A DNA stretch of 53,539 nucleotides, from NCBI GenBank assembly GCA_050012475.1, contig JBEKHC010000025.1, forward strand, positions 1-53,539. The letters are read 5' to 3'. Under the pieces are notes generated by a model, which made no database searches, was not told the DNA's origin, and worked only from the letters and a program-made list of their open reading frames with translations. A program made the translations under genes and the position numbers. The stretch is from Candidatus Velthaea sp. Its GTDB lineage: Bacteria > Vulcanimicrobiota > Vulcanimicrobiia > Vulcanimicrobiales > Vulcanimicrobiaceae. Of this stretch, positions 1 through 53,539 are shown one piece after another (the first letter of the stretch is position 1; every line of letters begins with the position of its first letter).

Positions 1-2
1 GT

Positions 3-119
3 CGCCGCGATCGATCGCGCGAGCTGCAGGGCCGGCGCTCCGGGCTCGACGCCGGCCCGGTTCTGGCCCACGTTTACGTCGACGAGCATGCGCAAGGCGA
101 TCCCGGCCGCTGCGGCGGC
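3..119 (-). other. Inverted internal fragment of a DSD1-family gene
   Basis: The minus strand translates to AAAAAGIALRMLVDVNVGQNRAGVEPGAPALQLARSIAA, the mid-protein VDxxxGxxRxGV motif of the same family. Confidence 0.75.
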
Positions 120-545
120 ACGGGAACCAGCCGGTTCGCCCTCGGCTACGAAGCGATCACCGACGTCCAGCCCGGTTCGTACGCGGTCATGGACGCCCAA
201 TACGGCGCGGTCGAAGGGCTCGGTTTCGGCTACGCCTTGACCGTGCTCGCAACCGTCATCAGCGTCCGCGGCAGCGTTGCCATTCTCGACGCAGGCTACA
301 AGTCGCTCAGTGACGATGCCGGACCGCCGCGGCTGCTCGCCGGCAGCGGCACGTTCACTTTCGCCGGCGACGAATTCGGAAAGCTCACGGCCGGCAGCAA
401 TGCCGTGCCCGGCGTCGGCGACAAAGTTCGTCTCATTCCGGGACACTGCGATACGACGATCAATCTGCACGACGAATACGTCGTTCATCGTGCGCAAGGG
501 GTTATCGACCGCTGGCCGATCGTCGCGCGCGGAAAAAGCCGCTGA
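114..545 (+). CDS. DSD1/D-threonine aldolase-family PLP-dependent enzyme, 3' part only
   Basis: Frame reads GGTGT...TDVQPGSYAVMD...LDAGYKSLSDD...GDEFGKL...LIPGHCDTTINLHD...WPIVARG, the typical C-terminus of this family. The 5' part is missing or inverted. Confidence 0.8.
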   Translation, partial: GGTGTSRFALGYEAITDVQPGSYAVMDAQYGAVEGLGFGYALTVLATVISVRGSVAILDAGYKSLSDDAGPPRLLAGSGTFTFAGDEFGKLTAGSNAVPGVGDKVRLIPGHCDTTINLHDEYVVHRAQGVIDRWPIVARGKSR

Positions 546-564
546 CGATTCGAAGGAGGCCGAG

Positions 565-1341
565 GTGCGTCAACAAACGAGCTTCGCCGTCTATCCGAGT
601 CTGCGCGAGCGGGTGGTCGTCGTCACCGGCGGCGGCTCGGGGATCGGCGCTGAGATCGTCGAGCAATTTGCCCGACAAGGCGCGCGCGTCGCCTTTCTCG
701 ATCGCGGCCTCGAGCCGGCGCAAGACCTCGTCGCCGCGCTGACCGGCAACGTCCCACACGTTCCGCACTTCCTGCCCTGCGACGTCACGCGGATCGCGGC
801 ACTGCGTGCGGCGCTCGCGCGAATCGACGAGGAGCTTGGCGCCGTGACCGTTTTGGTGAACAACGCCGCAAGCGACGATCGTCACATCACGGCCGAAATC
901 ACGCCGGAATACTGGGACGAACGGTTGGCCGTGAATCTACGGCACTATTTTTTCGCGATTCAGGCGGTCAGTGCCGGGATGACCGCAGCGGGCGGAGGAT
1001 CGATCGTAAACATCGGCTCGATCGCGTGGTTGATTCCATCGACGAACCAAGCTGCATACGTCACGGCAAAGGCCGGCATCGTCGGCCTCACGCGCTCGCT
1101 GGCCCATGAACTGGGCGCGGCGAACATCCGCGTCAATTGCGTGCTGCCCGGCGCGATCATGACCGAACGTCAACGCCGGTTATGGGTTACGCCCGAGTAT
1201 GCGGCAAAAATTCGTGCCGCGCAGGCGCTCAAACGCGAGCTGCTGCCTGACGACGTGGCACGGCTGGTGCTGTTTTTGAGTGCCGACGACAGTTCGGGAA
1301 TGACGAGCCAAAGTTATATCGTCGACGGGGGATGGGTTTAG
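565..1341 (+). CDS. SDR oxidoreductase, D-xylose 1-dehydrogenase-like
   Basis: GGAGG SD followed by GTG at 565; AVYPSL..VVVVTGGGSGIG, NNAA, YxxxK (YVTAK), VDGGWV end. Confidence 0.85.
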   Translation: MRQQTSFAVYPSLRERVVVVTGGGSGIGAEIVEQFARQGARVAFLDRGLEPAQDLVAALTGNVPHVPHFLPCDVTRIAALRAALARIDEELGAVTVLVNNAASDDRHITAEITPEYWDERLAVNLRHYFFAIQAVSAGMTAAGGGSIVNIGSIAWLIPSTNQAAYVTAKAGIVGLTRSLAHELGAANIRVNCVLPGAIMTERQRRLWVTPEYAAKIRAAQALKRELLPDDVARLVLFLSADDSSGMTSQSYIVDGGWV

Positions 1342-1498
1342 ACGCGTCTCGGCTGTGCGGGTTTACCGAGCGAAGCCGAGGCACACCCAGAAGCCGCAGG
1401 CGGAGGCATCCATCCAGGCCGCAGAGCGCTCGCGTTGAAGTCATCATCTGCATGAAACCGGCGCGAAGCCGGGACGACTCCACGGGAGAACAGCTACT

Positions 1499-2011
1499 TT
1501 GTCGATGACGTATGTTGAGGCGATCAGCGAATTTCAGAAACGCAGCATCAATGCGCTAAAAGTCGCACAGTCAACACAAATTGCATCGCTTCGAGCCACG
1601 CGCGACTACGCCGCGGCGTTCGTCGCACCGCCGATGGCGTTGTGGATCGCGTGTTCCAAGAGCTTCGCCGACACGCTTGCGATACCGGTGCGAGCGCTGA
1701 CCCCGACGGCGCCCGAGCCTCCGCAGCACGCCGGCTCGATGCCCGCACCCGCCGTTCCAACTCCCGCGACTGAAGCCGTCACTCCGGCCCGGCCGGTCGA
1801 CGTCGCTTACGTCGCGCCGGCGGTCGAGGTTGCCGACAGCGCGCCGGCGGTCGAGGTTGCCGACAGCGCGCCGGCGGTCAAGGCGCAGCCGGCGAAGGCG
1901 CCGGTCGCAGCGGAGCCAGTTACGAAAAAGCTCAAGGTTACAGCAAAGAAGACCAAGCCGGGGCCGCCGTCAAACGATCGCGTTCGCTCCAAACGCGCCC
2001 CGGGCAAGTAG
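1499..2011 (+). CDS. Hypothetical protein with amphipathic N-terminus and Ala/Pro/Lys-rich tail
   Basis: GGAGA upstream; 170-aa ORF containing an in-frame 27-bp tandem repeat. Confidence 0.6.
   Translation: MSMTYVEAISEFQKRSINALKVAQSTQIASLRATRDYAAAFVAPPMALWIACSKSFADTLAIPVRALTPTAPEPPQHAGSMPAPAVPTPATEAVTPARPVDVAYVAPAVEVADSAPAVEVADSAPAVKAQPAKAPVAAEPVTKKLKVTAKKTKPGPPSNDRVRSKRAPGK
1814..1879 (+). repeat. 27-bp coding tandem repeat, about 2.4 copies (APAVEVADS)
   Basis: gcgccggcggtcgaggttgccgacagc occurs twice exactly, plus a partial third copy. Confidence 0.95.
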
Positions 2012-2020
2012 CGACACCGG

Positions 2021-2188
2021 CTACTCGCGGCGTGCGGCGCGAAGCGCCGAACGGTGCGGGGCCGCCGCGACGTGCTTTATACGCGCTGCTTTCGCAGCGG
2101 CGCTATCTGCAAACAATTCGAGCGTGCGACAAACCGCACATTCGAATCCATGCCGTTTGCCGCTGCGAACCATTTTTATCGAGGGCAT
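2021..2188 (-). CDS. Small putative zinc-binding protein
   Basis: MPSIKMVRSGKRHGFECAVCRTLELF...KHVAAAPH has CxxC...H...H. Start may be 2188 or 2197. Confidence 0.45.
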   Translation of the reverse strand: MPSIKMVRSGKRHGFECAVCRTLELFADSAAAKAARIKHVAAAPHRSALRAARRE

Positions 2189-2449
2189 CGTGCCCATCGG
2201 GTTTGTCGCGTCCGAGCGGGGACCTTCGCAAACCAGAGAGCGGGCGATGTGCACTGCGCACATCGCCCGCTCTTCCGGTTTCGCTAACTCGTCACGCTAT
2301 TCGATCAGGCAGAAAACTTGGGAGGGTGTCGGGGTTCAGCCCAGCGAGAGGATGGGTGTGCGCCCACACCCATCCGCGCAGCGAAGCCGCAAAACGCTAC
2401 GCGCGACTTGGGGGAAGCCCCCAAATGCGACGGCGGCTTGCGCGAAGCT

Positions 2450-2689
2450 CTAGAGATCCGTCCCCAGCTTGTAGAACGCCGCGCGTCGGGCGTCCGCATT
2501 CTCCTGTTCGAAGGTTGCTTGACGCGCGGCTTTCCAGTCGCTCGTCGTCGACATCGAAACGTTGGTTGCGGCAGGGGTCTGCGGCGTAGCGGCTGTTTGA
2601 GCGAACGCATCGACACCAGTCGAAACGATGCCGGCAACTAGCGCCGCTGCAACAGCCAGACGTTGTACTTTGTGCGAATTCATGGTCAT
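2450..2689 (-). CDS. Small secreted hypothetical protein
   Basis: Signal-peptide-like N-terminus ending AFA|Q; AGGA upstream. Confidence 0.65.
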   Translation of the reverse strand: MTMNSHKVQRLAVAAALVAGIVSTGVDAFAQTAATPQTPAATNVSMSTTSDWKAARQATFEQENADARRAAFYKLGTDL

Positions 2690-3106
2690 TGGTAATCCTA
2701 CTTTTTTACGGTAAATCGTTTGAATGCGAGCGGGTCGATTGGGAGTGCATTCATACGATCATATCCGCAAGAACCAAAGCAACAACGCGAAGGTGCCACC
2801 GGATGCAAAAAAACGTCCGGAGAGTTATGCCGCGTTGCAACGGCACTCGGCGAACGAAACGTTCTTCGTCGCAGACTCGCATGACGAAAGTGCGTTTCAG
2901 ATTTAAACATGTTACGCTCACATGAGGTGCGTTATTTGCAGCGCTCGGCCGCACGCAGGCACGCTCGGCGCTCGTGGTGTGTCTCAGAAGTTCAATGCAA
3001 TAGACCACGGAGAACGACGATGAGCCGAGCGAAAGATACCGGCGCACGTTGCACGATTTCCGCTAATGAGCCGCGTAGCGACGGCATCCAGGGCTAATGA
3101 GCAGCC

Positions 3107-3355
3107 CTAGCCGCCGCGCGGTGCACGCGCGGCGTAGTTGAATGTGCCGGACTTCCATTCGCAAACGCTGCCGTCGCGCATGACGAACGACTCGCAGCCG
3201 TCGACCTCGGCATTAAAGCCTTCGTTCAATTGCTTCGTGCGCGGCCAATCGACGTTTTCATCCTTGCGCGCTGCCGCCCGCGCCTTGACGTACGAAAATT
3301 GCGGCGATTTCGTGAGGGCGTTGAGCGCCCGCGCCAACGACTGGGCTTGAATCAT
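3107..3355 (-). CDS. Small hypothetical protein
   Basis: The distal part of ORF 3107-3547 has protein-like composition (MIQAQSLARALNALTK...FVMRDGSVCEW) and is divergent from the HAD gene. Confidence 0.55.
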   Translation of the reverse strand: MIQAQSLARALNALTKSPQFSYVKARAAARKDENVDWPRTKQLNEGFNAEVDGCESFVMRDGSVCEWKSGTFNYAARAPRGG

Positions 3356-3446
3356 GACGGCCTGCATTCGGTACCGCAGGCAAGCCGTCCGCCAAGCCCG
3401 CTGGGCGCAAGATGCTGCTCCCTCGGCGCGGAACGTATCGAACGCG

Positions 3447-4139
3447 ATGCAAGCAAACCACGCGCTGCAGCCCGCGGCGATCGTCTTCGACCTCTTTGGA
3501 ACGCTGCTGGATATCGCCTCGCTTGGTACGGCGGCGGCGCGGCACACCAGCGATGCGGCTGCATTCGTGGCGACCTGGCGCGAAAAACAGCTGGCCTACG
3601 CGTTCGCCGCCACGATCATGGATCGCTACGAAAACTTCGATGCGCTCACCGAGCGGGCGCTGCGCTACGCGGCAGCACGCCACGGGCTAACTCTCGATGC
3701 GCACGAGTTTGAAGCGCTTGCCGCCGAATGGTGCCGGGCGCAACCGTTTAACGACGCGCAATCCGCACTGGCGCAACTGCGCGAACGCGGCCTGCGCTGC
3801 GCCGTCTTGACCAACGGCACGCCCGCCACGGCCCGCGCCGCATTGGATGCATCCGGTCTGAGCGGGAGCATCGAGGTTACCTTGAGCGTCGAATCGGTAC
3901 GCGCCTACAAGCCGGCAGCGCGTGTGTACGCGCTCGCGACGGCGCACTACGCAGCGCTGCCCGAGCAGCTCGTTTTCGTAACGTCGAACGGTTGGGACGC
4001 TACCGGTGCGGCAAACTTCGGCTTGCGCGTCGTCTGGTGCAATCGGACGGGTGCGCCGGCCGAGACGTTCGGCGCCGCGCCGTACCGGACGATTTCCGGC
4101 TTGCACGACTTGCCGAACGTGCTGGCCCAAGTCCCTTAG
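3447..4139 (+). CDS. Haloacid dehalogenase type II (HAD family)
   Basis: FDLFGTLLD, WREKQL, LTNG, YKPAARVY and VTSNGWD motifs. Confidence 0.9.
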   Translation: MQANHALQPAAIVFDLFGTLLDIASLGTAAARHTSDAAAFVATWREKQLAYAFAATIMDRYENFDALTERALRYAAARHGLTLDAHEFEALAAEWCRAQPFNDAQSALAQLRERGLRCAVLTNGTPATARAALDASGLSGSIEVTLSVESVRAYKPAARVYALATAHYAALPEQLVFVTSNGWDATGAANFGLRVVWCNRTGAPAETFGAAPYRTISGLHDLPNVLAQVP

Positions 4140-4155
4140 CGCATCGCAGCGGCCG

Positions 4156-4563
4156 TCAGCGTCCGGCGAGCGCCTCGAGCGGCGCAACTTCGGCGGCGGC
4201 AAACGTCAACTCGATGTTGAGCCCGTTGGGGTCGGTCAAGAAGATCTGCAAATCGCCGTTGCGCGGAACGATGCATTCGCGCGCCGGGACACCGAGGCGC
4301 GCAACGCGTTCACGCATCGCGCCAAGACCCTCGACGCGAAACGCGATATGATCGACCGACCCGGTGTCCCCGGTCCGCGCGTCAGCTGGTCCGAGTCCGG
4401 TTACGTGGATCACGGCCACGCGATCGTCGTAGAGCCACAAGCCGGGAAAGTCAAACGGCGGCCGGTCGCCGACGCGCAATCCGACGACATCGACGTAGAA
4501 TCGGCGCGTCGCCTCCAGGTCGTGCGTGCGGACGTTGACATGGTCGAGTCGCTGAACGTGCAT
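4156..4563 (-). CDS. VOC/glyoxalase family protein
   Basis: LDHVNV..DLEATRRFY, DHIAF, FLTDPNGLNIEL; AAGGAG SD. Confidence 0.9.
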   Translation of the reverse strand: MHVQRLDHVNVRTHDLEATRRFYVDVVGLRVGDRPPFDFPGLWLYDDRVAVIHVTGLGPADARTGDTGSVDHIAFRVEGLGAMRERVARLGVPARECIVPRNGDLQIFLTDPNGLNIELTFAAAEVAPLEALAGR

Positions 4564-4620
4564 CGAATCTCTCCTTCAACAGGCGTTCGAGACGGGGTCG
4601 GGATTCGAGCCTTGCAACCC

Positions 4621-5271
4621 CTAAAAACGTTCGACGGTTCGGCGAACCTTGGTTTGGGCGGCCGGTTCCAAATCAGCCAGTCCGTCCGCGGCAATCGCGC
4701 GCTCGGTCGGATCTTCGGCGTTGAGCGCAGCGCGAAATGTTCCGGCAGCGACGCGACTGTGGCAAGCCGTGAGGGCCGTCAACGCCGCTTGACGATGGCT
4801 CGGGCGTTGTTCCTCTTGATAGGCCTGCGCCAAGAGCGGAACGCACCACTCCTTGGCAACAACGCCCAGATCGCCGATGAGCCGCAGCCGCGCGGTGTCG
4901 TCGAGCGCCTCCGAGCGCGAATCGAATTGCCGGCACCAGCGGATTTCACCGGGCGGCGTGGCCGCTGCGGCGGCGGCCGGCTCGGAATCCTCGTCGAACA
5001 GCGGGACCGCGGAAGCGGGCGGCCCAGAAGCCGTTGATGGCACCGGTTCCTCAGCAACCACAGGGTCGGGAGCCGAGCGCGGAGCGGGCGGCCTTTCGGG
5101 GACCGTCTGCTGAGCGCTCGGCTCCGTCAACGGTTTGAGTTTGAGCCCGGCCAGCCGCGGAACGGCCTGTTCGCGGGGCACGCGGTTTCCGCCCCGCATC
5201 GCGTAAATGATGTACGCGGCGATCGCAGCCGCCAGCAGCAGTACCAGAACGAGGACGTCGACGGAATCCAT
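4621..5271 (-). CDS. Membrane-anchored protein with HEAT-like C-terminal repeats
   Basis: N-terminal TM helix, Pro-rich linker, then helical repeats (VPLLAQAY..., RQAALTAL, ERAIAADGL). Confidence 0.75.
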   Translation of the reverse strand: MDSVDVLVLVLLLAAAIAAYIIYAMRGGNRVPREQAVPRLAGLKLKPLTEPSAQQTVPERPPAPRSAPDPVVAEEPVPSTASGPPASAVPLFDEDSEPAAAAAATPPGEIRWCRQFDSRSEALDDTARLRLIGDLGVVAKEWCVPLLAQAYQEEQRPSHRQAALTALTACHSRVAAGTFRAALNAEDPTERAIAADGLADLEPAAQTKVRRTVERF

Positions 5272-5274
5272 GAG

Positions 5275-8200
5275 CTAGTTCAACACTCGCTGCTGCTCGG
5301 CCAACGTGCGCACGACGGATTCGCGCGCCTCATCGAGCAATGGGTCGACCGGCTCTTTGAGCGCCGCCTCGAACGCGGCGGCGTCCAGATCCGCCCGCTT
5401 CGTCAATTCTGCCAGTAGCGCGTCGCGATAGCCGGTGAATTCCGTCAACACGCCGCCGTCGCGCTCCAAGCTCGTGCCGATCAATCGCGTCATCACGAGC
5501 CACGGCGCGGCCGTTGCAAGATTGTCCCGGCCGAGCTCGGCGATTGCCTGACCAAGCATCGCATGATCGAGCTTTTGCGCCAACCGAAGTCCCGAACGCA
5601 ACGACGCGCGTTCGGTTTTCTCGACGGCGAGTTCCTCGACGAGCGCGACAAGCGACGCGCGCAGTTCAGGCGTTTCGACGTCGCCGGTCGCCAGCGGGAA
5701 GTCCGGCAACCGGACTTTGATGAACAGCCGGTCGGCGTGCTCCCCAAGCATCTCGCGATGGCTGCGCAGCCGGGCCCGCAACAGGCGGTCGCCGCCGCTA
5801 ACCCGATCCGGGAACAGCGCGCGCAGCGCCAGCAAATGCGCGACGATCCCGCCGACGCGGGTTTGCTCCAAGTATTGCACCGCCCAAGCGAGATGTTCGT
5901 CCGATAGTTCGAGCGAGACCGTCGTCGCCGGCGGTTCCGGAGTGTCGAGGGGCGAGGGCGGAGCCGGCTCGGGATTCGCGGCGGCCGCCGGAACGGGGGC
6001 CAGGCCCGAACCCGGCACGTCGTTTCCGGAACCGAGCTGCGCATATTCGATCGTCGTAATCGGTTCGGGCTCGGACGCGTAGCCGCCGAGCGCGCTCTGA
6101 CCGTGACCGTTCGCGCGAACCGGAATGGCCGGCCGCAACTCGACGTACGCCGGTCCGAAGCTGCCGATTTCGGTGCGCGTCGTGAGCGTGTTGGTCCGCG
6201 CCGGCGCCGCGATTGCGCCCAGAACCGAGAAGGGCAATTCGGGTTCGACGATCGGGATCGCCGACGTCGAGCGTACGCGAATCGGCGCGGCGGCGATCGT
6301 GATATCGGGCGCTTCGTCCCAATGAACCGTGGCACTCGTTTCGATCGGCGTCGCGGGCGGCAGCGGAATGTTCACGATCACGCGCCAGCGCGCGATGACT
6401 TCCACGCCCGCACCGACGTCGGCCAGCGCGAGTCCGGCGTCGCTCAAGAGCGGCGATGTGCCTGAGTAGTCTTGGAGCGCAATGCCGTTGACCGTCGTGC
6501 TGCCGGGCGCGTAGACCGCGTTGGACAACGCGGCGACGCGCGCGGTGAGGCGCTTCGCCGCGCCGTCACCGCAATTGCGCAACGACAGCGTGTAGGTGAT
6601 CTCCGCCCCCGCATCGATCGTATCGGTCGGCGTCGATGCGAGCGTAGCGCCCTCCGCAAACGACGCTTCGGCATGGGTCGCCAGTTCGATCGGGACCAAG
6701 GCGAACGGAACGACGTTGAGGCCGCCGACGCGCGCCGAGATGGCCAAGACATCGGCGCCGGAAACCACTCCCAGCAGGCGCAAACGCAGGACGGCCTCAC
6801 GCGTCTCCCCGGCCGGGATATCGCCGAAAACAACCGCGTTGCCGTCGCGCGATGCGTCGTCGACGGACTCCAGGCGCAGTTCCTCGGGCAGCCGGAGCAC
6901 GACGCGCACGTCGCGCCCGCGATCGGTACCTTCGTTCGTCAGCACGAGCCGGCAGGTACCGGTCCGATTCGGCCGCAGCGTCTCATCGCCGTCGTTCACG
7001 ATCCGCGACGTCGCCGCCGAAAACTTCGGCCGCGAAGCGACGACGTGCAGCGGTGCGCCCAGTTCCACCCGCGGAATCTGCGCGGTGATCAGCGCCGCAT
7101 GCAGCCGGAGCTGGGTTTGGTCTTCGATCAGTCCGGCGACTCGGCCGTCGACGCGCAGCGAGCGCGCAACGCCCGGCTCGAGGTTGTCGAGCGCGACCGT
7201 CCCGTCTTCGCCGACGGCGATCTCCGTATCGTTTTCGCAGACGCGCAGACGTTCCACGCCGTCATCCGCAGCGAGCGAGAGCCGTACGTCGGTCGCGACG
7301 TCGGTCCCCATGTTTTGCAGCGCGATGGTGTAGCCGACCGGCTCGCCGGGCCCGACCCGCTGGGCCGTCTCGCGTTCAACGTTGTTGAAGCCCAGCGGAA
7401 AGCGCGGAGCGGAACGCGACACGATCGTGCGCTCGAATTTGCGTTGGCCTTTGGACCACGCAACGCTCGCGGTGACGCGCAGTTCGTGACGGTCGGGGAT
7501 CGGCGCGGCAACGACCGCGCAGACCCCGACTTCCACCGACCGGCCTGGTTCGAGTTCGCCGATCTCGATCGCGTCCGGCACGGCGCCGCGATCGGCCGCT
7601 GGCGCGTCGTCGATCGTCAACGAACTCGGCGTATAGACCAAGCCCTCGGGCAGCACGATTTTCAGCGCCAGCTTCCGCGCCCGCGCGGTTCCTACGTTCT
7701 TGGCCCGCAGCACGACCCGCACGCGCCGGCCCGATTCGACTTCTTCTTCGGATTCGACCCGCAGGGCGGTTTCATCGCCGCCGAACGCCGCGGTCGACGG
7801 AACCTTCACACTCACCGGCGGCAGCGCGAACTCGGCGACTTCCTGCGAGCAAACCGCGCCGTTGGCCGTGATCGGCGTTGCATCTTCGAGCGGCGTGTCG
7901 ACGCGCACGCGGTAGCCGATGTCGATGGTCGTGCCCGGACCGAGCATCGGCGTGACGATCGTCGGGCGGGCAAACCCGAACGGCTCGGTCTCGGAGCCCG
8001 CCGCAACACAACGGCCTTCGATCGTGACGCTGTTGGCGGAGAACGTCGTGTGCGCCGGCACCGGCAGCAGGACGACGAGATCGTGCGCGCTGCTCTGACC
8101 CGAGTTGTGAACGCGCGCGTTGAGCTGCAGCTCTTCGCCCGGGACCGCTTCGCGCACCGCTGCGATCGTGAGCGTCGTCTTTGGATTTTGCAAGACGGGC

Positions 8201-8649
8201 CGGCTATTGACGAGGAGCCGGACGATATTCGATCCGATCACCGGCACGTCGAACGAGGCGATGGCGGCTTGCAGCGTTACCGGCGTTCCGTTTTCGATCG
8301 TCGTCGCAACCGTGTAGGCCAGCGCGATGCGGCGCTCGCCGCCGGCGGGAATTTCGCCGATGTCGGCACCCGACGTCTGCAGCAGCGTGGTCAGACCGCC
8401 GCGCTCGTCGAGCGGGGTATCGTCGATACGCGCCGTTCCCACGAGGTACGTCAAACCTTCGGGCAAGCGAAAGCGAACGCGAAAGCCGCTCGCGGTGCCG
8501 CCGCCCAAATTGCGAAACGTAAACGCAGCATGGACGGTCGTGCCGGGCTCGATCACCCGGCTGGGAGCAACCTCCAGCGTCCGCAAGCCTTCAGGAAGCA
8601 GCGGACCGCGCGGGGCGAAAACCTCAGAGAGCGTGCGCATGATTGGCAT
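5275..8649 (-). CDS. Large DUF11-like (Ig-fold) repeat protein
   Basis: Six repeats of PG..V.Y....N.G...A..V....LP.G..Y..GS..I, then a Pro-rich linker and a helical C-domain; GGAGA SD. Confidence 0.85.
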   Translation of the reverse strand: MPIMRTLSEVFAPRGPLLPEGLRTLEVAPSRVIEPGTTVHAAFTFRNLGGGTASGFRVRFRLPEGLTYLVGTARIDDTPLDERGGLTTLLQTSGADIGEIPAGGERRIALAYTVATTIENGTPVTLQAAIASFDVPVIGSNIVRLLVNSRPVLQNPKTTLTIAAVREAVPGEELQLNARVHNSGQSSAHDLVVLLPVPAHTTFSANSVTIEGRCVAAGSETEPFGFARPTIVTPMLGPGTTIDIGYRVRVDTPLEDATPITANGAVCSQEVAEFALPPVSVKVPSTAAFGGDETALRVESEEEVESGRRVRVVLRAKNVGTARARKLALKIVLPEGLVYTPSSLTIDDAPAADRGAVPDAIEIGELEPGRSVEVGVCAVVAAPIPDRHELRVTASVAWSKGQRKFERTIVSRSAPRFPLGFNNVERETAQRVGPGEPVGYTIALQNMGTDVATDVRLSLAADDGVERLRVCENDTEIAVGEDGTVALDNLEPGVARSLRVDGRVAGLIEDQTQLRLHAALITAQIPRVELGAPLHVVASRPKFSAATSRIVNDGDETLRPNRTGTCRLVLTNEGTDRGRDVRVVLRLPEELRLESVDDASRDGNAVVFGDIPAGETREAVLRLRLLGVVSGADVLAISARVGGLNVVPFALVPIELATHAEASFAEGATLASTPTDTIDAGAEITYTLSLRNCGDGAAKRLTARVAALSNAVYAPGSTTVNGIALQDYSGTSPLLSDAGLALADVGAGVEVIARWRVIVNIPLPPATPIETSATVHWDEAPDITIAAAPIRVRSTSAIPIVEPELPFSVLGAIAAPARTNTLTTRTEIGSFGPAYVELRPAIPVRANGHGQSALGGYASEPEPITTIEYAQLGSGNDVPGSGLAPVPAAAANPEPAPPSPLDTPEPPATTVSLELSDEHLAWAVQYLEQTRVGGIVAHLLALRALFPDRVSGGDRLLRARLRSHREMLGEHADRLFIKVRLPDFPLATGDVETPELRASLVALVEELAVEKTERASLRSGLRLAQKLDHAMLGQAIAELGRDNLATAAPWLVMTRLIGTSLERDGGVLTEFTGYRDALLAELTKRADLDAAAFEAALKEPVDPLLDEARESVVRTLAEQQRVLN

Positions 8650-8690
8650 TTCTCCGTGTCGCCGACTTTCCCGACCTCAACAAGCGCAGG

Positions 8691-8999
8691 TTATGCCTTG
8701 AAACCGTGGGTAGCCGCGCGAACTTCGGGGATGAAGTGTTCGGCGCGTAACACCATGACGTCGCTGACGAGCAGTATGTTCGCGCGTTCGTTAAGCGATG
8801 GTAAGACCGCCGCAAGGATCGCATCGAGATGTTCCTCGGTGACGACCGTGACCAAAACCACCATGCCTCGTTCGCGAAAACCGTGCTCGCCTAGACCTGT
8901 CGCGCCCGGCACCAGCGTATAGCCCGTCGCATGCTTTTCGATGATCTTCACGAGCGCATCGACTCGTTGCTCTTCGACAACGATTTCGATGCGCTTCAT
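8691..8999 (-). CDS. PII-superfamily protein (SbtB/DUF190-like)
   Basis: MKRIEIVVEE...ATGYT...G.GEHG...VSDV.VLRAEHF pattern. Confidence 0.8.
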   Translation of the reverse strand: MKRIEIVVEEQRVDALVKIIEKHATGYTLVPGATGLGEHGFRERGMVVLVTVVTEEHLDAILAAVLPSLNERANILLVSDVMVLRAEHFIPEVRAATHGFKA

Positions 9000-9141
9000 C
9001 TTACTCAAGAATCGCTCGCGGCGCATGCGCGATGCCTCCAGGTCAGCCTTGGCCTGTAATATGCGCCCTCAGGGCAACCTGCACCCGCTGCGAAAGTCAG
9101 GTTCTCAGGCGGCTCACAGCCGGGGCCGATAGAAATCGGCT

Positions 9142-9819
9142 ATGACGGAGACTTCAATGGAGGTGCTCATCGTTGACGATGAACGCCACATGCGGGATTT
9201 TTTGGAGATCGGTTTGGCCCAGGCCGGGTTTCGCACGCGCTGCGCCGCCGACGGTCCCCAGGCGCTGGCCGAACTGAGCGTCCGCGTCCCCAACCTCGTC
9301 GTCCTCGACGTGATGCTGCCCAAGATCGACGGCATCGCCTTGCTGCCGCTCATCCGGCGCGCGACCGAGGCGCCGATCTTGATGCTCTCCGCCAAAGTCG
9401 ACGTCGCGACCCGCGTGGCCGGACTCGAAGCCGGCGCGGACGACTATCTCGCCAAGCCGTTCGAGTTCATCGAACTCGTCGCGCGCGTGCAAACGCTGCT
9501 GCGCCGTCCGACGCTCGCTCGCGTCAGCAACTTGCGCTACTTGGACATCGAGATGGACGTCGAAAAGCGGTTGGTCTGGCGCGAGGGTGAGAACATTCCG
9601 CTGTCCTCGCGCGAGTTCGACTTGCTGGCCGTTCTCTTGCGCCACCCCGAGCGCGTGTTCACGCGCCAGCAGCTGCTCGACCGCGTATGGGGCGCGGACC
9701 GCGACGTGCTGCCCGGCTCCGTCGAGACGTACATCAGCTATCTGCGCGCGAAGCTCGATCGCGGCCCGCGCAAGCGCGTCATCCGGACCATCCGCGGGGT
9801 CGGCTACAGTATCCGATGA
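9142..9819 (+). CDS. OmpR/MprA-family response regulator
   Basis: VDDE, LDVMLPKIDG, GADDYLAKPF and winged-helix end IRTIRGVGY. Confidence 0.93.
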   Translation: MTETSMEVLIVDDERHMRDFLEIGLAQAGFRTRCAADGPQALAELSVRVPNLVVLDVMLPKIDGIALLPLIRRATEAPILMLSAKVDVATRVAGLEAGADDYLAKPFEFIELVARVQTLLRRPTLARVSNLRYLDIEMDVEKRLVWREGENIPLSSREFDLLAVLLRHPERVFTRQQLLDRVWGADRDVLPGSVETYISYLRAKLDRGPRKRVIRTIRGVGYSIR

Positions 9820-11309
9820 AGAGCCGCGCCGCCGTCTTCGCGATCGTGATCTTCGTGCTCGTCTCGACGGCCGGCGCGGCATTCACGGTGCGCACGACGG
9901 CGCGCGGCCTCGACGAAACGGCCGCGGTGCAAGCCGCCGAAGCGCCCGAGATCGCCCGGCTCTACGTCGCCAAATACGGCAGTCTGGCGGCCGCGGCCCC
10001 GACCATCGTGAAGCGCGTGACCCGCAGCGGACTGCACGTCACGCTGCTCGATACGCAAACCGGCATCCTGTACGGCGCGCAGGGCGAACTCCACCACCGG
10101 CTTCTCGGACCACCCGGCGGTTCCGAGCCACCGGGCGAAGCGGGCCCCGGACCGCCCGGAGGCGCGGAGGGGATCGGCGACGGACCGGGCGGCCCCGGAT
10201 CGCTCGGCCCAGCCGGCGGTCTGCGGCGCTCGAATTGGACCGGTATGTTGATCGGTTCGCTGGCGGGCGAAACCGTACATCACGCGCGGTTCCCCGGCGG
10301 CGCGATCGCGATCTTTCCCGAGCCCGCATCGATCCTGGCAGTCATGCGAAGCGTTGCGCTCGGACTCGGCTTCGTCGTCGCGTGCAGCGCGATGTTTCTC
10401 TGGCTTTACGTGCGCGGGGTCCGGCGCGCGGCGCTGCGGCCGTTGCACGAAACCACGCAAGCCTTGCATCGTTTGGCGCTGCGCGACTTCACGCCGCGCA
10501 CGATCATGGCCGGCGCGGGAAGCGCCTACGATGACCTGGCACGAACCTACAATGCGGCGGTCGAGGCGGTCTCGTCGGCCTTCGCCGAACGGCGTGCCGC
10601 GGAGAGCGAGATGCAGCGCTTCATCGCCGACGCCGGGCATGAACTGCGCACACCGCTCACCATCGTCATGGGCTACCTCGACATCATCGACGGCGGCGCG
10701 CTCGCCGATCCGAAAACGGCGAGCCGCATCACTGCGGGGATGCGCACCGAGGCCAAGCGCATGCGCCGGCTGATCGACAAACTGATCATTCTCGCCCGGA
10801 TGGAAACGCCGTCCGACTTGGAGATGCGCAGCAACATCGATGTCGTCTCGCTCGTCCAACGCGTCATCGAAAGCCTCGAGCCCATCACCTCGCAGCCGAT
10901 CGACGTCTCCGGCGCGCCCTTCGCGCACGCGTACGCCAACGAGGACGATCTCGCCGAAGCGCTCATCAACATCATCGAAAACGGCCTGAAATATGCGCCG
11001 CAATCGCGGATCGACGTGCGGATCGAACGTACGGCCGAGCGCATCGTCATCCGCATCGCCGACACCGGCCCGGGGATGTCTCCCGACGAGCAGCAGAACG
11101 CATTCGAACGCTTCTACCGGGGCGACAAACGCGGCGAAGTCAGCGGCTCGGGTCTTGGTTTGGCGATCGCCAAACGCGCGATCGAACGTTCGCGCGGCAC
11201 GATCCGGCTCGAGACCGCGCTCGGCGCCGGCACGACCTTCGCGATCGAACTCCCCGAGATGCCGATCTCGCTGAGCGACACGCGCAACTCGCGCTTGGCC
11301 CACCGTTAG
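9816..11309 (+). CDS. Sensor histidine kinase (2 TM, HAMP, HisKA, HATPase)
   Basis: ATGA overlap with the regulator; DAGHELRTPL, ENGLKY, DTGPG, FERFYR, GSGLGLAI. Confidence 0.93.
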   Translation: MKSRAAVFAIVIFVLVSTAGAAFTVRTTARGLDETAAVQAAEAPEIARLYVAKYGSLAAAAPTIVKRVTRSGLHVTLLDTQTGILYGAQGELHHRLLGPPGGSEPPGEAGPGPPGGAEGIGDGPGGPGSLGPAGGLRRSNWTGMLIGSLAGETVHHARFPGGAIAIFPEPASILAVMRSVALGLGFVVACSAMFLWLYVRGVRRAALRPLHETTQALHRLALRDFTPRTIMAGAGSAYDDLARTYNAAVEAVSSAFAERRAAESEMQRFIADAGHELRTPLTIVMGYLDIIDGGALADPKTASRITAGMRTEAKRMRRLIDKLIILARMETPSDLEMRSNIDVVSLVQRVIESLEPITSQPIDVSGAPFAHAYANEDDLAEALINIIENGLKYAPQSRIDVRIERTAERIVIRIADTGPGMSPDEQQNAFERFYRGDKRGEVSGSGLGLAIAKRAIERSRGTIRLETALGAGTTFAIELPEMPISLSDTRNSRLAHR

Positions 11310-11396
11310 GCAGCTTTCGGCGAACCCGCGCTCGGGCGCGCGCGCCGGCCGGGGCTATGGTCGACGGCGTTCTTGGGCGAAGACGGCCGGGACCTC

Positions 11397-12263
11397 ATGA
11401 CCGTGCTGCGACCGCGCCGGCGAACACGACAGTTTCTCGGGCTCGCGCTCATGCTCTCGCTGCTCATCCACATCGCCGGCGGCGGACTGTGGGGCTTCTT
11501 CGCGCGCGTGCTCACGCGGATCACGCCCCACCCAACCGTGCTGGCCAGTCTGCAAGAGCCGCCGGCGCCTAACGCGCTGATCATTCGAATCGAGCACCGC
11601 CCGCGAGCAGCCGCGCGTCCGGCCCACGAAGACCGCGCCCGCACGCCCGCGCCGCATCCGCATCCGCGTCCGACGCTGGTGCCGGCGCCGCCGCGGCCAC
11701 GCCACGAAATCGCGCGCATCCGCAGCGCGGCGCCGCCCCAGGCGCCGCCGGCGCAAGCCAAGTCGGTGGCGCTCCAGATGCCGCGTCATATCCGGCCGGT
11801 TGCCGCGATGCCCGCTCCCGACAACAAGCCGGCGCTCTCGGATCGCAAGCTCGCCCAGCTCGGCCAAGACTTCTCCAAAACGATCGCCGATTCGCGCGAA
11901 ACGCTGGCCGGAGTACAAACCCAGAGCGAGCACGCGCAGGTGATCACGATCAAACATTACGGGGTGTCGTTCAGCGGCATTCACGAAGGCATGAACCCGG
12001 GCGACGGCGAGATCTTCGCGATCTCGCAGCAGCGCATCGGAAATACGATGTGGTATTACACGCGGTACACCTATCTCCACGCCGACGGCACGTACGAAGC
12101 CGACGACATTCCCTGGCCGTTCCACTATCCGATCGGCGACGATCCGTTTGCGCGCCACGACAAGCGCATTCCGCTCCAGCCGCCGCCTGCGGGCTACAAA
12201 CCCGATCGCCCGCTCAAACCGATCCTGCAACAATTCTTCGGCGGTCCGCCGGTCACCGATTGA
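11397..12263 (+). CDS. Membrane-anchored Pro-rich hypothetical protein (TonB-like architecture)
   Basis: SLLIH TM motif, Pro-rich spacer, globular C-domain. Confidence 0.7.
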   Translation: MTVLRPRRRTRQFLGLALMLSLLIHIAGGGLWGFFARVLTRITPHPTVLASLQEPPAPNALIIRIEHRPRAAARPAHEDRARTPAPHPHPRPTLVPAPPRPRHEIARIRSAAPPQAPPAQAKSVALQMPRHIRPVAAMPAPDNKPALSDRKLAQLGQDFSKTIADSRETLAGVQTQSEHAQVITIKHYGVSFSGIHEGMNPGDGEIFAISQQRIGNTMWYYTRYTYLHADGTYEADDIPWPFHYPIGDDPFARHDKRIPLQPPPAGYKPDRPLKPILQQFFGGPPVTD

Positions 12264-12272
12264 AGCGGACGT

Positions 12273-13625
12273 TCAGCCCAGCCAAATGTAGCGCGCGACG
12301 AGCAAAGCCGCGACGCCGTACAGCAGCGGATCGACGTCGCGCCCGCGGCCGGCCAACAGTTTGAGTCCGGCATAGCTGATCACGCCGAAACTCACGCCGT
12401 TGGCGATCGAGAACGTCAGCGGCATCGCGACGATGGTGAGAAAGACCGGGATCGCGACCGCATAGTCGTCCCACTCGACTTCGCGGATCCGCTCGAGCAT
12501 CATCGCGCCGACGATGACGAGCGCAGGCGAAGTTGCGGCGGCCGGGATGGCGCCGGCGATCGGCCACAGCAGCATCGCGGCAAGAAACAGCACGCCCACG
12601 GTGCACGACGTCAGGCCGGTGCGGCCGCCTTCGGCGATGCCGCTCGCGCTTTCGATGTACGCCGTCGTGGTGCTCGTGCCCAGCAGCGCGCCGATCATCG
12701 CGGCCAAACCGTCACAGGTGAACGTCGCGCGCGCCCGCGGCAACTCGCCGCGGGCGTCGAGAAAACCCGCTTTGCTCGCAAGTCCCACCAGCGTCCCGGT
12801 GGCATCGAAGAAATCGACCAGAAAGAACGTGAAGACGACCGTGACGATGCCCAGGCCGAGCGCGCCGCGGATATCGAGCGCACCGATCAGTCCGGTCGGC
12901 CAAACCGGCAGCGCGAAGATGCCGTTGGTCAAACCGGAAAAGGCAACGAGCGTATCGTGCGCGCCCGGATACACGCGGGCGTGCGTCGCGATGGCAACCA
13001 GCGTCGCGGCGATGATGCCGAACACGATCGCCGCCGGCACCCGGCGAACCAAGAGCACCGCGGTGACCGCGAAGCCGAAGACCGCGATGAGCGCAGGCGC
13101 GGCGCCGAACGATCCCAGCGCAACGAACGTCGCCGGATTCGGTACGACCAAGCCGCAATTTTTCAACCCGATGAACGCCAAAAACGCGCCGATGCCGGCC
13201 GTCACCGCGTATTTGAGCGGCAGCGGAATGGCGCGCACGACGGCTTGGCGCGCACCGACGAGCGACAGCGCCACGAAGATGACGCCGGAAACAAACACCG
13301 CGCCCAGCGCCGTCTGGTACGGAATCTTTTGACCCAGCACGACGGTATAGGCGAAATACGCGTTGAGGCCCATTCCCGGCGCCTGGGCGAACGGATAGCG
13401 CGCGACGAAGGCCATCAAGAACGTGCCGAGCGCCGCGGCGAGCGCGGTGACCACGAGCAGTTTGGCAAAGGCGTTCGGGATCGCGATCGCGTTGCCGAGC
13501 ACCAGCGGGTTGACGAACAGCACGTACGACATGGTCAAGAACGTCGTGACGCCGGCTCGCAATTCGCGCGCCACCGTCGAACCGGCCGACGTTACCCCAA
13601 AGTAGCGGTCGATCTGCACGCTCAT
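12273..13625 (-). CDS. NCS2/AzgA-family purine permease
   Basis: AGVTTFLTMSYVLFVNP, QAPGMGLNAYF, YIESASGIAEGGRTGLT, PLTFSIANG. Confidence 0.93.
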   Translation of the reverse strand: MSVQIDRYFGVTSAGSTVARELRAGVTTFLTMSYVLFVNPLVLGNAIAIPNAFAKLLVVTALAAALGTFLMAFVARYPFAQAPGMGLNAYFAYTVVLGQKIPYQTALGAVFVSGVIFVALSLVGARQAVVRAIPLPLKYAVTAGIGAFLAFIGLKNCGLVVPNPATFVALGSFGAAPALIAVFGFAVTAVLLVRRVPAAIVFGIIAATLVAIATHARVYPGAHDTLVAFSGLTNGIFALPVWPTGLIGALDIRGALGLGIVTVVFTFFLVDFFDATGTLVGLASKAGFLDARGELPRARATFTCDGLAAMIGALLGTSTTTAYIESASGIAEGGRTGLTSCTVGVLFLAAMLLWPIAGAIPAAATSPALVIVGAMMLERIREVEWDDYAVAIPVFLTIVAMPLTFSIANGVSFGVISYAGLKLLAGRGRDVDPLLYGVAALLVARYIWLG

Positions 13626-13683
13626 GGTTTGGCTCGCATGCGGCACCTTTGCACGCCGTGGTCCGCGAGCACTGCTGGCGCGC

Positions 13684-16377
13684 TCAACCCGTGACGCGCA
13701 ACCCCGCGGCGATACCGTTGATGGATAGCCGGATCGCGTCGCGCAAACGGTCGTCGGACCGGTTTTTGCGGCGGTACGAGTGCAGCATGCGAATTTGCAG
13801 CAGCGAGATCGGGTCGACGTACGGGTTGCGCAGCGCGATGCTGCGCGCCAACACCGCATCGTCCGCCAACAAACGCGTCTGCTGCAGGATCGCAAGCACG
13901 GCTGCGGCGCTGCGTTCGTACTCGGCGAGAATGCGCGGCATGAAACGGTCGTGCAGCTCGCGCTCGTCCACCAGTTCGCCCGCGTAGCGCGCGAAGATCG
14001 CCATGTCCGCTACGCCCAGCCCGCGCTCGACGCTGCGCACGAGATTGGCGAAGAACGGAAAGCCCGCGACCATCTCGCGCAACGTTTCAAGCTCGTCGCC
14101 CGCGGCCTCCACGGCCGTTCCGAAGCCGTACCAGCCGGGCAGCATGCAGCGCGATTGGGCCCAGCCGAAGGCCCACGGAATCGCGCGCAAGTCGTTGATC
14201 GAGCGCCGTTCGCCCCGCCTCCCCGGCCGGGAGCTGATTTCGAGTTCACCGATCTCATCGACCGGCGTCGCCTGCGCGAAGAAACGCAAGAACTCCGGAT
14301 CGTCGATGAGCGCGAGGTAACTCTGCTGAGCCGTGTCCGCCAGCGTATCGAGCATATGCGACCAGGCGGCGGGAATCGGCAGCGGCTTGTCGGACAGACT
14401 GTTGAGCACCGAGGTCACGGCCAGTTCGAGATTGCGGCGCGCGAGCGACGGCATGCCGTAGCGCGCCCGGATGACTTCGCCTTGTTCGGTGACCTTGAAC
14501 CGTCCGGTATGACATTCCGGCGGTTGCGCGGCCACCGCTTCGCGCGCGTCCGCCGCTCCGCGCCCGACCGAACCGCCGCGGCCGTGAAAGAAGCGCACCG
14601 CCACCCCGTTCTCGTTGCCCATGGCGGCGATCGCGGCTTGGGCCCGGTAGATCGACCACGAGGCCGAAACGATCCCGGCGACTTTCGTGCCGTCGGAATA
14701 CCCCAGCATGATTTCCCAGACGTCGCCCAACGCAGCGACGTGCTCGCGGAACGGCGCGCAGGCCAGCGCCTGCGCACAAATAGCGACGCCGCCGTCAAGG
14801 GCCGACGAGCTTTCGAGCAGCGGCACGACCTGTGCTGGCGCCGCGTCGAACACGCCGCACGTGCGTGCCAAGGCGAAGAGCGAGAGAATGTCATCCGCCG
14901 ACTCGGTCCCCGCCAAGATGAACGAGGTCACGCTGCGCGGCCCGCGGCGCGCGCGCAAATCGGCGACCACCCACAGCGAGCGGATGATATCGAACGTGTC
15001 GGGCGACAAAAGCGCCGTGCGCGAGATGAGGGGCCGCTGCGAAATGAGTTCGTGCTCGAACCACGCGGTGCGTTCGGCCGCCGGGCGTTCCGAAAGCGGC
15101 GGGAGCCGGGGCTCGACGACCGAGACGATCTCGTCCAGCGCGCGCACCACCCGATCGCGATGTTGACGCCACTCCAGCGAATACACGTGGAAGCCGAAGA
15201 TGCCGATCGCGCGAATCAAACGCCGCAACGGGCGCACCGCTTCGAGTCCGCTGTGCACGCTCAGGCTGGCGTCGATGACCGCAAGGTCGGCGATGAAAGC
15301 TTCGGGCGTCGCGTACCCGCCAGGCTCGCCCGCAATCGCCGAGGTGAGGCGACGGTGGACGAACGCGAGTTTGCGCCGGTACGGCTCGGATTCCTGACGC
15401 GGCCCATACGTATACCGCACGTCGGGAATGAGCGCCAGGTCGTGTTCGACCGACGCCAAAAGTTCTTCCGACACGTCGCCGCGCGAGATGCTCTGCGAAA
15501 ACCGTGCCTGCAGCGTCTCGACGACGGCAAGATAGCGTTTGAGAACGAACGCCCGCGCCTGTTCGTGCGCGTCGACGACGGCATCGGGCGCGACGTTGGC
15601 GTTGCCGTCGCGATCGGAACCGATCCAGCTGCCGAAGGAGAGAAACGTCGGAACCGGCCGCGCCACCTGCGTTTCGATGCGCTCGAAGAGCAGCGTGGCT
15701 TCGTCGAAGAGCGTCTCGCGAAAACGGGCGATGAGATTGCGGACTTCGTCGTGGATGGTCGGTGCGCTGTTGTAGAGTTCGCTGCTCTGCCACATCAGCA
15801 CCATCTGCGCGCGCAGTTCGGCTTCGATCGCTTCGGCTTCTTCGGGCGTCGGCGTCCGCGCGTCGAGTTCGCGCAGCAGCCGCGAGACGGCTAATATCTT
15901 TTCGCTCGTCGTGCGGCGCGAGACTTCGGTCGGATGAGCGGTGAAGACCAGCGAAATCTCGAGGCGGTCGAGCCCCTCCGCCGCGTCGAGGCCGAGCGTC
16001 TCGATCGAGCCGCGCAACGGCTCGTCACCGGCCAGCGCTCGTTCGCGCCCGCGGTGCTCGCGATGCAGCTGCTCGGCGAGGTTCATCACCCGGAAGTACA
16101 GCCCAAACGCACGCAGCACGTCGACCGCGTCGTCGGTTTCGAGCGCGTCGAGCACGGCATCGATCTCTTCATCGAGCTGCGGTCCGGGGGCCGTGCGCCG
16201 TTGACGGGTGAGCAGGCGCAGCCGTTCGACGTGTTCGAACGTGCGGGGCCGCGCGTGCGTCTGCAGCACCTCGCCCACCAACCGGCCGAGGTACGTGATG
16301 CGCGCGCGCAGCGGCGCCGCGGTGTCGCGCTCGTTGTCGCCTTGTTCTTTGCGCCCGCCGCGCGCGCTCAGAACCAA
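13684..16377 (-). CDS. ppc: Phosphoenolpyruvate carboxylase
   Basis: VFTAHPTE, SWIGSDRDGN, MLGYSD, FHGRGGSVGRG, TEQGE, LRAIPWAFGW, RNPYVDP. Start uncertain (TTG 16377 or CTG 16371). Confidence 0.95.
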   Translation of the reverse strand: MVLSARGGRKEQGDNERDTAAPLRARITYLGRLVGEVLQTHARPRTFEHVERLRLLTRQRRTAPGPQLDEEIDAVLDALETDDAVDVLRAFGLYFRVMNLAEQLHREHRGRERALAGDEPLRGSIETLGLDAAEGLDRLEISLVFTAHPTEVSRRTTSEKILAVSRLLRELDARTPTPEEAEAIEAELRAQMVLMWQSSELYNSAPTIHDEVRNLIARFRETLFDEATLLFERIETQVARPVPTFLSFGSWIGSDRDGNANVAPDAVVDAHEQARAFVLKRYLAVVETLQARFSQSISRGDVSEELLASVEHDLALIPDVRYTYGPRQESEPYRRKLAFVHRRLTSAIAGEPGGYATPEAFIADLAVIDASLSVHSGLEAVRPLRRLIRAIGIFGFHVYSLEWRQHRDRVVRALDEIVSVVEPRLPPLSERPAAERTAWFEHELISQRPLISRTALLSPDTFDIIRSLWVVADLRARRGPRSVTSFILAGTESADDILSLFALARTCGVFDAAPAQVVPLLESSSALDGGVAICAQALACAPFREHVAALGDVWEIMLGYSDGTKVAGIVSASWSIYRAQAAIAAMGNENGVAVRFFHGRGGSVGRGAADAREAVAAQPPECHTGRFKVTEQGEVIRARYGMPSLARRNLELAVTSVLNSLSDKPLPIPAAWSHMLDTLADTAQQSYLALIDDPEFLRFFAQATPVDEIGELEISSRPGRRGERRSINDLRAIPWAFGWAQSRCMLPGWYGFGTAVEAAGDELETLREMVAGFPFFANLVRSVERGLGVADMAIFARYAGELVDERELHDRFMPRILAEYERSAAAVLAILQQTRLLADDAVLARSIALRNPYVDPISLLQIRMLHSYRRKNRSDDRLRDAIRLSINGIAAGLRVTG

Positions 16378-16835
16378 CGCGGCACCGCGTCCCGATAGCG
16401 CCGGTACTCGTCGCCGAATCGGCGTTCCAAATAACTTTCCTCACGGGCGACGACCAGGCGGTCGAGCAGTGCCAGCACTGCCGGCAGCAGCGTCAGTGCC
16501 GGCACGGAACAGGCACACAATGCAATCCCAACGTAGATCGACGTCGCGCCGACGTAAGCGGGGTTGCGGGTAAAGCGAAAGATACCGTCGGTCGCCAGCG
16601 CCGTCGACGGCTTGTACGGATCGAGGTTTGTTCCAGCTCGTTTGAGCGCACTGATTGCGGCCGCACCCAGGGCGATGCCGGCGACGACCGACGCCCCGCC
16701 TAACATGCGGGCAAACCGCGCGCGTTTGCCGGCATCGGGCTGAAGACGGTCCGCCGTCAGCCCCGCTGCAAGCGCACCGGCAAACAGGAGCGGCGGCGGC
16801 GCGGCAACGCCGGCAGTGTGTGGCCCATCGTTCAT
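16368..16835 (-). CDS. Isoprenylcysteine carboxylmethyltransferase family membrane protein
   Basis: PPPLL, G.FRFTRNP.Y, REE.YL...FG.EY..Y...VPRW. Confidence 0.9.
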   Translation of the reverse strand: MNDGPHTAGVAAPPPLLFAGALAAGLTADRLQPDAGKRARFARMLGGASVVAGIALGAAAISALKRAGTNLDPYKPSTALATDGIFRFTRNPAYVGATSIYVGIALCACSVPALTLLPAVLALLDRLVVAREESYLERRFGDEYRRYRDAVPRWF

Positions 16836-16883
16836 CGCCTCGCGATTTCTGCCCGCGCGCCGGTTCCCCCGTTGGCCCTTGGG

Positions 16884-18197
16884 TTAACCCAGATCCTCGC
16901 GACGGATGCGCGCATATTGCGGGCTGATGGTCGGGAGTTGGATCAAACGCGCCATCGCGGCATCGAAATTTCGTTCGCGCGTCCGGTGCGTCAAGATAAC
17001 GATGTCCGTCTCGTTGGTGTCGCTGTCGCCTGCGCCTTGCTGCAGCATCGCATCAACTGAGATCCCTGAGTCGGCAAGCGTGCGCGCGATATCGGCCAGC
17101 ACGCCGACGACGTCCTTTACCCGAACGCGCAAGTAATAGGACGTTTCGACGTCGCCCATCGGCAAGATGCCGACGTCGCTGAGCGCATCGGGTTGAAACG
17201 CGAGGAACGGGACGCGCTCGTCGGGCTCGGCCCGCATCAGCCGCGTCACTTCGATGACGTCCGCGATCACGGCCGATGCCGTCGGCTCGGCGCCGGCGCC
17301 GGCGCCGTAGTACATCGTTACACCCGCCGCGTCGCTCTTGACGAGGATGGCGTTCATCGCACCGTCGACGCTGGCAATGATCCGGCCCGCCGGGATCAGC
17401 GTCGGATGAACGCGCAGCTCGATGCCCGTCGGCGCGCGGCGCGTGATGCCCAGCAGCTTGATCCGATACCCGAGCTCTTCGGCATAGGTGATGTCCTTGT
17501 CGGTGAGCTTGGTGATGCCTTCGATATACGCGCGCTCGAATTGAACCGGGATGCCGAAGCCGATTGCGCTGAGCAGCGTCAGTTTTTGCGCGGCGTCGAT
17601 CCCTTCGATATCGAAGGTTGGATCGGCTTCGGCAAACCCCAAGCGCTGCGCCGCTTCGAGCGCGGCAGCGAAAGGCAGTCCCTTGGCCCGCATCTCCGAC
17701 AGAATGTAGTTGCTCGTGCCGTTGATGATGCCGGCAATCCACTCGATGCGATTGGCGGCCAAGCCTTCGCGCAGCGCCTTGATGATGGGAATGCAGCCCG
17801 AAACCGCCGCCTCGAACGCGATCATCACGCCCGCTTTGCTCGCGGCCGACAAGATTTCATTGCCGGCCGTGGCAAGCAGCGCCTTGTTCGCGGTGACGAT
17901 GTGCTTGCCGTGCGCGACCGCGGCGAGGATCGCGTCTTTGGCATCGGTCGTGCCGCCGATGACTTCGACGATGATGTCGACGTCGGGATCGGTCACCGCA
18001 GCCCGGACGTCGGTGACGACGGGAATGTCGGGACCGACGATGCCCCGCGCCCGGTCGACGTTGCGCGCAGCGACCCAAGCGATCTCGATATGGCGCCCCG
18101 CTCGGCGCGTGATCTCCTCGCGATTGCGGCTCAGGACGTGATACGTCCCTCCGCCCACCGTCCCAATTCCTAACAACCCTACGCGCACCGGCTTCAT
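16884..18197 (-). CDS. hom: Homoserine dehydrogenase with ACT domain
   Basis: GLLGIGTVGGG, VTANKALLA, GIINGTSNYIL, EADPTFDIEGIDAA, GAGAEPTASAV. Confidence 0.96.
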   Translation of the reverse strand: MKPVRVGLLGIGTVGGGTYHVLSRNREEITRRAGRHIEIAWVAARNVDRARGIVGPDIPVVTDVRAAVTDPDVDIIVEVIGGTTDAKDAILAAVAHGKHIVTANKALLATAGNEILSAASKAGVMIAFEAAVSGCIPIIKALREGLAANRIEWIAGIINGTSNYILSEMRAKGLPFAAALEAAQRLGFAEADPTFDIEGIDAAQKLTLLSAIGFGIPVQFERAYIEGITKLTDKDITYAEELGYRIKLLGITRRAPTGIELRVHPTLIPAGRIIASVDGAMNAILVKSDAAGVTMYYGAGAGAEPTASAVIADVIEVTRLMRAEPDERVPFLAFQPDALSDVGILPMGDVETSYYLRVRVKDVVGVLADIARTLADSGISVDAMLQQGAGDSDTNETDIVILTHRTRERNFDAAMARLIQLPTISPQYARIRREDLG

Positions 18198-18397
18198 CGA
18201 TCGATCTCTTCCGTTTCGGAAACGCGGCGAAGTCAACCGGGCAAGGAATCCCGGCATCGTCCCGCGTGCTCTCAGCCGTTACGGCAGCCCGGTTCGATAA
18301 TCCGGCCCGTGCGGGCAAGCAGCGGAAGCCGTCGGCACGGATGCCGCGGCGGTTTGCGGCGCAGCTGTAAAGGCTGCGCGGCTCGGTCCGAGCTCAG

Positions 18398-19261
18398 TTA
18401 TGCGGCGTAGGTTACGTCGGTGACGCGGACCGATTGGTGAGAATCGACCTTCCCCTTCGATTTGCCGACATAGACGCCCGAGGTCGGGGCGACGTCGTCG
18501 TAGTCGCGGCCAACCGCGACGACGATGTAGCGCAAGCTCGTCGCGCAGCCGTTGGTCGGATCGAGCGACACGACCCGGGCATGGTCGCGGCCGGGAACCA
18601 GGAACTCGACCCACGCGTGCGTCGCCCCCTCGCCCAGCAAGTGGCCCGACACGTAGCGTGCCGGCAGACCGCAGACCCGGCTGAGCGCGATCGCGATGTG
18701 AGCGTAATCTTGACAGACGCCGCGCCGCATGCTGAACGCCACGGCGGCGGTCGTGAACACGTCGGTGACGCCTTTGGTGTAAATCATCTCGCGGTACACG
18801 AAATCGGAAATCGCGTGGGCGAGTTCCTCCCGGTTGGGATGGCGCGCCCGCAGGTCGGCCGCGATGTCGCGCAACGCTTCGTCGGGCCGAATGAGCCGGC
18901 GCTCGATACACAGCGCGCTCTGACCGCTGAACGAATCGGCCTCGAAGTGCGGGCCCAGCCGCGCGTCGCGCACGACGTGGGAAGTCAGAACGAAGGCGAT
19001 GCTGCGCTCGACATGCGGGACATCGAGCGCAACCACGTCGTTACCGAAATCGTCGGAATAGACTTGCGCCGGTGCGTCCGGCCAAACGTGCAGATCGTTG
19101 GAGATGCGGCGCTGGTCGCCATGCTCGGCGCGCGGCGAGATGACGAGTTTATGCCGGAGGCGGCGGATCGGACTCGCGTAGTCATAGCGGATCGATTGTT
19201 CGACCCGGAACGTCGCCGAAACGACGTTCGACCAATCGACGGCTTTCTCGAGTTCCTTCAT
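18398..19261 (-). CDS. Transglutaminase-like protein with bacterial N-terminal domain
   Basis: GVCQDYAH, ARYVSG, THAWVE, DPTN, VGRDY.DV.P. Confidence 0.9.
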   Translation of the reverse strand: MKELEKAVDWSNVVSATFRVEQSIRYDYASPIRRLRHKLVISPRAEHGDQRRISNDLHVWPDAPAQVYSDDFGNDVVALDVPHVERSIAFVLTSHVVRDARLGPHFEADSFSGQSALCIERRLIRPDEALRDIAADLRARHPNREELAHAISDFVYREMIYTKGVTDVFTTAAVAFSMRRGVCQDYAHIAIALSRVCGLPARYVSGHLLGEGATHAWVEFLVPGRDHARVVSLDPTNGCATSLRYIVVAVGRDYDDVAPTSGVYVGKSKGKVDSHQSVRVTDVTYAA

Positions 19262-19280
19262 GGCGGCGCCTCCGGTCGGT

Positions 19281-20105
19281 TCATGCGGCTTTATCGGCAA
19301 CGACGGTCATTTCGTGTAGGAAGGCCTTGCCGTACGTGGTGACCATGGCCACGTCCAGCGCGTCGCGACCGCGGGCGATGACCGCCCGGCCGCGCCGGCG
19401 TGTATTGTTGCGCGCGTCGAATGTCCACCACGCGCCGTCCAAATACACCTCGAACCAAGCGCAGAAGTCCATTGGAGCGTCCGGCGGCGGGACATCGATG
19501 TCCGGCAGGTAGCCGAAGGCGTAACGCGCCGGGATGTTCAGGGCGCGGGCAAAGGAGATCGCCAGGTGGGCGAAATCGCGGCAGACGCCGACGCGATTCT
19601 GATAGGCGTCGAGCGCGGTCGTCATCGGCGTGCTCGTCCCGTACGAGAAGCGCAGATGGCCGTGAACGAAGTCACAGATCGCCTGCACGCGAGCCCAACC
19701 CGGCTCGATTCCGCCGAAGAGGCTCCAAGCGACGTCGCCCAGCAGGTCGGAGACGCAGTAGCGGCTGGGCAGCGTATAGATGAGGACGTTGTCGGGCAGC
19801 GCCTGGGCCGGGTATTGCCGGGCGTCGGGGACATACGGATCGAGTTCGTTCGATACTTCGACCACCGCCGAGTAGCGGGCGGTCGAGGAGCCTGCCGGGA
19901 GAACCGTCCGGCGGCACTGGTTCTTATACAGGTCGCGATAGTCGCGAAAGGTCGTCTGCGGATCGAGCGTCCAGCGCTCGGATAACAGTTCCTGACCTTT
20001 TTGCACGTCGGGGCGGACCATGAAGATGGCCGGTGTGGGCACCGCGACTTCATATTTGAACTCGCAGCCGACCTCGATCCGCAACCGGGTGTCGAGCATT
20101 TGCAC
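19281..20105 (-). CDS. Transglutaminase-like protein
   Basis: LPSRYC.SD, GVCRDFAH, IPARY..GY, PMDFCAWFEVYL, GRDA.DVA. Confidence 0.9.
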   Translation of the reverse strand: MQMLDTRLRIEVGCEFKYEVAVPTPAIFMVRPDVQKGQELLSERWTLDPQTTFRDYRDLYKNQCRRTVLPAGSSTARYSAVVEVSNELDPYVPDARQYPAQALPDNVLIYTLPSRYCVSDLLGDVAWSLFGGIEPGWARVQAICDFVHGHLRFSYGTSTPMTTALDAYQNRVGVCRDFAHLAISFARALNIPARYAFGYLPDIDVPPPDAPMDFCAWFEVYLDGAWWTFDARNNTRRRGRAVIARGRDALDVAMVTTYGKAFLHEMTVVADKAA

Positions 20106-20253
20106 GATAACCTCTCTCTACGTGGGGGGAGCGCCCGCCCTTTTCGCCATATGGCCCGTGCCGGGGGGCGCGCATCGGGCGGGCTTCTCATTCCCACGTA
20201 TTGCACTGCTGCCCCGGGATGCGGCATCGGCATCACGAAAGCGGTGTCCATCC

Positions 20254-21252
20254 ATGCAAGACGTGCCCGATCTTCCACGCCGGATCGGAATCGCGGCGAC
20301 TTTGCTCGCCATGGTGATCCTGTTTGGAAGCCTCGGCTACGTGGAGATCGAAGGTTGGGGTTGGTTCGACTCTCTCTACATGACCGTCACCACGTTCACG
20401 ACGATCGGGGGCGGCGAGCCGGCGCCGCTGAGCGCGGGCGGCAAAGTCTGGACGATGGTCGTCGTCCTCATCGGCTTCGGCGTGCTGACCTATACGCTGC
20501 TGGCGCTCATGAGCTACGTTCTCGAGGGCCATCTCGGCTTCGCGGTCGAGACGCGGCGCATGCAGCGGCAGGTGGCGCGCATGAGTAATCATTTCGTGCT
20601 GTGCGGCTATGGCCGCGTCGGCAGCCAGATCGCGCGCGATTTCGAGAGCGAGGGCATCAGCTTCGTCGTGATCGACGTGAACGAAGAGTCGCTCGAGCGG
20701 GCCGCGGCCGATGGCCATCCGGTCGTCAACGGCAGCGCCTCGGATGTCACGGTGCTCGCCGCCGCGGCGATCGATCGGGCGCGCGGGCTGATTACGGCGA
20801 TCGACAACGACGCGGAGAATATCTACGTCACGCTGTCGGCGCGGGTGCTGCGGCCCGACATCTTCATCGTCGCGCGAGCCAACCGGGCCGACTCCGAACC
20901 GAAGCTCCGGCTGGCGGGCGCCAACCGCATCATCTCGCCGTATACGATCGGCGGGCGGCGGATGGCCAGCCTCGCGATGCGGCCGACTGCGGTCGAATTC
21001 GTCGACACGATCATGTCGGCGGGCAACGCGGAATTGGTGCTCGAAGATCTCACGGTTCCGCTCTCCTGGTCCGGTCGCACGATCGCGATGCTTGCGGGGA
21101 CCAGCGAAGAAGTGACGATCTTGGCGCTCAAGCGCGGCGAAACCATGACGTTTCGGCCCGGTCATTCGACCCCGCTCCTTCAAGGAGACGAACTCGTCGC
21201 CGCCGGCCCGGCGGCCGCGATCCGCACGGTCGAGAAACGGCTCGAGAAATAG
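20254..21252 (+). CDS. Potassium channel protein with TrkA-N/RCK domain
   Basis: 2 TM plus pore-like YMTVTTFTTIG; LCGYGRVG; AGANRIISPY. Confidence 0.88.
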   Translation: MQDVPDLPRRIGIAATLLAMVILFGSLGYVEIEGWGWFDSLYMTVTTFTTIGGGEPAPLSAGGKVWTMVVVLIGFGVLTYTLLALMSYVLEGHLGFAVETRRMQRQVARMSNHFVLCGYGRVGSQIARDFESEGISFVVIDVNEESLERAAADGHPVVNGSASDVTVLAAAAIDRARGLITAIDNDAENIYVTLSARVLRPDIFIVARANRADSEPKLRLAGANRIISPYTIGGRRMASLAMRPTAVEFVDTIMSAGNAELVLEDLTVPLSWSGRTIAMLAGTSEEVTILALKRGETMTFRPGHSTPLLQGDELVAAGPAAAIRTVEKRLEK

Positions 21253-21398
21253 CACGGGTGGCACCGGTCGCCACGACGGCGCAAAGAAAAATCTTCCTCC
21301 GTCGGAGTATCGTGGAATTCCGGGGTAGCAACCGCCGCGCTCAAGCCTGAAAATAGTCGGAAGACGAGCACCTACGATCAGCGAGGCTCCGACTGTTC

Positions 21399-23228
21399 AT
21401 GGTCCTGACACCCATCGACTGGCTCATCATGATCCTCTACTTCGCGTTCGTGCTGGGCATCGGGTTCATGCTCAGCCGAAAGACGAAGGACAGCCAGCAA
21501 TTCTTTCTCGCCGGACGCGCGGTGCCGTTGTGGATCTGCGGTTTGGCCTTCGTGTGCGCCAATTTGGGCGCCCAAGAAGTCATCGGCATGGCCGCCTCCG
21601 GCGCGAAATACGGCATTCTGACCGCGCATTTTTACTGGCTCGGCGCGATCCCGGCGATGGTGTTCGTCGGCGTTTTCATGATGCCGTTCTATTACGGTTC
21701 GAAAGCCCGCTCGGTGCCCGAGTACCTCAAACTGCGCTTCGATGAAAAAACGCGCGCTTTCAATGCGTGCACGTTCGCCGTCATGACCGTGTTCTCGTCC
21801 GGCATATCGATGTACGCGATGGCCCAGCTCCTGATGTCGATGCACGTCTTCGACGCGGCGTTCAACGCGATGCACATTCCGGCCCACTACGTCTTCGACG
21901 TTTCGGTGATCGTGTCGGCGGTGATCGTCCTCACCTACATTCTTGCCGGCGGTTTGCGCAGCGCGATGTACAACGAAGTGCTGCAATTCTTCCTCATCGT
22001 CGCCGGATTCTTTCCGCTCGTCTTCCTTGGACTCAAGGCCAGCGGCGGCTGGCACGGCATCGTCGCGCAAGTGCCCGCAGCTTTCACGCACACCTGGGCC
22101 GGAATGAAATCGCCCGACACCAACTTGCTGGGGGTCGACGCTTTCGGCCTCGTGGCGGGGCTGGGCTTTGTGCTCTCGTTCGGTTACTGGTGCACGGATT
22201 ATCTCATCGTGCAACGGGCGATGGCGGCCGACTCGATGCTCGACGCGCGCCGCACGCCGCTCGTTGCGGCTTTCCCCAAAATGCTGTTCCCGTTCTTGGT
22301 GATCTTGCCCGGACTCATCGCACTGGCCGCACCCAAGACCGAAGCGATGCTGCACGGTCACGGTGTCGTCATCGCGTCGACGTCCGCCGCCGGCACCCGC
22401 GCGGGCGTCGAAGCCGCCGAGGGCTATGCGGGACACGGCCTGATCCCGCAGCAGCTGACGACGTCGGGTAAGCCGGTGACGTCCAGTGACGGCAAACCGG
22501 TGCTCAACTACAATTTGGTCATACCGGCTTTACTTTCGGCGTACTTCCCGACCGGTCTGCTGGGTCTGGGGATCACGGCGCTGCTCGCGAGCTTCATGTC
22601 GGGGATGGCGGGCAACGTGACCGCGTTCAACACCGTTTGGACCCGCGACATCTACGAGCCATACATCAAGCGCGACGCGTCGGATGCGCACTATCTGCAA
22701 ATGGGCCGGATCGCGACCGTGCTGGGCATCGCGCTTTCCGTCGTCACCGCGTACATGGCGGCGCAATTCAACAACATCATGGATGCCTTACAGCTCGTCT
22801 TCGCGTTCGTGAACGCGCCGCTGTTCGCGACGTTCTTGCTCGGCCAATTCTGGAAACGGACGACCGGGCACGGCGCCTTCTGGGGACTGCTCTCGGGGAC
22901 GATCGCCGCCGCGCTGCATCACGGTTTGACGCTGCCCAACGGCGACCCCGTCGGGCTCAAAGGCGGATTCATCTCGGTGCTGCACACCTATCCCAGCGAG
23001 ATGGCGCAGAACTTCTACACCGCAATCTTCGCGTTTTCCACCTGCTTCATTGCAACCGTCGTCATCAGCCTGCTCACGCGCCCGCGTCCGGATCGCGAAC
23101 TCGCGGGGTTGGTGTACTCGCTGACGAAACGGCAAAACGACTCGGCGGTCGCATGGTATGCGCGACCGGCATTCTTGGGAGGACTCGTTATCGTGTGCTG
23201 CATCGGCTTGAACGTCGTGTTCCGGTAA
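21399..23228 (+). CDS. Sodium:solute symporter, probably galactose
   Basis: FFLAGR, ANLGAQE, YWCTD...VQRAM; lies in an operon with galK and galT. Confidence 0.9.
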   Translation: MVLTPIDWLIMILYFAFVLGIGFMLSRKTKDSQQFFLAGRAVPLWICGLAFVCANLGAQEVIGMAASGAKYGILTAHFYWLGAIPAMVFVGVFMMPFYYGSKARSVPEYLKLRFDEKTRAFNACTFAVMTVFSSGISMYAMAQLLMSMHVFDAAFNAMHIPAHYVFDVSVIVSAVIVLTYILAGGLRSAMYNEVLQFFLIVAGFFPLVFLGLKASGGWHGIVAQVPAAFTHTWAGMKSPDTNLLGVDAFGLVAGLGFVLSFGYWCTDYLIVQRAMAADSMLDARRTPLVAAFPKMLFPFLVILPGLIALAAPKTEAMLHGHGVVIASTSAAGTRAGVEAAEGYAGHGLIPQQLTTSGKPVTSSDGKPVLNYNLVIPALLSAYFPTGLLGLGITALLASFMSGMAGNVTAFNTVWTRDIYEPYIKRDASDAHYLQMGRIATVLGIALSVVTAYMAAQFNNIMDALQLVFAFVNAPLFATFLLGQFWKRTTGHGAFWGLLSGTIAAALHHGLTLPNGDPVGLKGGFISVLHTYPSEMAQNFYTAIFAFSTCFIATVVISLLTRPRPDRELAGLVYSLTKRQNDSAVAWYARPAFLGGLVIVCCIGLNVVFR

Positions 23229-23234
23229 CCGCGC

Positions 23235-23537
23235 ATGGACCTTGATTTACGCGTTCCGATCGGCTTGTTCTTCATCTTCGTCGGGCTGATCATGGCCATC
23301 TTCGGGCTGACGAGCGATCCGGCCATCTACCAAAAATCGCTCGGTATCAACGTGAACCTCGACTGGGGGATCGTCGAATTGGTCTTCGGGGCGCTCATGT
23401 TCGTCTTCGGCCGCCGGCACAAGAAGACCGCAGCGCCAGTCCCCGTGCCCGTCCCGGCCGCCGTGCTGCCGAATTTACGACCCGTCGTCATACTTGCCCC
23501 CGAACCGAAAACAGAACCGCCGGTGGCGCACGGTTGA
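23235..23537 (+). CDS. Small 2-TM membrane protein, probable SSS accessory subunit
   Basis: MDLDLRVPIGLFF...GINVNL.WG; directly follows the SSS gene. Confidence 0.8.
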   Translation: MDLDLRVPIGLFFIFVGLIMAIFGLTSDPAIYQKSLGINVNLDWGIVELVFGALMFVFGRRHKKTAAPVPVPVPAAVLPNLRPVVILAPEPKTEPPVAHG

Positions 23538-24643
23538 CCCCCAGAGTTTATCGGGCCCCCGGCCGGGTCAATCTCATCGGCGAGCACACCGACTATAACG
23601 ACGGTTTCGTCATGCCCGCGGCGATCGCGTACGACATCCGCGTCGCCGTGACGCCGCGCCGCGATCGCAGCGTCACGGTCGTTTCGGACGGCTTTCCCGG
23701 AACGCGCGCGTTTGATCTCGACCACCTGACGACGGGCGTGCAGCACGACTGGAGCGATTACGTCCGCGGGATGCTCATCGAACTGCAAGCCGATGGTGCG
23801 GCTCTGCGCGGCGCAGATCTGAACGTAGCGAGCAGCTTGCCGGTCGGCGCCGGACTGAGTTCGTCCGCGGCCATCGCCGTCGGAGTCGGATTCGCGCTGC
23901 TCGACACGGCCGAACTTCCGGTCGACCGGGTGAAACTGGCGCTGGCCGCGCAGCGAGCCGAGAACCGCCACGCGGGGATCAACAGCGGGATCATGGACCA
24001 GTTCATCTCGGCAAACGCGCGCGAAGGTCAAGCGATTTTGCTCGACACGCGATCCCTGACGTTCGATTACCTGCCGCTGCCGGACGCGGCGACGTTCGTG
24101 GTCTGCAACACGATGGTCAAGCACTCGAACGCGACCGGCGGATACAACGATCGGCACGCGGAGTGCTCCGCCGGCGTCGCTGCGCTCGCGGCACGCTACC
24201 CGGGTGTGCGTGCCCTGCGCGACGTGACGCTCGAGCAACTCGAAGCCGCCCGGGATGCGCTGTCCGACACCGTTTTTCGGCGCTGCCGCCATGTGATCAC
24301 GGAGGACGCCCGCGTGATCGCGGCCGGCGCCGCGCTCGAGCGGAGCGACTTCGGCGAATTCGGCCGGCTCATGAACGAGTCGCACGTCAGCATGCGTGAC
24401 GACTTCGAGATCAGCGCGCCCGAAGTCGACGTGATGGTCGATCTCGCGCGCGGCTTCGGCAGCAGCGTGTACGGCGCGCGCATGACCGGCGGCGGCTTCG
24501 GCGGGTCGACCGTCAACCTCGTGGCCGCCGGCGACGTCGACGCGTTCGTGCGCTATATCCTCCCCGCGTACGCCGCTGCGACCGCGATCGAACCGCGGGT
24601 GTACCTCGGTGTCGGAGCACCGGGAGTGGGCGCGGTCTCGTGA
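23534..24643 (+). CDS. galK: Galactokinase
   Basis: [46 protein letters not shown]. Confidence 0.97.
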
Positions 24644-25692
24644 ACGAGGATCGCGCATGGCAGACCCAGCCGCACCGGCGCCGCAACGCGCTCACCGGCG
24701 AATGGATCCTCGTCTCGCCGCACCGCACGCAGCGGCCCTGGCAAGGCGAAACGAGCGCCAAGCGCGAGCCCGAGAGCAAACCCGCCTACGATCCGACTTG
24801 TTATCTCTGCCCGGGAAACGCCCGCGCCGGCGGCGCGCACAACCCGCAATACCGCGGAACATTCGTCTTCGAGAACGACTATGCCGCACTCAGGCTGGAC
24901 ACGCCGACGGCCGGCATCGACGAGGGCGGCTTGCTCGTCGCGCAATCGGAACGCGGCATCTGCCGCGTCGTCTGCTTCACACCGCGCCACGACCTGTCGA
25001 TCGCGCAGATGCCGGCGGCCGATATACGCGGCGTGATCGACACCTGGGCCGAGCAATATGCCGAACTGGGTGCGCTGCCGGATATCAATTCGGTGATCGT
25101 GTTCGAGAACCACGGCGAAGCGATGGGGGCGAGCAACCCGCATCCGCACGCCCAGATCTGGGCCAACGCGAGCATTCCCAACGAGCCCGCCAAAGAACAA
25201 GCGGCAGCCGCGGCCTATCTCACCGCGCACGGAACCTGTCTGCTCTGCGCCTACTTGGCGCGCGAAATCGGCGCCGGCGAGCGCATCGTCTACGCCAACG
25301 ACCATGCCGTCGTGGTCGTACCGTTCTGGGCCGTCTGGCCGTTTGAGACGCTCGTGATCCCGCGCGTGCATGCCACCGCACTCGACAACCTCAGCGCTGC
25401 GGCGCGCGACGGTTTGGCCGCTGCGATGCAGGCGCTGACCGCCGCCTACGATCGTGTTTTCGACGTGCCGTTTCCGTATTCGATGGGCTTTCACCAACGC
25501 CCGACCGACGTCGCGGAGCATGCCGAATGGCACACCCACGCCCACTACTTTCCGCCGCTGCTGCGCTCGGCCACCGTGCGTAAGTATATGGTCGGCTATG
25601 AAATGCTCGGCATGCCGCAGCGCGACATCACCCCCGAGTCCGCCGCCGGGCGGCTGCGTTCGCTCGTCGCGCGGCCGCGCCCGTCGTTATGA
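24640..25692 (+). CDS. galT: Galactose-1-phosphate uridylyltransferase
   Basis: [52 protein letters not shown]. Confidence 0.97.
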
Positions 25693-26115
25693 TGCATCGA
25701 AGACGGCGCGCAAATCGATAAACGCCGCGCGCAGATCGTCCGTCGACGCCTGCTCGTCGGCGAGAATCGCACACGCGCGCTGCCAACGCTGCACGGATCC
25801 GGCTGGCTCGCGCGCGTCGGGCCCGCGGTCGCCGATGACTTCGGCCACGATCGTGCGCGCGAGCTCGCAACCGCCGCGCGGATCCTCGACGAATCGCGCT
25901 TGTGCCGCGAGCCATCGGCCAGCATCGCTGGCGCGGACGTTCGGCCGCGCCGGGCCCGTCCGCGCGCCGTTCGAGGCCGCCCGCGGCAGCGCCGTTGCGC
26001 GCCGGGTCGAGAGCGTTAGCGCGAGAACGATCGCCGCGACAACGAGCACGAACCAGGTGATCGGTGATGAGGTGTTTATTCCAAGCGGCAGCGTTTGCTC
26101 GAGCATCGCGCTCAT
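25687..26115 (-). CDS. Membrane-anchored hypothetical protein
   Basis: One TM helix, then a helical domain ending [15 protein letters not shown]. Confidence 0.65.
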
Positions 26116-26128
26116 GCTCGTACCCGTT

Positions 26129-28126
26129 TTAGAAGTGCAGGCGCTGCTCGACGATCAGCGCCGACCCAGTGAAGTCGGGCGAATTGGGAATGAGCGGATA
26201 CGTCGTCATTCCGCCAGCGCTGCTGCGCCGAAAGCTGATCAGCAGTGAGGCGCGTCCCGTTTGCCGGATTTCCGTGCCGAGGAAGAACAGCCGTTCGGCA
26301 AAGTCGATCGGCTCGCTGAAGGTTCCCTTGAGCGCGTAGCGGCCGAGGCCGGTCGCGACGACAACGTTCGGCGAGACGTGGCGGGAATAGGTCAGCACCG
26401 CCTGCGGAACCTCATACGAAACGGCGTCTTCCGGATAGGCCGCGACGAACGGCCGGTAGAGCGTGTCGTCGACGACGTCGAGCGAGAGATCGCCGAAGGA
26501 CGGATGCCACGCGGCCCACAGCGCCGAGCGCTTCTGTCGTCCGAAGGTGGCGGCGCCGCTCTGCTGCGGCAGATAGTATCCGTCGATGAACCCCGTTTGC
26601 TCGGCTGATTCCCGCGTTTCGGCTTGGATCTGCCGCAAGTCCGTGTACTCGAGATGCAGTTCGAACGGCCCTTTGTCGACGTAATATCGCAAGCGATAGC
26701 CTTGCCGATTCACGCCCAACACGCTGTTGTCGATGAGCTGATAGTTCGACTTCAGCCATTGGCCCGGCCAGGCGAAGGCGACGCTCCACTGATTTTCCGG
26801 AACGCCGTACGGCAAGATCATCGTCGCGTAGCGTGGTTCCATGCGGTAAAAATCCAACGCCGCCGTGACGCGTCCGCGCGTTTGAGTGAGGCCCGCGTGA
26901 TAGTATCCGCCCGGTGCCGACGTGCCGGGCCGGGCCGCGAGCGCCGAGGCGTACCAAGCGCGTCCGATTTCGACGCTGCCGTCAAGCCCCAATCCGGGCA
27001 CGGCGTGAAACGTGCTGCGGATGCCCGCGATCGTCTGGCGTTGGCCGCTCAGCATGCTCGTCGGCAAGACGCCCTGCGGATAGAGCGTGAAGGTCGGGTC
27101 CATTCCGAACGGCACGGTCGTCAGCAGCGGAGCACCGGCGGTCGAGGCGTGCAGCACTTGCGCTGAATACGTGGTGCCCTCGCCGTGATCGACGACGAGC
27201 GAGCCCAGCGACAACAGCGCCGAATCGCCGGGCAGGCTCGGCAAACTCGCGTTGGTCAGTTCGAGCGTGGCGAGGTCGCGCTTGGCGACGACGTCGACGC
27301 CGTGCAACGGCAGCGCCGTCGCGGCTGGCTGCCAGCCGTCGACGTTCGGCGTTTCACTCGAAAGCGTCTCCGCCGGCGCGTACGCGATCGCCGGCGTCAC
27401 GTTCGTCAGCGCCGGCGGAGCGAACACGAAGCGGTCGGTCTGCGCGAGATCGAACCAGCCGGCGCGCAGCCGCAGGTCGCCGTCCGCCGTCGCGGCGCTT
27501 CCCGAGAGTATCGAGAGCCGCGTCGCAGTAGCGTCGTCCTGGCCCGGACGGGTCGGAAAGGTTACCGCGTACGGCAGCGCTTGCGAACCGAGGTGCGGGT
27601 TGAGCGTCGGCAGCAGGCTCTCGCCCCAGTATGCGGCATTGGTGACGCTGCCGTGGACCGTTGCAAGCCCCGCACTCAAACCGAAATCGAACGCGTGCGT
27701 GGCAAACTGCGCCGTCGACAGCAGTTGGCCGATGCCGCTATTGCCGCTGACCTGCGGCGCGCTGGAGAACAGATCGTACGGGGTGTTGGGGGCGAGCGGT
27801 GAGCCGGCGATAAAACCGCGTGCTTCCGGACCGGCCTGACCCGGTCCCGACGTATTCTGGCCGACGAACGTCAACGCGGCGTCGGTCGTCACGCGCAGCC
27901 CCAAGGGACGTGGCGTCGGGCTTGCCGGCGCAGCACTCGGCGCGGGCGTCGAAGCTGGTGCCGAAGCGGCCGGTGGATCCGGGGCCGTTTGACGCGCCTC
28001 GCCGGGTATGGCGATCCACTCGCACAGCAAGGTGAGGATCCCGACCGCCCACGGAAGGCTGGACCGCAAAGGCAGCACGCGAAAACGGCGCACGGTCATT
28101 ACCGTCGCGTTCGCATCAGACAACAC
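26129..28126 (-). CDS. Putative outer-membrane beta-barrel protein
   Basis: Signal-like segment, Pro-rich linker, alternating aromatic beta-strand pattern, terminal Phe (VEQRLHF). Start uncertain. Confidence 0.65.
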   Translation of the reverse strand: MLSDANATVMTVRRFRVLPLRSSLPWAVGILTLLCEWIAIPGEARQTAPDPPAASAPASTPAPSAAPASPTPRPLGLRVTTDAALTFVGQNTSGPGQAGPEARGFIAGSPLAPNTPYDLFSSAPQVSGNSGIGQLLSTAQFATHAFDFGLSAGLATVHGSVTNAAYWGESLLPTLNPHLGSQALPYAVTFPTRPGQDDATATRLSILSGSAATADGDLRLRAGWFDLAQTDRFVFAPPALTNVTPAIAYAPAETLSSETPNVDGWQPAATALPLHGVDVVAKRDLATLELTNASLPSLPGDSALLSLGSLVVDHGEGTTYSAQVLHASTAGAPLLTTVPFGMDPTFTLYPQGVLPTSMLSGQRQTIAGIRSTFHAVPGLGLDGSVEIGRAWYASALAARPGTSAPGGYYHAGLTQTRGRVTAALDFYRMEPRYATMILPYGVPENQWSVAFAWPGQWLKSNYQLIDNSVLGVNRQGYRLRYYVDKGPFELHLEYTDLRQIQAETRESAEQTGFIDGYYLPQQSGAATFGRQKRSALWAAWHPSFGDLSLDVVDDTLYRPFVAAYPEDAVSYEVPQAVLTYSRHVSPNVVVATGLGRYALKGTFSEPIDFAERLFFLGTEIRQTGRASLLISFRRSSAGGMTTYPLIPNSPDFTGSALIVEQRLHF

Positions 28127-28220
28127 TGCATCGTATTCGAACGGACTCGAACCCTACACCGGCTTATGTTATCCTAGCTTGTCAAGCCGATGAACGAGCA
28201 GCGGCCACTGCTTTGGACGG

Positions 28221-28427
28221 ATGCATTACAATGTGAAGGTGAAAACGTCCGCCCATTCAGAGCCGGCGACGCGCAAAAGCGGCGGGCCCCGGTCGTGCTT
28301 CAAAAAAAACGGTGCGCCGAAAGCGCAATTTGCGACCGCGAAACTCGCCGAGCGGGCCATCCCGCCGACGACGACCGGACTCAAGCCCTATCGCTGCCTG
28401 CTGCACGGGTGGCATCTGGGACATTAA
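28221..28427 (+). CDS. Small basic putative Zn-binding protein
   Basis: SCFKK..PK.QF.T...A..A...LKPYRCLLHGWHLGH; fills an otherwise empty gap. Confidence 0.55.
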   Translation: MHYNVKVKTSAHSEPATRKSGGPRSCFKKNGAPKAQFATAKLAERAIPPTTTGLKPYRCLLHGWHLGH

Positions 28428-28470
28428 GGCGCCGCGACCATAATGTTCGCTTAACAAAAGGGTTGCAGTT

Positions 28471-30048
28471 TCACTCGCCCGGACCGCCGACCACACCTTT
28501 CTTGGGCTTCGGCATGACCACGACCAAGAAAATGGCGATGAACGTTGCCAGGGCGATCGCGAGCGAGACGTCGGCGTACGCGAGAATCGTCGCTTGACCG
28601 TCGACGATGCCGAAGAGCTGCTGGGGACTGGCATGCGGCGGCAGTTGCGAGACCGCCGGCGCACCCGGGGTGACGTTTCCGGCCAACACCGCAAGATGAT
28701 AGGCGACGCGCCGATCGACCAGGGTGGAAAGCGCCGCGATCGCGATCGATCCGCCGAGCTGCGTACCGAGATTGACGTACGCGCTGGCTTTTGCGCCGAC
28801 GCGCTGCGGCACGCCGCCGAGCACGGCGGTCGTCAACGGCACGAACAGCATTGCTGCGCCGACGCCGGTGAGCATGAGCGGCAGCACGAACGTCCGGAAG
28901 TCCGACTGCAGCGTCGTCAGCATCGCTTGGGTGTAATTTCCTAACGCCATGAACAAAAAGCCGAACGCCATGAAGATGCGCGCATCAACGCGCCCGACGA
29001 AGCGGGCGATGAACGGCGTGGCCAAACCGATCGGGATCGCGCGCATCAAGATCAGCAAACCGCTGAGCGTCGCGGTGAAGGCCAGCGAACCTTGCACGAA
29101 TTGCGGCAGCGTATACGTCGAACCGAAGATCGCTCCGCCGATGAGCAACGCCAAGACGAAACCGCCCCAAACGGCGCGGTAGCGAAACGCCCGCAAGTCG
29201 ACCAGCGGCTGCTTCGCGCGCAGTTCCCACCAGATGAGCGCCGCGATGCCGACCACGGCGATGAACGCGAACAGACAGTTGTTGGTATCGCTGAACCAAT
29301 CCCAACGCTCGCCCTCGCTGAGCACGTATTGCAGTGAACCGATTCCGGCCACCAGCAACAGCAATCCGGGGACATCCAGCGGCGTCCGGCGGGGTGTCGT
29401 CGGATCGCGCAGAAACGTCAGCAAAATCAGAAACGACGCGACTCCCGGAACGACGTTGATGTCGAAAACCCAGTTCCAGTTGGCGTTGTCGACCAGAAGA
29501 CCGCCTAAGGGCGGACCGAGCGCCGGACCCATGATCGCGCCCAGCGCGAAAATCCCCTGACTGACGCCGAGCTGTTCGGGCGGAAACGTGTCGCGTAAAA
29601 TCGTCTGCGACGTCGCCAACAGGCCCGCGCCGAACAATCCTTGCACGATCCGAAACGCGATCAGTTCCTCGATCGACGTCGAAATGCCGCAGGCAAACGA
29701 AGCCGCCGTGAAGCCGGCGATGCAAATGAGAAAATAGCGTTTGCGCCCGAGGATCGTCTGCAGCCACGGGATCATCGGAATGACGATCACGACGGCGATC
29801 GTGTAGCCGTTGATGACCCAGGTTCCCTCGTCGGTGCTGGCGCCCAGATTGCCTTGAATGTTCGGCAGCGCGACGTTCGTGATCGTGGCGTCCAGCGTTT
29901 GCAGCAGCGCCGCGAGCATGACGCCCATGACGATGAGCAAGCGCCGAGCGCCGGTCTCGACGACGGACTGATCGCCGCCGCTTTGAGCGGGCGGACCCGC
30001 TGCGCGTGCTCCGCCCGAACGCGGAAGCAAATCGGCCCGAGTAGCCAC
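28471..30048 (-). CDS. DHA2 (EmrB/QacA) MFS efflux permease
   Basis: LDATITNVALP, WVINGY, FRIVQG, GPALGPPLGG, WVFDINV; GGAGG SD before GTG 30048. Confidence 0.92.
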   Translation of the reverse strand: MATRADLLPRSGGARAAGPPAQSGGDQSVVETGARRLLIVMGVMLAALLQTLDATITNVALPNIQGNLGASTDEGTWVINGYTIAVVIVIPMIPWLQTILGRKRYFLICIAGFTAASFACGISTSIEELIAFRIVQGLFGAGLLATSQTILRDTFPPEQLGVSQGIFALGAIMGPALGPPLGGLLVDNANWNWVFDINVVPGVASFLILLTFLRDPTTPRRTPLDVPGLLLLVAGIGSLQYVLSEGERWDWFSDTNNCLFAFIAVVGIAALIWWELRAKQPLVDLRAFRYRAVWGGFVLALLIGGAIFGSTYTLPQFVQGSLAFTATLSGLLILMRAIPIGLATPFIARFVGRVDARIFMAFGFLFMALGNYTQAMLTTLQSDFRTFVLPLMLTGVGAAMLFVPLTTAVLGGVPQRVGAKASAYVNLGTQLGGSIAIAALSTLVDRRVAYHLAVLAGNVTPGAPAVSQLPPHASPQQLFGIVDGQATILAYADVSLAIALATFIAIFLVVVMPKPKKGVVGGPGE

Positions 30049-30379
30049 TGCGATGCCCCTCCGATAAAACCAATTCCTGACGTTCCCACTCGTCGGCGCG
30101 CTCAATCGCAGCCCGGCAAGGCGGATACGGTCTGCGGATCGAGGCGAAGGCGGCGAAGCTCGCCTTCACGCCCGTTTGCTGACCGGCGGGGCGCTTGGGC
30201 GCACAAGCGCCCTCCAGCGAGAGCCCGCTCTTTCACCGGGCAAACACACGACGGCATCCGCGCAGCCGGCGTTGTAAGGCCGGCGAGGCCTAACGACGCG
30301 GCGGGCCCGCGCGAACGAACGTGTCGAAGCCGCGAGTCATGGACAGATTGCGTAGGCGGTTCTGACCCGGCTCGAACCG

Positions 30380-31357
30380 GTGACAGCGCACGGCAACGGC
30401 ATCGTGCAGCTGCGCCTCCCGATGACCGGCAATCCGCTGCGCTACATCAACGGCTATCTGGTCGAAGACGACGACGGCTTGACACTCATCGACGCCGGCT
30501 GGAAGGCCGACGACGTGCTCGACGCGCTGCACGCGGGGCTGCACGCGGCCGGCCATACGCTCGCGGACGTTCGGCGTCTGCTCATCACGCATTGCCACTT
30601 CGACCACTACGGGCTGGCCGGAACGCTGCGGCGCGCTGGGATCGGCGAACTCGTGATGCACGAGCGCGATTGGGATCTGGCCCGCCGTCACCTCCGCGAT
30701 CCGGCGGCGATCGACGCGGCAGCCGACGAATGGATTGCGCGCAACGGATTGCGGGTCGACGTTTCGCTCGACGAAGAGCTGATGCACAATCGAACCGAGC
30801 TGTGCGCGCCGAACCGTGCGCTGACGGGCGGCGAGCGCATCGGCCGCTTGCGGGCGCTTTGGACACCGGGGCATACCCCCGGGCACCTGTGTTTCGTCGA
30901 CGAGCGGACCGGAGCGATGTTCACCGGCGATCACATCCTCGACCCCGTCACCCCGCACATCGGCGTCTGGCGGCCCGGAAACCTCAATCCGCTGGGCGAC
31001 TACATCGCGTCGCTGCAGCTCGTCGCCGCAGAAGGCGCAACGATCGTGTTTCCGGCCCACGGCGAGCCGTTCGCGAGCCTCGCCCGACGGGTTCACGAGC
31101 TGCTCGCTCACGAAGCGCACCGCGAACGCTTGATCGCGGCTGCTTTCGGCGGAAGAACGCGCAACGCGGCAGAGATCGCGCGCGAGCTGCCCTGGACGCG
31201 GCGCGAACGGTCCTTCGCCGACCTGAGCCCGGCGCATCAGCAGTTCGCGGTCGCCGAGACACTGGCGCATCTCGAACATTTGCGCCGGCGCAACGCCGTC
31301 GAGTCGACCGAGCGCAACGGTTCGATCGTGTACGCGCGCACGCCGGCGGGGCACTGA
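30380..31357 (+). CDS. MBL-fold metallo-hydrolase
   Basis: THCHFDH, TPGHTPGH, FTGDH, PAHG. Confidence 0.92.
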   Translation: MTAHGNGIVQLRLPMTGNPLRYINGYLVEDDDGLTLIDAGWKADDVLDALHAGLHAAGHTLADVRRLLITHCHFDHYGLAGTLRRAGIGELVMHERDWDLARRHLRDPAAIDAAADEWIARNGLRVDVSLDEELMHNRTELCAPNRALTGGERIGRLRALWTPGHTPGHLCFVDERTGAMFTGDHILDPVTPHIGVWRPGNLNPLGDYIASLQLVAAEGATIVFPAHGEPFASLARRVHELLAHEAHRERLIAAAFGGRTRNAAEIARELPWTRRERSFADLSPAHQQFAVAETLAHLEHLRRRNAVESTERNGSIVYARTPAGH

Positions 31358-32496
31358 CCATTCGTCCGCAACGGCTGGCCATTTCTGCGATTTTCCTCAC
31401 CAACGGCATCGGCATCGGCACGTGGGCGGCGTTCATCCCGATCATCAAAGAACGTCTGGAACTCAACGACGCGCTGCTGGCGGTCGTGCTGTTCTGCGCC
31501 GCCGTCGGCGCGATCGTCGCGATGCCGCTCTCGGGCGGCTGGTGCGACCGCTACGGCAGCCGGCGCGTCACGGCACTGAGCGGGACGCTCTTCGGGGCAG
31601 CCCTGACCGGTGCAACGGCCGCGGGAGCATTCGGCCTCGTCGTTCCCGCGGCGCTGGCGATGGGCGCCGGGAACGGCGCGATGGATGTGGCGATGAACGT
31701 CAACGGCGTTTCGCTGCAGGCGCGCGTCGGGCGGCCGATCATGTCGTCGCTGCACGCTCTCTTCAGCGTGGGAACGTTCGTCGCGGCGGCGATCATGGCA
31801 CGCGTCGTCGCGCTGCGCGTGCCGCACGTTGCGGCGAGCGCGGCGTTCGGACTGCTGCTCGTCGCGGCTTCGTTGGCGCTGCGGCCGCTGCTCATCGCCG
31901 ACTCGCCGCAGCGTTCGCCCGTCGCTTCGCAGCGGCCGCGCCGCATTTCACGCCGGCTGGTGCTTTTGGGTGTCGCGGCAATCTGCGGCGCGGTGGCCGA
32001 AGGCTCGCTCGTCGAGTGGAGCGCCGTGTACATGCGCGAATCCCTCCATGTCGGGATCTCGGCGGCGCTGGGCGGCTTCGCAGCGTACGCGGTGGCGATG
32101 TCGGTGTCGCGCTTTTGCGGGGATTGGATCGTGCACCGGATCGGTCCGGTGGCGCTGGTGCGCGCGAGCGGATTGCTCGGCGCCGCGGGTTTAGCGGTTG
32201 CCCTCATCCTGCACACGTACCAAACGGCGGCGCTCGGTTTCTTCATCGCCGGGTTGGGCCTGGGCAACGTCTCGCCCCTGGTGTACGGCGCCGGCGGACA
32301 GGACGCCCACGCCGGCGCCGGCGCCGGGGTGGCGGTCGTCACGACGATGGGCTACAGCGGGTTTCTGATCGGCCCCGCACTCATCGGCTTCACTGCCCAA
32401 CGCGCGTCGATCGACGTGGCCTTCATCTTCATCGCCGCCTTCGCCGCCGGCATCGCGCTGCTGGCGCCGGCGGTGCGTTCCGCGCCCGCGCGTTAA
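31354..32496 (+). CDS. MFS transporter (YbjJ-like)
   Basis: About 12 TM; GAMDVAMNV.G, IMSSLHALFSVG, AEG...WS..Y, GYSGFLIGP. Start appears to be a non-canonical CTG. Confidence 0.88.
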   Translation: MTIRPQRLAISAIFLTNGIGIGTWAAFIPIIKERLELNDALLAVVLFCAAVGAIVAMPLSGGWCDRYGSRRVTALSGTLFGAALTGATAAGAFGLVVPAALAMGAGNGAMDVAMNVNGVSLQARVGRPIMSSLHALFSVGTFVAAAIMARVVALRVPHVAASAAFGLLLVAASLALRPLLIADSPQRSPVASQRPRRISRRLVLLGVAAICGAVAEGSLVEWSAVYMRESLHVGISAALGGFAAYAVAMSVSRFCGDWIVHRIGPVALVRASGLLGAAGLAVALILHTYQTAALGFFIAGLGLGNVSPLVYGAGGQDAHAGAGAGVAVVTTMGYSGFLIGPALIGFTAQRASIDVAFIFIAAFAAGIALLAPAVRSAPAR

Positions 32497-33149
32497 GCGG
32501 GAACGGCGAACGCCACGATCTCGTTGCGCTCGCGGTGATTCGTCCAGAAGCGTTCGCCGTCGAACGCCAGCGAGCGCGCCGCGAACCCGATCCGCGCCAG
32601 ATCGGTAAAGACCGGCGCCGGACCGCGCGCGTCGACCCGGGTAAGCCAATAATCGTCGGTGTTCTCATCGTCGGTGGTCACCAGAAAGAAGCGGCCCTCG
32701 ACGATCACGCAGCCGCAGATCTCGTGCGGCACGGCGATGGTGGTACCGACGTTGCCCGACTCGTCGAGGCTCACGATTTGCTTGCGGTACCATTGCGTTA
32801 CGTACAAGCGTTCACCGTCGAATCCCAAATACGAGCCGGTATCATCCGGACAGGCGAACTTGCCGCGCGACGTCCAGCCGCGGCCCGGAATGAAGCGCCG
32901 CACGAAGCGGTTGTCGTCGGGCGCTTCGCCGCAGATCGCGCGCAGTTCGTCGCCCGCCACGGTGAGGCCCCAGGGCGTCCCGGGCGCTTCGCCTTCGTCG
33001 CGCGCGCTCCAGCGGCGCGGGTCGATGGCATACATGCGGCGCGTTTCCCGCGAGCCCATCCACAGCGATTGGCCGTCGAACGCCAACGACTGCGGCAGCG
33101 GAGCAGGGGAAGGAAGCCGCTGCAGTTCCGTGATGTCGGGCAAAGTCAT
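32493..33149 (-). CDS. Hypothetical beta-propeller-like protein
   Basis: Repeated LAFDG..LW / LGFDGERLY / LAFDGERFW blades. Confidence 0.75.
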   Translation of the reverse strand: MTLPDITELQRLPSPAPLPQSLAFDGQSLWMGSRETRRMYAIDPRRWSARDEGEAPGTPWGLTVAGDELRAICGEAPDDNRFVRRFIPGRGWTSRGKFACPDDTGSYLGFDGERLYVTQWYRKQIVSLDESGNVGTTIAVPHEICGCVIVEGRFFLVTTDDENTDDYWLTRVDARGPAPVFTDLARIGFAARSLAFDGERFWTNHRERNEIVAFAVPA

Positions 33150-33235
33150 CCTCGCGACTTCGGCGTACACTCGGCGTTCCTTTGGCCGCCAAACGTCAAC
33201 GCGGCTTGCGACCCAGCCCCAAACGCCACCGCGGC

Positions 33236-35161
33236 TTAAATTGCGACTTCGATGCCCAATTCGACCCGCCGCTCCGGGCGAATCTCGAGGTCGTCGGGCA
33301 GCGGCCGGGCGTTGCGCGCCAAAAACGAAAAATACTCGCGCTGCCAGCCTGGCAGCTGGCGTTCGTGCGACGCCACCATCTTGGGATCGGCGTAAAAGAA
33401 CGACGTGTCGTCGGAGTCCAGCTTGAGGCCCTTGGCGCCGCACGCGTTCGTCACCGCCGAAATCAAGGGCCCCTCCATGTAGCCGAAGCTTGCGCCGACG
33501 ATCGCAAGCCGTTCGTTGATCCGCTCGATGTGTACGCGCTCGGATTGCGGAACGTACGGGCGAGCGGCGCGCGTAAGCGTGAGCAGCACCACTTGCTCCT
33601 CGTCGGCGCGCGCTCGAATCCAGCGGTGTTTCCCGCCGATGAACGGCACCCCGTGCGGATTGCCGGTCAGAAACACCATCGTACCCTTGGGGTGATCGCC
33701 CGACGGCTTGGCCTCGCGCAAATACTGCTCGAGCGGCATCTGCAATTCGAGCAGACTCTTGGCCACGCAGCGCCGGCCTTCGAGCCACGTCCACGACGTG
33801 ATCACGAAAAACGCGCTGATCGCCAGCGGCAGCCACGCGCCTTCGGCGAGTTTGGGGAGCGCCGAGAAAAAGAAGGTCGAGTCGACGAGCACGAAGAGGG
33901 TGACGAGCGCGTACACGAGCAGCCGGTTCCAGTGCAGCACCCGCGTAACGACGATATAGAACGCGATCGACGTCGCGAGCATCGTGGCCGAAACCGCCAA
34001 ACCGTACGCCGCCGCAAGGTGGTCGCTGCTGCGAAACGTCAGCACGAGCGCGATACACGCGATCGCCAGGATGGTGTTGACCAGCGGGACGTAGACCTGT
34101 CCGGCTTGTTCGGACGACGTGTGAATGATGCGCAACCGCGGCCACAAATTGAGATTGACCGCTTGTTCGGTAAGGGTGAACGCACCGGAGATGAGCGCTT
34201 GCGAAGCGATGACGGTCGCGACGGTCGCCAGCACCACCATCGGGATCAGCCACGGACCGGGCGTGAGTGAGAAAAATGGATTGTCGAAGGCGGCGCGGTT
34301 GGTGAGCAACACCGCGCCCTGACCCAGATAATTGCAAATCAACGCCGGAAAAACCAAGACGAACCAGGCCGCGGCGATCGGGCGCCGGCCAAAGTGCGAC
34401 ATGTCGGCGTAGAGCGCCTCCACGCCAGTGATCGCCAGCACGACGGCACCGAACACCAAAAAACCAAATGCGCCGTGATGGGTCACGAAGTGGATCGCGT
34501 GCCGCGGATCGATCGCCCACAACACTTGCGGCGCACGCACGATCGCGAGCGCGCCGGCGGCCGCGATCGCAACGAACCACACGACCATCACCGGACCGAA
34601 AAGCTTGCCGACGCGCTCGGTGCCGCGCGACTGAATGAGAAAGAGCGCGGCAAGAATTGCGACCGAGATCGGCACGATGTACGGCTGAGCGGCCTCGGTC
34701 GACACTCCGATCCCTTCGACCGCCGAAATGACCGAAATCGCTGGGGTAATCATACCGTCGCCGAAGAGCATCGACGCGCCGGCGATCACGACGAGCGTGA
34801 GCCATTCCACTTTGATCGGCAGGCCAAAGGCCTTCGCCGGCGACGCCAACGCGAGCAGCGCCAAGATTCCGCCTTCGCCTTCGTGATCGACCCGCATGAG
34901 CGTGCCCACGTACTTGATACATACGACGAGCACGAGCGCCCACAACAGGAGCGAGACGATCCCCAACACGCTTTCGAGCGTCGGTTGGACCTTGGCCGTC
35001 GTGAAGCAGGTTTTGAGCGTGTAGAGCGGGCTGGTTCCGATATCGCCGAACACGACGCCCAACGCCGCCAACGCCAAGGCCGGGCGCAAGCCTTGGGCGC
35101 GCTGCGCCTCGATCTTCGATGCCGGCTTCGACGGAACGTGGACGTCGGCGGAGATACTCAC
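33236..35161 (-). CDS. kup: KUP/HAK/KT potassium transporter
   Basis: LGVVFGDIGTSPLY, GEGGILAL, GDGMITPAISV, GVEALYADMSHFG, IASQALISGAF. Confidence 0.96.
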   Translation of the reverse strand: MSISADVHVPSKPASKIEAQRAQGLRPALALAALGVVFGDIGTSPLYTLKTCFTTAKVQPTLESVLGIVSLLLWALVLVVCIKYVGTLMRVDHEGEGGILALLALASPAKAFGLPIKVEWLTLVVIAGASMLFGDGMITPAISVISAVEGIGVSTEAAQPYIVPISVAILAALFLIQSRGTERVGKLFGPVMVVWFVAIAAAGALAIVRAPQVLWAIDPRHAIHFVTHHGAFGFLVFGAVVLAITGVEALYADMSHFGRRPIAAAWFVLVFPALICNYLGQGAVLLTNRAAFDNPFFSLTPGPWLIPMVVLATVATVIASQALISGAFTLTEQAVNLNLWPRLRIIHTSSEQAGQVYVPLVNTILAIACIALVLTFRSSDHLAAAYGLAVSATMLATSIAFYIVVTRVLHWNRLLVYALVTLFVLVDSTFFFSALPKLAEGAWLPLAISAFFVITSWTWLEGRRCVAKSLLELQMPLEQYLREAKPSGDHPKGTMVFLTGNPHGVPFIGGKHRWIRARADEEQVVLLTLTRAARPYVPQSERVHIERINERLAIVGASFGYMEGPLISAVTNACGAKGLKLDSDDTSFFYADPKMVASHERQLPGWQREYFSFLARNARPLPDDLEIRPERRVELGIEVAI

Positions 35162-35181
35162 GCGGCCTTCTCCCCGCGAGG

Positions 35182-35829
35182 TTACAGCGACGGGCTCGGC
35201 GACGGTGCGGCTGCGGCCGGAGCGGTGGGCATCTCCGACGGCGGGCTGCCGGCGGGCGATTCGCCGGCAGCGGGAGTCGGCTGGGCGCCCGGCGCCGGCG
35301 AGATCAGCAGCGGCGCCTCTGGGACGAGCGGCGGGAACCCGGCGGCCAAACGCGAGCGGCTCATGTGGCCTTGCTTGGTATCGGGGTAATAGAGCACGAC
35401 CTCTTTGAGCATCGCGGTCGCATGCTTGCGCGCTTCCTGCGTTTGCACCGCCTGGTACAGCTGCTCGAGGTGAAAGTATGTCGGCGCGAGCCAAGGGTCG
35501 CTGGGGTATTTAATGCGCCAGCGCCGCAGTGCGTCTTCCGTGACGAGCGCCTTGCGCAACAGATCGCGATCGGTGATGGTCCGGTAGTGATATTGGCGGC
35601 CCAGGAAGCCGATCGTCGTACGAATTGAGATCGGGCTCATCCCCGCAGGCCCGAAATATTCGTCGGCAGGCGCGCTGTCGGCCAGCTTTTTTCCATGCTG
35701 GGTCAAAGCGGAAGCGCCCTTTGGAGCCGGCGTCGCCGCCGCCGCGGGCAGACCGCTCCGCAAGCCGATCCCGGCGCATACGAAGCTCGCGGCAAGGAGG
35801 AAAACGAGCAGCGATCGGCTTTGACGCAT
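35182..35829 (-). CDS. Secreted hypothetical protein with TPR-like helices
   Basis: Signal peptide, APADEYFG, KYP.DPWL, YPDT; Pro-rich tail. Confidence 0.75.
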   Translation of the reverse strand: MRQSRSLLVFLLAASFVCAGIGLRSGLPAAAATPAPKGASALTQHGKKLADSAPADEYFGPAGMSPISIRTTIGFLGRQYHYRTITDRDLLRKALVTEDALRRWRIKYPSDPWLAPTYFHLEQLYQAVQTQEARKHATAMLKEVVLYYPDTKQGHMSRSRLAAGFPPLVPEAPLLISPAPGAQPTPAAGESPAGSPPSEMPTAPAAAAPSPSPSL

Positions 35830-35918
35830 TGCACTACCGTACAGGGAGCGGTTCGTTTGGACAAGAGCTGCCGAACACGACGCGCAACCGATCGCGCTGC
35901 ACGCGCGTCGAAATCGAC

Positions 35919-37283
35919 ATGAAGATGCCGCCCGGACCGCGGGGCTGGAAAACGCTTGGCTTCCTCCGCCCGGAAGCGAACGGCATCATTGCGTTCTTGA
36001 CGGCGACCTCGCGGCGTTACGGTCCCATCGCCGGCTTTCGCGTCCTGGGCGCGCGGATCTACGTCATCGACGAGCCGCAACTCATCGAAGAGATTCTCGT
36101 GCGCCGCCAACACTGTTTCGCGCGCGACACCGGCGCCACGCTGCTGCGCGAACTCGTCGGCGACGGACTGGTGACGAGCGAAGAACCGCGTCATCGCGAG
36201 CGCCGGCGGATGCTGCAGCCCGCTTTTCATCGCGCGCAGATCGCAACCTATGCCGAGTGCATGGTCGCCGAAAGCGCGCGGCTCGCCGACGAATGGCCCG
36301 CCGGCGCGGAGATCGAGATCGCGACCGAGATGCGGCGCCTCACCTTGGCCGTCGTCGGCGCCGCGCTGTTCGGCACCGACATGCGCGGCCGTGCCGACGA
36401 CGTGGCCGCCGTGCTGCGGCGGGTCGTCAAAAAAGCTTCGCTGATCGCTCCGCTGCTGGCGTTGGGCGAACCGCTCATCGCGGCGTACCGCCGCCGCTTC
36501 CCGCATCGGCCGAGCCTGTTTTTCGCCGGCGAACGGCGCGAACTCGAAACGATCATCGCGCCGATCGTCGCGCAACGCCGCATTGCCGGCGGCCGCGACA
36601 TCGTCTCGCTGCTGCTGGCCGAACGCGACGACCGCGACGCGGCGCTCAGCGACGACGACGTGCGCAACGAGGTGGTGACGCTCGTGCTCGCGGGTCACGA
36701 GACGACCGCAACGGCCCTGACCTGGGCTTGGTATTTGTTGGCCACGCATCCCGCGGTGATGGGAAAGCTTCACGCGGAACTCGATGCGGTGCTGGGGGAC
36801 CGCGATCCGATACTCGACGATGTTGCGCGATTACCGTACACGTCGGCCGTGTTCAGCGAAACGCTGCGCCTGTATCCGCCGGCGCCCGCATTCGGGCGGC
36901 GGCCGATCGCCGACGTCGTGCTCGGCGGCTACACGATTCCGCGCGGCGCGAGCATCTTCTTGAGCCCCTACATCAGCGGCCGCAATCCGCGTTATTTCGC
37001 CGATCCCGACGCTTTCGTTCCCGAACGCTGGGCGGGAGCGGCCCCGCCGAAGTTCACGTATTTTCCCTTCGGCGGCGGCGCGAAAATGTGCATCGGCGAA
37101 CCGTTCAGCAAACTCGAGGGCGTTCTAGTCCTCGCCACGCTGGCGCGCCGGCTGCAGCTTGCTCTCATCGGCGACACGAACGTCGGCATCGCGTCCGGCG
37201 CGACGCTGCGCCCCGACCGTCCGATCCGCATGCATGTCAGGCCGCGAACGAAGCCGCAGCCCGTCAGGGTTCAGCTTCGCTGA
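35919..37283 (+). CDS. Cytochrome P450
   Basis: PPGP start, LAGHETTA, ETLRLYPP, F.PERW, heme motif FGGGAKMCIG. Confidence 0.96.
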   Translation: MKMPPGPRGWKTLGFLRPEANGIIAFLTATSRRYGPIAGFRVLGARIYVIDEPQLIEEILVRRQHCFARDTGATLLRELVGDGLVTSEEPRHRERRRMLQPAFHRAQIATYAECMVAESARLADEWPAGAEIEIATEMRRLTLAVVGAALFGTDMRGRADDVAAVLRRVVKKASLIAPLLALGEPLIAAYRRRFPHRPSLFFAGERRELETIIAPIVAQRRIAGGRDIVSLLLAERDDRDAALSDDDVRNEVVTLVLAGHETTATALTWAWYLLATHPAVMGKLHAELDAVLGDRDPILDDVARLPYTSAVFSETLRLYPPAPAFGRRPIADVVLGGYTIPRGASIFLSPYISGRNPRYFADPDAFVPERWAGAAPPKFTYFPFGGGAKMCIGEPFSKLEGVLVLATLARRLQLALIGDTNVGIASGATLRPDRPIRMHVRPRTKPQPVRVQLR

Positions 37284-37351
37284 ACCGGTGGCGTTCGGCG
37301 CTACGCGCCGGGCCGACGTGGCGTTCGGGGCGGTGCGCTGAGCCGAGCCGT

Positions 37352-37380
37352 TTGACTCCGGTCGCCAAACATGGGATACT
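37352..37380 (+). promoter_or_regulatory. Sigma70-like promoter of the DEAD-box helicase
   Basis: TTGACT-17 nt-GATACT with an extended -10 TG. Confidence 0.55.
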
Positions 37381-37489
37381 TGGCCGTCGGATTCCCGGGC
37401 TCCAGCCCGGTCGAACCGGCCTTCCTCCGCGCGATCTCTCGAAGAATGAGCGACCGATCCGCGCATTCTCGAAAGATCATGGTTTTTTC

Positions 37490-38743
37490 TTGACGTTCGA
37501 TTCACTCGATCTGCGCCCGGCTGTGCTGCGCGCCGTCCGCGACCTCGGCTTCACCGAGCCGACCCCCGTCCAGGCCGCGGCGATCCCGCCGGCGCTCGGC
37601 GGTCGCGACGTCCTCGCCAGCGCCGAGACCGGCAGCGGCAAATCGGCGGCCTTCGGCATTCCGCTCATCAGCGCGCTTGCCGACCGTCCGCGCGGCACGA
37701 CGCGTGCGCTGGTCCTCGCGCCGACGCGCGAACTGGCGATGCAGATCGCCGAACATCTGTCCGCGCTGGCGAAGCATACCAACGTTCGGGTCGCGGCCGT
37801 GTTCGGCGGCGTCGGGTTCGGCGGTCAGGTCGGAGCGTTCAAACGCGGCACGGAGATCATCGTCGCGACGCCGGGCCGGCTCCTCGATCATATCGGTCAA
37901 GGGAACGCCACCCTCAAGACGATCGAATATCTCGTGCTCGACGAGGCCGACCGGATGCTCGACATGGGCTTTCTGCCGGTCGTTCGCCGCATGCTCAAGA
38001 TGATTCCGGCCGAACGCCAAACGCTGTTCTTCTCGGCGACGATTCCGCCCGAAATCGCGGCGCTCACCAAAGAGATGCTGCGCGATCCGGTGCGGGTCGA
38101 ACTGCAAACCAAATCCGAACCGGCCAAAGGCATTACCCAAACGGTGTATACCGTCAATGGGCCCAGCAAGGGCGATTTGCTGCTCGAATTGCTCAAGGAC
38201 AACGCAATCTACAGCGCAATCGCGTTCACGCGCACCAAAGCGCGCGCCAATCGGCTGGCCGCACTGCTCGAACGCAACAACGTGAGCGCGGAGCGCATTC
38301 ACGGCGACCGTTCGCAGGCCCAGCGGACGCGTGCGCTCGCCGATTTCAAGCGCGGCAAATACCGCGTCCTGGTCGCGACCGACATCGCGGCCCGCGGTAT
38401 CGACATCCTCGAATTAGGCCACGTGGTCAACTACGATGTGCCGATGGTGCCCGACGACTACATCCACCGCATCGGCCGAACCGCGCGCGCTCAGGCAACC
38501 GGCGACGCCATCACCTTCGTGTCGCACGAAGAAGAGGGCTATTTCGCCCAAATCGAACGCAAGCTGGGCAAACGGATGGATCGCGCGAAAACCCCGGAGC
38601 TTCCGGCACCCAGTGGTCCGCCCGAACCGCCCGAGCGCCCGCGAGCCGCCGTCCACGGCCGCTCTGCGAAGCGTCCGTTCGGCGAAAAGCCGCGCCATTC
38701 CACGGTGAAAACACCATCCCGCAGCCCGTTCCGCGCGAACTAA
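37490..38743 (+). CDS. rhlE: DEAD-box RNA helicase, RhlE-like
   Basis: Q motif GFTEPTPVQ, AETGSGKS, PTRELA, TPGRLLD, LDEADRMLDMGF, SAT, YIHRIGRTAR. Confidence 0.92.
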   Translation: MTFDSLDLRPAVLRAVRDLGFTEPTPVQAAAIPPALGGRDVLASAETGSGKSAAFGIPLISALADRPRGTTRALVLAPTRELAMQIAEHLSALAKHTNVRVAAVFGGVGFGGQVGAFKRGTEIIVATPGRLLDHIGQGNATLKTIEYLVLDEADRMLDMGFLPVVRRMLKMIPAERQTLFFSATIPPEIAALTKEMLRDPVRVELQTKSEPAKGITQTVYTVNGPSKGDLLLELLKDNAIYSAIAFTRTKARANRLAALLERNNVSAERIHGDRSQAQRTRALADFKRGKYRVLVATDIAARGIDILELGHVVNYDVPMVPDDYIHRIGRTARAQATGDAITFVSHEEEGYFAQIERKLGKRMDRAKTPELPAPSGPPEPPERPRAAVHGRSAKRPFGEKPRHSTVKTPSRSPFRAN

Positions 38744-38779
38744 CGCGCGCGCGGAGCGGCATTCGTTTGCCGAAAGCCC

Positions 38780-39079
38780 CTAATGATCGTCGGGTTGGCG
38801 GCGGCCGTCGCTGATTGCGAGATTCATCGCCGTCACGAGAAACGCCGCGAACGCAAGCCCGAAGACCGCGCTGCCGAAGACGGCATAGGCGGGGACCGGG
38901 CGCACGTTGCCGACCGCGAGAATGCCGGCCATGATGAGGCCGCCGAGCACCAAGGTCGCGCAAACCGAAACGAACATCCGCGGGACGGCCGGTGTGACGT
39001 TGTCGCCGCCTTCGTTTACGCTGGTAATTGCGCGGCTTGCTTCCGGCGTAATTCGCCGGGCGCGCTGCACCGTATTCAT
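38780..39079 (-). CDS. Small 2-TM membrane protein
   Basis: AAGGA SD before MNTVQ; two hydrophobic helices. Confidence 0.65.
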   Translation of the reverse strand: MNTVQRARRITPEASRAITSVNEGGDNVTPAVPRMFVSVCATLVLGGLIMAGILAVGNVRPVPAYAVFGSAVFGLAFAAFLVTAMNLAISDGRRQPDDH

Positions 39080-39144
39080 AGGTTCCTTTTGCATTCGACT
39101 CCGACACCGGACGGCGCAGGCAACGCCCGGCGAGATGCAACTTC

Positions 39145-39184
39145 AAAAAACACGCAGCCCGCTCCCCCAAAGGAAGCGGGCTGC
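39145..39184 (-). terminator. Rho-independent terminator
   Basis: Minus strand gcagcccgct...agcgggctgc followed by gtgtttttt, just after the stop at 39210. Confidence 0.75.
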
Positions 39185-39209
39185 ACCATTGCAAACGCGG
39201 CTTGCGTCG

Positions 39210-39764
39210 TTAGCCCGATTGCCGCCGGGCCGACGTCACCTGCACCGTCACCGCGGACTGCTGCGGGATGGTGACGTTTTCTTTGCTGTTCTTGGCCAAG
39301 ATATAGCCGCCGCCCGCGCCAAGCAGTCCGCCGACGTTGGTGTGCACCATCTTGCCCAGGATGTTGCCGACGATCATGCCGGCCACGGCGCCGCCGACTT
39401 CTTTGAGCGTATTGTTCTTCGTGTTCGCCTGGACATTTTGCGCGCGTCCGGAAATCGCGTAGGAGTTGCCCGAACGCGTGTGCAGTTTGTCGAAAGCGAG
39501 TTCGATTTTTGCCGTCCGTCCCTGGCCCGCCCGCTGGACGTCCGAAACGTGGCCGTAAATGGTGGCGCCGTTGATGTCGTTGTCTTGCGTGTGGACGCCG
39601 CTCATCGTAAAGCGCTGTCCGACCTGAACGGATTTCGAATCGAGCGATTGATCGAGGTTGCCGACCAGAACCGTGCCCGATGAGATTTGCGTAGTCGCGG
39701 CGAGCGCGGAGATCGGAGCAAGTCCGATGAAAGCGGCTGCGATTGCAGCCAAGAAAGTGCGCAC
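39210..39764 (-). CDS. Secreted protein with glycine-zipper motif
   Basis: GGAGG SD, signal peptide, GGAVAGMIVGNILG..GGLLGAGGG. Confidence 0.8.
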   Translation of the reverse strand: MRTFLAAIAAAFIGLAPISALAATTQISSGTVLVGNLDQSLDSKSVQVGQRFTMSGVHTQDNDINGATIYGHVSDVQRAGQGRTAKIELAFDKLHTRSGNSYAISGRAQNVQANTKNNTLKEVGGAVAGMIVGNILGKMVHTNVGGLLGAGGGYILAKNSKENVTIPQQSAVTVQVTSARRQSG

Positions 39765-39937
39765 GAGTATGAAAGCCTCCGGTGATTGCGGACGATACCG
39801 GACGAACGCGCCGGCCCCTCGTCCAAGCAGTAGCAAGATTACCGACGTTGTGCTTGTACGCCGCCTATCGAGCGGCCTGGGCCGGGAATACCGAGGCCGG
39901 GCGAGATTCCGAGCGTTCAAGCAAAGCAGGCCGGTTC

Positions 39938-40783
39938 ATGTCGTTTGACGCTGCAATAACGTATGCCGAGCGCCACACGTTGCATGCGCTGCTCATCGCG
40001 GTTCACGGCGAGATCGCGGTTACGCGTGCGGGACCGGGTTGGGAAATGACGCGGCCGCATGCGCTCTACAGCGGAACGAAGAGCTTCTGGGGGATTACCG
40101 CAGCGGCCGCGGCGCAGGACGGCCTGCTCGAACTCGACGAGCCGGTCGGCGCGACGATCAACGAGTGGCCGGCGCGTTCTCCGCAGGCCGCAGTAACGGT
40201 TCGGCAGCTGCTGACGCTCACCGCGGGCTATGCTTTTGGAGGGATGGGGAACGCCGTGCCAACACCCGAGCGGGCGCTGGAAATTCCGCTCAAGGACGAG
40301 CCGGGCGCAGTGTTTACGTACGGGGGCGTTCCATTGCAAGTCTTCGGCGAAGTTCTCCGCCGGAAAGTCGCGCCGCGTTACGCGTCGCCCCACGCTTACC
40401 TCGAGGCCCGGGTTCTGGCGCGGATCGGGATGACGATCGATCATTGGCGGCGGCTGCGCGACAACTCGCAGCCGCTGCCGACCGGCGCATTCGTGACGGC
40501 GCCCGAGTGGCTCAACTTCGGCAGACTGCTGCTCGAGCGCGGGGCCGGGGTGATCGACGCCGCACGCTTTGCGCAATGCACGACGGGCTCGGCTGCCAAT
40601 CCGGCGTATGGACTCGGACTTTGGCTGGTTCACCGAGACGGTGAGCTCGCTGCCCTGTACGCCAGCGGCGCGGGCGGCCAAGGCCTTTACGTTTTGCCGG
40701 CACGGGGCATCGTTGCCGTCCGGTTCGGCCAAAGCGCGTCGTGGAATCATGCCGCGTTTCTCAAACGGCTCGAAAACGGCTGA
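39938..40783 (+). CDS. Serine hydrolase, beta-lactamase class C-like family
   Basis: S-x-x-K (SGTKS), TVRQLLTLTAG, PG.VFTY, ASGAGGQ. Confidence 0.88.
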   Translation: MSFDAAITYAERHTLHALLIAVHGEIAVTRAGPGWEMTRPHALYSGTKSFWGITAAAAAQDGLLELDEPVGATINEWPARSPQAAVTVRQLLTLTAGYAFGGMGNAVPTPERALEIPLKDEPGAVFTYGGVPLQVFGEVLRRKVAPRYASPHAYLEARVLARIGMTIDHWRRLRDNSQPLPTGAFVTAPEWLNFGRLLLERGAGVIDAARFAQCTTGSAANPAYGLGLWLVHRDGELAALYASGAGGQGLYVLPARGIVAVRFGQSASWNHAAFLKRLENG

Positions 40784-40786
40784 CGC

Positions 40787-41575
40787 TCAGCGGCTCGACC
40801 CTCGCTGCAAATACGGCTGCGCCCAGCCCAGCCCAGCGACGGTCTCGCCGGCCGGCCGATACTCGCACCCGACCCAGCCCGTATAGCCGACATGGTCGAG
40901 CACCTCCAGCAGATAAGCGTAATTCACTTCGCCCACGTCGGGCTCGTGACGGGCCGGGTTGCCCGCGATCTGGACGTGTCCAATCAACGGGGAGAGCGCG
41001 CGGATGCGATGTTCGAGATCGCCTTCGGAGATTTGGGCGTGATAGAGGTCGAGCTGCAACGCCACATTCGGCCGGTCGATTCGCGCGATCAAGGCGGCGG
41101 CCTGAGCCGTGGTATGCAGAAAATATCCCGGCATGTCGCGCCGATTGATCGGCTCGATGACGACGCGCCGGCCCGCGGCGGCAAACGCGTCGGCGGCGAA
41201 CCGAATGTTTGCCACGTACGCGGCGATCGCGCGCGCGTCGTCGCCGGCGGCATGGCCGGCCATCGCATGCACGGTCGGACAGCCCAGCGCTTGAGCGTAC
41301 GCCAGCGCGCGCTCGACGCCGGCGGCGAACTCCGCTTCGCGGCCGGGCAAGGCCGCCAAACCACGTTCGCCGGCAGTCCAATCGCCCGGCGGCAGATTGA
41401 AGAGCGCCATCTCCAAACCCGCCGAGCGCAGCCGGGCGGCCACGACGTGCGGCTCGTCGTCGTACGGAAACAAGAACTCGACCGCCGCAAAACCGGCCGC
41501 CGCCGCCGCCGCGAAGCGATCGAGAAACGGTTCTTCGGTGAACATCAGGCTGAGGTTCGCGGCCAGTTTGGGCAC
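40787..41575 (-). CDS. hyi: Hydroxypyruvate isomerase / 2-oxo-tetronate isomerase family
   Basis: PKLAANLSLMFTE.PFLDRF, IEPIN.RD.PGYFL, DLYH.Q, HVQIA..P.RHEP, GCEY.P. Confidence 0.9.
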   Translation of the reverse strand: MPKLAANLSLMFTEEPFLDRFAAAAAAGFAAVEFLFPYDDEPHVVAARLRSAGLEMALFNLPPGDWTAGERGLAALPGREAEFAAGVERALAYAQALGCPTVHAMAGHAAGDDARAIAAYVANIRFAADAFAAAGRRVVIEPINRRDMPGYFLHTTAQAAALIARIDRPNVALQLDLYHAQISEGDLEHRIRALSPLIGHVQIAGNPARHEPDVGEVNYAYLLEVLDHVGYTGWVGCEYRPAGETVAGLGWAQPYLQRGSSR

Positions 41576-41637
41576 GTTGAAGTCTCCGGGCAAGGCTGCC
41601 GCGGGAAAAAACCGCCGGCGCACCGACGATCCCGGCA

Positions 41638-42204
41638 ATGACGATCGTGATCCTGGCGGCCGGCGCGGCGCGGCGCATGGGAAGCCAAAAACTGCTGCTG
41701 CCGATCGACGGCCGGCCGATGATCGCCCACGTTCTCGCTGCGGCGGTCGGCTGGCCGATCGTCGTCGTGAGCGGCGCCGAGCTCGAGCCGCTGTTGACGG
41801 CGCTCCCGCTGCGCATCGTCCGCAACGTTGCCCCCGAGCGTGGCATGTCACACTCGCTCGCACTAGCCAACGCCGTCATTGCGCCCGGCGAAGCCATCGC
41901 CGTTCTTCTGGGCGACCTGCCGGACATCACGCCGGCCGCAGTCGCGGCGGCGATCGATGCGTATGACGAAACCGTCGACGTCGTCGTTCCGCGCCGCGGC
42001 GACGCATTCGGGCATCCGATCGTCTTCGGTCCGCTTGCCCGGCGCAAGATCGCGGGGCTGGCCGACGGCGATACGATCCGCGAGCTGCGCGACGATCCAG
42101 GCTTGCGGCGCCGAATGCTGCCGGCGGACCCCGGCGCGCTCACCGATATCGACACGCCGGACGACTATGCGCAACGCACCTTGCGGAAGCGGTCCAAAGA
42201 GTGA
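41638..42204 (+). CDS. MocA/MobA-like nucleotidyltransferase
   Basis: ILAAG.ARRMG..KLLL, GMSHSL, LGDLP, GHP.VF, DIDTPDDY. Confidence 0.9.
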   Translation: MTIVILAAGAARRMGSQKLLLPIDGRPMIAHVLAAAVGWPIVVVSGAELEPLLTALPLRIVRNVAPERGMSHSLALANAVIAPGEAIAVLLGDLPDITPAAVAAAIDAYDETVDVVVPRRGDAFGHPIVFGPLARRKIAGLADGDTIRELRDDPGLRRRMLPADPGALTDIDTPDDYAQRTLRKRSKE

Positions 42205-42378
42205 CGACTGGCCGATTGTCGGCCCGGCGGGTAAAACTCATGTAACGTCGAGGGTTGTTTGTGGGAATAGTCTAATAGGTCACCACCGGCTCTTGCAGGC
42301 GTGCAACGCCTCGAACCGGATTTCTTACACATCCGCTTCGACGTACTGCGACGAAGCGGCTCCGTATGTATAGGCGTA

Positions 42379-45288
42379 ATGGCAATGCAAGACGCGACGG
42401 CGGCCGATGAAACGCGGCCGCGCCGCCGCTCGGCAAACTTGACCGCAGTGGAAAAGCCCCTGCGGTCCCCTCAGCTGCGCCCGTATCAGGTCGAAGCGCA
42501 ACAGGCAATCGTCGAGCACCGCAAACGCGGCATCCGGACGCAGCTCGTTTCCCTTGCCACCGGCCTTGGAAAGTGCGTCGATCCACAGACGTGGGTCTGG
42601 TCGAACGGCCTGCGGCGCTTTGGCGACACCTGGGGCAGCCGGCGCATCGCCGGTCCCGAGCAGACCGACGAGGTCGTCGGCTGGTACGACGACGGCGTCA
42701 ATCCGGGTCGCCGGATCGACACCGCCGCCGGATTCACGATCGACGGCACGCTTGCGCATCGGATTTGGATTCGGCGTGACGACGGTTTCGAGGGCTGGTG
42801 CCGGTTGGAAGCGGTGCGCGTCGGCGACTTCGTCGCGGTCGCGCGCGGGCGGGCCGATTTTGGTTCGAGCGCGCTCCCCGAATGCGACGCCTACGAGCTT
42901 GGCCGAGCGAGCGCGGCAGCCGATTGCCGCGTTGTTCGCGCGAGCACGAACGGGCCGGAACAGCGCGAGCGCGGCGGAACGTCGACCATCGCCGCGCCGG
43001 CGGCGGAAAACGTTGTCCCCGCGGTCATCCTGAGCGGAACCCGTGACACGGTCCGCGCCTATCTGCGCGGATATTTTCACGCCGGCGACGCCGCTGCGCG
43101 CGACGGGTATACAACCGCGAGCCGCACCTTCGCCGAGCAGCTGCAACTGTTAACGCTCGGCCTCGGCGTGTTCTGCGGCGTGCGTTCGGCCGCGTCGGCC
43201 GGCGGCGCAGCCCGCGCCGCGCTCGACGTGTACGACCGCGAGGCGTTTACGCGCGAATTCGGTTTCGCGCCGCTGGACCGGCTCGAGGATCGCTGTTGCG
43301 ACGTCATTCCGGGTCTCGCTGCATTGGTGGATGCATTGCCCGTCGACGTGACCGGCGAGCGCGGCTCGGGCGCACCGGCATACGCGCGAGTTCGCCGCTG
43401 GTTAGCCGACGCGCCCGCCTGCGCCGCGACGCGCGAACTCGAACGGCTCGTCGCCGAACACCGTGCCTGGACCCCGGTCGTCGAGATCAACGACTCGGCG
43501 ATCCGCCGAATCGACTGTCAAGTCGAGTCGTCGCATGCTTTCGTCGGCAACGGGATCGTCAATCACAACACGGTCATCATCGCCACGCTGCCCAAGATCC
43601 TGGGCTTGCGCGAAGGCGACGTCACGCTCGTCGTCGCGCATCGCGACGAACTCATCGAACAGATCGTCGAAAAGATGCACGTCGAGAATCCGACGGCGAA
43701 GATCGGTGTCGAGAAAGCCGAACGGCGCGCCGACGAAGATGCCGACATCGTCGTGGCGACCGTGCAGACGCTGGGCGACAAGCGGTTGGCAGAGTTCGCG
43801 TCGCGGTTCGGACGGCGGATCGCCCTGTTCGTCATCGACGAAGCGCATCATGCGGCGGCGCCGTCGTACCGCGCGATCGTCGACCGCATCTTCGCGCTGC
43901 GCAGCGACGCGATGATCATGGGATTCACCGCAACGCCCAATCGCGGCGACGGCGTGCGGCTCATCGACGTGTTCGAAAAAATCGTTTACGAGATGGATAC
44001 CCGCAAAGCGATCGACGCGGGCTATCTCGTTCCGGTCAAATCGTTTGCGATCGCCACGACGACCAACCTCGACGGCGTCGCCTCGCGCGGCGGCGACTTC
44101 GTCATCGGCGCGCTGGCCGCCGCCGTCAACACCGTCGACCGCAACGCGCGAATCGTCGCGTCGTACAAACAACACACGGCAGGGATGAAGGCGCTGGTGT
44201 TCACCGCGTCGGTCGAACATGCGCGCGACGTCGCCGAAGAATTCGTCGCCAACGGCGTCAAGGCCGAATGGGCCAGCGGTGAAACGCCCAAAGCCGAACG
44301 CGAGCGCATCGTGCGCGATTTCCGCAGCGGCAAAACGCACGTCCTGGTGAACTGCGGACTGTACCTCGAAGGCTTTGACGTTCCGTCGGTTCAGGTCATC
44401 CTCAACGCCCGGCCGACCAAGTCGACGACGCTGTACACGCAGATCACCGGCCGCGCGCTCCGACCGGTCGACGACATCGCCAACGCGCTTTCCCATACCG
44501 GCTCGGCACTGACCCGCCGCGAACTCATCGAGAAGAGCATCAAGCCGGCGGCAATCATCATCGATCTGGTCGATCAGGCCCAGCGCCATGCGCTCGTCAC
44601 GCTGCCGTCGCTCTACGGCTTGCCGCCGCAGATCGATGCGCAAGGCCGGATGACCGCCCAAGTCGCTGACAAATTCGAGGAACTGCTCAAACTCGATCCC
44701 AAGCGCGCGGCAAAGGTCCGAAGTGCCGACGACATCATCACGATGCTGGCCGAGGTCGACGCGTTCGCCGCGCCGCCGGAAATCAAGCCGACGTGGACGG
44801 CGATCGATCCGATGGATCACTGGCGGATGGAGTTACCCGCCCAACGCGTCGCGTACGATCGCAAGGGCCGGCCGATCCCCAATTTCAGCAAGCTCTACGA
44901 TCAGTGGGTCACCGAGGCCAAACGCATCGCGCCGCACGAAGATGCCGAGTCGTTTGCCCGGCGCATGCTCAACGTCGATCCCAAAATGATTCGTTACGAG
45001 CGCTCGCGCATCGACGTCAAACGCGACGGCGACTTTTACTTGACGCTGTACACGACCGACGATCTGCCCGAGCGCGTGATCGACAAGTCGTCGTCGCTTC
45101 CCGGAGCACTGGGCAGCGCCTACACGCGCGTCGACGAGATGCTCTCGGGCTACACGCAGATCGCCACGTTGCCCAACGGGCGGCCGCGCCCAGCCGGTCC
45201 GGCGGTGCCGGGCGCCGCGAAACCGGCCGGTTCGGGCCTCGCAAAGCGCTCGCGCAATGGCCGCAGCAACCGCCGCCCCCGCCCATAG
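42379..45288 (+). CDS. SF2 DEAH helicase (ResIII/Irc3/RadD-like) containing an intein
   Basis: LRPYQ, LATGLGK[intein]T, VAHR.EL, DEAHHA, GFTATP.R.D, EGFD.P, RPTKS..LY.Q..GR.LR. Confidence 0.92.
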   Translation: MAMQDATAADETRPRRRSANLTAVEKPLRSPQLRPYQVEAQQAIVEHRKRGIRTQLVSLATGLGKCVDPQTWVWSNGLRRFGDTWGSRRIAGPEQTDEVVGWYDDGVNPGRRIDTAAGFTIDGTLAHRIWIRRDDGFEGWCRLEAVRVGDFVAVARGRADFGSSALPECDAYELGRASAAADCRVVRASTNGPEQRERGGTSTIAAPAAENVVPAVILSGTRDTVRAYLRGYFHAGDAAARDGYTTASRTFAEQLQLLTLGLGVFCGVRSAASAGGAARAALDVYDREAFTREFGFAPLDRLEDRCCDVIPGLAALVDALPVDVTGERGSGAPAYARVRRWLADAPACAATRELERLVAEHRAWTPVVEINDSAIRRIDCQVESSHAFVGNGIVNHNTVIIATLPKILGLREGDVTLVVAHRDELIEQIVEKMHVENPTAKIGVEKAERRADEDADIVVATVQTLGDKRLAEFASRFGRRIALFVIDEAHHAAAPSYRAIVDRIFALRSDAMIMGFTATPNRGDGVRLIDVFEKIVYEMDTRKAIDAGYLVPVKSFAIATTTNLDGVASRGGDFVIGALAAAVNTVDRNARIVASYKQHTAGMKALVFTASVEHARDVAEEFVANGVKAEWASGETPKAERERIVRDFRSGKTHVLVNCGLYLEGFDVPSVQVILNARPTKSTTLYTQITGRALRPVDDIANALSHTGSALTRRELIEKSIKPAAIIIDLVDQAQRHALVTLPSLYGLPPQIDAQGRMTAQVADKFEELLKLDPKRAAKVRSADDIITMLAEVDAFAAPPEIKPTWTAIDPMDHWRMELPAQRVAYDRKGRPIPNFSKLYDQWVTEAKRIAPHEDAESFARRMLNVDPKMIRYERSRIDVKRDGDFYLTLYTTDDLPERVIDKSSSLPGALGSAYTRVDEMLSGYTQIATLPNGRPRPAGPAVPGAAKPAGSGLAKRSRNGRSNRRPRP
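42574..43569 (+). mobile_element. Intein (332 aa) with degenerate LAGLIDADG endonuclease
   Basis: Starts CVDPQTWV, block B GTLAHRIW, ends FVGNGIVNHN|T; interrupts Walker A GK|T. Confidence 0.93.
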
Positions 45289-45373
45289 GCGCTGCCTGCG
45301 CGAAAGCCTTTAGCGGGGTAGCTGCTTGCGGAGGTTCTGGCCAGATCTATAAACTACATAACGGTCGGCGTTA

Positions 45374-45775
45374 ATGCGCGAGCGTCTTCGACGCAAGTGT
45401 CGTGGTCGATTGGTTTCTTCCGAACCGCAACGACATTGCGGAAATCGCATTGGATCGAGTCGTTGCCGACGCGCGCTGGTTCCTGCTCTTTGGCGCTGGG
45501 AAGTACAGGACGTGCTGCGTCGGCTCCACGCCGCTGGCCGCCTGACGCAGTCAATCGACTTCATTCGTGCGGAACTCCGCGAGTTGCCGATCGCCGTCGA
45601 TGCCGACCTCACGGGTCTGTTCGGCGAGGAAGCCGCTATCGCGGCCCACTACAACCTGACGTGCTACGACGCCGCTTACCTCGAATTAGCGCTCCGTTTG
45701 CGTGCGCCACTCGCCACGAACGATCGCGCACTTCGGGCGGCCAAAGCCGCTCGGCTTGTGCCCTTAAGGCGCTGA
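45374..45775 (+). pseudogene. vapC: VapC/PIN toxin remnant with compensating frameshifts
   Basis: The C-part VPALWRWEV...LT.YDAAYLELA...PLAT.D..L is PIN-like. The N-terminal VFDASVVVDWF lies in another frame (45384-45470). Confidence 0.75.
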
Positions 45776-45838
45776 TCCTTGGTCTTGGCTTCCGTCTGAT
45801 TTGAATGCCAGCAAGCATTGCCGAAGGCGCATGTTCTT

Positions 45839-47578
45839 TTACGCACGTGAGTGCGCTGACGACGCCGACGCCGAATCGGCAAAACGGGATGCGGTGACAT
45901 CCCTTCGCTTGGCGACGACCCGATAACTGAAGGCGCCGCCAGCTGCGGAGGTTTTTGCGCGTACGCGAAATCCGGTTCGCGTTCGATTCGTCGCGCAGAG
46001 CGGATGGTCTTCGTCGTACGCGCTGATGAACACGTGATAGGGATCGCCACTGGTGACAGAAACGAATGACGGATCGAGCGTCACCTGTGCCTCGCCGTTC
46101 TCGAGTTCGCCGAACCCGAAGTCCTCGAACCAGCTCTCGGGGCTCTCGACGCAATACATCAAGCGCTGCGAGCCGTCGGGAAACGCTACCGCCGCGGACT
46201 TTTTCCCGGTGACGGTCAAGTCACCGTTCACGACCACGTTTCCGTTGAGCTCGGCGGCATACAACCTACCCGAGGCAATCAAGCCGATCGTGCCGAGAAC
46301 ATTCGTGTTGCCCTCGGCGACCAGACCGATGGCGCTCTCGGAAAAGGCGTACACGCCGGACCCGCTGCTGGATTGAGCGCTGACGCCCGGACCGGATGCC
46401 GAGATTCCTTGCACGCCAGTGCCCGACGTCGAGGTCCCTTGCACGCCGTTGGCGGTTGGCGAGCCGCCGATCCCCAAAACGCCCGGCGCGTCATCGGCAC
46501 CGCCGAGACCGTAAACGCCCACCGCTTGTCCGAGTGGCGAGTAGTCGCTGCCGAAGCCGACACCGTGGACGCCCGGACCGCCAGGTGCGTTCGAACCCGT
46601 GGCCGGTGCCCCGCCTTGCCCGAAGACGCCGATCCCGCTGGCCCCCTCAGCGCTCAGATCGGCAAAGCCGGCGACGCCCGCCAAGGTCCCGCTAGCGTGG
46701 CCCTCGATGCCGTTGGTATTCCCACTGCCAGCCTGCCCAAAGACGCCGACCGCACCACCCAAGGGAGCAGCCGTGGCGGAGCCGCCGGACCCGATCCCCC
46801 AGACGCCCAGCGCCCCCGTGCCCTGACCCGCGCCGTAGAGGCCCGGTCCCGTACCATTTGGAGCACCGAAGCCCGCAACACCCGCCAACGTCCCGCTGCC
46901 GATGCCTTGCACGCCGTAGGCATTGAGGCTGCCGCCCTGCCCATAGACGCCGGCGGCGGTATCCGGCACGGAATTGTTTCCTCCGGAACCGATCCCGCGG
47001 ACGCCGGGTGCTCGCGGGCCGCGGCCCTCGCCGAACACGCCGGTCCCGTTGCTGGTCGGATCGCCGAAGCCGGCGACGCCCGAGAACTGCCCCGTCCCGT
47101 ACCCTTGCACGCCGTCAGCGTTACCGGATCCGGCCTTTCCGACGACGCCGACGCCGCCGGTGCCTCCCTGGCCGAGAACGCCTGGACCGTTCGTGCCTCC
47201 CTGCCCCTGGACGCCCGCATTCGAGGAGCCGCCTTCACCGACAACGCCGACGCCCGCGCCGATTCCGAGCACGCCGAAATTCTGTCCTTGACCCGGTGAG
47301 AACCCGTCACCGGTGTACTGCGGAACCCCGCCGGCTATCCCGACGACGCCCGTCCCCACACCTGGAAAAACAGCACTTCCGCCCGGACCCCCGTAGGCGA
47401 CAATACCATTCCCCGCCAGGATCCCGACGCTGTAGATGCCGTTGACCGGGGTAGTCAGCGGCGGCGGTGTCGCGAAGGTGAAAACCGTGAGGATGTCGCC
47501 GCCGCTTTCGAGTCCCCAATTACCATCGGCAATGATCTCGGTTGTCTGGCTGGTCTCGTTTTTGCCCCCAAATCCCAT
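45839..47578 (-). CDS. Gly-rich repeat protein with tail-fibre-like C-terminal domain
   Basis: Many GVxGxG repeats, then G.V.VNGDL.VTG.KSA...YCVESPESWFEDFG...FSYRVVAKR; GGAGG SD. Confidence 0.8.
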   Translation of the reverse strand: MGFGGKNETSQTTEIIADGNWGLESGGDILTVFTFATPPPLTTPVNGIYSVGILAGNGIVAYGGPGGSAVFPGVGTGVVGIAGGVPQYTGDGFSPGQGQNFGVLGIGAGVGVVGEGGSSNAGVQGQGGTNGPGVLGQGGTGGVGVVGKAGSGNADGVQGYGTGQFSGVAGFGDPTSNGTGVFGEGRGPRAPGVRGIGSGGNNSVPDTAAGVYGQGGSLNAYGVQGIGSGTLAGVAGFGAPNGTGPGLYGAGQGTGALGVWGIGSGGSATAAPLGGAVGVFGQAGSGNTNGIEGHASGTLAGVAGFADLSAEGASGIGVFGQGGAPATGSNAPGGPGVHGVGFGSDYSPLGQAVGVYGLGGADDAPGVLGIGGSPTANGVQGTSTSGTGVQGISASGPGVSAQSSSGSGVYAFSESAIGLVAEGNTNVLGTIGLIASGRLYAAELNGNVVVNGDLTVTGKKSAAVAFPDGSQRLMYCVESPESWFEDFGFGELENGEAQVTLDPSFVSVTSGDPYHVFISAYDEDHPLCATNRTRTGFRVRAKTSAAGGAFSYRVVAKRRDVTASRFADSASASSAHSRA

Positions 47579-47689
47579 CGCTTAGCCCCCTCCCCCGACG
47601 CATTACTGGATGCGTGCGTTGCCGACGAGCATAGGGCAGCCGGGGAACGTCGAGCATCCGGGAAAACACTGGACTTCGCGCGTCGCGCG

Positions 47690-48292
47690 CTACAGCCGGT
47701 GCCGGAATACGCAGCCGAAGCCGAGATCGGCGATGCAATCGAACGCGTCGGCGCGGCGTTGGATCGCGTCGCGTTCAAGCGGCGTGTGATACAGCAAAAC
47801 CACCTCACGACTGGGTCCGGCGAGCAGCGCATCGAGCATCGGCTCGAACACCTCAGACCGAAACGGATTGTAGAGATAGACGACGAGGTCGCCGCGCGGA
47901 AAGGTGAAGCTTGCCGCGTCGGCGCGCACGAGCCGAATGTCGCGGCAGCAGACGCCGGCGGCTGGGAAACGCTGCCGATTCTCACACGCGATCTGATGGA
48001 GCGCGGGAGATATCTCGACGCCGATGATCTGCCGGAACGGGCGGCGCGCCGCGAGCAGCACCACGCGCCCCATTCCCGAGCCGACGTCGACGAACGTCGA
48101 ACGCTCGGGCGCCAGCGGCGACGCGTCGAGTAAGCGTTCCGCGTCGTCGACCGGCGTCGCTTCGTAGTGCGTGGCGAACTCAATCCCCGGACCGACGTTT
48201 TCGGGATCCAGTTCGCCCAGAAAAATCAATGCTTCGGTCGTTACTCCGTGCGCGGCGTCGAAGCGCTGGCCGGCGCGGCGCCCCGACGGCAT
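47690..48292 (-). CDS. Class I SAM-dependent methyltransferase
   Basis: FVDVGSGMGR, GVEIS, DA..F, YLYNPF. Confidence 0.88.
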   Translation of the reverse strand: MPSGRRAGQRFDAAHGVTTEALIFLGELDPENVGPGIEFATHYEATPVDDAERLLDASPLAPERSTFVDVGSGMGRVVLLAARRPFRQIIGVEISPALHQIACENRQRFPAAGVCCRDIRLVRADAASFTFPRGDLVVYLYNPFRSEVFEPMLDALLAGPSREVVLLYHTPLERDAIQRRADAFDCIADLGFGCVFRHRL

Positions 48293-48810
48293 CAGGCCGC
48301 GCTGCGGCTCAGATAGTAATGCAGCTCGGCATCCAGGACGCGGCCCGCATCCAGACGCAGCGTCGCGTACGAGTAGCGCGGGTTCATCCGCTTGTCGGTC
48401 GGCGAACCGGGATTGAGCATCAGCCGTCCGGCGCGTTGTTCGCGCAGCGGACGATGGCTATGACCGAAACAGATGACGTCGACTTGCTCGTCCGCGAACG
48501 CGTCGAACGCATTGCGCGGCGCGGCATGCGCGCCCTTGTCGCCATGCACGAGACCGATGCGCACGCCGTCGATCACGAGAATCTTTTTGCGCCCGAATCG
48601 GTTGCGGATGTCTTCGCCGTCGTTGTTCCCGGCGACGGCCTCAACCGGAGCGATCGCGGTCAGCAGCTCGACTGCCAGCAAATCAGTCATGTCACCGCAG
48701 TGCAGGATGCGATCGACGCGCGCAGCCGTCAGGCCCGCTACGAGCGAGCGCGGCAGCGCGCTCCCGAACCGGGGCAAGTGCGTGTCCGATACGATGCCGA
48801 GAACGGTCAT
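48292..48810 (-). CDS. YfcE-family metallophosphoesterase
   Basis: SDTH, HCGD, GNND, HG, FGHSH, NPGS. Confidence 0.92.
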   Translation of the reverse strand: MTVLGIVSDTHLPRFGSALPRSLVAGLTAARVDRILHCGDMTDLLAVELLTAIAPVEAVAGNNDGEDIRNRFGRKKILVIDGVRIGLVHGDKGAHAAPRNAFDAFADEQVDVICFGHSHRPLREQRAGRLMLNPGSPTDKRMNPRYSYATLRLDAGRVLDAELHYYLSRSAA

Positions 48811-48879
48811 GCATCGGGTATTTCCATTTCGCGCGCCAACTCTTCGTCGGCTCGGCCGGGGCGGGCACTGCGCACGTTC

Positions 48880-49080
48880 CTAATGCGTGCGCAGTGCAGC
48901 GGATGTTTCGGTTTCGTTGTCTAGGGCTACCCCGATGCGCACGGCGAGCGCGCCAAGAAAAACGAGTATTCGTCCGGCTACGGCGCGCGGACTGCGAACG
49001 CGGCGGCAAAGCGCGACATCGCGCGCGACGTCACGCCGGCGTTGTCGACTCAGTTCGGTCAACACGACCAGATTGAGCAT
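48880..49080 (-). CDS. Small basic hypothetical protein (66 aa)
   Basis: GGAGG-T7-ATG; Arg-rich helix followed by an amphipathic segment (GRILVFLGALAVRIG). Confidence 0.7.
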   Translation of the reverse strand: MLNLVVLTELSRQRRRDVARDVALCRRVRSPRAVAGRILVFLGALAVRIGVALDNETETSAALRTH

Positions 49081-49107
49081 AAAAAAACCTCCGGCAGATG
49101 CGGAGGT
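49081..49107 (-). terminator. Attenuator terminator that also sequesters the SD
   Basis: Minus strand acctccg-catctgc-cggaggt with a T7 tract directly before the ATG at 49080. Confidence 0.8.
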
Positions 49108-49132
49108 CACTCAACTGAACCCGACGGTGCAG

Positions 49133-49225
49133 TTAGCGAACGTGACCCTCCGCGCAAAAAAGAACCAGCATCGATTCGCAACCGACAGCAGGCATCGAAG
49201 TGACGAAAAGGGCAATTGCGTTCAT
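49133..49225 (-). CDS. Leader peptide uORF (30 aa) MNAIALFVTSMPAVGCESMLVLFCAEGHVR
   Basis: Strong AAGGAG SD; its 3' end overlaps the antiterminator strand. Confidence 0.65.
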   Translation of the reverse strand: MNAIALFVTSMPAVGCESMLVLFCAEGHVR

Positions 49226-49328
49226 CGAGGCTCCTTTCTTCGCGCGCGGTCACCGCTCGGGTCCGCCGCAACGTCCGCCAACGTTAACACGAGCCGGCAC
49301 TTTTTGCAAGCCGGCATCGCCAAAAAAA

Positions 49329-50123
49329 TTAGTGCGCGAACCAGCCGCCGTCGATCGAGATCGGTGCGCCGGTGATCGATTTCGCCAGATCGCCGCACAA
49401 GTACGCGCAGAGCGCTCCCACTTCGATGGGTTCGATGAAACGCCGCGTTGGCATCGCCTCGAGAAACGCCCGGTCCAGCGCTTCGTCCTCGCTGATGCCG
49501 CCGCCGAAGGACGTGGCGAGATCGGCGGCTTGTCCGCGAATGAGTTCCGTCATCACGGCGCCCGGACAAATCGCATTGACCGTTATCCCGATCGGCGCGC
49601 CTTCGATGGCCGCAACTTTCGTCAGCCCGACCACGCCGTGCTTGGCCGCGACGTAGGCGGCCTTGAACGGCGAACCGATCACCCCTTGCACGCTGGCGAT
49701 GTTGACGACGCGGCCGCGCCCGCGCGCGACCAGATGCGGCCAAACCGCCTTGGTCGAATAAAAGACGCCGTCGAGATCGATGCTTCGAACGAGCCGGTAC
49801 TTTTCAACCGGAAAGTCGGCGATCGGCGAGACGAATTGCACGCCGGCGTTGTTCACCAGATGGTCGATGCGGCCGAAATCCTGCGCGATCCGGTCGACCG
49901 TTGCCGACACCGCGTTCCAATCGCTGACGTCGACTGCGTAACCGCGCGCGGTCACCGAGAACTCGTTTGCCAGGGCCGAAGCCGCGGCGTCGGCATCGGC
50001 TTGCCGCAGGTCGCAGATCGCGACGGCCGACCCCGCACGCGCCAATTCCGTGGCACACGCCAGTCCGATGCCGCGTGCTGCGCCGGTGATGATGCTTACG
50101 CGTTCGCGATGTTCGCTTGTCAT
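49329..50123 (-). CDS. bdhA: 3-hydroxybutyrate dehydrogenase (SDR)
   Basis: TGAARGIG, NNAGVQFVSPI.DFP, SPFKAAYVAAKHG, NAICPG.V.T.L, IDGGW.A. Confidence 0.85.
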   Translation of the reverse strand: MTSEHRERVSIITGAARGIGLACATELARAGSAVAICDLRQADADAAASALANEFSVTARGYAVDVSDWNAVSATVDRIAQDFGRIDHLVNNAGVQFVSPIADFPVEKYRLVRSIDLDGVFYSTKAVWPHLVARGRGRVVNIASVQGVIGSPFKAAYVAAKHGVVGLTKVAAIEGAPIGITVNAICPGAVMTELIRGQAADLATSFGGGISEDEALDRAFLEAMPTRRFIEPIEVGALCAYLCGDLAKSITGAPISIDGGWFAH

Positions 50124-50292
50124 AGGGCCTCCGAGTACCCGCTCGAATGCCCTACTCCTGCGCGTTGCGTCCAAATAACGGCACTTCGTAATGCGCGCGT
50201 TTTGATTGGGTTAGGTGCGTCGCCAAGCGCAGGAAGGGCGCTCCGGCAGCGACGATTGGGTACGGGTGAACACCGTTGCTGAAAGCCGCGGG

Positions 50293-51897
50293 ATGACGTA
50301 TTCGGCCGAAGCCGCGGGCAATGGTGGTAACGTTCGCTGTCATGTCGTCCGGCGCCACGCCCCGCGAGATCGCCGCGCTCACTACACCATCTTCGTTTCG
50401 AATGAAACGACTGCCGACGCGCAAGCGCTCGCTTTCGTGCCCGAGACAGCTGCCGCGCGTTATCGCACGGTCGCTCAGATGGCCGCCGGGCCCGGCTCGG
50501 ATTTCTCGACCACCACCGTTCTCGACGTCAGCCCCAGTGGGTTTCTGCCCGAGCTTCGCGTCGCCGTCACCACCGGCGAGGTCGAATTCACGTTGGCCGT
50601 GCCCAGCCTGCAGCTGGACGATACGGCGTTCGACGCAGACGCCGATGACGACGTCCTCGTCGCCGGCGTGACGGCGCCCACCGAGGCGCAATCGGCCTCG
50701 CAGCCCCCGCCGAGAAGCCAACAACGTCCGCAGCCCGCAGCGCAACGCCCGCAGCCGCCGGCGGTGCGCGAAGCGTATGCCGCGCCGATCCAGCCGTTCG
50801 TGGCCCCGGTACGGCACACCGAAGCGGAGCCGCGACACAGCCGCCGCGCGGCGCGGCCGCGAGCCCCGATGGTCACGCCGATCCTCATCATGTTCGCCGG
50901 CTACGTCCTCATCGCCGCGTTTCTCATCGCCCGTCCGCGCATTGCGGACTTCGCTTTGCCGGCGACCGCGACGCAGCAGTCGTCGGTTCCCGTGCTCTAT
51001 CATGCTTCGGGGCTGGGCAGCGCGGACTACACGGTGCTGGGGCCTGACGCCCAGCCGATTGCCGGCGGCCCGCTCGTGATGGGTGCCGGCAGTTTCACGT
51101 TCACCGCGCCCAAAGATACCGCGGCGCAAGCCTATTTGGTCCGCCTGCGCGTGAGCAATATCTTCGGTTCGGCCATCGCCGAAGACTATCTGCACGTGCC
51201 CGCGCCGCCGGCAACGCCGGCGCCTCCCGCACCTCGTCCGCGGCACGTTGCGCCGGCGCTCCCGCCGCCGCAAATCCGTTCGCTCGCGCTCGACCGGGCA
51301 ACCGTTGCCAGCGGCGACACGCTCAACGTATATTACGACATCGCCGCAACGAGCGGGACGATCGCGCTGCTCGACCCGTCGGCGCAGATTACGTACGGCA
51401 AGTCGCAACTCGATATGTCCGGCCACGCATCGTTCATCGCGCCGCGAACCGACATTCCGCGCTCTCTCACGGTGGTCGTCACCGCGCAGCGCGGCAAAGC
51501 AACGACCGAATCACGAACCGGGGTAAGTTTAACGCCGTTTCCCGCGCCGGTCCCGCAGTCCAATCCCGCCGACCCGAGCGGTCTTGGCCTTACCGGGGTT
51601 GCCGGTGCGCCGGCCGCACCGGGCCAGCCCTCGGCGGTGACCATCTCGGCCCCCGCGAGCGTCCGCTCGCAGCAGCCGATTCGGGTCGACGTCGCCGGGG
51701 CCGCGGTGGGCCTGCAGCTCGTTCTGCTCGACGGCTCGGGCAACGAACTCGACAAGCGGGAATTGCCGCCGGGCCAAAGCAGCACGGTGTTTCGCGCGCC
51801 GGCGGTCAGTGCGCGCAGCCAGTTTTTATTCGAGGCCACTTCGGCACGCGGCACCGGCAGCGAAACGGTCGTGCGGCCGATCGTCGTCTTGCCCTAA
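50293..51897 (+). CDS. Single-pass membrane hypothetical protein with Ig-like beta domains
   Basis: N-terminal beta domain, acidic/Pro linker, TM helix, then three beta-rich segments separated by Pro linkers. Confidence 0.75.
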   Translation: MTYSAEAAGNGGNVRCHVVRRHAPRDRRAHYTIFVSNETTADAQALAFVPETAAARYRTVAQMAAGPGSDFSTTTVLDVSPSGFLPELRVAVTTGEVEFTLAVPSLQLDDTAFDADADDDVLVAGVTAPTEAQSASQPPPRSQQRPQPAAQRPQPPAVREAYAAPIQPFVAPVRHTEAEPRHSRRAARPRAPMVTPILIMFAGYVLIAAFLIARPRIADFALPATATQQSSVPVLYHASGLGSADYTVLGPDAQPIAGGPLVMGAGSFTFTAPKDTAAQAYLVRLRVSNIFGSAIAEDYLHVPAPPATPAPPAPRPRHVAPALPPPQIRSLALDRATVASGDTLNVYYDIAATSGTIALLDPSAQITYGKSQLDMSGHASFIAPRTDIPRSLTVVVTAQRGKATTESRTGVSLTPFPAPVPQSNPADPSGLGLTGVAGAPAAPGQPSAVTISAPASVRSQQPIRVDVAGAAVGLQLVLLDGSGNELDKRELPPGQSSTVFRAPAVSARSQFLFEATSARGTGSETVVRPIVVLP

Positions 51898-51962
51898 CCG
51901 CTAATGCGTCTACTGGCGACCTGATTCGCTTTGTCGTGCGGGTCGAGGGCGAGCACGTCGAC

Positions 51963-52208
51963 CACGTGCTCGGCTTCATTCACGTGCTCGGCTTCATTGA
52001 TGATGAACGCCGCGGGGGAGATGAGGAACGCTGCTCGGTAAGTGATGCCGTCGCTGTAGCGAAGTTCCGTATTGCTTCGGGCCGGTCTTGAGCGGCTCGA
52101 TGACCGAGCCGATCGTCGGGCGTAATAGCTGCGATGCAGCGCCTCGAGATGCAGCGCCTCGAACTGTAGGCGGCGATCTGCTTGGCAGCCTTTTGCTTGG
52201 CAACCTTT
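51963..52208. repeat. Three unrelated short tandem duplications
   Basis: cacgtgctcggcttcatt x2 (51963-51998); gatgcagcgcctcga x2 (52133-52162); tgcttggcaRccttt x2 (52179-52208). Confidence 0.9.
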
Positions 52209-52488
52209 GGATGGAGCCTAACGCGCCAGGGCCGCCCGCCCTGCCCGCTGTGGAGCCGAATTTTTTCGCCGGACGCGCCCGACCATGAGATTGACACGCA
52301 GAGCTCCCAACGCGGGAGCCCGCGCGGGCTGATCGGCGACTTGCATGTGATTTCTCTCCGACGGATCTGGGCCGTCCGTTGTACGACGCCGGGTCTTCGA
52401 AATACGAACGTACATGAAATCGCCGCAGAGCTCCGGGGAGCGCTGCGGCGATTCGTGCTGCCGATGGTCCGGGAACGGCTCCGCTAGG

Positions 52489-53538
52489 CTAGGAGATCGA
52501 GCCCGGGGGTGCCGAGGGAACCGCAGTCGGTGCCGGAGTCGACGACGGCGAGGTCGTCGGCTGCTGCGTCGGAACAGGCGTCGGCGTCGGGGTCGGCGTC
52601 GCTCTCGGCGTCGGCGTCGGGGTCGGCGCAGGCGTCGGGGTTGGCGACGGCTTCGGTGTCGGCGAAGGCGTCGGAGTCGGCGCAGGCGTCGGCGTCGGCG
52701 ACGGCTTCGGAGTCGGCGACGGCGTCGGCGTCGGCACAGGCGTCGGTCTCGGCGTGTACGACGGTCGCGGCGTGGGCACCGGGGTCGGCACGGGCGACCC
52801 GCTCGGCGTCGGTGTCGGTGACGGCGAGGGTCTCGGCGTCCACGAGGGCCGCGGCCTTGGTGTCGGCGTCGGGGTCGGCGACGGGGTCGGCGACGGGGTC
52901 GGCGTGGGCGTTGGCGACGGTACCGGCGTCATCGCCGGGGTCGGCGTCGGCGCCGGCGTCGGCGTGCCGGTCGGTGCCGGCGACGGCGTATCCGTCGGCG
53001 AATCGGTCGGCGACGAGGTCGGAGCTGGGCTCGGGTTGTTGCTCGGACCCGCCGTTGCGGTCGGGTTCGGCGACGGCGTCGGTTCGGTGGATTGTCCCGG
53101 TCCGGGGCTAGGCGGCGGCGTCGTCCCGCCGGCCCACGTCTGCGGAGCCGGCGTCGGCGGGATCGGCTGCGAACCGACGCCCGTCGAGCAATCCGGGCTC
53201 ATCGTGAGCGGCTGCGAGCTGAAGTCGCCGGATCCCAAGACCGGTGTTCCGGAAACCGCCGAAGCATTGCTCGACGGCGCGAGCGAAGCCGAAATCGGCG
53301 AGCTCACACTCGCGATGCAATGCATGAGCGTCGCGACGTCCGGTGAGCGATAGAAATTGTAACTGGTCGAGAACACGTTGCCGAACAGCGCCTGACCGAG
53401 GAAACCGCCGTCGGTAACGAGCGCGCTCATCGTCGGAACGCTTTGCAGCATGAGATACGAACGCGTCGCTCCAGTGAACAGCTGGCGCACGGGAGTCGAG
53501 GCGCAGAACGCTTGCGGCGGGGTGTCCGGCTGCCAGAC
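52489..53538 (-). CDS. Pro/Thr-repeat (PT linker) surface protein, 5' truncated
   Basis: The frame is open to the window end; long PTPTPSP repeats. Confidence 0.8.
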
Positions 53539-53539
53539 C

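Follow-up and report, generated by a model that had tools for sequence, protein, structure and literature searches.

A conserved uORF-terminator-antiterminator leader, probably a transcription attenuator reporting translation efficiency, upstream of a small arginine-rich protein in Vulcanimicrobiota

The gene of a 66-residue arginine-rich protein in the window (the whole stretch of Candidatus Velthaea sp. DNA analysed here, 53,539 nucleotides) is preceded by a conserved leader composed of a short upstream open reading frame (uORF), an intrinsic terminator and an antiterminator, which probably works as a transcription attenuator reporting the general efficiency of translation: it would be OFF if the ribosome keeps pace to the end of the uORF and ON otherwise. 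Judging from sequence and predicted folds, the switch is likely to turn on production of the protein when ribosomes slow down or run short. Its arrangement, a uORF with its own ribosome binding site (RBS) overlapping a predicted antiterminator that excludes an intrinsic terminator, is the one that places a leader in the class of ribosome-dependent transcription attenuators. Mechanistically it belongs to a known kind; searches of the libraries and the literature did not return the RNA family, its range or its target.

The module and its surroundings are laid out as follows (window coordinates):

ends at 49329: 3-hydroxybutyrate-dehydrogenase-like SDR gene, upstream of the promoter
49309-49281, minus strand: sigma70-like promoter (-35 TTGCAA, 17-nt spacer, TG extension, -10 TAACGT)
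near 49275, minus strand: predicted transcription start
49253-49226, minus strand: uORF Shine-Dalgarno (SD) sequence plus upstream strand, the predicted partner of 49166-49142 in ribosome-free RNA
49240-49231, minus strand: uORF SD, AAGAAAGGAG
49225-49133, minus strand: uORF encoding a leader peptide, 30 codons, kept in position and not in sequence
49153-49142, minus strand: antiterminator 5' strand, GCGGAGGGTCAC, within the last 7 uORF codons
49134-49130 and 49117-49113, minus strand: inner hairpin AACTG/CAGTT, which extends the antiterminator and has the uORF stop at its base
49110-49100, minus strand: switch strand, GTGACCTCCGC, both antiterminator 3' strand and terminator 5' arm
49107-49101 and 49093-49087, minus strand: terminator arms, the GGAGG of the 3' arm being the target SD
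49093-49081, minus strand: terminator 3' arm and T7 tract
49080-48880, minus strand: target ORF, 66 codons, Arg-rich (18%), two-helix, with its ATG at 49080, 7 nt past GGAGG
48810-48292, minus strand: YfcE-family metallophosphoesterase (TIGR00040, above cut-off)
48292-47690, minus strand: class I SAM methyltransferase, its start overlapping the phosphoesterase stop

A previous sequence-only reading of this locus had described the SD, the 30-codon uORF, the paired strands, the inner stem, the terminator and the overlap of the latter with the target SD, all of which were located at the positions that it gave; its hairpin with a tract of seven T is present as a hairpin, but the T run counts seven in all only if the first T, which closes the stem, is included. 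GCGGAGGGTCAC (49153-49142) complements GTGACCTCCGC (49110-49100) with one G bulged. That reading had not included the promoter (49309-49281), which a consensus scanner did not match in the window copy, the predicted helix that closes the uORF RBS, or the two genes, for the phosphoesterase and the methyltransferase, that follow the target on this strand. In the predicted folds this helix (49253-49226/49166-49142) also closes the antiterminator, and does so in the window copy only. The methyltransferase occurs in the neighbourhood of the module in the genus of the window and in one sister genus; the phosphoesterase is likely to be co-transcribed with the target in the clade of the window, and it lies outside the core module.

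Taken alone, the window leader has a better fold than all but one of 200 shuffled versions (z -3.28), its antiterminator, modest evidence by itself, ranks only 4th among the 152 terminator-like hairpins of the genome, and the combination of uORF, antiterminator and terminator is found at three places in the genome (four matches, one counted twice), with the window locus scoring highest. The locus is secured by conservation, not by this single sequence. Three RNA data sets from the same study do not cover it, a result neutral as to its expression. Several peculiarities of the window copy may be recorded here: the C-terminus of the target departs from the genus consensus, a 69-nt gap separates it from the phosphoesterase instead of the usual stop/start overlap, and a perfect 12-bp inverted repeat (48865-48897, minus strand), of which no second copy was found in the genome, spans the target stop and could be a weak internal terminator or an RNA stabiliser. 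Further along the window lie a 995-aa DEAD/DEAH-type helicase ORF (42301-45288, plus strand) with an intein-like insertion, judged from its translation, whose homologues in L205 and L212 are near the same locus, and, between helicase and methyltransferase, a PIN-domain ORF (45374-45775, plus strand) and a repeat protein of 579 aa, rich in Gly, that matches nothing in Pfam (45839-47578, minus strand).

A first pattern (antiterminator, stop and terminator) matched 21 of 401 genomes of the phylum and nothing in the control. Since this pattern presupposes a uORF stop, the test was repeated with loci chosen by the protein alone, using a profile (A5) that found matches in 48 of 321 genomes of the family, a tally that includes G367. 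Forty-six close loci, related to each other and not independent, were parsed, leaving out G367 (locus L198) and counting G131 as distant; their lineages within Vulcanimicrobiota include Ca. Velthaea and Ca. Elarobacter. Promoter (TTG..-TGnTAnnnT) and uORF are present in 45 of the 46. The uORF stop ends 19 nt past the antiterminator GGAGG in 43 of these protein-picked loci and 24 nt past it in two, which carry one-base frameshifts (one locus could not be parsed), and this distance stays constant over nine different in-frame uORF lengths, from 21 to 34 codons. The frame of the uORF and the position of its stop are under selection. The target starts 7 nt after the terminator GGAGG in 36 loci, 8 nt in three and 12 nt in seven, and it shares a 4-nt stop/start overlap with the phosphoesterase in 22 of the 46. 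The same layout recurs in five further loci from metagenomes, all belonging to the clade of the window and long enough to include the leader (three parsed at 19 nt, two judged by eye).

The five core pairs of the antiterminator are kept in 45/45 close loci and hardly vary, and 98.4% of antiterminator cells are paired, versus 36-59% in slid controls. Its covariation (0.168) was reached in none of 500 shuffles and comes from the flanking pairs, the outer one being CG in 26 loci, UG in 17 and UA in one, and the inner one CG in 23, UA in nine and UG in six. One-base frameshifts were also seen in the uORF or target of several metagenome-assembled genomes (L043/L191, L210, L046, L203, L220, L289), where they may be assembly errors or decay.

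More distant homologues were collected by widening the profile stepwise, which gave 24 weak-match loci; 18 contain real family ORFs and L239 and L241-L245 were dropped. A promoter, a uORF of 14-39 codons and a terminator are present in each of the 18. The last 6-10 uORF codons are able to pair with the terminator 5' arm in the local folds of these 18 loci (one was mis-parsed, and its printed fold agrees), and the antiterminator has a probability above 0.5 in 13 of them when the whole pre-terminator transcript is folded. A prospective set of 13 new protein matches outside every profile contained 11 real ORFs, all with a uORF (29-46 codons) and a terminator, and two false matches (L254 and L256), neither with a leader; the antiterminator was folded in 9/11 (computed for nine) and the promoter pattern is present in 8/11, or 26/29 over all distant loci. 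Thus, uORF and terminator accompany 29 of 29 real distant homologues whatever the neighbouring genes, and the module extends over 26 genera and two families (one prospective locus belongs to the second family). The mutually exclusive stems overlapping a uORF that had been proposed from the window are a layout conserved throughout these 26 genera, and this check on conservation left the proposal standing.

Neighbouring genes vary in the distant loci, often with a convergent gene next to the target, and the phosphoesterase is the next gene in only 2/29; the conserved unit, as the sequences outline it, is promoter, uORF (14-46 codons, with a strong SD), putative attenuator and small protein. Most distant targets are served by a separate SD, 20-80 nt past the U-tract, which implies that control there would be transcriptional only, and the terminator 3' arm doubles as target SD in four genera. 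Within the limits of incomplete genomes and of the profile, the module was not found in many of the genera searched. An early query of genus g45 (51 genomes) gave two weak matches, of which one was read and is false; weak matches in 4/101 genomes of the phylum of G447 comprise three look-alike small ORFs and one false match, none with the leader, and the phylum of G444 has a match, unread, in 1/101 genomes. Two of the look-alike ORFs in the phylum of G447 lie, by eye, directly behind helix-turn-helix-like genes. Similar small proteins in Chloroflexota and Actinomycetota are look-alikes whose kinship with this family is conjectural. Other observations on these loci are an ORF of G305 that may be a divergent second copy of the family, without uORF leader (L219, 1479-1661, plus strand), an SRP RNA about 650 nt downstream of the target in L240 (821-919, minus strand), and SRP-like sequences noticed by eye after several other distant loci.

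Folds with a ribosome at different positions were computed on transcripts cut before the terminator 3' arm in 43 close loci, excluding L191 and L210 because of their frameshifted uORFs. The antiterminator is dominant in 42/43 without a ribosome (the window copy is the exception), in 43/43 with an initiation complex and in 39-42 of 42-43 when the ribosome still has 11-25 codons to go to the stop. It dominates in 0/43 with a ribosome on the last nine codons, a result that follows from the geometry and is no independent test. In full-length transcripts with a ribosome at the uORF stop the terminator forms in 20/21 close loci. The logic suggested by the sequence-only reading, in which a ribosome at the uORF end favours termination and one stalled earlier favours read-through, is consistent with the folds in 42-43 of the 43 close homologues. 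For the window copy itself it holds in part: its antiterminator has a probability of 0.02 without ribosome, 0.73 with an initiation complex and about 0.8 with a ribosome 11-12 codons before the stop, so these two states do give predicted read-through, but a mid-uORF ribosome is predicted not to. The upstream strand of this copy can capture the antiterminator, suggesting that a stalled ribosome may be needed for its ON state; none of seven further loci from its clade and the sister genus behaves in this way. At equilibrium and without ribosome, the full-length terminator wins in 8/21 close loci and in most distant ones, which indicates that the choice must be kinetic, made during transcription.

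The proposed switch would operate as follows. A ribosome would load on the uORF as it emerges from the RNA polymerase and, on reaching the last nine or so codons or the stop, would cover the antiterminator strand, allowing the terminator to form, so that transcription would end near 49081 and the target SD would be hidden. Late loading or slowed elongation (caused by drugs, starvation or few free ribosomes) would let the long antiterminator hairpin form first, in which case the target would be transcribed with its SD free. In addition, the uORF body may pair with the uORF RBS in a weaker helix that leaves the RBS open only briefly, and the availability of ribosomes would then be sensed as well. 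This RBS helix is paired with a probability above 0.5 in 42/48 loci, has p<0.05 in 15/45 and shows a modest gain over codon-shuffled controls (median 0.66 vs 0.55; 35/46), and RNAalifold found no consensus for it in the alignment; it may serve as a timer, a role also proposed for such pairing in the DUF1127 leader of Sinorhizobium.

What the ribosome reads on the uORF appears to matter little. Over 15 disjoint pairs picked by phosphoesterase distance (L191, L210, L046 and L209 were excluded for frameshifted uORFs or broken targets), dN/dS is 0.83 in the 5' part of the uORF, 0.43 in the target and 0.23 in the phosphoesterase, and GC content by codon position is flat in uORFs (0.59/0.55/0.63) and gene-like in the target (0.80/0.51/0.81). 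A nearly neutral peptide whose length, frame and stop codon all vary across lineages suggests that it is the position of the ribosome that is conserved, not the peptide. This bears on the idea that the uORF encodes an arrest peptide, or a sensor of one ligand or release-factor state acting at a conserved end (E-x-x-x-x-stop). The sole conserved uORF residue, Glu at position -5 (42/43 close uORFs), and the fixed stop distance would suit it; however, the codon of that Glu is the GAG of the antiterminator, the residue recurs in only 2/29 distant uORFs, whose frames differ, it is replaced by Gly in L195 and L296, and lineages differ in their stop codon (TAA, TGA or TAG). With the near-neutral dN/dS and no conserved nascent-peptide motif, an arrest peptide seems improbable. 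Sensing the shortage of one amino acid, as trpL, hisL and ilvB leaders do, is unlikely too. Met (~3x), Asn (~3x) and Thr (~1.6x) exceed the expectation from base composition in both the close and the distant sets, and 71 of 72 uORFs contain Ser and 69 Thr, but Ser is at expectation and the Met and Asn excess seems to come partly from tandem starts and codon 2. The 72 uORFs have no conserved codon run, and runs of at least three equal residues number only seven, of various kinds, which extends to the whole family the earlier remark that the window uORF lacks a run for any single amino acid; moreover, the target is not a biosynthetic gene and no biosynthetic or transport operon follows.

The two other alternatives dispense with the uORF or with the small protein. 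A riboswitch bound by a ligand or protein, with an incidental uORF, is favoured by the CGGAGG/CCTCCG/CGGAGG-U platform, which Actinomycetota cobalamin riboswitches also use; but the window and five homologous loci have no Rfam match, only 29-45 nt of unconserved sequence lie between promoter and uORF SD, and SD, start and in-frame stop are retained across 26 genera, which makes this reading very unlikely. That the phosphoesterase is the real regulated gene, the 66-aa ORF serving only to couple translation, is scarcely more probable: the stop/start overlap in 22/46 close loci and the relaxed dN/dS of the target (0.43) agree with it, although that gene comes next in only 2/29 distant loci and many of them are followed by a convergent gene, so that the small protein is the only product. 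The preferred reading remains an attenuator of the small protein that reports translation in general.

Similar platforms were noticed elsewhere. In L051, L055, L078, L085 and many other Actinomycetota loci, cobalamin riboswitches are built on the CGGAGG/CCTCCG/CGGAGG-U platform, with the SD of the next gene in the terminator arm; an identification of these look-alikes as TPP riboswitches was discarded, as Rfam returned cobalamin in 4/7 loci tested. The platform also stands just before a gene in L134, L145 and L162, where it is a candidate riboregulator (that of L134 has no Rfam match); the N-terminus encoded by this gene resembles that of a MiaB-type radical SAM enzyme. A gammaproteobacterial locus, L072 (1501-1573, minus strand), has an SD-led 32-codon uORF ending 18 nt past CGGAGG, then a terminator, and a 400-aa membrane-protein ORF that starts 7 nt past GGAGG; it is possibly an independent attenuator of the same design.

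The target family comprises proteins of 49-80 residues with 12-22% Arg and a net charge of 0 to +10; Arg is concentrated in their N-terminal helix, and the C-terminal one is more hydrophobic. The AlphaFold2 model of the window protein, which is single-copy in its genome, has helices at 4-27 and 31-64 (mean pLDDT 80, pTM 0.35) and no Foldseek match. Its previous description as uncharacterised is borne out by the lack of a Pfam, NCBIfam or PDB sequence family; the ESM Atlas returned hypothetical clusters only (0.87-0.88), nothing named, and no plasmid match was found. Kinship with uL29 was rejected as helix noise (weak rows, E 0.8-2.2). Neither WhiB nor DUF1127 was matched by 36 family members (DUF1127 also 0/29). 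By the logic of such leaders, the protein would act in coping with translation stress, and its charge and regulation suggest that it possibly binds RNA or ribosomes. A broader proposal, which we regard as doubtful, is that Vulcanimicrobiia possess a dedicated module of one gene, in which the loading of ribosomes is timed by a uORF of no fixed sequence that turns on a basic two-helix microprotein acting on ribosomes or RNA in translation stress, a new effector family whose switch would be the convergent counterpart, with an intrinsic terminator, of the proteobacterial DUF1127 one.

Leaders that respond to trouble in translation have earlier pointed to ribosome-rescue or resistance factors such as WhiB7, ABC-F and HflXr, as far as the available accounts go. 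Here this logic is kept in at least 26 genera for one unnamed protein of 50-80 residues that travels through differing gene neighbourhoods, and the leader gives a specific, testable function class to a family without annotation; if the switch does sense slow or scarce ribosomes, the target would be a new translation-stress protein. The family moreover illustrates cleanly, in nature, how a uORF can drift in length, frame and peptide and keep only the end position of the ribosome.

A search that did not extend to subscription papers found no relevant paper on attenuation in Vulcanimicrobiota, riboswitches in Eremiobacterota or leader peptides in Eremiobacter. In the whiB7 leader, efficient translation leads to a Rho-independent terminator and poor translation to an antiterminator, according to the available part of its description (bioRxiv 10.1101/2023.06.02.543512). 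The whiB7/wblC leaders of mycobacteria and Streptomyces, as far as that description goes, share with the present one a uORF of mixed composition and the same terminator/antiterminator logic, the antiterminator being here the computed state without full translation (42/43, window copy excepted). In contrast, the target here is no WhiB factor, the phylum is another, no Rfam link exists, the terminator arm doubles as target SD (in four genera) and promoter feedback is not evident. In the amino acid attenuators trpL, hisL and ilvB1 the antiterminator is masked once a ribosome has arrived at the stop of the uORF, as the accessible text reports for M. tuberculosis ilvB1 (PMC13236596), a likeness accompanied by the absence here of conserved regulatory codons and of a biosynthetic operon. 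The uORFs of bmrB (B. subtilis) and toiL (E. coli) answer several ribosome-targeting drugs (PMC4191407, PMC12121999); as excerpted there, their default state is repression, and a stalled ribosome is required to turn them ON, whereas 42/43 copies here are predicted to be ON without ribosome, and their targets differ. The closest analogue is duf1127-1 of Sinorhizobium meliloti, in which a small Arg-rich protein, its function unclear, is under the control of a uORF and in which pairing between uORF RBS and uORF body has been proposed, in the portion of the report available, to sense ribosome availability (PMC12218461). None of 36 members here matches the DUF1127 model, and duf1127-1 is described in that portion as Rho-dependent with its element at the start of the uORF, whereas in the present leader the terminator is intrinsic and the antiterminator sits where the uORF ends.
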